Assembly: GCA_963924565.1 (NCBI GenBank)
Contig: OZ004610.1
Coordinates: 33,914,001-33,978,000 of the forward strand
DNA: 64,000 nucleotides
Reading direction: 5' to 3'
Origin: Ascidiella aspersa
Taxonomy: Eukaryota
In this document: one piece after another, positions 1 to 64,000 of the stretch
Position numbering within the stretch: the first letter of the stretch is position 1
Layout of the letters: every line of letters begins with the position of its first letter
Translations under genes and position numbers: made by a program
The notes under the pieces: generated by a model
Database searches by the model: none
The model's input: only the letters and a program-made list of their open reading frames with translations
Told to the model about the DNA's origin: nothing

Positions 1-933
1 CGTGCTGCTGCCAGAGTTGTGGGTGGCTGTGTTTTGTGTTTTCTAGCCGCTCAAAGTGTGCCCTTGAGTTGCGTGAGAGGGTGTTACTGTGGCAGGACGC
101 TTCATTGCAAGACGCGTTACGGTTCAGCTCTGGCCCGCGCATTCTGCACGTCTTTTACACGCGACGTTCTGGGCCTATACCTTGTGCTAAGTGCGTCGCC
201 ACATTTATCCGTCAAAGCTTTGACAAGCAGGATTACGGCCAAGGGTAAACACGATATTTTTATCGAGGAATTCGAAACAGAAAGGCTATTTTTAGCCACG
301 CCCAGAAACACCCTCAAGTTTTACATGGAAAACTGTCTCTTTATCTCCAATCAAGATTTCTCAGCGAAACTTGTTCGAAATGAGTCAAGTCACTTTTGCG
401 ATGTCGTAATGCAAATCGCGTTTTTATCGCGATGGCGAGTGGCTATTTTTGGGCAAATTTGCCAACTTGCAGGGACACCTAATACTCAGGAGCGGCGTGA
501 ACTTTGATAAAACCGTCAAGCGGCACGCGGAAAAGGGGGTTGCCGCTCATTTTTAAGTTATTAGTTGGGAAGGTGAGTCGACGAAATGCCATCGCGTGCC
601 ACTCCTGTCCCTGTGTATCCACCAGATGTGATTTGTATCGTGAGATAATGAGAGGCGCAAGGATTTTCATGCAAGATATTTTAAGATGCAATCTCGCAAG
701 TTCAAACGCGCCTTTCTAGTAGGGCTATAGCTTCGCATACCTCACTTTTGCCTTGAAACTCTACAACAGCGTTATTTAATTAAGCGCATAGCGGCTACGT
801 TTTGTGTACACAAACACTTCCGTCCTTAAACTTCTAGGGTCGCGATCTGGCTTTTGTTTGCACAGCACTTTCAAACGGCGCCGGCACAAACGGAAGATTT
901 GCAGCGCTTCGCGGAATCGATAACATCTGCCCA

Positions 934-987
934 GTGCGTGTGTGTGTGCGCGAGCGTGCGTTATTGCGTACGTACGCGTGTGTGTGT
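934..987. repeat. Imperfect alternating purine-pyrimidine (GT/CG) microsatellite
   Basis: gtgcgtgtgtgtgtgcgcgagcgtgcg...gcgtacgtacgcgtgtgtgtgt. Confidence 0.7.
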
Positions 988-3900
988 TTATCTCGCGCGA
1001 CCATCGTACTTAAGTCAGGGTTATAAGTCTAAAGACGCATGAACTTTATGATCATCCCTAAATCTGAAGCCCTCGAGTTTGTCTCAAGTCGCACGCGTAA
1101 TAAGCTATTGCGTCACAAACACAGCTGTGAAATGCGCCTAAAATACTTGAATGTATATAAAAAGTAATAGAAATGTGTAATCCAAATAACCCTTGTAGCT
1201 TAGCTTAAAAATTACGTCTTGCACTCGTTCGTAAAATACGTTAATTCGTATTGAAACACAAAAAAGTGTGTGAAATGCCGCCTTAACCAAACCGAATGCA
1301 TTTTACAAATTCTCTCAAGTGAAGTTTACCAGAAAAATCTCCAAAAACATCGCAACATCTGTCGCGTAAAATACCGGGTCACCGCTGGCCTGGATTTTTG
1401 TGGAATGCGCGCGCGACCAACAACAAAGGGCCGCATCTTTTCACGCTCAGCGGGAATTAACGGGTCGGCGTGACCGGAGATTTACGCCCTGTGATTTGAG
1501 GGAGCGTCCATTAAAAGCGACGACCTACAACCTATAGTATTAACGGGGTAGCCTGGATAAACTTAAAAGCGTCACTGAGTTAAGGTTGGGATTGGCTGCA
1601 CGCGATTTTTTTAAAATGTTCATATTTGGTTGGTTTTGTGTACAGAAATTAAATTCGATTTTTTACGCAAAGGTAGTGTATGACAATAATCAAAATGTAG
1701 ATTTTTCTACAACAAAATTAAATTTTATTTTCCAGCTTTATTCATGGTTAATGAAGGGGCTATGTCGTTTATTTTAATTGAGTTGTTGATTAAAATAGGC
1801 TGGCAATTTTAACCCTAAATAGGCGGTCATCACACATTATAAAATAAACTCTTGACCAATGGAATGTAAAAAAAACGTTAGTTTTGCGTTTTTGGTGCGT
1901 TTTTAAAGTTTTCAAAATTCAAGTACGCTCCCTTAGGTCAGGCACGCATAAGCAGCAACCAAGGAAAGCTAATGGACCTTGCTGGCACTCTTAACTTGTT
2001 TATAGTCCCTCCCATAACTCGCCACCCATCATTGCACTGCGACATTTAAACAGGAAATGGGCGACTTTCGCTCAATTATTCCCTTTTGGTCTTCGGCATA
2101 ATTATCAGGCCACCTCCATAAACCGTGGTCACGCGTGTGCTTTTACGTATAGGAAAAGACGGTTACGCTTTCATTGTCGCATAAATAAACTTCCGCAACT
2201 TTCCATGCGTCGATGTGTTTTTAAGGTTGGCTCCCAAAAAATTAAAAGGTTTAAACACACAAGTCCAACTTTTAACCAACGAAATACATAAAAAAATATC
2301 CGAGAAACTAAATAATCGCTCTATATCCGTAAAAAATAAAAAAATATTGGACTTAAAACCTTGTTAAAAACTAAATTGCTCTCGTTTCATACCAAAATTG
2401 GCTACAAAGTTGCCACAATCCAATTCCAATCCGCGCGAGTTATAATTCGATGAAATAATAACTCATAATCCGATAATAAATCGTCCAGTGGCCAAAAGGC
2501 ACGATTCCGCTCGCGAACTGTCACGCGATTTCGCCACACAATGCGGCTTCTGTGTGTTTTGGTGAGTTTGCAGCAAAGTGCAAGTTCTGCAATTTGATCT
2601 GCTCTTTAAAGGCGACTTCATCCGATCGCCATCAAATTGGCGCGGAAATCAGGCGGAAAAATAGGCCAGAAATAGAAGTTTCCCCCCGAAAAAGTGGGCA
2701 GGGCCGGGGAGACATTACGTGCTTATATCGAATAATGATTAACATTCCTTAAGAGCGCTTACGGTGGCTTTATCGTGGGTTAGAAGCGCCGGGGAAAAGG
2801 GCAGGTCTAGCTGAATGCGTAGGGGCCTCGTGGCTTTAAACCCCAACACAAATTATCCAATTACACCTCGCGTGTCCCCCTCGCATTACTAAGCCCCACC
2901 CTCTAATATAAACATGATTTGAAGCGCTTAAATCGCCACAAGGGGCCGATATGAGGGGGCATTTTGGTCGCCGCGCCCAAAATGCCCCAGTTATTGCTCT
3001 AAGTCCGCCCCAGGGCCCTCTATTCGCGCTAAAAAACCGCGTCGAACCCTTAAAACTACAAACACGCGCTAGCTTAAATCTGTCAGTAGCGGATCGGCGA
3101 AGGCGCTTTGCTACAAACGTTGCGTTTTTATCGCGGAATCTATTTCGAAGCCAATATGTGTGGCAATGACGTACGTCTAGCTGCCACCGTGACATAATAA
3201 ATAGAGAAGATTGACTCAAAACTGGACCGAATCCCTTTTTACCTGTTTTGGTGTTTGAGGGCGTGTGTTAATTAGCAGTTATTTTGAGTGGGTATTTTTA
3301 TGGTGTTGTATTTTGCTTGTTTAGTTAACATTCCTGTTCGTTTGTAGTTGAATGTTACAGCAGATGTTCGCGGTGTCGTATCTCTGATGCAAGTCACTCT
3401 AACACGAAACTAAGAAACCGCGAAACTTGTTTGACAAAACTTCTCCCAAAATAGGCGATGATAGGCTTGCGTGTGATATCTAACCAATGTTAACCAAACT
3501 AAGTTACTCCTAAAAGCCTACAACGTTTAGAACACGTTTCAATTACGCAACTTTATGTTTTAACACATTCACAATGATGACATCACAAACGGTGTGCATC
3601 TTTTGAATTCACAGCCATGTTAAGCTACGTTTAGGATTCGTCACAACCTTCTTGTTCACGTGATTCGAGCAGATAAGTGCGGAATGAGTTAAAATGGTTC
3701 GCTACATGTTGCTATCGTGGGACTAACACGATATGGTTGGCCGTAACGCATACCGCGAATGTGTGGCACTTGTAGCTACATATTACACCGCTCGTCATTC
3801 ATGGAGTAAAAATAGCCGAGCTGATAAGAATATGTTTCAAGGGTTTATGGAAATTGTAACTCATTCTTGTGTTACGGAAATGCCGGTAAATGTTTACTAA

Positions 3901-6900
3901 TTTGTTCGGAATGCCAAATTCTAGTTAATATGTGCTTTTTTAAAACGATTCTTCTTTGAAATAGCGTTTTTCGAAATATATAAATATTTTTTTAATTTTT
4001 TAAAATATAATTTTTTAATATGCCTTTTTTAGTTTTAACCCTTTTAATACCTTCAACACTTTTTTTTTCTTTTACATTTTTTTAGCAAAAATAAATCTCA
4101 TTTATTTACAGGTCTATTTAACTGCGGCAAAAAATTAAATATTGCTGTTGTAGTTTTACACGTGGCCAGTAAGCTCACCTTACAAATGCGTGAACAGAAA
4201 CGTATTAATCCAATCACTCGCTTTCCAATCGCGACTATTATTTCCAACGCGCGAGAAACCCTGTTTAAAGCCTCAATCAGGCTTGTTATGAAAGAGGATA
4301 GCCGCAGTAAGCTTCACATTTACAGAGATAGACCGCAATCTCACTTAAACACCGCCAAGGTGACACTTTTACAATCGACGGGCTTAAGCGTGGCGCCAGG
4401 GGTGTTTATACCCCGGGGCCGATTGTCACCCCTGTTGTTGGAACCGCTGTTATTTCAGGGGCCCCGGAACCGCGCTATAAAGGTTGTTTTTGTTTTCTTA
4501 GCCGACTTTACGTGGGCGTTATAGGAAGTAATAATGACAGACAACACCAGCAGCTATCTGCTGACCGGGGTAAACTTTGCGTGAAATGGCTCAATTTTGA
4601 TTGATTAAGATGGCGGCGAACGGTGAAGTGTTGACTGTGGCCTGATAAATGCAAGGATTTGTGTGCAGATTGTGTTTATCGTTGGCAGAAATGCCCTGTT
4701 GTAACAAGCCAAACGGTTAAACAACCACGAAGGCATCTATGGATCCCATAGCTAGTTCAAACACATTTAACTTAAAATTCGACGAATGTAGCTGTTTGTT
4801 CAAACATAGGGTACCCGTCGATTGTACAAACTGTAAAGTGTTAATAATCAGCCAATGTTTGACAAGTCCTCATTTCTCGCGTACGAGGCCTTGTTAAACT
4901 ATCGTTTGGACGAGGCTGTTGTCTGCATGAAGTTATTGATAGTCCAACGATTTCCCGCGCCCTGATAACAACCATCAGTGACTGACGGGCCCTAATACCA
5001 AGAGGATTTGCAAATAACTACGTCACTTCAACTAGGTAAAACAGGCTGCGGTGTGCTACCAAATGGTGACCGCAGTTTTAGATTAGGCGAGTACTTCTTT
5101 AAAAAGATTAAATAATAAAATTGATTTTATCCATTTAAATGTAATTTTGGTAAAACGGTTCCGCTGAAGTGTATAATCGCTTCACACACCCCGTTTGGTT
5201 ATTAGTTCCAGCTTTCGTTTTATATGTGGTCTACAAGGGCTTGGTAAAGCGTTGGCGGCCTCCTAAAGCAGTCCCACACGCCTAAGGTGGCTCTATATAA
5301 TGAGAAAGACGCGTCCAACTGAAATGACAAGTGTCCGGCCTAATAATTCAAGGCGGGCCGTTGCTATACTCAAGCGCATCAAAGCTTAATGACTGCCTGA
5401 GAGCCACTTCAAGTGCTGCCCACTCATGTTTAACGCGCATAAGGAATGCCCGAAAGTCAACGGAAAGTACAAGTTATTAAAAAATCGCCAAAGACAGGAA
5501 GGGGATTTTTTTGGAAAATGTGGGTGATGTCATTGTGATATTGAGCCAAATTATTTTACCAAACCAGTGCCAATCAGACATGCCTAATAATTTGGTGTTT
5601 TTAAAGTTATACTAAAACCCAAAGAAATATCAAAAACCCGAAGAATATCAAAAACGAATATTTAACTAGAATTGTAATATATTTGCAACTTTACTGAACA
5701 ATAAATATTTTCTTCTGATTTCACTCCCATTTAAGGCTGCAGTGCATGCTAGCGCGTCTGTTAAAAATCAAAGGCGCATATTCGGGCTATTCAAAGGCGT
5801 TATGAAGCGCTATAGAGGGGAGAGTCCGATATTGCACTTCGCTGAGTGATTTCCCCCAGTTTATCACGCTTTCAAATGACTTGCTGACGCCTGGCGCAAT
5901 GTTGAAGTGTGTGGGTGGTAAGCACGCGAAAATACTCGGACTTAGGCGTGGACAAAAGGTCATTTTGTGTGGTCTTATCACGGTGGACATGAATGGGGCA
6001 GTTTCTCAATTCAAAATTAATAAAAACGGGTTTGAAAGAGAACTCTATTCAGTTGTCTAACATTGCTTGTTTATTACAGTTAGCACAGTTACGTTATTTA
6101 AATAAAAGTGTTTCAAAACTTGTGCAACAGTTTTTTTTTTAAATTACTTTCTTTTACTAAATTCAAGATTTTCATATTAAAGAAGGAGTTTGGCTGTGTA
6201 TTCTTTCTATATTAGTTCTTCGATATCGCTTGAAATGTAACAACGCAATCGGAGAGTGGGGTGTGAAATCTTTATCACAACCATTCATCCTGTTTATTAT
6301 ACACGCGTGTTTGTAAACCTCGTAACTCGATAGAAGTTTGGAGATGAACTGCAATTACAAGTTGTCGCCTGGCGCAAGGAACACATGTTCACGACTTTGA
6401 GCTCCCTCAAAACACAAACGTGTCTGGCATTTCGCCGCGCTATCACTGCTCGACTGACGAGCCTTCAATTACAGCAACGCTCTGTGAAGCTCTTTGTCAA
6501 ATCGTGGGAACATACTTGCCAATGATCGAAGGCATTTTTCGCGTTTTCCCGAAGGTGTTAAAAATGCATCATCGCCGTGCAATCATGTCGTATATTGGCG
6601 CGGTGACGTTTTATCGACAAGCGCACTTGACGTATTCGACAATTAGGCGCTTTATGGCTCTTCGGAATGTCGTAAAACTTGTGCGTCAATTTGCTCATTC
6701 AAGTTTAATGAGCTCCGCTCGACGCGTTTATTTCTATGTTAACAAAGTCCGCGTAGGTTTGCTAGAATTAAATTTGCTATTTAACATTAAAGTGTTTGCA
6801 TTTTAAACCCAAGAATGTATTAAACAAACGAAATCTGCACTTATTTCCTTTGCTTATAAAGGCGTGAGTTTGGTCCTTCTAATTAAACTAATGCATTAAC

Positions 6901-8634
6901 TGATGTGATACAAGTAGGTATCGAAAGGTATTTATCAATCTTTTTGTCTTTAAGATTCATTACTTTGCATTATTTTCCATAATTGAGCTTTGATTTGGAA
7001 CTGAACCATTGAGGTTATAGGTGATAATAATAAGCGACACCTAATCTTGGTGATTATCGCTCGCCCAACCAACTACCACTTCCACCTTGTTTGATCACCC
7101 TCGCTTAATTCAAGGTAAATTTCCCGACCGCTGGTCTTCTAGTTTACATTTCGTCGAAAACTATCTTTTCCGGGCGACTTAGGGATTTGGTGTGGCCTTG
7201 AATGTCAGGCGAGGTATCAATCAGGATTGTGTTACGGCGTTTGGTTCGCGGCCAAATGGATTAAGATCAGCTAAATCTCGGGCGCAATGATGCCCGATCT
7301 GATATGAGACTGGCGTGACCAATTGAAGATATCGGATGCTAGCATTTGATGGCTTTCAGATTTGACCCAGAATTTAAACAGATCAATTCCGACTGAGTTT
7401 TTCCTTTTTAAGCCTTGGTGACTTTTAAGTGCCGGAAAATCTGACGCCAAAGTCACCGATGATATTACGCAAATATATCGAAGTAAGCTTAAAAGGTGAA
7501 AATCAGTTTGTTTTACGAATTTCTTGTCTATTATGGCTTACAATGTGTAATGACCGAAAGCGACCTATAGATTTAACGTTTTAATTCAAAGGTATCGCTT
7601 GTTTCAGAAAAGGCTCATTAGCAAAACGCATGTTTGCCTAACTGTAGCAACTAGACAGTCATTTAGCCAATTGCTTTCAACGCGCAACTACATTTTACTT
7701 GCAATTATATATCGCTATGTTTACCGTCTCATTGCCCCTGTTAAGTGATCCGTACGATTAGTATAATCTATGGATTATGCCTTGAAATTTGCAGAACTAG
7801 TTTTAGGCAAAACGCTGTTGTGGGTTTTGGGTGTATATAAAACATCCGCTAGGTGATATACGCGAGCCGTCATAACATTAGCGAGCGATTTCTGCAAAAC
7901 GCCTTTAGTTATAAGTGCGTAAAATCGCTAATTTGCACCAATATTTAGTGTTTATAACGTCAATAGCTGGCAGATGGTCTTTGTATTTGAGGGGAAAATA
8001 GGGTTGAGCTTACTCATGGCTAATTGACAGCTTTGGCGATTTTTCAGTGAGTACACAACGGTTTCGCAATTGCAGAACCAGCAATATTGCTGCAATTACT
8101 TCAGGTTAAGCGTGAGATTGTCACTTAAAGTATAGCATTTGGCATCCGTAAACACGTTTATAAATCTAACAAGGAGTTTACCTTTAAAATGTGTTTACGC
8201 ATCCCACGTGCTATACTTTGAATGGTGTCTATATAGGCGCCAATGTCCTGACACGATCCATTCAAACTTGCGCCCAACACGCCGTAACCCGACCTAAGGG
8301 GGCGTTAGGGGTTACTGAGCCCCAGGGGGGTTCAAAACCAGGGTCCCGGCACCGCTTTGGCGCACAGGCGCGATAAAAGAAGTCGCATGGTGTTGACACT
8401 GTGCATACTTCTCTCTGGGCTTGATGTTACCAAAGCAGCCATTGCTAAAGATTCCCTGCTCTGGTTGCAAAGGCATAAAGGGGGCCTTGTGATCGCGTGG
8501 GTAAATAAGCGGTTATTTGACGCTGTGCGAAAGCCTATTCCTAGACTTGCTGATAAATGTGGGACACGCACCGGGTGGATATTTTACACGTTCGTGCCTC
8601 GAACAAAAAACTTAACTTTTTGGAGCAATGCCTA

Positions 8635-8796
8635 GAGATTGTAGCTAGACTTGAATGAATATTAAAGCCCATACAGAAGTAGGTAGCGTTTTTAACGTTT
8701 CGAATCTTAAGATAATGGCTGGAGGCAAATGTATGTCAAAGTCCATATCGAAATAGGTAACATGTTAAAAATGAATAAAGATTTATTTAAACGTTA
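8635..8796 (+). mobile_element. Foldback-type MITE family A, partial copy (two tandem subunits + core)
   Basis: ttgtagctagacttgaatgaatattaaagcccatacagaagtaggtagcgtttttaacgtttcgaa-tcttaagataatggctggagg...aaaatgaataaag matches the copies at 37.2, 47.7, 51.3 and 54.2 kb. Confidence 0.75.
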
Positions 8797-9157
8797 ACAG
8801 AATTCTGCAAACTTACGTAAGGGCTTTAATATTGAAACAAATACTCAGTAGTTGCTTTGAAATGAGCGATTCTAAACCGTATTCTTGGAACTGGCTTGCT
8901 TTAGTATCGCCATGAACACTAGGGCCGCCTTCGTAAGCCTTATGTCTGCCAGAACACTCGAATTGTTTACAATTCGCGTAAACTTCTATGGCGTAACAAG
9001 TAAACACGCCGAGAGCTTCTGCTTTCGAATCACAAACAATCGCTTTCATTTCTCGTGTTTGTCTTTTCTAACTTTCGAATGATCCACTTGGATTATTGTG
9101 ACAGGCGTGTTTACATGCTTTCCAATAAGAAACGGCGACGTTGTAAGTTTCCAAAAC

Positions 9158-9250
9158 GCAAATAAACAAGCTGCCCTATTCTTTTTAGATTTGTATTTTG
9201 AGCATTTGAAAAGAGTTTAATCAGTCAGCAAATAAACAAGCTGCCCTATT
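9158..9250 (+). repeat. Perfect 23-bp direct repeat (gcaaataaacaagctgccctatt x2) containing a forkhead-type TAAACA
   Basis: Copies at 9158-9180 and 9228-9250; partial third copy gcaaataaacaa at 9367. Confidence 0.85.
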
Positions 9251-10052
9251 TATGTTATTATTATTGATTCATCGACAATCAGGTAACAGTCTTACGATTA
9301 AAGAATACCTGTCTTATTCTTACTGGATTTATATTTCGAGTGCCCAAAGCAAAGTTAAACCAATCCGCAAATAAACAACAGCACAGTATCTGCATTCTTA
9401 TTTGATTGCGCCAGTAAAGTGTGCTTAGGTCTTTGATAAGAAAGCAATAGCGAAGGGCAATATTTAGAAGTTGCGCAATGCCAGACCAATAGACCCCAGT
9501 AGACAAAAGGTGCAGAGCTCTTGCCTTCTACCGCACCTTTGTCCCAATTTCAGGTCGCAGACAGAAGCGATTAACATGTTAAAAAGCGCTCGGGACATCT
9601 TCCAGGTTGCCTGGCGTCACACTGCACATCGACCAGCAATTGTTGTCACTTTTAATTGGCCTTCTGGCCTCGTCAACAAAGGGTGGCGGTTTTTATCGGG
9701 CAAGGCACAGTGATTATGTTGGGCGCAAAACTGCAGTTAACCCAATTCGTTATCGCCGATTTTTAAACGATCGCCTTCTTACGAGCGTTAAATCGACTCC
9801 GCCTCCGACAATTTGTAAAAGCTAAAACGCTCATAACAATCGGATGCTATGTGATTAGCCTAATTACCACACGAACCATGTAAAAATTAATGTTTTTGGA
9901 ACCTGTAGATGTATTTTAGGCAGCTTATATAGTCTGGCAAACCGTATGGTGTATTTTTCTCTCCCCACAAAAACGTTTTTAACGTTTATAATACTAGTGA
10001 AAGTAATCGTACAAAAATCGTCTTTATCCCCCTAAATTTTGGACTTTATATT

Positions 10053-11921
10053 TTAGCTTTGCTGAATATTTTTAACGAATTCGTTTATTCTAGTTAATCT
10101 ATGGTAAACATTAAAAGTTAACCAACCTGAATCGTTCTGCTTTTGCTCGTTAGCGTTGACATCAACAGCCGGTCGTTTTGCTTCAAGGTGACATACTCCA
10201 TTAGCGCTCGATTTGGTGGTCGTTTGTGCGGGTTTGGGTGAGGCACTCCTGGAGTTCTTAACCTCTTTCGCCGCCGGAACGCTAGACTCCTTGGAGCGGC
10301 CCTTATGCGTGGGTGGTGAGGCTGCGAAGGTAACTGTACGCTTGCCAGTCGCTGCTGCCTTGCTGCTGGTCATACTTGACGCTTTAGGGGCGATTACTTC
10401 TTGCGCTGGGGTGGGGGAGCGCTTCTTCTTTCTAAACGAACCGATAATGCTGTGAGCGGGCTTGAAGTTAGGGCCCGCCACCTTGCGGAAAAGCTTGGCG
10501 GCGCCGCTGTTCCCGGACGTCTTGGTCTTCTCCTGGACCACAGCCTTGGCGGGCAGAGGGGGTGGAACCGCCGGAGCCAGGCGTTTGGCCAGGAACGCCT
10601 CGCAGTAGTCGGCACTGCTCGACATTTCACTGCTGCTGGTTCCGCTTAAACTGCTTCCACTTGTGTTTGACGATTCACTGCAAGTTGTGGTTCCGCTGCT
10701 TGAATCTGTGGCTGTCGTTGCGTTGCTTGCTGTTGTAGTTCCACTGCTGCAACTATCGCTACAAGCTGGAAGCATCTTAGGGTAGGGGATGATCTTCTGA
10801 CGGATGCTGCCGTACTCTGCCTTGATTGACTTCTCATCATCAGCGTCTTCACCAGCGCTGTGTGAATCCTCACATTCAACATCCGAAGCTCCTGTGCTTG
10901 TGGTTCCAGTTGATGTCGTCTCATCTGTGCTTGCTCTATAGCTAGGCCTTCCCTGGCGCCTTGACTTTGATACGCGTCCATGGCGCCGGTTCCTGGACCT
11001 ACGGCGCCTGCGACTTGACGACTTTGACCGACGCCGCGAGTTCTGGCAATAAGGGTAGTGACTCACGTTGTGTTTAAGTCCGCTGGGCGATAGGACGTCG
11101 TTTTGGTCTGAATGCCCATCGGAGTCGTCCAACATAAAGGATCGCCTTCTGTGCGGGTTTCTTCTTCTGTAGTTGGTGTACTCGCGGTTGAAGTCCTTAT
11201 TGTCGAGCGCGCTCTGTATGAACTTGCTCTTCCCGCTGTGGTGAAGTATACAGTCGGGTCCTGTAACAACTCCATCCACAAACTGTTCCTCGCTGAGGGT
11301 TACTGTTGTAACGCGCTCGTTGTCGACTTGCTTGCGGGATCTCGAGGCCTCTTTTCCCGCAGAATCGCTCCCGGGTTCCCCGATGTCCAATCGCCGCAGG
11401 CTCTCGCTAGTTTCCACCGTTGTCTCCTTGGTGTGCTGGATGAGGACCGCGCGCTGATACTGCATGATGTTCCTTCTAATCCTTCTCTTCTGCCCGTGGG
11501 AAAGCTTGTGAAGGAACGCCATTGCTTCCGGATGTTGAGCGCTCATCTTCTCGATCATGCTGTTGTACTGATTATCCTGCTCCTTAGTCTCACGGTATCT
11601 CGTGTGCTTGTTCTTCTTGAGTGAGAACTTCACATGACACTGCTCTTTACCCCAGGCTTGCCACACAGCCAGGATGCGGGTCCTTGGAGGAAGAGCCTTC
11701 TCACATCCTCTCCAGGACTCCACGACCACGTAGTTCTGAGCCAGCTCCTTCAGTGGAGTGTTCTCGTTGACTTCAAACTCGTCTCCTCTTGTATCTCCAT
11801 CGCCTCGCTCCACTTTCCTGTCTTTAAGTAGAGCTTGAAGAACGTCCGAGCAAGTTGTTCGACGAGTCAATCCCGATATCTCCTTTTCTTCGCGACCAAC
11901 GCGAACCGTAATGCAGGACAT
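10053..11921 (-). CDS. RASSF9/10: N-terminal Ras-association (RA) domain protein, RASSF9/RASSF10-like; large coding exon (622 codons to the in-frame stop, probably spliced at 10127)
   Basis: Only long ORF in the window (636 aa from TTG 11963; first ATG at 11921). The N-terminus ITVRVGREEKEISGLTRRTTCSDVLQALL...YVVVESWRGCEKALPPRTRILAVWQAWGKEQCHVKFSL matches the RA-domain pattern of RASSF9/10 (EEK.V.GLT+RTT..DV..ALL...E.WRG.ER.LPP.TRIL..W.AWG.EQ..+.F.L). It is GC-rich against AT-rich flanks. A donor-like CAG|GTTGGT at 10127/10126 coincides with the switch to AT-rich sequence, so the true C-terminus may lie in a later exon. Confidence 0.88.
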   Translation of the reverse strand: MSCITVRVGREEKEISGLTRRTTCSDVLQALLKDRKVERGDGDTRGDEFEVNENTPLKELAQNYVVVESWRGCEKALPPRTRILAVWQAWGKEQCHVKFSLKKNKHTRYRETKEQDNQYNSMIEKMSAQHPEAMAFLHKLSHGQKRRIRRNIMQYQRAVLIQHTKETTVETSESLRRLDIGEPGSDSAGKEASRSRKQVDNERVTTVTLSEEQFVDGVVTGPDCILHHSGKSKFIQSALDNKDFNREYTNYRRRNPHRRRSFMLDDSDGHSDQNDVLSPSGLKHNVSHYPYCQNSRRRSKSSSRRRRRSRNRRHGRVSKSRRQGRPSYRASTDETTSTGTTSTGASDVECEDSHSAGEDADDEKSIKAEYGSIRQKIIPYPKMLPACSDSCSSGTTTASNATTATDSSSGTTTCSESSNTSGSSLSGTSSSEMSSSADYCEAFLAKRLAPAVPPPLPAKAVVQEKTKTSGNSGAAKLFRKVAGPNFKPAHSIIGSFRKKKRSPTPAQEVIAPKASSMTSSKAAATGKRTVTFAASPPTHKGRSKESSVPAAKEVKNSRSASPKPAQTTTKSSANGVCHLEAKRPAVDVNANEQKQNDSGWLTFNVYHRLTRINEFVKNIQQS

Positions 11922-11990
11922 CTTGGACTTTTTTATATATTTATTTGAAAATTCTTCTGACAAACTTTCGTGCTATTCAGATTTTCCTAG

Positions 11991-12340
11991 CATTACCGCA
12001 ATTGTAATTCTTGCAAGTAATACGTTTCTAGAAAAAAGGTAAATTTTGTAAACTTGATCCTAATGTGCTAAAATAAATTTAAAAAATTGACAAAGATTTC
12101 CAATTTTATCTTGCAAATATCAAAACTTCCATTTGCGCAACCCTAAAGAATCCACTTTATAATCTCGGCAAATTTAACAAGCAAAAACATAACCGCAATT
12201 GTAATTATTACAAGTAATAAGTTTCTGCAAAAAGAAAAATATTGCTTAGATATATTTTCCAAATTGTATAACGATTATAATCTTATCTTGCAAATTTCAA
12301 AACTTCAATTTGCGCAACCGTAAAACAAGCCACTTTCTTT
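11991..12340 (-). repeat. Two diverged ~150-170 bp copies (period ~197 bp) spanning the splice acceptor of the RASSF coding exon
   Basis: 11991-12160 (cattaccgcaattgtaattcttgcaagtaatacgtttctag...ttatcttgcaaatatcaaaacttccatttgcgcaaccctaaa) aligns with 12188-12340 (cataaccgcaattgtaattattacaagtaataagtttctgc...ttatcttgcaaatttcaaaacttcaatttgcgcaaccgtaaa). Each copy has a polypyrimidine+AG on the minus strand (AG at 12029-12028 and 12226-12225). Confidence 0.85.
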
Positions 12341-12413
12341 ACAACAGACAAACTACTAATTGTCCTGTATAAAGGGTGCACTTCAAAACGACAAGGCGAA
12401 ACCTTAGACTAAC

Positions 12414-13020
12414 CAGCTTTCGAGGAACCTTCATTCCACAAAGGCCGCCTTCTAAGCAATAACCGCCGTCAAAGCGAGAGCCTACAAGCCCGCGCCAACC
12501 TTCCCTGCCTTTCGCCGTTGCGCGAATTTAATCTTTTTCAGCTGCCTGAGTCCCGAGTCAAATCTTCAATCGGCCGCGATTCTCTCGCTTCCTCAGCGCC
12601 GCTACAAAGCAAGCCTTCAGAAAGACCAGCAGCAAATTGCCTTTCCAGCTTTCTAAGCGGCGTATTAAGCCTAATACCTCAAAGGGACTCCGCTTAACCG
12701 CCTGGACATTCGCAATCTCCCCTCCCAGCGACAATCTAGGTCAGAAGATTAATCTCAGCTCGAAAAAAATCGCGCCGCGTCCGAGACAAACGCAATCGCG
12801 ACCCGACGCCTTCTAGAATGAATCGGATCGCCGCGCTTTCGCCGTTCGACGTGATTTCTCGCCTGCCTTTTTCTCGAAGCGCGCGCGATCCGCCGCCTAG
12901 TTTGGCGCGCCACGCTTTTTTTCCTCGCGCTTTTCGAAACGTCTGTTTCGGTCGCCCGACGCCATTGTGACGCAAGAGAGGCGCGCACCGATGTTTGGGG
13001 GAAGCACCTTGACGACGCAG
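12414..13020 (-). promoter_or_regulatory. CpG-rich putative promoter / non-coding first exon of the RASSF gene
   Basis: Among the densest CpG/CGCG stretches of the window, directly upstream of the CDS. Strong minus-strand donor CTG|GTTAGT at 12414/12413. E2F-like TTTGGCGCGC at 12901 and CRE-half TGACG sites. TSS not located. Confidence 0.5.
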
Positions 13021-16000
13021 TTCTTCAACCATCGATTTGACTTTGTTGGTTAAATAAATTGAAAGCAACGCATTTTTCAAAGAAGTTGTGGTAGGTTCGT
13101 ATCATGTTATACAAACAAAATAGCCTACAACTTTTAAACCCATTTAGTGTACGCCACACTTACACTTGTTAATTACCCATTTAGTTGCAAAAAACAAGCA
13201 TAAAAGGGAAAACTGCTCCTCGTTTAAGTAATTATTGCTTTTCTAACACAAAAAGCATACCGTTAAGTTTATCCAGGCCTTAATTTATCTGTTTTCCAAC
13301 CATTGGCAAAGAAAAGATTTTCTCAATGATATGCGAATGCTACTACCCGAATGGCTCCAGCGCGTCGACTCCGACAGTTCGGCAAATTCTTGTTTCTCGC
13401 CAAGTTTGCCGTAAAATCCTGCACCTCTATGTGGCAAGTTACATCTCTACGGCGCAAACAACTGCTCTGTGCTTTAATCTCATGTTTCGTCGCCATTAAA
13501 CGACCTTTTAACGGCCTTCACTTCCCGCAACTTACACTTCTACGCTGGCCATCGGTCAAGTCTTCAACCGGCTCCTTTTCTCAATTGCAGCGACGGCGAG
13601 GCGCTCTTAAGTGCTTCAATGGAGCTTGGGCGGTGTTACGGGAGTTCGTAATAATCGCTGGTCACCCCGTGTGTGTGGACAACATGCAATCTGCTGCCCT
13701 GTTTTACCGCGAAGCACACTTCTATCGTCGCGTTTAAACGCTGATTAAAGTTGTTATATTCGAATCGCAGCGTTAAACGTTCCACTTACGAGGCAGTTAA
13801 TTGGCAAGGTTCACCTAATTACTAAATGCAATCAGGTTCTCCTAAGTTGAAAGTTAATTTCTGCAAATGCTCACCAATTCATCAGTCGTAAGACTGTCGC
13901 CTGATTGTTGTTAAATCACCAAGATACGAAAATGATCAGATGATAATCGGTATTTATACAGAAGCGGCATTTAAATACTACTCTTACCCTAACTTGCATA
14001 CATAGTTTTACCCTAAACCTAATATCACAATGAGGGTAACGCGACCAGACAATATACTAAGGTGACAACTAAAAAGAGTGATATTTTGGTTTTAACGATT
14101 TTACCTTTATGTATGCACAAAGCTCTGGTTAAGTTGCTATTTAGAAAGTCCTACAAGTCAGTAAACCTATATGAACTGAAAAGCTTAAAACAAAATTAGA
14201 TTCATCAAAGGGACCATCATGTAATCTTTATCAACTACAGATCATAAAATAATAGTTTTGTGACAGTGGCTCCACTATGTCGATGTAAGGTTGTTTCATC
14301 AAGATCTCATGCTGTCGATAAACTTCTGTGATTTCCGTTCAAGCAATCTACATTTCCGCATTTTGCTTTATCTCTTATTCAACTTGATATATCTGCCACT
14401 CGAATAAACGCAGTAAATCTGCAATTTCTTACAACGCGTAGTTAGTACAAGTTAACGGACGTTTTTGTGCCTTTTTTATTCATTGTTAAAATGACATGTG
14501 ATGGTCAATATGTGTTATAATCGTCAATAATTTGCGCTTTAAATGAGCGGCTTTCTAAACTTATATTCGAGCACGCTGTTATTATGATTAGGAAGTAATT
14601 TTGTTTACTCAGTCAGTTTGTTTAGGAATTTAATTGATTGCTTTTCTCTACTGCACACTTCCCACCTAACGAAAGCAGACCTTGGGGGCATTTTTCGCGC
14701 CGCATTCAAAACAAGGCTTGTCCAGCCGAGCAAAGCTTGTAAACTCGCAGCCCCGCAAAGTCATAAAACTGTCTGAGTTCGCATCACACCCGTGCTTTGC
14801 AATTCATTACTGTCAACAAGTTATGGTCCAATTAGGACGTCGCGTGTATTAAGCTCAACAATAAACACAGTCTAAACTTAACGACGGTTTTCTTTATGAT
14901 GTATTTATAGCCACAATCTTTACTGCTTGATTTCCGAGTAATTTACAAGCTTTAGTTGTAATTAAATCAAGCAAAAGACCACCAAATGTAACACGGTTTA
15001 AATAAGAGTATCATCACATATCTTGCATATGAACTCTCTAGTTCTAACTTGCAATGCTGAGCAAATACTTTCATAACATTTGTATATTGCCTTCAACTGC
15101 ATAGCACAACAAACTACACCAAACAAAAATTACTATATAATAATTTATCTGTTGTTTTTTAGAACACTAATAAAGTCTGCCGCTGCTCTTCATTCTTCAA
15201 TTATAAAGCTCAGGCTAACGACAATACAACGGCGTAAGTAATAGTATACTGACATTTTATATTGGAACTCAAAATAGCACAATTTAGTGCTTTGAGTTAT
15301 TACAATATGTTGCTAGTAAACAACCTGAAAATTACTTTAACTATAGCTGTTTCGCGTTCGAATGCGAAGCTTAAATGGTATTAGACGACATTCTCTTTAA
15401 ATAAACTGTTTGTGTTCAGAACTTTGTCTAATCCTAAGACGGATACATTTTGTCGAATAACACTCTCTCGGTGTATTTACTTCTCAATGTACTGTAATGG
15501 CAAATCCTGGTAATTTCGATTACATACTTGGCCTGCAAACTTCACAAACTTAATACAAGTGATTAAATCCCCTTCATTGTGCCTCATTAAGTGCTCTTGA
15601 CATTGGGCTTACACTTTCTCTAAAACGCTTCTTGACTTGGAAGCAATTGCCGCCGAGTTGCAGCGTAGAGACAATAGAACGCTCAAAGGCTAGGATCAGA
15701 CGTTGCGGAGATAGGTTTGTTCTACGGAGAATAGCGATAAAGTCTCGACACCAAAGTTGCTTTGTAGAACCGCAACTTGTAAGGACGTGTGCGGCTTCTA
15801 TGGAAAAACTGATAAGAGCTTGGACCTTGACTTTAAGTTATTTAGAAGCGTGCTGACTTGCATAGCTTGAAACATGTTAACAATTGTAGTTATGCTGGTG
15901 CTTTGTACAAAGCAAATAACTTTGCGAACCCAAAATTCAACAAATTTCTATTTAAAACTAGATACAACTTAGATCGTGTCTTTTCAAACATTTGGTAAAA

Positions 16001-18130
16001 ACTGTCAAACTTTCACTTGAGATTTTACCGAAGCCCGCAGACAAATGCCATGGAAAAATTATTATCTGCTATTTAGCATGCTGATTTAACTAAATGTTGG
16101 AGTAAAGGTGAAATTCTACTTTATTTTACACGAAAAACTGTGTTACCAACCCAAAGTTTAACTAATGACCATTTAAAATAACTTATAAGTTTGCAAATGT
16201 TCGGTTTCAATGTTAAACTCATAATGAAATTCTAGCTGGGACACCATTCATAGATTTTTAAGCAATCTTGTGGTTTCAATAATGATTTTTAATTAGGCTT
16301 GCGTAGGGAAATATGAATAGGTAATGTTAAGTTAACATTGTCTTTACGATTCATGGCACGTTTGCGTAATAAATTCACGTTTGCCTTAATGTTTTTGTCG
16401 TCGGTTTTTTAAACACACTCGCTTACTATATTTATATAGTTATTTAAAAAAAGCGAAATATACCAAATGAAACCTATGAAAAAATATTGAATCTGTTAGA
16501 ACATCGAATCGGCTTTAGGTAAATTTAGTATAAAAACAGGATGAAAGACGGAGAAAATTACTAATATTGATCTCTAATTAGGCACACGCAAGAAAATGTA
16601 AATAAGTAATGCAGAGTCAATTTGTCCATTCTGTTCGCGACACGTTCGCCTAATAAATCCACGTAAAGATAATTTGGCGCAATTAACTTGCAATATCGGG
16701 GTGTTTGTGTTGTGTTTACTTCATAAATGTGATTTGAATGCAATATACACACAAATGGACAACATTATGCTGTTACGTCCAATGTTTTTCCCAAAAAGAG
16801 AAAACAAGTTCTCCCGAAAGGTCGTAAATCATTCGAACCGACCAGCAAACTAACGCAAGAAGCTCTAAATTTACAAATATCAAACTTTCCAGCTTCGCCC
16901 TAAAAACCACACAAACTCTGTCGTAGCTCATCTTCGCTTGTGATGTGTGTTGAGCGCCATATGGCCTTACAGCAAGTGATAGCCCTGATGTTGGAAGTGA
17001 TATCCCGGGCATATGTCACTAACACGAGTAATTGCTCTGCGCTGTCGCAGGGGAACCACCGCAAGCCTTGTCTTGTGTAATTGCTCCCCTGCTGTCACTA
17101 CAAGTGATCTCAACGGGGTTTCTCTGACATGCACACGCGTGTACTACAATGCTTGGTTGCTGCATCGATCAAACAAATGAAAAGACGATTGAATTAAAAA
17201 GCGAGAACTGCAACTGAACTATACAGACGAGGCTTTTTAATACAGACTTACTAATATCAAAAGCTTAATATATATATTGCTATTACTTCTCTTTCAAGGC
17301 ACTAGTAAAATTGTAAATTGTTAAAACCACTTTGTCTAGAAAAATCGCTAAACTGTTGTTCTTAAAACTAAAAAATGTTGCACACACAGACAAACTCTTT
17401 CGATGCGTAAACAAAAGCAACCGTGGTAAGCAAAATATTAAATACATTTCTATCTTGTGTTCCAGTAGGTTTTGCGAATATTCTATATTTAAAAAAACAG
17501 TGCTTTCATATACCTATACATATATTCAAAATCTCCATATAGTGTTTATATCCAAGCACACCTTTTTCCTTCATTAATTATGTCGTACACAACACGAATG
17601 TTGGTTTTAAAAGGTTTTTTCAAATCTTGAATGAAAGCTTTACTTCTTCTGTACAACTGCATATCGGTCATTTAAAAATATAAAGCAACCCTCTTATATA
17701 AGCACATATTTTTCGCTCATTAATTATGTCCTTGCAAGGTATGCTGCTGTGGTATTTCTGCGCGATTAGCAAAACCCCGCTGTTGGTTACACGTGTAAGC
17801 GCAGCGCCAGTCTTCCAGCAAACTGGCCAGGACCCTGGTTAATTACTAGCTTCGACAGGATTCGTTCAAACAAGCGCAGCTTGGACCTTATTGTACAAGG
17901 TTTGATGTCCAGCGCTGTGGGTTTTTCGCACCAATATTCGCACCACATGTTGTGTTGGCTTCTACCATTCGAAACGGGTAATTATAGACGAGTGGTCTGG
18001 TAAAAACTTCGGTCAGTATGCTTTCATGTTGGAATGTATATAGTCTGATCGAGTGTAACCGTATGTCAATACGATAATAAGTCCGACTTTATTAATTAAA
18101 TTGTTAGGCAGAGTGGGATATTGGTAAAAC

Positions 18131-18298
18131 ATTATATGGTTTAATGTTGAATTTTTTGTCCGGTAAGGCAAAATCGGTATATTTATGCAATTGACGAAGT
18201 TCGACAATTTGTTAATTGTATGGTTTAATGTTAAGTTAATTTATTTTCGATGGAGCATTATATCGGTGTATTAGGCGAATGACAAAGTTCGACAATGT
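18131..18298 (+). repeat. Degenerate ~90-bp tandem duplication
   Basis: tatggtttaatgtt...atcggtatatttatgcaattgacgaagttcgacaat is repeated as tatggtttaatgtt...atcggtgtattaggcgaatgacaaagttcgacaat. Confidence 0.75.
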
Positions 18299-19054
18299 CT
18301 GAATGGTCTAGCGAAAAAAAATTATTAAATCGACCAGTTTATGATTTGTTGTCACAATATGTTTAGCCTATCCCACAAATCGATTACGAAATTAATTCAC
18401 GATGTTGAAATATAATAATGATAGAGCTAAGATTTTGTCTTATAGTAAATCAATATGTTGCTTGATGTTATTTTTTTGTACTTTCGCCCTTTAGGGTATC
18501 ACTAGTATCGTAATGTTAACATAAATGAACAGAACGTTTTACTTTTTGCCCAGCCACCGTTTGAATTATCTCGACATAGCCTCAAGGTCAAGGCGATTTA
18601 ATTTCGAAACATTATAGCCTTGTGTTCAATACACCTGTCTATTAGGTTTCCTAACGGCAGAGTTTAATGTTAGCAGGCAAAATTTCACATGAAAACGTAA
18701 GGCGACATAAATCAGAGGTACGTTGAAATATATTACTGAAGCTATGTTTGATGCTGGCGTTGCATAGAAAGCGGTCTCACCCCTTCCATTGTCCGGGGTA
18801 TGAAAAAGTCAGAAGACGTCATAACGTGTCGTCACAAAAAACGTAAAAACAAGCCCGTCAATGAAAGTTTGTAGTTTAAAAATGAATTTTTATATTAAAA
18901 TGACCGTAAACATTTCCACGCAGCGCGAAAAATGTCTTTATATCGTTTAATTTGCCAAAACTTTCATTTAATGAAATAGGTCAAGACATACCAGGAATAA
19001 AAAGTCGATAATTTGTGCATTTACGTAGTTAAAATGGTCAAAAATACAGTTTTG

Positions 19055-19088
19055 GAGGGCAATGGCCACACCCCCTGGATCCGCCCCT
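19055..19088. mobile_element. Isolated GC-rich TIR remnant of a (PIF/Harbinger-like) MITE
   Basis: ggccacaccccctggatccgcccct resembles the common ...CCCCCTGGATCCGCCCCT end of invertebrate MITEs; partner end not found. Confidence 0.4.
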
Positions 19089-19667
19089 AAACCTTAGCAT
19101 ATATTTTTTCTATTATAACCCAGTTTTCATTTCACATAAAACACGCGGTGGTCCGCAACCTAATATCTCGTCAAGGTCATTTATCTTGGTGGTTTGACCT
19201 CTGCAGCGACTTTCCGCTTTACACGCGATCGCGACCTTCCGCCTACATATATTCATGCGCCAACAAACAAGCATTGTGTTGTCATATACGTCACGCGTCG
19301 TTTAGCTGACCAAGCTTTAAGGCTAAGAATCCAACCGCTGCAAATAAATCTGTCAGCCAGTTGTCATGGATATAAGCCGAAAATGAATTCTGTCGTGATA
19401 TTGTTTAATTTGTGACTTGTTGAACTTAAGTCTTATTGAAATGCCCTCAGGTTGGGACTGGGTATTCAATTAAGGGTTTATTTTAAATTTTAAACATATT
19501 GTTAAACCTTCTCAATATTTTAAAGTGGAAGTTGTTTGCCTCTTGCTGGGTAGTACATACCTGCAGAAATAGCGCATGTATATGTTTAGGAAATCTATAA
19601 CCTTTTTCAGCTGATTTTTCTGTCTTTCGATTTCTCAAAAACGTGTTTCTTGTACAAGGTTCAGTGG

Positions 19668-19746
19668 ATCATTGGGTCGCCAAGCCTTTCTGTTATACTT
19701 TGGCTTAATATTTCTATCGCCGCCAAAATGAAGTTGATAAACACTG
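19668..19746 (-). mobile_element. hAT (Buster/Charlie-type) MITE end
   Basis: attgggtcgccaagcctttc...cgccgccaaaatgaagttgataaacactg followed by tttTAaac. Reverse-complement homologous to 40134-40200. Confidence 0.6.
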
Positions 19747-20337
19747 TTTTAAACGTTGTGCATTTTGGGGGATGATTGACGTTTTGCAAGTTTCAAACTG
19801 AGCAGTGCTGCTATACGTTGGCGCCATTCCAAGGCGGCTTAAGCCTAAACCCTGGCAATATAAACTATAGGACCGAAACATTGAAACCACTCACGCTAAG
19901 CAGCCCGTTTGACGTAAACAGTAATGCGCGAGATTACCTATATTAACGTGTGGGAGCTAACAAGGCGTAAAAGTTAGTAGATGCGCACTTGACGCGTTGC
20001 TAGATAACTTGATCTGTTTCGTTGCACGCGTTTTAATCAGGCGAAATGCGTGCGCGGTTTTGGGGTTGCATGCACTAGTTTCTGCTAAAGCATAGTCTGA
20101 AAATAATTTCAAAGTTTGAAAGCATACTAACTTTACCCAAGGAACTATTTTAACTGGACAACTTTAAATCATTTCATAAATCTTTTTGTGTCAGCTGGTG
20201 CAGTTTTATAATGTGAGTTAAAAAGCCAAGGCACTTTTCAAAGGTGGAGGAATAATTTTTTTTAAGGGATTAGTTAAGGATTTTTTACAAAGTAATATAA
20301 AGTACATTTTTACGCCTAAATAAAACAAAATAGGTAC

Positions 20338-21528
20338 AATGCCTAAGAAGTATCGTAAATGTCGTTGTACCAACAATATACTACAACAATTGCCATAATT
20401 ATAAGAGGTTAGACAAGGTTATATACAGAAGCAGGTTAAATGTAGTAGTTTAGGTATAAGTTTTTCTTTCACAGCCACAACAAAATCTTACGCTTAACAT
20501 ACGTTTATGTATAAGAATTCAATCGAAAAAGTTGCTTTAGAAGTCCAAACTTTAAGGTAAGCCTCGAAATTTCCTTCCAATATTTGAACGAACACACCCA
20601 ACATCTTACCCCAACCCCCTGCAATGCAGCCCCATGGGGTTGGCGTGCTAACCAGAACACATCCCAACCAGCTATTAGAAGTCTGTCCGTTATCGAGATC
20701 CCTGCTACGATATACCCAAGGCGTATGACGTCAATTCAAGGCTAGTTGGTCTCCTTTAAATAACAAACCCGGCATTAGAGCCAAAAGCTGGTTTAAACAG
20801 GCGTGAAAAGCGCAGTGTTTTTTGCGGCCTGTTCCAGCGCGTGCCAGGCTCGCTTTGTTTTTTTGTCTTTGTGTTTCGCGAAACCGCCTGGTTTTGCTGG
20901 AGATTAGGTTTCGCCAGGCAAACTGTAGGGTTTTATCTAATTACTTGGCTCTTCTGCGAACACTGGAAGCGTCAAATAACCGAATATTTCGCAGGTGAAG
21001 TATTTCGCACATTTGACCTACTTGCAGATGATTTGCATTCCTCCGGTTATTCTGATTTCAGTGCGCTGCACAAAAAAACTAAACACAAAAATCTTGGACG
21101 TTTAAATTCCAAACTTTCTAAAAAAACAAAATAACGTACATGTTGTACCTCTTGATAATTGTACCTTGAAACAGTATGGTGTCAAAAGGTCAAAATAGCA
21201 TTAAAACCGCTGATTTACTATATGTTCCATCCCCACTAAAGAATTTAAAACATAAACACAAGGGTTTTAACGGTTCGACCATCTTGTTAATAATCCCAAA
21301 AAATACATTAAAACCGTTGATTTACACCAAAACATTCCGATCTTGGAATATAAAAACACATACCTTTAACGGTTCTAACGTGTTGAATTTGTTCAATATC
21401 AGTGGAGAATACAATAGTAGAACTGAAATCACACAGTGCCCTGCGAAAATGCCTAAACATTAGAAAATGCCGTTAACAATCTAATACAACAATAACCATA
21501 ACTATAAGAGGTTAGACAAGGTTATATA
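20338..21528 (+). repeat. Pair of ~85-bp direct repeats ~1.1 kb apart
   Basis: 20338-20425 and 21448-21528; both start aatgcctaa and end with the identical 26-mer tataagaggttagacaaggttatata. Confidence 0.85.
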
Positions 21529-21569
21529 ATTCGGTTTTGATTTTATCCTACTCTTTTAAAAGATATATT

Positions 21570-22419
21570 AATTATTAGGTAAAAACGAAATCCCCGGCGT
21601 TGCCCAGGAATAAAATAGTATTATTCTACTTCGTATTTTAAAATCTTGCAAACTTTAACGGTTCGACCATCTTATTAATATTCCCCCAAAACACACTGAA
21701 ACCGCTGATTTACACCAAAACGCCCCTATCCAATACTATCCAGCCAATGTTTAAATCAATGGTACAAAGAGTTAGCTGCGTTCGCGAGAGCTCTGTCAAC
21801 TAAGGGCTCGAGCTAATGGGTCAGAATCTACGCGCTGTGGTTGATGACAGAATTCGACATTTCGTCGACAGATCGCCAGACTCTCTCCGACACAAGAACG
21901 TGGATTATGTTCGCAACATGGTTTTATATCCCGGCTTATTGGAATGTTGTCAGTCAACGCTTAAAAGCTGCAAAGTGTGCATCTGCATTCGCACGATTTT
22001 TGCCGAACGTGCCTTGTGCCTGGCTGATGTCTTGGCTTGGGGTATATTCTTTTTCGAGTGATGAAACGCAAAAAATAGCGGCGATCAAAATATTTGTTAA
22101 ACGTCATAACATATTCAAGAACAAAAAATTTTCAAATACCGCATCTTGCTTTTTTTTAAATAAACCGACCAAATTACTATTTTTCTGTTCAATAGCTAAA
22201 AAAATACATTCATACCATGTCTTGGTTGGGATATGTTTTTCGAGTGATGAACCACATAAAATAGCAGCGATCAAAATATTTGTAGAAAGTCATAACATAT
22301 CCAAGAACGAAAATTTTTCAAATACCTCGCATTTTTATATACCTCGCATTTTTTTTTTTATATTCCGACAAATTTTTCTATTCAACAGCTAAAACGGACA
22401 TTCTTCAACTATAGAGATT
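21570..22419 (+). mobile_element. Probable non-autonomous Helentron/Helitron-associated (HINE/DINE-like) element with internal tandem duplication
   Basis: 5' subterminal palindrome ccccggcgttgcccagg followed by aataaaa (21592-21615). Internal ~190-bp tandem duplication (22028-22211 / 22218-22403). 3' end acattcttcaactatagagat. Segment 21652-21722 is also duplicated at 21266-21333. Confidence 0.5.
22028..22403 (+). repeat. ~190-bp tandem duplication (2 copies)
   Basis: tgtcttgg..tttttcgagtgatgaa..aaaatagc.gcgatcaaaatatttgt..gtcataacatat.caagaac.aaaa.ttttcaaatacc..ttcaa.agctaaaa..acattc occurs twice; visible as a repeat in spurious ORF 21841-22392. Confidence 0.9.
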
Positions 22420-23044
22420 AACAAAAATGCAATGTATGTACTATGTACAGGTAAAAACACTCGGTACAACATTTTCTTAGAATGATTCTCGTACTAAGAA
22501 AAGCGTGCTATTATTTATTATAAGTTTAGCGCTTACTTCTACAAACGTTCCTATATGGGCTTTTGAAGCTGTTGAACCGATTAGCTTCAGAAATTTAACT
22601 TAGAATAGCGCTCAATTATGTTTATTCAACGTCAAATATTACATATAACTTAAAATGTTTTATAAAGTTATTTTATCTTCTTATTATACACGTTTTTTAA
22701 GTTGGGCGCATATTTTAAAAGATATTTCGGATTTCGTATACAACATTCTAAAGAGATGCAACATACTACAATGGTACCGGTGGTTCAATATATAAACACA
22801 GACCCGAGTTAGATATGGAATTTAAATGAAACTGCAATTTGTATTAAAATCCTGACAAGCATTCGCACAACAGTGCTTTATTTAGTCAAAGTAAGAGAGA
22901 AACTTCATGAAGCACGGTTTGTTTTGAATTACACAAATACGGCTACAAACAAAGATAAATTAGATCGTACGCGTACAAAACTACAAAAATGTTTGCCCTT
23001 CACGTTTCACTACAATAGGTTCCACTTTTTTAAACAGAAAAGTT

Positions 23045-23276
23045 TACGATGTTGTAAGAATATCGATGGCTATACAGAAGTAGGTTTTTTTTTAACGTTG
23101 GTTATTCAAAACGTTCACGAAATGCTTCCTACTTTTGCATGGGATTTGATATTCATTACTAACTACAACCTCCTACCATTATCTTAAGATTTATTCAAAA
23201 TGATAAAAAAATTTCTACCTACTTCTGTATGGGATTTGATATTATTACTATAACCTCCAACCATTATTGCTCTAAA
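23045..23276 (-). mobile_element. Foldback-type MITE family A (partial forward subunit + two inverted subunits)
   Basis: gtaagaatatcgatggctatacagaagtagg, then cctacttttgcatgggatttgatattcattactaactacaacctcctaccattatcttaaga and cctacttctgtatgggatttgatattattactataacctccaaccattattgctctaaa. Confidence 0.8.
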
Positions 23277-23894
23277 GAAAAGTTTCTAGGTAAAACCTTA
23301 ATTCCATCGCGGATCTGGTATTCGTCAAACACTTCGGGCGAGCGAGCTAAGGCAAGTCGAGCTGTATTAGGAGAAGTCAGAGTCAAGTACGCGCGGTTTC
23401 TTTTACAGCTAATTGAAAAGCAGGTCTGTAATTTCACCCGACTGCCAATTGAGTTATAGCAAGTCATAGCAATCCAGCACTAAACACAACACAACTAAAT
23501 GGAACTAAGTGTCCTTAAATAGTTGCCTGGATTTTCACTTCAAATGACACGATGTTGACTAAGATTTTTCTGGTTTCGATATCGGTAACATGTTCCCACA
23601 CTCTTTGTGAAATCATAAGTTTTAGATTACTGAAAAAAGTATACTTTGCAAGAAAAACGGGTGGTCCAAAAAAAACAAAAGATTCATAGTACTTTTGCGT
23701 ATACTATCTTCATTACTGTAGTCTTATTAAGCGTTTATGTTTGATATACTGCACTTTTGAATATTTAATGATAGCTAAGATTTATCTAATCATGGTATAT
23801 GTAAAGTTGTAGAATATTTTTATGAGCATAGGTAACATGCAATGTAGTATAATATCGCATTTTATGAACGTCATTTAAAACCTCAAACGCTATG

Positions 23895-24118
23895 AAGTTT
23901 TAAATGCGATATAGAAGTAGGTAGCATTTTAAACGTTTTTAATATAAATGTTAGACGCAGGAATTTAAAATCCCATATAAATGAACGTAATTTTTTTTTC
24001 AAAATTGAACAGAAGCTGAGGTAAGATTTCAAAAGTTTCGAATATCTCTGTTAAAAATTAATAAAGAGGTATTCGAAACTTTAAAAATGCTACCTACTGC
24101 TTTATAGCATTTAAAACG
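23895..24118. mobile_element. Foldback-type MITE family A, palindromic variant
   Basis: ttttaaatgcgatatagaagtaggtagcattttaaacgttt is inverted against aaactttaaaaatgctacctactgctttatagcatttaaaa, with the family core aataaagaggtattcgaaac. Confidence 0.75.
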
Positions 24119-25142
24119 TGTTTCAAGTTTGAGTCAGTCTTTCTGGAATATCGCCACCCGGTAAACTTATTTCATCAGCTTCGCTTTTCTTGACTTTTCT
24201 CGCGTGGGGCCTCATTAGAGTTTCAACACTTTCAACTTTCAAACGACCGCTGTTGCCTTGAAGTTCAACCCTGGCACCAAGATAGGCATCTCTGTTCGTG
24301 AAATCAAAGAGGGGCATTACACCCCTAAAATATTGTAAAAGAAGCAAAACAAAACTCTCCGCTGTGATTTTAGCTATTTAAACGTTGCTCTGAGTTTTAT
24401 TTTCTTGTGTGTTTAAGGGTTCTGCGTGTTAAAGGATCATATTCTGTTTGTAGTATTTTATTTCATCCTACCCCCCTTTTATTTTATCTTTGCGATCCAA
24501 ATTCACCCATTACCCACTCCGAGCCAAGTTCACGGGTATTTATAAAACCAACATAGTCTTCACCTCTGGGTCAAATCTCACCCAAGGCGGTTAGGAGTAG
24601 GCTGGGGCGACGACAGACGTACGAAAGTGTCAAGGTATTGAAATGACGCCAACATATTGCGTAAAAACCCTAGGTAAGGCAGCTTTGTGGTAAAACAGGA
24701 TACAGACCAATTGCTGTGGAAAGATTTCAAAATTTTAACGCTTGCTTTATAACAGAAAACTATTTTTAATTTTTTGCTTGATTAAAGGACAAAACTTTCT
24801 TTTAATGTAAAAACAAACATTTACGGTATTAAAGCTTATTACAAACACCACATTTTTAATTTTTGTTATTTTATCCTACTAAAGTAGTTTAAAGTGCTGC
24901 TTCAATCGTCATATTAAGTGTTTTTCATATGTGAAACAAAAACACAGTTTTACCAGTAGTATAACAACGAAGTGTTCTCTCAATGCAAAAATACATTTAC
25001 ATTTTTAAAGCTTATTAAAATAAACAACATTTTTCGATTTTTTTTTAATGTAACACAAAAACAGTTTTACCAGGAATATCACAACAAAACGCAGCTTACA
25101 ATTATAAGAAATATTAAAAAAACAATTTTACAATTGTAAAAA

Positions 25143-25199
25143 TATTCTTGCCGAAAAGATAATTTTACAATTTTAAATTACTTTCTTCCGGCAAGAATA
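25143..25199. repeat. Short inverted repeat / hairpin
   Basis: tattcttgccg (25143-25153) and cggcaagaata (25189-25199) are perfect 11-bp arms with additional imperfect inner pairing. Confidence 0.7.
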
Positions 25200-25673
25200 C
25201 AATTTAACAATTTATGCAATGCCTGGTAGGTGGTGGCACAATATATTCATAACATACGGCCATTTACAACGATTGTGTGGATTATATGAAACGCATCTAA
25301 CTTAAACTTGCAACAATCTTCTTACACGAAAAACAGACTTCCTCAAAACTGGAGTGAAAGTCTTTTTTTTCCCGCTTGTTTACTTTGCGTAACCTCGACC
25401 ATTAACACAATGTAAACTTTCAACAACTTCGAGAGAAAATGCCGCGTGCCCCCCAAAAGCCACCCACGTCGGGGGGGCAAGCACGTGGTTGGCGCGACAA
25501 GTGTGACGACATAAACGACCTTGTTTCAGGGCGACGCTAATTGGTAGAAATATTTACTCGGTCATGGCGATTTTCTCCCTTCAATGTCACAAGCACTTGA
25601 TCACGTGTTGTGGAGCGATGGGGGCGATGGAAGCGACGTGAGCTAAACGCGAAAAACGATCTTCAGCCTAAAG

Positions 25674-25712
25674 CAGTGTTTCTCAACTGTGTTTCGTTGC
25701 GACCCAAGTACT
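25674..25712 (+). mobile_element. hAT (Buster/Charlie-type) MITE left end
   Basis: cagtgtttctcaactgtg...ttgcgaccc preceded by gccTAaag (nnnTAnnn target consensus). Confidence 0.6.
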
Positions 25713-26504
25713 ACAAGCGTAAAACTAGGAACCAGGCTTTGACGATTCAAATAAATTTAATTTTTAAACGAGAAGGCCGTTTTCGTTTAGTCAAAGCCTA
25801 AAACTTAATAGCATCAAAGCCTTTTCATATTGGTAGCAAAGTAGAATAGGAAAATAACTGAACTTACCAATGCACCCAGTATACACTTCTATCGGAATCA
25901 CCAAACTTACAAGCAGCCAACAAAAGCAAAACCTAAATTTAGGTTTATTCCGGGATTTTTAGCAAGTATAAGCACACAAAATAGTCGTTTTACTACCAAA
26001 ACAAACCAACAACTATATTTCTACGTGTACTGAAAATACTGATCAACGTCCACAACGCTTACAACGGCCATATCGCTTCCAACGCCGGTACAGTTCAAAT
26101 GCTCAAGTGTTCACAGGTTGCCCGCGACCACATTTCTTAGCCTGGTGGCACAACGCACACGCATATGAGCCCTGAGTGACAAGCTAGGTGTATTAGCGAT
26201 CGCACTCTAACGCGATATTTTGAAACCGGATCCCGCCGCCCAATATTGCGTGTAACGCTTTCCACGCGTCGCTATGATGTTGTGTCGATCCTCGCACGAC
26301 TAAAGTCGCTCTTTCTACAAATGTTCTACGCTTTTGGAGAATTGTATCGCGTGAGTGTGACTGTCTGGCATACACGCCAGAGTTTCTTATCCTTTTGGTC
26401 AAAACCTAAATTGGCTCGCCGTTTGATTTGGTTGGGTCGCCGACTGGAGTAGTTTTATATGGTAAGATTGGGATTTGAAATTGTCGAAGATTGCGGAAGG
26501 AATA

Positions 26505-26632
26505 CCAAGACGTATAGTAAGAAATCCCATACAATAGAGGCAGCATTTTAACCGTTTCGAGTAGTTCTTTATCCACATATGGGCTTTGATACTCGTACTA
26601 CGTCTTATTACAACATTACAACTCCAACCAAT
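26505..26632. mobile_element. Foldback-type MITE family A, degenerate palindromic copy
   Basis: agacgtatagtaagaaatcccatacaatagaggcagcattttaaccgtttcga...atatgggctttgatactcgtactacgtct...tacaactccaacca. Confidence 0.7.
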
Positions 26633-27444
26633 ATACTGAAAAATACAAGACATATAATTCGGACGAATTAACGATAGTTTCTAATGTTTTGTTCGCGTAC
26701 AAATCGGCAAGTAAAAAGAGTTGGGTCACCAGTTTTGATAAAAAATACGAATCAGCAAGTTCATAAAGAAATAGGTTACATTGTGCGAACGTTCCAGCAC
26801 AACAATGTGTATTACCGACGTCATAATATATACATAGACCAACTTCTATATGAGCTTTGATATTTTTACTTAAATATGATGTTTACAAACCGTTCAACAT
26901 TATAAGTTGAACTATAAGTTAACAATATAGACAGTAAAAATACACCAATGTGGTTTCAGACCCTTTCTCCGATATTTATAACGTTAAAGTTGTCAATGGG
27001 CAAAATCCCCATTCAAAAGCCGTGTAAAGTGCCACTAAACCTATGTAAGCAGTTTTCCTCGGTTTTGGCGGGATAGCGACTTTTCACGGGCCGCATATCC
27101 GGGTCCACACAGTCGCTGAATCACCTGTCGCAAGCTATGACGTAGGCAGGAAACAGGGGCTTGAGAAAATTCCACAACAAACCTTAAGGTCCTTGGCGAT
27201 GGCTCAACAAACTGTAGTTGCCATTGGAACGGCCTGTGTTTAAAACTTCCCTGTTTAAACAAGCTTCAAGATATGCTCTTTATACGGAGACCGCTTTTGT
27301 AAACATAAGCAAATGTGACTGACAAATACCGTTGCATTTGTTTTACGCTTAAAACAACAAAACACAAATATATTAGGTGTAGAATAAGTATATAAGCCCT
27401 TGATTTACTATTGCAGTTTGTTTTTAGCGTCATGGCGGAATTTG

Positions 27445-27690
27445 AAGTAAGGTGAAGAATGAATATGAAAGCCCATACAGAAATCCGTAACAATATGTAA
27501 ATATGTAAGCAACTCGAATGAATGTTAAGACAATAATTCAATATGTTAGACATATTCGAAGCGTGCACAAAAACCTGCCTATACTTCTGTATGGACTTCA
27601 ATATTCGTTCTATGTCTAACTACAACCTAATTTTTTAGGATGTTCACAAAATGCTTTCTTCTTCTGTATGGGATTTAATATTTATTCTAC
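27445..27690. mobile_element. Foldback-type MITE family A, degenerate copy
   Basis: gaatgaatatgaaagcccatacagaa forward; tacttctgtatggacttcaatattcgttctatgtctaactacaacct and cttctgtatgggatttaatatt inverted. Confidence 0.7.
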
Positions 27691-30600
27691 AAATTATTTT
27701 ACTGTTAAATCAAGGTACAACGTGCCTTACCGTTACGTGATAAGCGCACAGCACAGATTGTGTACATTCAATCCCCCAAAGCAAATCACCAAACCCCAGG
27801 ATGTATTACTTAATCATGTTCAATCAAAATTTTACATTGAAATTACTGAGAAGTTGATCATACCGACACATATACGTATGTGTGTGTTTGCCGTTTGGGG
27901 TTGCAATAAAGAGTTTCTAATCCTTTACATATAGACACATACACTACATGCTTTGTATTTCCATTCTTTTCAACGTTCGACACGCTAAACTTAAACTGAA
28001 ATTCAATGGAGTAGTTTTTCTCATAGGTTCGTGTAATTTCTGGTTGCACCAACCTACAGTGGGTAATATGTTATACTTTGCAAATATTGATCTTGGGTTT
28101 CAAAGCAAGAGTCAAACTTAACGTTATTGACTAAAACACAACACACCAAACTAAGTATATTTCACAAACTTAACGGAAAAATATGAATTAGCTAAAAAAT
28201 ATTGAACCTTCTATAATATTACACTTAGACTCAAACGCAACAAAACAAACAGGGAACTAACGTGTGGACCGGGATTTAGGCTTAGTCTTGGTTCGAGTCC
28301 TTTTGATAACTAGGATTTACTGACTGTTTTGAAGCAAGTTACGCCCAAACTCAACGCAAAGAATAAAACGTATTGTAGAAACGCGAACAGCACAACAAAA
28401 TATTCCGAGTGGCATTATGGCCTAACTTTACCTGTGCCAAAATTGAACTATTTTATATATTAATTAAAAAAACGCTTCTCTGGTAATAATATTTATTCTC
28501 TTTCATTTTTAATTTCCTCGGTGTTCTATTATAAGTTATACGTTCGACGTAATTTAACCTGAAGAAGGCGACTTTAATAGGTTGCCCAAACGCCGGGGAA
28601 GCAATATTAACAGATGAGCTGATTATATATATTTTGGCCCTCGTGTTTTTAAAGCAAAGACCAAACCTTACGTTACTAATAGACAACGAAGCAGAACCAA
28701 ATAGTACGATAACGTATGACGTTGCTCAAAAATCTCGAACCTTCTGTAATATTTCACACGTTGGTGCCAGCTACGTCACGTCTAACTGACTCGACGCCAT
28801 TCGAAACCGCTAGCCAACTGTCCTGGGAACATCCGAGCCCCATCGGTGCCCCCCATGAACCCCTAGGGGTTATATTACCGAATTCCGCAGACCAATGACT
28901 GCAACCCAAGGAGATGGGTCTGGGGTGGATTTTCCTGATTGTTTCTCTAACTCAAAAGTGGTTTCTAAATCGTGACTCCATATATCGACAGATTTAGTGA
29001 CTTCGATTTTAGATGAAAATAAATAATGTTATGGATATTGATAAAAACTGAATATTGTTATAACTCTCCTGACGTGCAATGAACACCAACTTTGTATAAC
29101 TGCAATACATGTCACTGGAAGTCTATTGAGTTCCATCTGGTGTTGTCGATGTTTGGCATGCGAAGCATAAAATAGTTGGATCCAAAATAAAAATAAGAAT
29201 TTTCAGTCAGCACATCAAAAATTGCTAACTGTAAAACAGTGAGGCTATTTGAAATATTTTTAAAATACCGACACAATCTTGTATCTTTATAGAATTTGCC
29301 CCACCAGGCAAAATATTAATAGATAGATACTAAGTCATAAACCGACGTTTCGGCAGCAGATGCCAGCTGACCTTGTATCTTTATGACTGGCGCCTAAACC
29401 CTTATATTGTTGTTAGATCTCCGCACGGCTAGACGCCAACTAGTCGGTTTTTGGCACGCGACTTTACATTAGCGTTCATCTTATGTATACAAGCACCTCT
29501 AATTAAGCGTGACAAAAACAATGCTCAAAAGCGAGACGCCGGACTCCCGAATATGGAGCGGTGAACGACGCGGCGTACAAATCAATTAGGACTTTCACAA
29601 GCACGTCTGTCTGTGATTATGACTTGAACGCCTGTCTGGGAATATAACTTGTTTTAGACACCACCTTAGCACGTAATATAAGTGCGTTAATGAAGGGCTT
29701 TCTATTAAGTGATATCCAATAATATTGGATCGAAGCCGATATACGCTTAAGTCGTAGTATGGGCACTCGTCCGATCAAGGGTTGTATCGGTGCCGATTCA
29801 AACACAAGTTAATTTCAGAATTAGAGCCATGCTTTTCCGCCTGAATTTGTTGAGTTATTGAACAACCTCGTTGAATGTTTGAGTTTTGCATTTTGACTTT
29901 GGGCTATCTAGGGTAAGAAAACGTACATTTCGCATCATTGTAACATTTTGTGTATTGATCAACGCCCATAAAACGCATTGCGTGAACTCCAGATTGGGAA
30001 GGTATTAGGCTGAACCACTATTTATCGCCTATTCGCCTTCTATGCATTTTACTGCTAACATAGATATGCTGCTAAGAGCAGATTCGTGTTTTGCGACTAT
30101 AATTATGCTTTGCATAATTAGTATTTAACTGTAAAACATTATCACGATATCTATCTGTACAATGTAACATCATCGGCTTAACAACGAATCCTTTGCTTTG
30201 CTAAACACTGCTAGATCACTGCATTATGGAGAAGAGTGACAATTACGACCAACTTGTTTTGCTATCTTAAACAATTCCAAGCCAATTTTTGTTACCAATA
30301 TTTTATGTATAGCTTTCCAAAATAAAGCTCTTCTCTCGCTTCAAAACAATTCATCAATTGATTATGCTATTACAAATTTATTAATCACAAAAATCTGGTA
30401 AACACAGAATCTAAAGTTTACAAGCAACGTGCGCTTTAAGATGTATATCCGAAATAACTTGAGAAATACACTATGTGAGACCTAACAAGAAATTTGAAAA
30501 CTTTGAGAATAGAAAACACGGGACACATTACATTGGCAAACCACTTTCTACACGATAACAGTTAAAGCACCGTACGAAACATCAATTTATTAAGACCCAA

Positions 30601-30984
30601 ATACTCTCACCTTACATACCCCGCTAACTTGCTTCTCAACTTAATAAAATTCTCACGGAATCACAATTCTAATCACATTCCAACAAACTGCGTCGCCCTT
30701 AAAAGCAGCCACCACGATAAGTAGAGTTTGCAACGAACCTATGGGGCCTGGGTGGCGAAAAAGTCTGACGTCTGCCCGGTCGCTCTCACAGCGAGGAGTC
30801 TGCAAGCTCAAGTCTTATCGCTTCTCGGGTGTCAAGCTTCCACTTAGTTGACGTTCCCACGAAATCACGACAGCCAGCGTCTCTATATTGCAGGCGCGGG
30901 AAATCGTTAGGGTTCTAATTTAACCACAACTTAGTATAAGTTGAACTGAACCTTACAAAACTATAAGAGATTCAAGATGAACAT

Positions 30985-31117
30985 AACCAAAGCATATATA
31001 GAAGTAGGTAGAATTTTAAAAGATTTATTAGAAACTTTCAAAATGCAACCTACTTCTACACAAGCTTTGATATTCTTACTACGTCTAACTAAAACCTCAA
31101 ATCATTGTGCTCAAAAG
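30985..31117. mobile_element. Foldback-type MITE family A, palindromic copy
   Basis: caaagcatatatagaagtaggtagaatttt...aaaatgcaacctacttctacacaagctttgatattcttactacgtctaactaaaacctcaaatcattgtgctcaaaa. Confidence 0.8.
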
Positions 31118-31237
31118 CTAAACAGCATAATTATAAACGTTATAATCGGTGTACTGTATTGAAATGCACTTAACAACGTTATAGGCTTTGCTTTTTACTA
31201 TACTACGTTTAAAATGCCCATGTTAAAACTACTATGG

Positions 31238-31515
31238 CAGGGGTTCTTAAACTTTTTTTCCTCGGACCCCTAAAATTTTCTTTTAGCTCGCACGGACCAC
31301 TGTAGGCAAATACAATTCAAAAATGACGTCATAAATTGACGTCACAGTACAAATAAACTTCATTATTTTCTGATGTTGGTCCAAAAATGGGAAAGTGAAA
31401 TGAAGTTTAAATAAATTCAGTGCAAACCCGTTTAGTTTTTATTTAATTTTTTTTATAAATTGATTTCTTCATAAGTATACACTAATATTTAAATTAGGCT
31501 TTCATGGACCCCCTT
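31238..31515 (+). mobile_element. hAT (Buster/Charlie-type) MITE, right end eroded
   Basis: caggggttcttaaactttttttcctcggacccc...cacggaccac...catggacccc; preceded by tacTAtgg; carries two TGACGTCA sites. Confidence 0.65.
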
Positions 31516-34500
31516 CGTGAGAAGTAAGAAGAGCTTTATTTTAGGTTGTTTTTTTAACTTAAAATGTTAAATTTCCTGGAACTGCTTATAACCCTTCCTT
31601 ACTCATCCCAAGTCAACAATTATTCAATTATTTCCGACATGTGTGCTTTATTATCCCAAACTAACAAAATCAAGTGCGAATGTATCATTGAAAAGCGCCA
31701 GTACGAATCAAACAAGTCTATTAATTTCCTTCCTAAACCAACACCGAGTTGATATAGTTTATCATATTTTTTATCTTGGAGATAAACAAGCCCAGTTTTC
31801 CACGAAACGCCGACTCCACAAACGCTGTGGTTGCATTTCCAAGAACCAACCAGCGCTCGATTGCATAGAAATGACCCGGTGCGGATCGGATCCTATAGTC
31901 TAGTGAACGTGCTGCTGCTGTCAACAACAAATGGAATTCGCGACCCTTTATTACGCGAACAGCTAGGTGTGAATGGGGGTGGGGCTATCGAGGACTGATT
32001 TCTTAAGTAGCCCGAAAAGCAAGGGACTCGCTTGATGTGAAAGCTATACTATTCCCGTCAAAGTGTATTTTTTTATATGACAGTTTTTAAACGATACGAA
32101 GACAAAAGTGTGAGTTATTTTCAAAAATTGGGAATGTTATTGTCAAAATTAGGGGTTTAGGCAATATATGCGTTTTTACGACCAACTATTTAAGATAGAA
32201 CGGTTATTCGACTTTATAACAGTGAAATAAAAACAACAATACAATATTAGCGCAAAAATGATGATTACGATCTTTTTACGCTTTTTTCAATAAAAGCACA
32301 CTTATGATAATTTAAGATTGTAAGAATTTAAACAACTTTAGTTTTTTTTCGAAAAATTAAAGCAATGTAAGTAACTTCCACGTAAATACAACCCAGATAA
32401 CTGCCGCGTAAAGGCTTGCTAAAAGCGTGTTGTGTAAATAGACTTCTGTCCTTCGCTCAGCAACAAAACGTTGTTAAGTGTATTTTTGCACGCGTCAACT
32501 CACAAATAGCAACAACACTGTGTACGTGAAAAGCGCAACGTTTTGGTGATTCATACTTTGTACAACGCTCGGGTCCCTAAAATAGCCCGAGGTCCTTACC
32601 CAACGGTTCTCGAACTGTACCGCAGTGTGTCGCGATATAAACTGTAAGATTGCAAAATACCGTGACATGCAGTGTATTCCTGACTGGACTTTACACTATC
32701 TGGTTTATTTAGCTAACTGACAACATTGTAGCATTTAACGTTTAGCAAGGGTTCCTAAAAACAGACAAACAAATTGCATTCAAATTTGCCAGTAAAGTTT
32801 TTTAAAGCATTTCATTACTTTTTAGTGCGCCACAATCTTGCACTGTCGTTAGGCACTTGCAATACAACCACTCTCTAAAATTTGAGGTAATTAATACAAA
32901 AACTAAGTAAAATATTTTACCTTTTACCAATATCGGTAATTTAACAAACATAAAATTAAAAAATTGTATTTTTTGAAACGCAAAGCTCAAAATGCGATAT
33001 TGTCAAAAAGGACTTCTTAGTAGGTTTTTTATTTTTACATTTAATGTTTTAACTATTGCAAAACGTTTGCGCAAACTTGCGAAATCTTGCAAAATCCACA
33101 TAGAGGGCGAAATAATACCCACTCATTTTTTCGCGTGTTTTTCAGCCTGTAAGAGCGTCAATCAACGATTTATAAATACTCAAATCGCATTTCCGCTGGT
33201 TTAGTCGGATAACATCACTACTGAAGTGAAATTAAGTCAAAACTCTTAGAAATAAGCACAGTCTGTCAGCTTTGCCTAAACCATATTACTCCAAGTAGCT
33301 TTAGCACCTGAGCCATCTCCCCTTTGTCTCACAGTGCTATAAGCCAAATGAGGTTGCCCTGGTATATCTGTCCGCCCGTGCCCTATGCAAACACTTGACT
33401 AAGAAAACTGACCGGTACGTTACTGGAGATTGTGGGCTCTGCACAGGTAGGAAAAGTTTTCAGCTCATCAATCTTGCTGACCAGATATGCTCTAGTGAAG
33501 AACCGACAATGCATGGCTTCTTAAAACGATTCAAAACTTTAACGCCCTACTTGCAAACGCTACTGACTATACCCCTGAATAACACAATGATTTAAATCAA
33601 TTTAGTTTGAAACGCTTTGGGAAAAGTAGTTTAATTATATGTCCGCACATCGAAAATATAATTTATTAAAATGACGCACGCTAGAAAAAATAGGACATTA
33701 TTGTTAACTTTAATCCCCACCCCCCGCCTTAATCGTATCTAAGTTAATTTCTTGCAGGCAATTTCATTTATTGGTAAATTTTTGGTCCAGAATATAAGGT
33801 CAAGCCACTCTATTGATTGCTATAATATTATCAAATCTAACCATAAAACGTATACGCCCTTTATATCAGTAACCCGTATTGTTTGAGAATACTAACATCG
33901 CATATAACATGGACTTAAACCCTTTTAGTGGGAAAGTAATCAAAGATCCCAGTAGTCCGTTTCTATTTGAGCATATAGCAAAGCCAAAATACTTTATTAC
34001 CGCGGGTCCACTTTCATTCTGTGGGTTCTGCTTCTTGATTAAAATGAACGAGTTCCGTACGTGACCAAATGTACCCAGAGTTTTAAGGGACAACCCTTGG
34101 TAAGATTAATTGTGCCTCGGCTCGGGTTTTGTTTGGTTTATCTCTTGAAACTACCACAGAATGAATCAGAGGTTGGAATTTCAAAAAAGGTTAAGTTACT
34201 TGACGCAGTTACTTCACGCAAAAATGTTACGCAATTTTATGCAATTCCCGACTAAAAGTGTTTCACAATAAAGTGTTTTGGCGGTTTGTCCGTACATATT
34301 GCAAAGTGGTACATTTTCTTCCGACGCAAATGTTCCACAATCATCTACATGCCATTTTACGTTATATATGAAAAGATGGCATTGCTACGATTGAAATGTT
34401 TAGATATAAAACGGTTTGCAACCAGGGGCGGTACCTTTGCGTACAACACAAATATGTTGTGCAAAAAAAATATATGCTCAGATTTCGTAACTTTTAACCC

Positions 34501-34589
34501 GCTCAAGATGCTTCTGGCGAGGCGCACCGAACTCTAATTCTGATCAAATTTTTAAAAAGCCTTTCTAAAAGCATGATGTGTACAATTAT

Positions 34590-34816
34590 GGATGCCGTTA
34601 TCTTTGGCTAGTACGACTCCAAGAGGGATTGATCAACGAAACACATTGTGTAGAATTATGTACGTTTCAGTTATTCTCCGCGGTTGAGAAAAAAAATGAA
34701 AAACAGCACATTGTGTAATGCTATATATACAGTAGGTGCCGTTATCGTGGCCAAGTACGTCTCTAGCAGGGCTTGATCACAGAAACACATTGTGTTGTAT
34801 ATGTACGTTTCAGTAA
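34590..34816 (+). repeat. ~145-bp-period tandem duplication
   Basis: tgccgttatc.tggc.agtacg.ctc..aggg.ttgatca..gaaacacattgtgt....tatgtacgtttcagt at 34590-34673 and 34735-34816. Confidence 0.85.
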
Positions 34817-35231
34817 GTTTCAACCCGTTAAAATGTTTCACAAGTGAAAACGCGGCGCTTGTGTCCGGAAAGGCTTCAACCCGCCCACGCTCTCGGCATT
34901 AAACGAGCCGTTATCGGTCTCACAACTTCAGTGACTCGAAGCATCTCGTGTTTGTAGCTGCCTTCACCTTTTTACGATGCTGTTGTGACAACCCGGGCTT
35001 CTAACGAGGTCCACTGGCAGCGCTTTACGTCCAAACGCGCTTACACAACACCAACCTTTACCGTTTGGTCGCAACCCGGCTCCAATGGTGCGTGATTCAA
35101 ACGAATGCCAACGGACAACAACACGTGAAAGTGGTACGACTCTATATACTGGAATGAAGGGATTTACTAGAATATTCTAGTCAATAAATCATTTATTTGA
35201 AGAAATACAATATTTGAGTATGTTGGAAATG

Positions 35232-35333
35232 ATGAATAAAAAGATTTCGAAACGTTTAAAATGCTACCCACTTCTAAAATTCTGCTTGGACCTTGATATT
35301 CTTACTACAACCTCAAAACATTTTGCTTCAAAA
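35232..35333 (-). mobile_element. Foldback-type MITE family A (core + inverted subunit)
   Basis: atgaataaaaagatttcgaaacgtttaaaatgctacccacttct...ttgatattcttactacaacctcaaaacattttgcttcaaaa. Confidence 0.75.
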
Positions 35334-37241
35334 TATAACATTGATATACTTATATATTCAGAAAACAAAACGTAAAGCATTATGTTTGTATGCCCAATTA
35401 TTATGATATATTAGGCAGGCGTTCGCACCCTACATCTTGTGTTAAAAAAGCAACAGTATAAATGCTTTCATTAGGCTTTGAAAAGTAATTTCAACATGTG
35501 TTAAACCAAAATTGGTGTTACTTCTAAAATGTATGGATACCTGAAACTATCAGAAACTACGACGCAATCGGCACGCTTAATACTTATCATCATTGACGTC
35601 ACAGTTGAGCGGCTACGTCAGAAAACTAAAGGCGAAATAACTGTGATTTTGCACACGTACCAAGATATATTGACATTTTGGTAGCAAGTAATAATCTGAT
35701 ATCTGTTTCCAAAAATTTAGCGTCTAAAGTTGTTTTACATTTATTTACCGATCAATGCAGCTAGGAAATTTGGTAAAAAAATTGCATTTTAATATGTAGC
35801 TTCAATCATATTTATTTTACTTGTATTATACGGGGTCCACAGAGTTGTATGAATAAGCTTGGCCTTTCACGCACAAAAACGCGAGTTACGTCCTTAGTTT
35901 TGCTCACAGCGACAGGATTGTGCAGCAAGTCGTGAAAAAACGGTTTCTATCCGTTTTAGTAGTTGGTCATTGGAACAAGTAGCATTTCAGTCAGTTTCGC
36001 CATTCACATTTTAGATGCGTCTTATGGAATATCATTTTTTGCTTGAGTTTTCCCGTGGTTTACAGATATGCGCTTATTAAGTCGATGTTCCACGCATAAA
36101 AATATATAGAAAGCACATGACAGGAGTTTTTTGATAGAGTTGGGCACCAAGTCGTTAAAAGCGGCACGATTTTGACTTGCGTCATTCGGTTGTTCGCGTC
36201 GGTCGTTTGTTACGTGATAATGCCGCCATGGACTATCGCTCCCTTGAACACAAAGTTCCAACAAAAGTCTTGGGAGTCGACATAAGTTTTACACGGAAGT
36301 TGGTAACCCAACATGTCTGGTTGTCTGTTAAGTGGGAGGTTAAACACAATATTCTTGGTGGTCGACATTATACAAGTGATTCGTAACGATGGGAATGAAA
36401 TCAACTGACAAGTTGTTTAATGTCAAAAGCATATGGCCGTTGTGTTGCTTAGTACGGCTTTTCAAACGGTATGAGTTACATATTTTTTTTGATTTTGTGT
36501 AATGCGCGCCATGTTTTGCCTAAATTTTTTATTGTTTTGCACTTTTTTAATTAAGATGTGACCGATAGCCACATTAGTATAATGCGGCCTGAACTATCAA
36601 AAATATCACATAAAAAACTAACGTTTTTGACAAACTATTAAAATGAGTTGTGGTTACAAACTAACAAGTTAACGTAATAAACTCACATGACACAGTTCGA
36701 ACGTGATCTTCAAAAATGCACCTGATTTTACCAGCTGGGCGAATTTAGGGTTTTTCAAACAGGATTGTTTGTCAGTTTTAAGCAATTTTGCAAAACCTAA
36801 AAAAAGCAGTTGCAAGATTTTCTCAAAACATTGTTTTTCCCCTGTTCCTTAATCCCGATGCTTTTCGATGAAGTGTTTGTCTCACCTCGCTTGTATCTTT
36901 TTCACGAAACTGAATCTCACACGCACGAAACCCTGCCGGGATTAGGACTCACGTACTGACACGCTTCCAAGTCCTAAATTCGAAACCCCAACGTCGCTTT
37001 TCAACCCTCCTAACCCCAACCCACTGGGGTTGCCCAAATCCCCTGGGAAAACCTACACCGGACCCCATCTGCTCTGCTTGTTGTGATGTCACAAATGAAT
37101 GCCATTGTTTGTTGTGATGTCACCATGTGACCTCTGTGGGTCTGGAATCTGTTATCCTTTGAAAAGTGTAGATTTACACGTGGTAGAGGTTCAAGTAAGT
37201 TGTTGTTGTTAATGACTGTGTTTACAGCTTTTTGAAATACA

Positions 37242-37408
37242 TTTGGGAGCATAACGGTTTGAGTTTGTAGTTAGACGCCAAAAGACCATACAAAAAAGTA
37301 TCATTTTGTGAATCTTTCGAAAAAACGTTAGATAATGGCTGGAGGTTGTAGTTAAGAAATACGTAAAGAAATAAATACTAAAGCCCATACAGAAGTAGGT
37401 AGCAATTT
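37242..37408 (+). mobile_element. Foldback-type MITE family A (two tandem subunits)
   Basis: tttgggagcataacggtttgagtttgtagttagacg...ttagataatggctggaggttgtagtt...aaagcccatacagaagtaggtagca. Confidence 0.8.
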
Positions 37409-39641
37409 ATTTTATTTTTTTTTTTCAACTAGATAGTGTAAAGCATCTTTTGACCACGATTCATTTAAATTTATTTTTCTCAGTAGGAAATTTATCCTGT
37501 ACGATGCTTGCATTCCTTACACGGCTGAGGACTATTATTAGCACTTATAATCACAACCCGGCAAATGTCAATCAAAATTCCAATACGTTGTTCACTTAAT
37601 CGTCCAATTCGCCTCTTAACATTCAGATACGCGGCTAACCACATCAGCACTGAGTTTGCAAAACCTCGATCCAATATCTACACCGGGCGGTTGGACAAAC
37701 CTGATTTAATTAAGAACCCCAGCCCATTGTGATGTCACGGAGCGGTGCTTGCGCGTCTGTTAAATGTTGCCTTTAGGCCTTCATGCCCAATGTGCGTATA
37801 TGGGTGTGAGCGTGCGGCAATGGCCTTACCGCAAATTAACCTTCCAATATATTGAAGCAGGAAGTGTTGTATGAATTGCTCTACAGAAGGTCATATAGAC
37901 TTTTATGTAGCGGTTTTTATCGGTTTAATTCAATTTTAAGCAAATGATTATATGATTTACCTGAAAAGCATTATCTGAAATCTATTTGTTCAATACGTAA
38001 TCCCGTTTAATTGATTAAATTATTGTCGCTGATTTCGTGTGATTGCATACTTAGCAAATAAATACAGCTAAATTACAATTTAAATATACAATTTAAAAGG
38101 TTTTCATAATTTTTTCCCAATATTTTTATTACCGTAAAATTATTACTGAGTACAGTAGTAAGTCACTTATTTTATACCCTTATGTGAACTTTAAACTCGA
38201 AAATAAATGTAGTAAAAAGATTATGCACTATGTTAAAACAAAACAGGTTCTTTGAAAACGCATTTTAAAAAAAGTTTTTTTCAATTTGTCATCCGAATAA
38301 ACGCCATTTACTTTAGCTTCGCCTTAAAATATAATGATAAACAGCAACACCCACTAAAAACAGTTACATTTCACCCTTCCCCACTTATAAAACAATGAAA
38401 AAACACCTATATAACAATAGGTGAGTCAGAAAGTTGCAAATTTTCCCGCACCAGTCGATCCCCAACCATCTGTAAGTGTGACGTACAATGTGGTTTCTAA
38501 TTACCACTGGTTGACATGTTGATAAACCATCACGGCACTATGACGCAGGTTTAATGGTGCGTGGATTTTACTCAATTTTATTCCGTTGTACGCTTTAGTT
38601 GGCCACGGGACTGTAATTAACACTTCGGACGCTCCATGACCATCATTTTTTTGTACATATTATTAACACCTATCCCTAAACCACCGCTATAGTTAATTGT
38701 GGGAATTTTGCCACTAATTGGGTAAATTGTCTGTTAACATGTTGCTTATTTTAAAATCCATCATGGTGGTTTTAAAATTAGCAACACCTATCACATTTTT
38801 ACCACTGCTAAAAATGTATTGATGATGTTATTCTAATTTTAGCAAAAAATTATAACATTACGTGTTGATTTGGAAAGGTAACACTAATGTAAACTAAGCG
38901 TATTAGAGTCATATTCATTCATGACCAAAGTCATTGGTAACCTTAACAACACTTGAACGATGTCAATAAAACTGCAATGATAGTTTCGTTAACCGACTGT
39001 TATTTTGTTTAAATTTTTGTCGCCTTAAAAAAAATTCCATAACGTGGTTGCTGTGTGCTTTTATAACAGTAAGCTTTAAATGCTTACGAATTAGTCTAGT
39101 TTAATTTAATCTAAGCCAAGTTTAAATTTTAAGGAAATTGTGTGCTTTTAAATAGTGTAAATTTTGCGACGAAAAATAGATTTCTTAGTGTGTCGCAAGG
39201 GTTGAGACCTACTTCTGAAAGTAACCACGCTTATTCACAAACATCGTCGCACTTACGTTTTGTGGGCACGTGTTCTGAGGCTGAGGTATAGTCGTCTGTA
39301 GCTACAGAGTAAACACTGGAAAACTTTGTTATACTGGGCGAAAGTACTACATAACGTTAACGTGGCGGCCAAAAGCGTGGTAGTACAAAATATCAAAATA
39401 TCTCCCTCTTTATAAGCATAGTTGCAGATCGTTTGGTTTAAGGAATCATGATATGTAAGTGTTGCTATAACAGGCATAACATTGCTCCTGGTAATTTTTA
39501 TGTTATGCAAAGTCTTAACCAACTTTCCTTCTTCACGTCGAATGAGAAAAAAACGTTTTATTCATGCAAGATATAGTTAGCATATCGCCAATTTTTACGA
39601 GGTTTGTAAAGTATTGTGCTTAAAAATACACTTTCAATGTG

Positions 39642-39740
39642 TTTTGAGCATTATGGTTGGAGGTAATAATTTGACGCAGTAGGAATACCAAAGGTCATAT
39701 GGAAGTAGGTTGCATTTTGGACGTTTCGAATTTATTTTTA
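39642..39740 (+). mobile_element. Foldback-type MITE family A (single subunit)
   Basis: ttttgagcattatggttggaggtaataatttgacgcagtaggaataccaaaggtcatatggaagtaggttgcattttggacgtttcgaa. Confidence 0.75.
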
Positions 39741-40133
39741 TTAATTTCAACAACAAAAAAAAACTGACAAAACTGGGGCTTAACAATCTTGCCGAAACTA
39801 CGAATATGTTTAAACACAAAATCAAGCCGGGTTGTCAATATTAGACAACACCTTACAACAGCAAAGTGGTCACGCGATGCAAATAGTTCCGGTAAAACGT
39901 TATTTTGATAATCTAAATCGGGAACTCGTATTCCTAAACTAAACCCTGATGTCATAAAGAGACTTCAGCCAATGTTTTCTTACAAATGTGTCACGAGACC
40001 CAGAGGCAACTAGGTGAAAGAGAAAAATAACACTGCTAGGGCGCCAAATTAACTCGTTTAGGGCGCTAAATGAGGGGCATAGGCCATTTAAACATATTGC
40101 AATTCTTTTATCTGAATTTTAAACCAATCAAAC

Positions 40134-40200
40134 CAGTGTTTGTCACCTTTTCGCGGCGAAATTCTACGAAAATATGCAGGCGAAGGTTTGGCGACCCAAT
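40134..40200 (+). mobile_element. hAT-type MITE end, same family as 19668-19746
   Basis: cagtgtttgtcaccttttcgcggcgaa...gaaggtttggcgacccaat. Confidence 0.55.
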
Positions 40201-42846
40201 TCTCTTCACTGCACTTCTTAAAAGATCGAGTGAACAAAACACAAGCAAGACAATAACATAAAAAAACAAATTTGATTTTTATGAACTAGTCACATTGCTT
40301 CCGCAATTGTCTAAAATTTAGTGATATCTTGCTCGAAGAACAATCTATAGAAGTGAAACCATGTGAACTGCAGGCGGCGAACCAAAGCACTTAAGCCAAG
40401 GTTTTTCTTACATTTCATCACTAAACCCCAAGAGAATGGGTTAAAGTAAAAAATAACTCTGTCCCTTTTTCCCCTATTACGGGTAAAATTTCTGACTCTT
40501 GTTTGTGGTCAAATAGCCCGTAAAATATCACCTTTTTCTTGCATCATTTCTTTCGTTTTATTCTACATAGTTCATCTGTTTTGTTAATTTCTCATGAAAC
40601 CCTCACGAGTCGAGATTGTTTGGAAACAGCGCGGCTTTAATTTCCTCTCCTCGTGCCAGAATAAACAATAACACTTGCCGTTTTACTAAAGCACCGCTTT
40701 GTGCCTTTTGTGAGCGACGCTTAACACAACAGCAGAGGTCTGTTGTAGCATTGTGCCGTAAATTGAACGGCGGCCCACTCATAAAACACAAACTGCAGAA
40801 AAACTCAAGCTAAAAAATTTGCGCTGGATTTTAAATCCAATATCACCATAGAAAGTGCCTAATATTGCAAACATCCAAAAACCTATTCCTTACGTTTGAG
40901 TATATTCTTTAGGAACATGGTATTAAAACCCTAACAGCCAGATATAAAAGATAAATGATTTCCTTCAACCCCAAATTTTTTCTTAAACCCATTGGTATAT
41001 GATCAAAAGTCTTTCGGTAGCGTATAATTTGGTCTTATGAACAAATTTAAATCCAAGTTAAATAGAGAATATAAAGTAACGGTGTTTTTTTGTTCCAATT
41101 GCCTTGATTGCAGGAGATTCCCTTGCTTATTTTGCATTTATATTCAAGGGTTTTCAATATGTTTCCGGATGCCGTGCGTTTACTATAGGAGCCAAATACG
41201 CGTTGAACTAGACTAGTTAGCGCCTAGTGTGTTTGGATAGCCAGGCCTTCATCAACAAAGTGTCATGGCGGCGCTCTGCGGATATCAGAAGCCATTCAAC
41301 GGCGGTTTCCGTAACTTTGTTATTACAAGGTCTTGCCTTTCCAAGAATAGCCTTTTATTGAGGACTGTGATATTATGCGCCTGGCGTTTTGTGCCTTTAG
41401 AAGTGGCTCTTTCCTAGTGAATTGAACTTGGAGAGATAGGGCTGGCATCTTTGCCTTGCTTTGAGATGAAATAACAACTTTATCGTAGCGAGTGTGTGGC
41501 GGGAAATAATAACAATTCCCGAAACTCTTTGTGAATGAAGTTTTAAAAAACTAGCGCCTTGTCCGAAACGTAAAGGCAATGTACTAAACCCTATTTAACG
41601 TCGCAGAAGAGATTACAATGCCGAACGAAAAAATCAATCTTGATCTTTTCCTGAACACAATAAATATTAACAATTTCCTCACTGTTTGTTTTTAAAGGGT
41701 TTAGAGAGATTTTATGGAAATGTGAGAGTAATTTCTGTCCTATCACGATTGTGTCCGTGTTCAAGTATTAATTTTGGACTCTCGTGATTGTTTTATAGTT
41801 AAACTAATATAATTTCACCCCCCAAAAAAAGAAGACTGTCCCACAACCCCCCAGGGGATCCAACCACGTCGTAGGAAATGCTGGCTGATAATTTAGTTTT
41901 ACAAATTCTCAAATCTCCCAAAACTGTAGAATTTAGAACATGATGTTAGCAGCTCAGTACCAAATAAAACGATTGAAAAAGTTTTCTAAAGGTGTTTTTT
42001 CTATTTTTTGATGGCCGTTAAAAATCAACAACTGCTATCAGCTGATGTTCCTCGAAGCAATCACACGACAATCGCGATTATGACATCACTAACTTCCCCT
42101 TGTTTTCGCTAATTGTGAGGTGACAGTTCCCAGAAACCGAACACGTGCTAGTAGCGGCGTGCCCAGCAACACAAAACGCGCGGTGGTCGACTAAGCGAGG
42201 CGATTTATTGTCAATTCTAAGATCCACGCGAGCGTTCGAGTGAGGTAAGTTAGCCTGGGCTTTGTTTGACCATCAACTAACTGTTGGCTTGTAACCGTAG
42301 CAGCTATAAACCTCGCCGACTGATACAGTAGAGGCGTGTGATTAGTGTGCTGGTGTGGGGGAGTTAGCGATGCTAGCAGTGTCAACATAAGCACTAAACT
42401 GGTTGCTGCAGTTCTGCAAGCTTTTGCGCTAACTGATATTACATAAACGCCAACTATTACATAGTCAAACTGTTTAATTTATCCCGCTTTAGACGAAAAA
42501 TGTGATTATACAGAATCAAACGCCAACTATTATTGGTTTTAAGTTGTTTAATTTATCCCACTTGGAACTAATCATGCGATTCCAAAGAGGGGTAACAGCA
42601 TAAACACTATAGCCCGGTTCTGTTTTGCAAGCTTTTACGTTCCAACTAGTTCCTAATAAAAACTCCAATGGTTTAATTTGTCCCATGGGAGTTATCAAAA
42701 AGCGATTCAAAGTGGGGTAACAACATAAGCAACAGACTCATTGATTGGATCCAAGTATTACAAATACACTGACAAACTGTTAAAAAACATAAAACTGGTG
42801 CACTCCACCCATTAGTTGCGACAACCAGGCTTAAATAGGGTTGATT

Positions 42847-42890
42847 GGGATTCGAACTCCTGTTCGTAATTTAACACTACTGCTTCGCCA
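42847..42890 (-). mobile_element. tRNA-derived SINE head remnant (Pol III A-box/B-box-like)
   Basis: Minus strand tggcgaagcag-N19-ggagttcgaatccc; no cloverleaf. Confidence 0.4.
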
Positions 42891-44713
42891 GTGAGCTTTT
42901 AGGCAAGCGCTTAAAAAGCTCGTAAAGTGAGTCATATTTACACTGTATTGTCTGTCGCGTCTTTGTAACAATTCTACTTTTACTCAACCACCGTTTTACG
43001 TTTTTTTTCTGAATTGCCGGATGTGGGATATGGCTAGCGCATTTAATTGTTCACATATATAAAAATGTTTTCATAAATTATTTTGATGTTAACTAATTTT
43101 TCAACTGTCTATATCAGTAATAAGGTATAGAGCGTTAATCTGTGTAATATTAGGCGTGCAATTCCTTTTGCACTGAAACAAACCTATAATTACAAGATAG
43201 TTGTATAAAAGCACCAAAAAACGTTTTAAAAGCACATAAAACTTTAATTAATTTTGTGCATGGGAAACAAAACTACAAAGCGTCTGTATAATATTAACAG
43301 TACAACTTCTTTGCACCAAAAAATACTTATCAATTGCATAGAAAAAAAGAACCCAAAAAATTCTTCCATAGCACAACTTTTATTAACTTCGCGCGTTTAA
43401 GTGTTGCCTGTATTTACAGCAGTGCTCCATTATAAAGTTGTATATATATGTTCGAACTTTGCACACAAACGCTCGGCCGATGCCAAAAAAAGATCGATTT
43501 GTAGATGAAATTGCTCGCACACAAACACACCTGAATGGGATTAACATGTTGCCAAGTTGATCAACCTCATGCCAATTCCTGTTGCTGCTACTGACAAGTT
43601 TCTCACGCAAAGTGAGATTGATCGCGACCCAATCGCGCTATGGTCTATGACGTCATAGAAAAGAGATCGTTCTAATGCGTAGCCAATGGTTTTAATTAAA
43701 AATATGTATTGTCGACTGTCGTGCTAGTTTAAGCTCGTACTTGATTTTTTCAAAACTTACAGTTATATGCTGCTGTTGAAACACTTTACCAATTTCAAAT
43801 CACTCACTAACTATACGTTGAGATCTCACTAAATGTTACTAATCAGCCAAACTTTGATGTTTAAGTGTTTTTGCATTTAGTCATAAACTCTTCTTAGTGG
43901 CGATAAACTCAATAGGTACCGCAGCAACAGCAAGTATAAGTTTAAGCCGAATACTTATAACAACTAGTTTACTCGCCCAAGAAAGCAACTCTAACTCAAT
44001 TTTCTCACTATCTACAACTCCGTGGTAAAGGTTTTGGTTAAAACAGTTGTTCATAGGATCAAAAAACATGAAAAAAAAGTAAATAATTGCAGAGACTATG
44101 TTAATTTCCTTGAAATGACTGTTTAGTAATCAACGATTACCGTGTAACACCAGTGGCAAAAGCAACCCAACATCCCGGAACAAGGTACCTTTTTCACCGG
44201 GCAATCCGGATATAACCTTGGATGTATTTCAACCAAGATATTAGTTGCACTATTGCACACCACTTTGAACTGCAACTTTACGTTTTCGAAGTTTACTTTG
44301 TTAGACTTTACGTTAGGACAGAACATTATGACGTCATCTACGAAATTGTCCATGCGTTTAGGTAAAATAAAATATTCTACTTTCACCCTGTGTGACACAC
44401 TCTACATTTTAAACGAACCACTGCCTTTTTAAAAGAGGGTTTCGTCGTCCCATTTCTATATCAACACAAATGCGCAGACTCAGCGCTTTGCTTTAACCGC
44501 CAACTTACGTGTTAAGTCAGCCTGGACTCCAGACGAAAGTAGGGTTTGCTTTCGCCGACATTATCAATCTAATCGTTGGGCATATTTTGATGACATTATC
44601 AATCTTATCGCGCTAACAATCTGACACATTGGTGCGCATTCGTGTTAAGAAGTATCGAGCCATGAACCTCGGCACATTTAAGAGGTTTGTTTCACTAAAC
44701 TGTCGTTTTAAAG

Positions 44714-44762
44714 CAGTGTTCCATAACCTATGGTCTACGCTTAATTTGTTGGGTCGCGGACT
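44714..44762 (+). mobile_element. hAT-type MITE left end
   Basis: cagtgttccataacctatggtc...gggtcgcgga preceded by tttTAaag. Confidence 0.5.
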
Positions 44763-45881
44763 GCAGCAGGTTTATGGTTCGATTTTTTAAGATTGGTTCT
44801 GAGCAAGATTTCTCTTAAATGTGAGAAAATTACATATTTTTTCCAAAAATATTTTCCAAATCTGTGTATTTTGCTTGGAACCAGATTACATTGCGCAAAA
44901 AGTTACCACATAGGTCATTACATAGAGGGTTGGTAAGCCTATTAATTAAATATATCTTATTACTGCAGAACAATTCTAAAAAATGAGTACAATTACCCTT
45001 TTCTAGCCCAACAGCGCTATGATTTCGGTTAAAAGAGTGGCTCTTAAACTGGGGTCCACCGTTTCCAGTGTGGAACTTTGAAGTGGTCCACATAACATTT
45101 CTATCTTTCTTTCAAGGCTGATAAATTATAAGTCCGGAAAATAGTTTTCTTACAGTTAATAGATCGATTGACCGTTTGTTTACCGTGTGGTATGAGTAGC
45201 GAACTGAATGTGTGGAGTAATTATTGCACTTCTAAGTTTCAATTTTCGTTGTTTAGTACATTAAAATATTCCGCCAATATTTCCGCACGGTAAAACAAGT
45301 TGGGGACTCACTGAGTTAGAACAAGAAGGCATTGTGCTTCTGTTAGTTTGATGGCACGAAGCCTGGCCTAAAGTTGCCAGTCTTATCTCTCCACACATCA
45401 ACTGCTTCCACTTTGTTTCGCTGAGACTTAAGTGCAATACCACCAGGCGTACTTGCGCTGTATGTTGAGGTTGTGTGCGGGGTGTGAGACGGTTTGTCGT
45501 TCAAATAAACACTGGCACTGACGCACGTACGGTCACACGCGTTGGACCGCAAGTAGCAGTGATTGGCGTCCATGTTCGGTCTAAAAACTAAACGTGCAAG
45601 ATGCCCGCACATGTTTGAACTTTAACGCTGGGATGATGGGATTTTGTGACCTAATATGTCTGTCACTCTCTCGTATATTAACGAACAATTGGTGCTTTAC
45701 ATGTATGTTAAATATTATTTTCCTTGTTGTTTTTGTTATCACCCAATGCACCATAAATAGGCAAGTACTATTTTTCAACACTGTATTTTTGCACATGATA
45801 CTGTTTAGTTTTAATAAGAGTATCCTAAGTTCTTCAACATTGTTTGAAAAGTTTTCTTCTTTTTTTATATATTGATATGCA

Positions 45882-45926
45882 AGATATTTTATGGTTACCA
45901 CAACCTCCAACCATTATGCTCCAAAA
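45882..45926 (-). mobile_element. MITE family A terminal fragment
   Basis: acaacctccaaccattatgctccaaaa is the reverse complement of the family terminus. Confidence 0.75.
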
Positions 45927-46710
45927 TATTTTAGTTAAGTGATTTTAATTTAGGCATTGTATTTTTACAGATGATGTTAAATTTATAGTTCTAATACGGG
46001 CAGAACTATTGGCAGACAAAAATGTTTGTACTGGCAAAACTATTTTGTTGATATTTCCAAAATGGCTGTTAAGAAAGGATTTTAAAACATTTGAAAAACG
46101 CAACTTGGGTTGAATTTGCAGTTACAGTATTTAATTTGTTATGATTAACACCGCTTGCAAGCATTGATATACAGTACTTACAACCACAAGTATACTCGAC
46201 GCCTATGTGACTCCATAAGCCTGTCACTTAACGTATACGCGTTCGTTTATTTGAAGTGTTTACCAGATATTATCTCGTCCCCTCACACACAACCTACACC
46301 AAGCACTGACGCAAATTCATCTTCCAGTCGAACAAAAAGACCTGCTGTCCTTGGCACTGTGGTGTCGCGGATTAGCGAACGTGTCGCCCGAAATCTTTTA
46401 ATTAATCGCCCGGCACCCCCGAGAACGCTCGCGTTTCCCTTGTTACGACACAAACACCAAACACGCGCGTAGCTTTGATCAGCTGACGCTGGAGCCGAGG
46501 CGAGTTTTGAGGAAGATTTGAAAGGAGATCGGCAAGCTGTCATCATCGCTACCTTGCCTCTTTAAGGCAGGTTAGCTTAAGTTATGCGTTCTTGCTTTTG
46601 AAAGGTTTCGCCTGAGTTTTCCCGTGTATATAAACAAAAGTGGGAAGTGAAGGATAAACACAAATATTGCCGTGAAACTGCATTTTGTCTTAAATTGTTT
46701 TCCCATAGAG

Positions 46711-46866
46711 CAGTGCTTCTTTACCTTTTCCTTGTTGCACCCCTTAGTTTACATTGAACAAACAAATACATAACAGTAAAACATTTTCTGTGTCTGATTA
46801 AGCATCCTCACACCCCCTTGGAACATTTCTTGCACTTCTTGGGGGTACGAGCACCCCTGGTTCCTG
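46711..46866. mobile_element. 156-bp hAT (Buster-type) MITE with intact 8-bp TSD
   Basis: Starts CAGTGCTTCT and ends gcacccctggttcCTG. Flanked on both sides by ccaTAgag (46703-46710 and 46867-46874), matching the 8-bp nnnTAnnn TSD of Buster hATs. Subterminal gcacccc motifs are present. Confidence 0.8.
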
Positions 46867-47699
46867 CCATAGAGTTATGCTGTATTTTCAAGAACGTGTT
46901 TTAAGAATGTCGGATGTTTTATGTAGCGTGCTAAATATTGCCCAAGTTAAAATCTAAAACATTTCAAGGTGCTACTTGATTTATAGATTTTGACTGACGC
47001 ATTGTGAAAAAATAACTTGGGATAATTAGCAGTTTAAGAATCAGAGGATTACCTCTCCAAAAATTGCATTCTTTATGTAAAACTAACCACTCAAAACAAC
47101 TGTAACACACAAATTTAAAACAAACTCAAATCCAGGTTGAAAGGTAATGTAGAAAGCAAAAGGTCAGTTTTACATCCAAACGCTTCATAAACGGCAAAAT
47201 AACGTTGTAATAAATCAGCAAGGCATATTATCGCAATTGTGGTTGAAAACTAAAACAAATCAACTTTAGACCTTTTAGATAATTGGCTTTTTAAGGGTTT
47301 CTAAATTACTCAATTTTAGCTTTGCAAGTGAAAATGCTGCAAAGGTTTGAAGAAGATGCACGTTCCGATTAAAACAGCACGCTTTAGACAAAACGCCAGT
47401 TGTTGAACACTACACCACACCTGCTAATGCGTTTCCAATAACCCCCCTTAAATCAAACATCACAACAACAAAACTCCCCCGACAAACGATGACGTAACAA
47501 AGAGATCGCGACCTGTGGGTGTGAAGTGTAGGATAACAATCGAAAACGAGTTTCGCGAAATGTATCTCCTGTAAGCAGATAACTCTCCCCTGACTTTTTC
47601 AATCTTTGCTTAATCTCGATCTTAGCTCGATTGTCAAGGGTGAACCGTAATTAAATCCCACTAAGGCTTACACCAAAGGCCAACCTGGCTAACAATAAA

Positions 47700-47856
47700 C
47701 TTTGGAGCATAATGGTTGGAGGTTGTAGTCGTAGTAAGAATATCAAAGCCCATACAGAAGTAGGGAACATTTTAATCAAAATGAATAAAGAGATATTCTA
47801 ATAAACGTTTGATATTATACACTTCTGTACAGGATTTGATATTCTAATTACGACTT
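47700..47856. mobile_element. Foldback-type MITE family A (subunit-core-inverted subunit)
   Basis: tttggagcataatggttggaggttgtagtcgtagtaagaatatcaaagcccatacagaagt...aaaatgaataaagaga...acttctgtacaggatttgatattctaattacgact. Confidence 0.85.
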
Positions 47857-50172
47857 GTTATTAAACCATCACAAGGCAGTTAATATTTGGCCTACAATTG
47901 TAAAACATGTTGTGGTTTACCGGAGTTTCTCAATATCTTATTTTATTATTAGCGTTTAAAACTTAACCCGTCGTCTTATTGTGACTATGAAGACCTTTCT
48001 TGTGACGTTATGTTGAGCAAACCCTCTACTTGACGCAGATTTTTTACTGGGGAACATGTTTTCCTTTTTTTACAAAAAGCGTCGTACAAGCCACTTCTAT
48101 TGCCTCTATTTGCTTATTGCCGTACTTTAAACGCGCCACAAAAACAGCCTATAATTGCACTGACTCACATAATTGCAAGTGTGAAACGCCAATTAAAGCC
48201 CAATTGAAGATTTAGGTGCCAAATACGAGCAACTATAGCTTTAATCTTTTTTGATCGCGTATACACGACACACGTCAATACTTGCAGAACCAGAATTTGG
48301 AACTTTATGTTACAACGATAAATTAAACCATGATAAATACACCAGCTGCTAAACAAATGAACATTGTTATACGTTTTGGAAGCATCACAGTATAAAAAGG
48401 ATATTTTCATTAAAATCAAAAAGTATTTTATCATAAATGCAGTCCTAATGAAAACCCTTGTGAGTACAACATCTTAAAAACGCTTTGTGACTGGTTTTGC
48501 TGGCTTTCACAGGCATTTCTATACAGACAAATTAGGTATTTCGGTTTTAATTAGGAGTGTTTGTAGTAGTTATGTTTAATATGGGTTGCATAGAATTCTA
48601 ACTGGGCGCTTTGGGCGTATAGGCATGGGTGTGTTACGCATCCTATACCACATTGTGTAAGCTAATTTAATATCATACTATTAGCCCATCGAGACTTACG
48701 TGCAACGCTCGGCGGTTGAAATATAGAAGCGCGCCGAAAATGTACTTTTATGGCTGGAGGAAAGATTTCAATTGATCACCATTTCATAGAAAAGCGGTGC
48801 TAAGCAAAAGAAGATAATATTGAACTTAAAACCCCGCTTAGTTTGAAACTTAAACCTTGGGATAATGTTAGGTTAAAAAATGGGTAGAAAATGAAGCTTT
48901 TAATCTTTCTGGTATTCCGATATGTAATATTTAACTTTTGACCGCCCAAAGCCACTATAAAATCGACTGAACATAATTGCAGGCGGTCATTACCGCAATT
49001 ATTCGGCACACGAAGCCATAGCAGGACACAACATGTCTTTCTCTTTTGATTTCGATGTTGTAAAGTTGAAGAATGCGACATAGCACTTAGAGCTTGTCTG
49101 AGTGCTGCGCGTAATTTCGCTAATTTCAAGCCAATTGTAGCCCTGATGTGGCCGCTAGACACAAGCTATGGTCTACAAACACGTCTGAAGATTTGGTTGT
49201 TTTCTTAAAAGTTTTACCCGATTTTTGACGGCCGAAGTTTGATTTAAGGAGGAAACGTTCAAGTTAGTCTGATGCTTAAACTTGAGCGAAAGTACACGGG
49301 GTTCAAACACAAGTCCACCCACGCGAGCAACATTAAAGAATTTTCTACGAAAAACGTCTAACAAGCGGTTTCCAAACTTTTATCACTAGGGCCGGATACC
49401 TGCAACGATTGTAGATCGTAGGCCGCATATGCTTGCTTATTCAGCAGTAAACGAGTAGCTTAAAGAGCAGGTTTAAAGAACGCTGATGGTATTTTTGACA
49501 GCATTTAAATTGGATCTAAAGATCAGGCAAAATATTCGTTGTCGTGCAAGAAGTGCTTGGATTGTTTAGTACTTTTTAGGTAGTTTTTAACAATGTTTAA
49601 AGCTGTTTTTATACAGTTTTTGCTTGCTTTAAACTGCTTTCGCGGTGTCTAATACTCGCAGCGTTTTTTACCATTTATATAGACGCTTTTATACGATTGT
49701 GTCACACATTTTATGATGGTTCAAAATCCTCATGGTGTTTAATATTTTGTTTGTTTTACACCATTTAAATACTTGCTTAATCAGCAGCAAACGGATATAA
49801 AAGAGCACTCACTACATTTGCGCGTGTACAACATCGGTATACTTGTCAAGGTGTGATTCCACACGGATCTCTGGCAGCCCGCAGGCGTGGCGGTAATTGG
49901 ACATTTACTGGATAATTCACGCTTGTCAGAACATAACTGGATTGCTCACTCTCTGACGTACAAAGATAAAGTTGTGATGGAGCGAAACGATCATAGCAGC
50001 AGTGTTTCCAGATAATTTTGTCAAGCAATGCTTCACCAAAAAGCTTATTGTTTTTCAAGAGTTTTGTTAGATTTTATTCGTCAAAAATTTAAGGCAAACA
50101 CAAAACTTTGAAGCGCTTAACATATACACTTTTGAAAAGTATAATTTTCTTATTAAACACGCAAGTTTTACG

Positions 50173-50256
50173 TTTTGTTGCCAGGAAATGTTATTATTAT
50201 CAAAATATGGTATTATTATCAGTTTTGTTGCCAGGAAATGTTATATTTATCAAAAT
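50173..50256 (+). repeat. Short tandem duplication (ttttgttgccaggaaatgttat x2)
   Basis: 22-bp exact repeat ~50 bp apart, each followed by ...ttatcaaaat; contains an ETS-like CAGGAAAT. Confidence 0.85.
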
Positions 50257-51302
50257 TGCAAAAAGGAAAAAAACTAACACAACAAACACTACTTTCCATT
50301 GCCAAAGAAATGCGAGTTGGCCATATTTTTGCCTTTTTCAAAATTTAACTTTTTGTCCTAAAATAATAAGAAAAAACGTTTGTGCTTTTTCCAATTTAAC
50401 CCCTGTCTTCACGAAATATTGGGTCCCTTTTTCTTCCGTACCTTTCTGCCTAAATAAAATATGGTAAAATACTTTTTCCTCTGCTTTTTCTGGCCTATCT
50501 TCTGCGTCTATTATCGCAGCAAAATCAATGCATGATGCTGTCGTCTTTGGCCCAAGTGCTAATGACTGAATCGTGTTAAGGCACCAAACCTTGCACACGG
50601 ACCCACGACAATCTCAAAAAGTCATCTGCATTGTGTAGACGGCACGTCGGGTTGCCTGCAATTGATCGCTTAACTGCAACTCACAAAGATATAAAGTTGT
50701 ACTCTTTGTAACATAAACTGCATGTGAACAAACCGTGTAAAACTGACGCACGTAGCTTTGCTATCAGTTTTGATCTTTATACAAAGTTTCCGGCCGAAAA
50801 TGGCCCACAATTTTCGTTGTATCAAAAGATAAACAAACAGCCATGGCCTGCTTTACGGAAAACCGCCGAGACATGTTGGGGGTCAGTATTTGATGTTATC
50901 TTAAATGTCGTGTCGCAAAGTTTTGCTGATGCGGTTACATTGCTTGTTTTTCTGCTGCTTCGTTTTATCTTTCAATAAACAGCGCAACAAACCACTCTAA
51001 ATAGCAAAAAACATAACATTACAAAACAAATGTTACCTACTTCTATATAGTATTTACAAATGCGTTCAATTTGCTGAAATGTAACTTTTTTCTCTATTTT
51101 TTGTTTTAGTTTCTATATTTGCATTTACTACAGGCTCAAAATGTAAAACAAGATTTTCAACTACCAACTGTAATTGTAATATCACGTGAAATGGATTAAA
51201 ACTCGTCTTTACTGTGCTATTTGCTGAGTTGTTGTTGGCAAAACCAACTTTCACATTAATTGAAGTACACATTTACATTTTTTCACATTAAAAAAATACA
51301 TA

Positions 51303-51498
51303 CTTTGGAGCACAATGGCTGCAGGTTGTGATTAAACGAATAATAATATCAAAGCCATATAGAAGTAAATGACTTTTTGAAACAAAATCTTAAGATAATG
51401 GCTGGAGGTTGTAAGTAGATGTAGAATGAATATCAAAGCCCTTATAGAAGTAATTAGCATTTGGTGAACGTTTCGAAAAACCCTTTATTCATTTTCAA
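51303..51498 (+). mobile_element. Foldback-type MITE family A (two tandem subunits + inverted core)
   Basis: ctttggagcacaatggctgcaggttgtg...aatatcaaagccatatagaagta...tcttaagataatggctggaggttgtaagtagatgtagaatgaatatcaaagcccttatagaagtaattagcatt...aacgtttcgaaaaaccctttattcatttt. Confidence 0.85.
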
Positions 51499-53279
51499 TA
51501 TCAATTCCTCGTTATGTATGGTCTTTCATGTTAATTCAACACATTTAAAAGAGCTTTTTAACCAAGTCATTCTGTCACAACCTAGATTGTAACTCTTACG
51601 TATTCTATACATTAAATTGCTATTAGCAACGTTTAAACACAAAAAAAATGCTCAAAATCGATAAAAATAGATTCTTTACGCAAGTTACGTATGGTGCGAA
51701 CATCTCAAACGCCATTAAAGATTAATTTATAACCGCGACGCCAATCTAAGGACTGTAAATATTGACCCAACATCCGACGCGCAAACTTACGTCAAACCAC
51801 AAGGACGGCGACGTAAAGTATACGACAACGACGTTTTTCCGGATTTTTAAGCAAACAAAACTCGCCGATAATGATTAATAGTTGTCCCGGTCTAATTTTA
51901 GGTTTGTCCATAATGTGGCTAATTCTTAAGTGTGTGCGGATAACGCTGTCTGTCAATATTCGCTTTTGCGCAAAGACGAATTGACCTTTGAGTTACGGTC
52001 TCAGCAAACTTTCCAGCTATGACTAGTCACATAAGCGTAAAGTCAAGTCATGTTCGACTGGCCTTAAAAACAGGAGCGGATCTAAGACTTTTGATTGCGG
52101 GGTGACATTAACAAAATTTCAGATATGTCATCACAAAGTTACGCCAAAAACGTGATAACACAAGTTAAACAATCGCAAACTCACAAGTTAGAAAAATGCC
52201 TTTGTGCAGTTAAAGTTGCCCAAACTTCCATTTTAGATGGTGTGATACGCACGCCGCACGCCGCCTTTGGACTGAACCAAAATTTATCAAAACTTGCTAC
52301 GACATAACAGAAACATCCGAAATATTTTGCGTTTATGGCAACAAAGCGGTAGCGCGAAAAAATATCCGAATATTTGGGTTAATTTGACAACAGAAACAGT
52401 GTAGGCCTACAAATTTGCAAAATTGTCACGTTTAGTTGAAATAGGAAACAAACATAGTTTGTGCGGACATGGCCATTCTTCCTCCCTGAATCTGATGATA
52501 ACGCAAGTATTTGAAAACCGTACGCACTTCTTGAGGTTTCGACATACATGTGCACGTAAACGTTAGTTGTCTTGGGTGTTTTTGGGCGTGTGAGTTTACC
52601 AAGTTACGGTAATTGACTTGGTCGTGTATTGATGAAAGCTAAGTCGCTCACGGAGACGGCAAATAAGCGCCAAAGTGTTTTTTAACAAGAGACACTGACC
52701 CGGCCTAATAAACGTGCAATTTATTTAAAATAACTTTATTTATTTTGTATTTTTGTTTCAGAGAAATCAAACATTAATTATAGGATAATTTAACGAAAGG
52801 CCACGCGACGTTTTGACGTATGTATTTTAGGTACGTAGAGTGTCGCCAAGTTTTTCTCAGATATCACTGAAAGTTACCAGGAAAAATTTAGCAAGATTCT
52901 TTGAAAAAGTCCAAAGTTTCACAATTTGGTTTTTAAAACTCGCAAAAAAAATCGACTTCTTGGTTTCAAGTGGATTTGGCGAAAATCGGTTTTGAGACGT
53001 CGCGTTTGTTACGTCATAGTGTGGGCGTCGACAACGCGCGCGCTTGGGCACTTGGCGGGAATCATGAATTACAAACAACACGAGGCAGGAGGTCGGCGTC
53101 GTGGCGAGCTTCTTGTAAAGCACGGATCTCTGGGCTTTGTAGAAGGTTGTAGTTTACAAATGCTGAAGGAGGTTAAGTCTAAAGCACTTCTGTCGTCTGA
53201 CTCGTGGGAGCTTTGTTTTGAGTTTTATGGATTAACAATATTAAAATATATGATTCTCGAAGTCGTGTGGCGAATACAA

Positions 53280-53305
53280 CCCCCCCCCCCCCTTTCCCCT
53301 CTCCC
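53280..53305 (-). other. Poly-C tract / potential G-quadruplex on the minus strand
   Basis: C13-ttt-CCCC-tct-CCC on the plus strand, i.e. GGG-aga-GGGG-aaa-G13 on the minus strand. Confidence 0.45.
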
Positions 53306-53641
53306 TCAGTTTTATAATTAAATGTGCCAGAAGCAACAAGAAATGTAAGGCACCTTTTTTCATTTTTAGCGCTTACAACCAATTTTTATAGAAAGAAGGG
53401 CGATTTCGCATAAGTTTTACTTCAAATTTTTACCAGATCCGTATATTTAAAGCGGAAGGCTTGGTTTTTATAGCACAATTTTTCGTTTTTCTTCGAAAAA
53501 ATTGAACCCCTTATTTGTACAGATTGCTCAGCGAGGCCTTAGCTGGTTTGGAAGACACACACAATCACACATATACGCTAACAATCTAGTCCTCCTAAAG
53601 ATGATTTTTGATCAAAGATTACGGCTTACGTTCCATTCCGG

Positions 53642-53794
53642 AAGCTATCGAAGACTCACCGCATCTATCGATTGATGGTGAAGCAAGACACTTGACTGAG
53701 GTCGTAAGTTCGAACCTCACTGCAGGCTAATTGTTAGCCTGCCTTGCTTGCATCATTGATCGACAGATTCGGTGAGTCTGCGATGGATTAGCTT
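53642..53794 (+). ncRNA. Candidate structured RNA or palindromic SINE/MITE: ~42-bp stem closing a three-way junction with two short hairpins
   Basis: Arms 53647-53687 and 53743-53784: by eye 35 WC pairs, 3 G-U, 3 mismatches and 1 bulge, extended by aagcta/tagctt. Loop hairpins tgaggt..acctca (53697-53719) and gcaggctaa-ttg-ttagcctgc (53722-53742). B-box-like GTTCGAACC at 53708. Confidence 0.45.
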
Positions 53795-54192
53795 GTTTGG
53801 TTTATATGTCGTTTTATATTATAAACAAAGCAAAACGACTAATTATACTCCGATTAGCCAATTCCCACTAATTTGTGCAACATTTATTATGTCACATTTG
53901 AACGGCATTTAGATTCTGCTGCTATCATTAATTAATTTGTTGGTTCTGGTTAGTTAAATTTGATGTGGGATTGTTACTGCTTTCTTGCAGATTGCCCCAT
54001 TTAATGTCTAGTGTGCTCCATTTGTGCGAAATCTTTAGTTCGGATTCCTTATTGGTCCGTTTTTGATTTAATTATGTTTTGCGAACACATTTTTTTTTCT
54101 TTGTTGCTTAAAAGACAACGATACGGAATTAGAACGACAGCTTATTTAGTGCATATTTTGAGTTGTGTGGAACCTATTAAACCATTTTGTTG

Positions 54193-54363
54193 CTTTGAAG
54201 CATAATGGCTGGAGGTTGTAGTTAGGCGTAGAATGAATATTAAAGCCCATACAGAAGTGGGTGGCAGTTTTTGAACGTTTGGAATAAAAAAATGAATATA
54301 GAGGTATTTGAAACTTTTAAAATGCTTCCTGCTTCTGCATAGGATTTGCTATTCTTATTACAA
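54193..54363. mobile_element. Foldback-type MITE family A (subunit-core-inverted subunit)
   Basis: ctttgaagcataatggctggaggttgtagttaggcgtagaatgaatattaaagcccatacagaagtgggtggcag...aaaatgaatatagaggtatttgaaacttttaaaatgcttcctgcttctgcataggatttgctattcttattac. Confidence 0.85.
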
Positions 54364-57300
54364 TTTATTGCTAAAAATTGAAATTTTAACCAACCGCATT
54401 AAACAACCGATATATGTATAAAGCGAAGTGACACGATAATTGTTAAACGACTGGTTTCGTTTTGACTGCAAGAAAATACGTTCAATTGAACCAATGTCTT
54501 GTAACCTATACCTTAAAATTGCCGGGTGCGCAAGGCATAACGGGCAAGGCTGTCGTTAGCCAATCCTAAACGACCCCGTATGACGCATGGAGCGTAGTTA
54601 TGTGATTTACAGAGTGTTACATCTATCCAGCTTAAACCACAACTACCGGGGAATCGGACACCTCGCCTTATTTTTGGGTCGCTTTCGATAGATGCGGACC
54701 TACTTCAAACGTAAGGCGAAAGGGTTGGAATTTGGACCCACAGGAAGGGAGACTGGGGTGCATCAGGGGAGAATTGACCCCATATTTTTTCATCATATAT
54801 TTTTTCACTCAAATTTTATATCCCTGTCTTTAAAAATGCAAAAAGGGGCGTTAACGAAGGGATTTTCTTTATTTTTTAGTGTAGCATTTCATAGCATGTT
54901 TTATTGGCGTAAAGTTTAACTAATGGAGGGGATGCATTTTATCAGAAAAAATACTAACTAGGCCGTTGGTACCTTTCTTACTTTCACATTTATTGATTTA
55001 AAATGAAGCACTTTAAAAACTTCTAAATGAAACCGAAAAAAAATCCAGTCAAATTTTAAAATAATTTCCAAATTACAATTTAGTTAATTTGAACAAACCT
55101 AAATCAATTTCTGCGCTATTTTTGAGCGGTTTTGTATTTTTGAATGTTCATCATAGTAGTAATTATACCCCTCCGTATGTATTTTTACACGTTCCTTCAT
55201 ACTGGGGACATTATAGAGTATCAACTTCCAGATGCATTAAGGTCTTGTATACTTGTAGAAACCGTAACTCTGCTCAGACCACCCACTTATAAAACTTCAA
55301 AGTTCGCTAGAATTTAACATTTTTTCATTTTCAATAAGGTGGTCTTTTTAGGGGCTGTATTTCTTTAATTCTAAATCTGGAAATCAGGTGGTGCTGTTTG
55401 AAGACAAATTGTGTTAAAATCACTTTTTTTCAACCTGGTGCGCTTTTTAACAGACTAAATATGGTTTTATAAACTGTTCAAAACTCATTATTATCAACTG
55501 TTCTTTTGTATCATCTCGCCCGTCTTGTAAATAAGTAAAATACTTATAATGGAAGTAAATAATAATCTTTAGATTATTCTGGCCCAAGTCAGGCGTTGTC
55601 TGATAAATAACAGATTAAATAATCGAAACAACAAACAAAGCTAAATTATGCAGACCCTTTGTGGTCTTTATTTATGCGTTGAAACTAATGATATGTTTTT
55701 ATAGTGGCCTATATTCCCTAAAATATTCATTATCGATGGCGAGTTATAAAACAAACAACACGATTTGGATTTAAGCGTTCAGAGCCTCAACGCTATGGTT
55801 TAGGATAAAAAATGTATCGGAATAATGCTGATGATATATTTTTTGCGAAATATTTGCCTTTACTTTGTGAATCATAGCTAATAAACAACTGCTACTGATG
55901 CGTTTTTTTAGTAACTCTGATTTTGCTAGAATTATCAAGTCTTTTTGGTCATTTTTTTCCACCAAATAATGTCTGTTTCCGAGGTTTGTTGAATAAACCT
56001 GAGCAAAAATGTGAAAGACTGTAACAAACTTATTTTGCCATAATTAGGATCGTTTCGTCTTTTTTTGTCAACCCACATAAAGTGCAGCATTCCAAAATCA
56101 GGAAAAAACGAAAAAAAAACAGGGTAAAACGCAGCTACCCCAGCATCAGTGCAATAAGGTGGTGGTGGTCTAGTTAGCAAGGCAAGTGGAACGACTGTTT
56201 ACACTTAATTGAAGCTGAAACCGAGGAATCCATGACACTAAGCCAGCGAATAAATAAAGCGTTTTCCACTTATTTCAGGCTGGGAAATGGCCGTTTGGCT
56301 TCGACGGGAGTAAATAACTGGATTACCCGGCTCTCTGGTCGGAATGTAAATGTTTGCATTGTTTCAATGGCGTTCTGTAACACAACTGTAATTGACCGCA
56401 GTTGTGATAACACGACGCCGTCAAACATTTCCAATTTCGGCGATGTTGAACAGAAAGATGCTGAAGTTGCTATTTGCGATTGCAACAGATGATGTAAACT
56501 TCGACAAAAAAGCAAAACTCCTGGTATACAGGGCTCGGTTGTTTTGGAGATTTTGTCAACGTTGTTTAATAAACATATTAAGGAATGCGTGGTGGACGCA
56601 TAGCAATCCCGAAACTCCTAAACTTAATAAACTTTTGTTTTCTGCGAATAGGCCTGAACTTATTCACTTATGCTGCAAATTCCCTGACAAACTATGAATA
56701 TAATTGTATTTAGAAATTCGAAGTTTTACAATTTTAGTTCCTTCGTGTTGTTATTTTTCTTTTTAAGAATTTATGATTTTTATAACCGTTCATTTTTTTA
56801 CTTTTTTAACTATACTTTTTTTAATAAAACACTAACACAAAAAAACATAATAATGGATACATTCTCTGTTCTTTTGAGACTGAATAAAAAAACGTTATTT
56901 TTTTTTATAGCGCACCATTCATTGCCACCAATCTATTTTGTTGATTCTATTATAAGCTAATGACGTCATTATTTGTATTACATCACTGCGTACGACGTCA
57001 TCGTTAAGATTGTGGGAATTTAAAGTGGCGCTTTTTGTTAAGTTTAGAAAAAGACACTTTTCAATTTTGATTGGATTTCCCTGATAAAAAGTTTCCAAAG
57101 TGAAAATTAATTAAAGGTCCCGCCTACTTTGTATTATGAGTTATTGCAACAGATAAATCACGGCTGTCTGGCGCGATTTATTTGTTTATTCCCGGATGGG
57201 TTGATTTTTATCTTCGTGCGGCCAAGAACCTCTCAACTGAGGGTTTCACACCTTGAATATGGCCGCCCTTAAACCGTTTCGACCTTATCGTTCATTTGCA

Positions 57301-57849
57301 GGCAAAAGAGAAAGCCATACGCAGATTAGCTGTGCCTTGATTAACGATACCGAGAGCTCGTGGCTTCACACTTAAGCACAAAAGAGGCTTTTGTTCCCCG
57401 GTGAAATGCAACCAGATTGGCCGGCGATAAGAAGCGTGCATTTTGCATGCGATTTAGCGGGGCGAGAACCTTCTGTCATATGTGGTAGATTTTTAAGCTT
57501 GATAAGACACTAACAATACACAAGCTACGTACGCGCTGTACGCCGTAATTAACCTTTTCAAGACCTAAGATGTAACTGATTGAAAGGCAAAAACGCCCTT
57601 TTTTTCGTTTCTTAAATAAACAAATGAGATTGCAGCTCAAAAATGTAAAAGTAACATCTCGCAAAAACACAACAAACTAAAATAGGATTTCGACTACCAC
57701 ATAATGTTACACGAAAATTACTTTTCTACCGGGATCACTTTGTTTTGTTGATGTAACTGAATAAAAGTCAAAACCGCCCATAAAAACACGATTATAAAAC
57801 TTTAAAAAATGCCTGGTTTTTAACACAAAATAGAAATGTGACAACATAC

Positions 57850-58258
57850 CAATCAAAAACCTGTTTCACAAAAACAAAGTGTTCAACTTTGTTGTTTACA
57901 AAACATAAAATAACTGTTCTTTGACGAAATCCGAATAGTTCATGTTTTTTTTTCGACAAAGATAGTGGGGATTGATATCCGTCTAACTTAAAAAAATATT
58001 TGCCAAAAATGAAACCTTAAAAAATATAAAGAAAAATACCAAATAAACCAAACTTTTCAGTAAAACATGATGTTTCACAAAAATAAATCATCGCCCGACA
58101 GAACTTTGCCAATTTAACGCTCACATAACTTGAACGCATATTGTGTGTCAAAATCCGAATAATTGATCTTTTGCTACTTTTTGGACCAATAACTCTAGTT
58201 TGTTTGGATTTGTGATTTCTGCCAAGATAGTTGTGATTCATATCCGTCTAAAACACGC
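57850..58258 (+). repeat. Highly degenerate tandem duplication (period ~210-265 bp)
   Basis: Collinear paired words tgtttcacaaaaa, aaatccgaata, aagatagt.g.gatt and atatccgtctaa each occur twice in the same order. Confidence 0.6.
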
Positions 58259-60575
58259 GACTGAGATTTCTTCATATCAATTGCAAGATAAATATCTGGT
58301 ACATCCGGATTTTTGGCTGCTGCATGTCCAACCCCCTCTCTAACCTGCATGTCAACCTTCAATCTAACCTGTTCATCGGAATGCCTCTGCAATCGGAATT
58401 TCTGCAGATGCAAAAGTGACGTAACCCCTTCGACTTGTCTGACGTCAGAGCACGGAGTTGAGTGACGTGTTTAACCTGAATTCAACCGACCTTGTAATTT
58501 CGCTTGTCAATGATTGACGCAATGAATCCACTTTTTTGTCAAGGAGACAGTATTTCGTAGATCAAAGACAACTTCATTCACCCTCTGTTCGTAAACCGCT
58601 TACTGTTCGCATTTAGTTAAGGTGGTATATTGCAATTTTTAGGCAAAATGGCACACTTTTTTATGGTTTGTTTTACGTTAATAAGGGCACAGTATTCAGG
58701 ATTTTTAATACAGCGTGACACAGATCAAGAACAATCATTTCTTCAAGCTTTTTTTGGATTTGTATAGTCATATGCCCTAAAAAAACACCCTAAGTATATT
58801 TTGGCGCAGATATTGCGATAAAGGCTTAAACCGGCAGGGACAGAAAACTTGCGATGTCAGGCGAACAAAATCAGATATAGAAGAGTCAAACTTCGTCGCG
58901 TGCGAAAGAGGCTAAAGCCTGGCACAAGTAGCACATGCAAAAGATCGTCCATCTACACCGCCCAGCCTATTCCAGTGTCACTTTATCAAACAATCTCTAC
59001 CCCTTTTGGCTTGCATTACGGCACGCTTCGTTCTCAATGCTAAAATGAAACCGCCGGTCGATTTAGGTCAAGCTAAACCCTTTTTATAGGTATAAGCATT
59101 GAATGAACGGTTGTGTTTAAGAACTAGGATACAAAATTTTGACACAAACTCCAAAGTAGGTAAGTACATTTTGTTGAAACGTATGGGAAAAACACTTTGA
59201 AATAATGCCTATTTAAAACATTGTGAAATTTATCAAATTAATTTAGCAAAATCTCTACGCTTGTTAGGTCCTCAATACTGTACACTTGGCTTCGAAGGAA
59301 AAAAACGCTGAACATTTCTCGGTAACTCTAAATCGTTTCAACGTAAACCATGATTAAAAAGATTATGTTCGGCAAAATAGGATTGAAACCAGCCGGCAAA
59401 TAATTAAGTAGAGTACACATTATAAGAACTACAAAAAACATTATGAGTACCATGCTTACATATATATAAAATATAACGAATTAATTTTCAAGGTCTTTAG
59501 GATTTCACAGACTGCTTTGCGTGGCGAATTTTTGCAGCAAGGAATTAAATTTAACTTAACACGGGATCGTTGACCTGACCCAGTTTCTAGCGGTCGCCTA
59601 ACTTTTCCCGCCCATGTAAACGACACCTTCTTATCCGCAATCTGAGGTTAGGATCTAGCGGATTGAGCTTACAATAGAACTCCCATGGTGCACGGGTTCT
59701 AAACTTGCTGAGATTTGACTCTGTGGGTGACTTGCACGAAAATAGGTGTATTTCCAAAAAAGCTATATTTTGTCGGGCCTAAAGACGCTTTTGTGACCTT
59801 CAATTGTGAGATTAACTGCTCGTTTTAACAGGAACTTTTTCCTATACACTACATTTACATGTTGTATTGGGCAACTTAATATTGGTACAAATAGTTATAT
59901 ACTACTAATTAAAACTCCCTAACCCCTACAATTTTATCGTAAAAATGAACCTCCTTAGATACGTGAAAGTGAAAATTCTCACCCAAACATGAAATCACAG
60001 GGATACTACAATAACAACACGCTTATAAATGAGAAGACAAAAAAGTCAAGTAGATCGACATGTAAACATTAACTGAAGATGATACAAGCTCTTATCGAAA
60101 CGTCTTATAAACTTTTTGGCTTGCAATATTATCAAGCAACATTACAGATACATGCATATAGTCTACCCAAGCTTACACTGGCTATAATAAAAACTTACCT
60201 TTAAATGCTGCAAGGATTGCATAACGCAAAAACTCGTTGTGCAACGTGCTTTTGATTGACGTGCTTCAGCTGCAAATGCGGTCCTTGTATGGTCACAAGT
60301 TCAACCTTACGCTCCCGAGAAGCGAAAGTATACGGTATCCCAGCTTCGTGACTAACGTGCACCGTGATTGCAAGGAAACCCTCGCCCTGGAAAGTTCACG
60401 CGGATTGTTCGCGTTTGAAACACCGAGTCATGCTCGCGCGGTTGCGATCGACGCGTATCACGTTGCCCCCCAGATTTACATCGAACACCCCCGAAAACTC
60501 GAAGGCGAAAATAATGGGAAATTAAAGCTGGTGCAAATCCAGATTAAATTGAAATCTTAACGTATTTGTTTAAGA

Positions 60576-60767
60576 CGGTGATTTTCAAACATTTTCGTTT
60601 TTATCCCTTGAACAAACTTAAGTATGGAGATTTCACCGGATCAATAACAGCAACATAGCCCAGTATATTTGCCTCAGTTTTGAAATACAGGTTTAGGGAA
60701 GACGCTAATCCAGGGGGTTTTTACGTTTACGTGTGGACATCGTTAAGAAAAAGTTGAAGAACCCCTG
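60576..60767. mobile_element. Degenerate hAT-type MITE
   Basis: Ends cggtgattttcaaac ... aaaagttgaagaacccctg. Both flanks have TA at positions 4-5 (gttTAaga / ataTAtgc), but the TSDs are not identical. Confidence 0.5.
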
Positions 60768-61177
60768 ATATATGCTTTATATATCGAAGATAGTCAAGCA
60801 AATGTGCTTTATTTTAAAGGGGGGGCACTATTAGCCTTGAAATTACATTTGTTATGTGGATACTAAGATTTTTGCACCCACAACAAACTTATAACAGGAA
60901 CCAACACGCTTTTGATAAGCTTAGGCTACGTCATTGTAGTGTTGGCATTGTACGAAGACCATGAAAAATGTGAATAAGTCCAGCAGAAACGACTTGCCTC
61001 GTTTTAATGCATTACAATAATAGGTTAGTTCGGTGTGTAAACGTTTGCTCTGCCAACGCAAAGAGCGTTCTAAGTTAACGACGCAGTCCTGACATTTACT
61101 CAGAGTTCGGTCGGCCAATTGCCAATGCTTAACTGGCGACAACAGATTCGCCCAATACCACAAAACCTCTGGCTTTC

Positions 61178-61268
61178 TAAGTCCATACAGAAGTAGGTAT
61201 CATCTTGCACGTTTTCGAAAAAACTCTTTATTCATGTTGAAAACCTCCAACCATTATGCTCCAAAACT
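61178..61268. mobile_element. Foldback-type MITE family A, internally deleted copy
   Basis: aagtccatacagaagtaggtatcat...acgttttcgaaaaaactctttattcat...aacctccaaccattatgctccaaaa. Confidence 0.8.
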
Positions 61269-61689
61269 CTGACTAGTATGTTATATTAAAGTTTTACGTT
61301 GTGAAAATAGCAGAACCACGATGTTTTACAACATCAAAGCAGTCTCTTTTTTAATAGCCACTTGTTTTGTTATTACCTTATTTCATTTTACACAAGAACG
61401 TTAGACGGGTCCGCTTTTAGAAAGAAACATGTAAGCCAAAGTACATTTCTTGAAGTAATATCGTCCAAAAAATCTCCTAATTTAGTCTGGCACAACAATG
61501 CATTTTTTAGGAAGGTAATTTTTAACAATGTGGTTCTTTATCATAAATTTTACAATTCACCAACATCTACGCTAGGTACAATATACTTTTATGTAAATTC
61601 AAGGCTGTAAATTGAGTGACAGTTTTAAATGACATACTTTGTTTAACAGGGTCGCCTGTAATTATTTTACAGCCTTAACTTTGGAACTC

Positions 61690-61691
<2 letters not shown>

Positions 61692-61722
<31 letters not shown>
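61692..61722. repeat. Poly-T (31 nt) homopolymer
   Basis: Pure T run; adjacent to another family A fragment (61733-61813: tagttagacgta...atgctacctacttctatatgggct). Confidence 0.95.
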
Positions 61723-61725
<3 letters not shown>

Positions 61726-64000
61726 GTTAAAGGTTTTAGTTAGACGTATTATAATTTTGCAGCCAAATAGATGTATTCAAAATTGCCAATGCTACCTACT
61801 TCTATATGGGCTATTCCTATAACCGCATCAACAGTTAATGTTTAATTAATACCGCATTACACTTTTTGGTTTGACCTTTTTGGTGATCTATTCAGCGACA
61901 CTCAAGAGTAATTTTTCACCTCAGCTCACTCACGCTTGCAAATATAGCGGCTTTAGCGACTTCAAAGGCGGAGCAAACAAGGTTCCAACTCCTTGCTGAG
62001 TTTATCACACGTGTAAGTGACAGTAGCTATTGTCCTCAGCACGTCCAACGCCATTCATAAATCGGCGCATGAAACGGTAAAAGGGCAACTATGGTAGAGT
62101 AGGTGCGGGGGTGTCAATGCTTCGTGATTGCATGACGTGATAAATACACTCAGTTAGAAAGTTTTTTTTTTAATATCACCTTATTGTAAATCTATGCACT
62201 TCTCACAAAAGTATAGTATATATTTTTGGCGTCCTACAGACCTATACACATCTAAAAAAAATTAAAGAAAATGAGCACAAATCACAATATGTTTTTGCCT
62301 TGCTTTGTACCTACAAACGTTCGATGCCGTACACCCTGGTGAAGGCCTACTGTAAATTTAAGGCGATATAATCGCCCTTTAAACCCGATATAATCAGGCA
62401 ATTAAACTGTTTTTTTTTTGTTTTTGTTTTTTTTGCGATGTTAGTTTTTGTTAACTATTATTTTAACATTTTTCGTCCCTAATTGTGGTGTTTATTAAGT
62501 TTCAAATTCTGTAGGGTTGCGTTAGGACAGTCCACTGGTTGCATCAAAAGTAGTTGTAGGACACACACACTGGTACAAAACAGGACACCATTAGATGAAA
62601 CACGTGGTAGAAATTGCAACTGACTTTGAAATCCACCGACCGTTTAATAATTGACTATTTTTCCTGGTTTTTGTTCAAATTTACCGCTTTCCCCAAAACC
62701 TTTCTCCTTTAGTGATACGAGCGTCCTAATATTTGCTCCCTTCGTGTAAAATTTAACGAGTCCTCTTTTCTATAAAGCTCGTAACTTCCGTGGATTTAAC
62801 GATGTCTGTCGCGCAAACCACTCACTAAACACACGGAATATCTTAACCCTTTGTAGCTGGAAACACACTTGAAAATGCCGCTAGATAAAAATGTTAAACT
62901 TTTTAATGATATTGTTTACTATACTAATTTGTGGCCAGCAATCATTACAAAATTAAAAGGAATTTTACCAAATGTTTGTTGTGTATAGATTCTACATTAT
63001 TTGATATGTTGGTCAGCAATTACGCGCATTTAACATTTTAGTTGTATGCCACAAGATATTCTTAAGTGTGCCATGTGAAAATAACCCATCCGAAGAATAC
63101 TAATCTATCCGAACATCCATGATGTGAAAAATTTGCAAAAATAATATTAAAACCAACTTTGTTGTGTAAAAAAACATGCCTTTTATTTTTAAGTGTGCCG
63201 CTAGTTAAAAACGTTTGAAAACGACTACCGTGTTTCAACTCAGATTTACATTTTTTGCGACATTTATTATACCAACCTATAGCCTCCATAGCGCCCTACT
63301 ATCATAGTGTTCATCCAACTTGATACTCGGATGATGTGCAAATATTTGCTGTTATGATGTCACAATCAATCACGTGGACGAGTTTAACGATTATCTGTCG
63401 ATTGTGCGTCACAAACGCTTTACTATGACGGGAAGTTTTCCATTCTTAATTCAGTCATTTTTGAGAGGTATGTGTGACGTAACAGTACCCGTTAGTGCAG
63501 TGGACAAACATTTGGAACGCGTCATTTGCGTTGCATCATTTAAAAATGCTTGTTTGTTACCTTTTACCTATTTGCCTGTTAGAATTTTATTGCTGGGTAA
63601 CTATGTCTAAAAGCAAAATTTATGGGACACTGTTGTCGTGGCAACATGTACTCGTTACATTCCTCTTGTACAAGTTTTGTTTAACGTCCATTGTGCGCAA
63701 AACATTTCAAACTGGCCTTTTAGTCGCTAAGGATTTAAGCAACAGAAAAATAAATTATATCATTTGTTAAGCTTTTATCCACATTATGAAAAAAGAACAA
63801 CAGTTTTTTTATTGTGTGCTGCGTGCATTCAACATACCAAACCCTGTAACAATAGCCAACATTTAATATGCTATGCACTTTTGCCTAAAAGTTTAAACGG
63901 TTTCAAAATCAACATATTCACCTCGTGAAGCGCTTTAAGAATAACAGAAAACTCACGTTGCCTAATAAGTTTCTATTTTCTTCTTCGATTTAACGTTGTG

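Follow-up and report, generated by a model that had tools for sequence, protein, structure and literature searches.

The hairpin predicted within a 64,000-nucleotide stretch of the Ascidiella aspersa genome (contig OZ004610.1; hereafter, the window) is very probably a decayed head-to-head insertion of a tandem, tRNA-headed, protein-less repeat with a unit of 348 to 354 nt, likely mobilized by a Penelope-like element (PLE). Rather than a new structured RNA, the locus holds a decayed, ordinary copy of an unusual and recently active family, and its hairpin is a by-product of inverted integration rather than a functional unit. The original prediction had offered a Pol III-transcribed hairpin RNA or a small mobile element with a tRNA-like head. 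The tRNA-derived, Pol III-type module and the small mobile element are both upheld by the analysis, but the hairpin as a functional unit is not, and nothing supports its suggestions that the locus encodes a miRNA precursor or ribozyme or contains a CORE domain.

The hairpin, its inner helices (53697-53702 with 53714-53719 and 53722-53730 with 53734-53742), and the resulting three-way junction were all found where they had been placed. The element itself is larger than first described, spanning 53552-53787 plus its duplication (Table 1). Its two arms belong to the same repeat family, lie in opposite orientation, and share one 13-bp target-site duplication (TSD). The long stem, which has 6 mismatches and one 1-nt bulge, exists because the two arms overlap in family sequence. 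We infer that priming at the left target end gave rise to the inverted arm, whose best non-self match is 79%, and that priming at the right target end gave rise to the sense arm, each as a cDNA. Truncation has removed the true A box and the D arm from this copy, which is likely inert. A tRNA scan of the 64-kb window was blank because the 5' half of the tRNA-like module is missing here. The B-box word proved to be the T loop of a genuine tRNA-like module. The proposed A-box-like word (53676-53686), by contrast, lies in the inverted arm and arises only from private changes of the locus copy, and the CORE-like word (53683-53696) is a chimera formed across the inversion junction.

Table 1. Features of the locus copy (window positions) and of the family unit (m positions, numbered from the tRNA start)
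Feature	Position	Strand	Remarks
Left target-site duplication, 13 bp	53539-53551		12/13 identical to 53788-53800; family median 13 bp
Inverted arm	53552-53687	-	Family unit from end site A (~m243) back to ~m95, tail included; ~22% diverged
Long stem, 5' strand	53647-53687	+	All 7 differences from the family consensus lie here
Inversion junction, 3 nt	53688-53690		CORE-like word runs across it
Sense arm	53691-53787	+	Family unit m37 to ~m140; stops ~10 nt before end site B
tRNA-like module, 3' half	53691-53727	+	Part of anticodon arm, variable loop, T arm, acceptor 3' strand; by family alignment
B box (T loop)	53708-53716	+	
9-bp family hairpin after tRNA module	53722-53742	+	Competes with acceptor stem
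Long stem, 3' strand	53743-53784	+	41/41 aligned bases equal the family consensus
Right target-site duplication	53788-53800		Pairs with 53539-53551
Unit: tRNA-like module	m1-74		RF00005, 54-55 bits in young copies
Unit: 9-bp hairpin, T5 loop	after tRNA module		Overlaps acceptor 3' strand
Unit: body	hairpin to site B (m149-153)		
Unit: tail	site B to site A (m243-251)		~95 nt
Unit: stretch from site A to next tRNA			~100 nt

The element had been described as isolated. Within the window this is correct, as no other copy occurs there, but genome-wide it has hundreds to thousands of relatives. A search with the locus returned 2,172 candidates, of which 40 were scored; one family 16-mer has at least 896 exact genome matches (control, 0), and a motif of a second subfamily, S348, has at least 357 (control, 0). 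The unit measures 353 to 354 nt in subfamily S354 and 348 nt in S348. Units are arranged head to tail and differ by 0 to 1 base each in the S354 arrays checked, which hold up to 8 units; an S348 array contains 12 units of 348 nt. The arrays are circularly permuted. Elsewhere, a 43-nt tandem repeat (L238, 1325-1643) includes a 20-nt piece of the family tail.

Insertion anatomy was tabulated for 67 loci, taken in chromosome order from the listed 16-mer matches on contig C1 and yielding 69 insertions after 3 duplicates were dropped and 2 places skipped. The family is heavily 5' truncated, and 29 of the 69 insertions are inverted, with the tail at one end only. Two fixed end sites, A and B, lie ~95 nt apart. 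Outer 3' ends fell at B in 55/98 cases, at A in 29/98, and at neither in 14/98 (84 in the two site intervals versus ~14 expected), in a sample biased toward B-ended copies by the requirement that every insertion contain the 16-mer. Where both ends of an inverted copy could be classed (n = 20), 18 paired A with B, 2 paired B with B, and none paired A with A (p = 1.7e-4); a further 9 inverted copies have an unclassed end. Duplications of 11 to 18 bp flank 29/69 insertions, compared with 4/150 controls. Exact duplications of at least 10 bp (median, 13) were found for 21/27 S354, 17/27 S348, and 13/26 PLE-a copies (PLE-a is the candidate partner discussed below), and the duplications are AT-rich (74 to 79% AT). 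Both outer ends of inverted copies are 3' ends of the tRNA-sense strand; thus, that strand is the inferred RNA, with one cDNA primed per target end. On anatomical grounds, the paired fixed ends correspond to the "tail" signature of PLEs. The accessible text of PMC8557442 describes PLE insertions whose arms are tandem or inverted and of which only one end bears a tail, and two internal start sites with extension of both target strands have been reported in vitro (PMC11167929). Published PLE tails measure 30 to 40 nt, compared with ~95 nt in this family.

The two arms of the locus copy have diverged unequally, at 23/104 columns on the left and 10/97 on the right (p ~0.01 on hand-counted events), a gap that one event from one RNA does not account for. 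The unequal arms could reflect the use of two templates in a single event or conversion at a later time. Derivation of the left arm from a divergent subfamily was rejected (of 529 candidates, 40 were scored and none exceeded 79%), as was ADAR-type editing, the changes being mixed and including only one A-to-G. It is improbable that the locus instead records an old minus-strand insertion joined by a separate, younger plus-strand one, or later gene conversion of one arm, in a family that is still PLE-mobilized. That reading gains from the confinement of all 7 stem differences to the left arm, from the lack of a close relative of that arm among those scored, and from inverted copies elsewhere whose arms carry differing subfamily alleles. 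Against it, a single duplication encloses both arms and none surrounds the right arm alone. Moreover, inverted insertions with paired A/B ends make up 29 of the 69 sampled, far more than chance double hits would give, and the arms of young inverted copies agree at 29/29 sites.

Different subfamily alleles in the two arms were observed at four inverted insertions (L209, 8/22; L235, 4/6; L236, 4/6; L136, 6/19), with a weak or absent duplication at three of them. The alleles at these four loci hint that a single insertion event may have drawn on two RNA templates. Besides the locus copy, several inverted copies have arms that are unequal or that differ in subfamily alleles.

Under the preferred reading, a PLE-mobilized head-to-head insertion, the PLE RT-EN would nick both target strands ~13 bp apart, and tRNA-sense RNA would be copied into two cDNAs, one started at A and the other at B. 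Both cDNAs would end at near-random points and then join, their overlap producing the long hairpin. Stops at the tRNA start numbered 2 versus 4.2 expected in one set of 86 segments and 3 versus 1.8 in another of 38. Copying of linear Pol III transcripts that begin at the tRNA would make cDNAs run off at this position, and no 5' pile-up is seen there; the template was thus probably a circle or a multimer and not a linear monomer made by Pol III. A circular template specifically is conceivable but somewhat doubtful. Weak excesses of 5' ends at site B (12 versus 4.7) and near the hammerhead relic (10 versus 4.2) are not clear across 24 bins. Each of three long arrays carries its own variant in all full units, and these variants are missing from the other young units listed. 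The pattern would fit repeated copying of one unit via a circle or strand transfer and would fit later DNA-level expansion alike.

In young copies, the tRNA-like module scores 54 to 55 bits against RF00005 (gathering threshold, 29), and ARAGORN calls it in every unit. The two subfamilies differ at 0/74 module positions and at 51/280 positions elsewhere (p = 3e-6); m98-150 is also close (3/53 differences). Module exchange could contribute to this similarity. In a set of 180 distinct modules, the sixth acceptor pair is C-G in 100, U-G in 38, and U-A in 29, and the seventh is A-U in 97, G-U in 31, and G-C in 29; each pair thus shows two compensated states joined by wobbles. The hairpin pair 75-88 is U-A in 129 and C-G in 25. 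Because these compensatory changes represent few events on the tree, they are suggestive only of a conserved cloverleaf that looks selected. In the predicted fold, the 9-bp hairpin displaces the acceptor stem when m75-97 is included; the hairpin's T5 loop is 5 nt shorter at the locus copy. The anticodon loop is noncanonical: position 33 is C rather than U, and the anticodon, a four-box type with G34, is not the same in all subfamilies. G34 is rare in eukaryotic four-box tRNAs. A functional decoding tRNA gene was rejected because the canonical anticodon loop with U33 is missing.

A 138- to 139-nt sub-unit of the family, running from m289 to m79 and made up of the leader and the tRNA module, is multiplied in tandem, at times within B-ended elements, at C4 33025500-33028700 (L366) and C6 30073500-30197400 (L367 to L369). 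It has at least 119 exact motif matches, those listed grouping in the outer few Mb of contigs, and it bears the other compensated acceptor stem.

An ordinary LINE-dependent tRNA SINE inverted at its 5' end by twin priming would likewise have A and B boxes in a tRNA head, TSDs of variable length, and a truncated 5' end. SINE2 elements start at the tRNA head and end in a LINE-type A-rich or simple-repeat tail. The family has two fixed internal 3' ends and neither a poly(A) nor a simple-repeat terminus, its inverted arms overlap rather than abut, its arrays are permuted, and no run-off is seen at the tRNA start. We therefore consider this origin very unlikely, and the anatomy of a tRNA-derived SINE (SINE2) was rejected despite the A/B-box module.

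Equally remote is co-option of the hairpin at this locus as a structured RNA (an endo-siRNA or miRNA source or a Pol III RNA). The shuffled-sequence check proposed with the original prediction does place the fold beyond chance: the plus strand reaches -79.6 kcal/mol (z = -11.1) and the minus strand -75.1 kcal/mol (z = -9.9), with 0/200 shuffles as stable in either case. Co-option would also draw on the right stem strand, which has 0 changes in 41 nt, and on the closing pair of the small hairpin, which has changed on both sides. However, the two strands fold almost equally well, and the excess of G-U pairs once taken as a hint of RNA-level selection (3 on the plus strand versus 1 on the minus strand) is not significant (p = 0.63). 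The left strand decays without compensation, the A box is lost, and the suggested Rfam comparison returned nothing of note over the element. The hairpin junction varies from copy to copy, and 40/69 sampled insertions have no inversion; thus, the same hairpin is not kept across copies.

Many genomic copies with TSDs, which the original prediction would have taken for an ordinary MITE, do exist, but the element is of a tandem retro type with a Penelope end signature; a DNA transposon bounded by terminal inverted repeats, such as a MITE, to which an inverted repeat, high copy number, and a TSD would point, is hardly credible, as on its left side the inverted part stops short of the terminus, with 95 nt of tail beyond it, differs among copies, and is absent in 40/69, and as the TSDs range from 11 to 18 bp and 5' truncation is heavy.

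The genome contains many young PLEs with a C-terminal GIY-YIG domain and minimal hammerheads. All sampled PLE families have paired short and long ends, with 12- to 15-bp duplications in 13/18 pairs; as such duplications are common to all of these families, they do not single out any one as the partner. Tails measure 30 to 39 nt in two families, which we take from their protein motifs to be Neptune-like and Poseidon-like, and 79 to 104 nt in a group containing PLE-a, longer than the published 30 to 40 nt and comparable with the ~95 nt of the tRNA-headed family. A long-tail PLE is the likely partner. PLE-a has an 816-aa RT plus GIY-YIG frame, young copies, and end sites ~80 to 85 nt apart that are paired in inverted copies. 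Among 7 PLE families, it alone resembles the family unit, at 26/30 nt just upstream of site A and of its own long end. This match was reached in 1/400 shuffles for S354 and for the majority consensus; for S348, it was reached in 82/400 and is not significant. Weak collinear similarity reaches back beyond site B. A family profile scored ~9 bits on the PLE-a motif (E ~1 in 1.06 Mb), among the top non-family matches. Based on these sequence comparisons, PLE-a is the best candidate for the enzyme source, a somewhat favored but not proven one; the true partner may be a sibling PLE outside the sample.

The other six of the 7 families were rejected as partners because their similarity was not significant after flank trimming, and the signal of F154 was inflated by flanking DNA. 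No N-terminal-endonuclease PLE (Naiad) was present among the GIY-YIG matches inspected, in a search not designed for Naiad. PLE-a also occurs as a 3,422-bp tandem unit with a minimal hammerhead (L151, C1 40.947 Mb; L276, C2 30.63 Mb), and short PLE-a copies often have their 5' ends at the hammerhead (u392-418). Two loci, L171 and L172, lie on small contigs (C11 and C35), and L172 encodes a bacterial-looking GIY-YIG protein, presumably of UvrC type, which points to a co-assembled microbe.

A type I hammerhead is absent from each unit: a scan of three family consensuses on both strands for the canonical motif found none and detected the positive control, PLE-a. This absence rests on the motif scan because Rfam is blind even to the PLE-a hammerhead. 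S348 keeps a 7-nt 5' half core, with the second core motif and stem III broken; both cores are gone in S354. Since both subfamilies have near-identical young copies, canonical hammerhead self-cleavage is not needed; a noncanonical ribozyme is conceivable. The unit at m259-349 aligns weakly to the PLE-a hammerhead region (2/300 shuffles for the majority consensus and 168/1000 for S348). The element may have originated as an end fragment of a PLE that first acquired the tRNA module and then lost its hammerhead to decay, a history that we regard as evenly balanced. More speculatively, and on balance unlikely, a retrozyme lineage could have swapped its hammerhead for the tRNA-like module, which would supply a promoter and a processing signal, with host tRNA enzymes releasing single units and ligating them into circles. 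The hairpin would then toggle the acceptor stem, and the PLE would roll around circles from two start sites, sometimes on two RNAs. If true, retroelement RNA would here be circularized by the tRNA machinery without any ribozyme, and the remains of the dead hammerhead could still be recognized.

Genes are not entirely lacking from the window, although the element had been placed in a gene desert: ~42 kb away, a 639-aa open frame on the minus strand (10056-11972) encodes a RASSF8-10 RA domain at its N terminus (Pfam E 8e-8). A separate, abundant AT-rich repeat occurs in ~10 copies in both orientations, with some inverted pairs, between 8650 and 61266 (e.g., 23897-24117 and 54192-54363) and is unrelated to the hairpin.

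LINEs are known to have SINE-like parasites, and PLEs to have hammerhead retrozymes; a parasite of PLEs with a tRNA head and no hammerhead falls between the two. No description of a tRNA-headed PLE parasite was found in the open-access literature searched, and Repbase-type supplement lists could hold one unnamed. Insertions of this kind can pass for novel hairpin ncRNAs and for tRNA genes. Because its young copies are nearly identical, its TSDs are intact, and a candidate partner resides in the same genome, the family offers a 350-nt substrate for several PLE questions: the use of two start sites, one per target end; the use of one or two RNAs; and tandem regeneration without self-cleavage.

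Compared with known systems, the family behaves like a non-LTR retrozyme or like the non-autonomous elements of Chlamys, yet it is neither a retrozyme (no hammerhead) nor a SINE (no head-to-tail-end anatomy). Animal non-LTR retrozymes, in the accessible text of PMC7229834 and bioRxiv 10.64898/2026.07.22.740005, are likewise protein-less tandem units (150 to 450 bp, TSDs >4 bp, a few to a dozen units) with a proposed PLE origin and mobilization, and the unit described here, without an ORF, 348 to 354 nt long, and with duplications >4 bp, matches that tandem-unit definition. They are defined by a type I hammerhead per unit, whereas this family has none (a half core in S348 only) and carries a tRNA-like module; the word "tRNA" is absent from the accessible text of the preprint (bioRxiv 10.64898/2026.07.22.740005). 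[quoted passage not shown] They differ in being green-algal, in depending on a partner with an N-terminal endonuclease, and in having no tRNA module in that text; the candidate partner here has a C-terminal GIY-YIG domain and its own hammerhead. The schistosome Sm-alpha and Sj-alpha elements also combine a Pol III promoter with tandem units, on whose arrangement propagation depends, but their hammerhead is active, and the accessible text of the review (PMC6765202) reports no PLE tail or paired-end signature. The accessible text of two further papers (PMC4209133 and PMC9977147) was drawn on for this comparison. Unlike the autonomous EN+ PLEs of the PAc mechanism (PMC11167929), the family has no ORF, a tail of ~95 rather than 30 to 40 nt, and an internal tRNA-type promoter; it shares with them the inverted 5'-truncated arm, the one-end tail, two internal start sites, extension of both target strands, and AT-rich targets.
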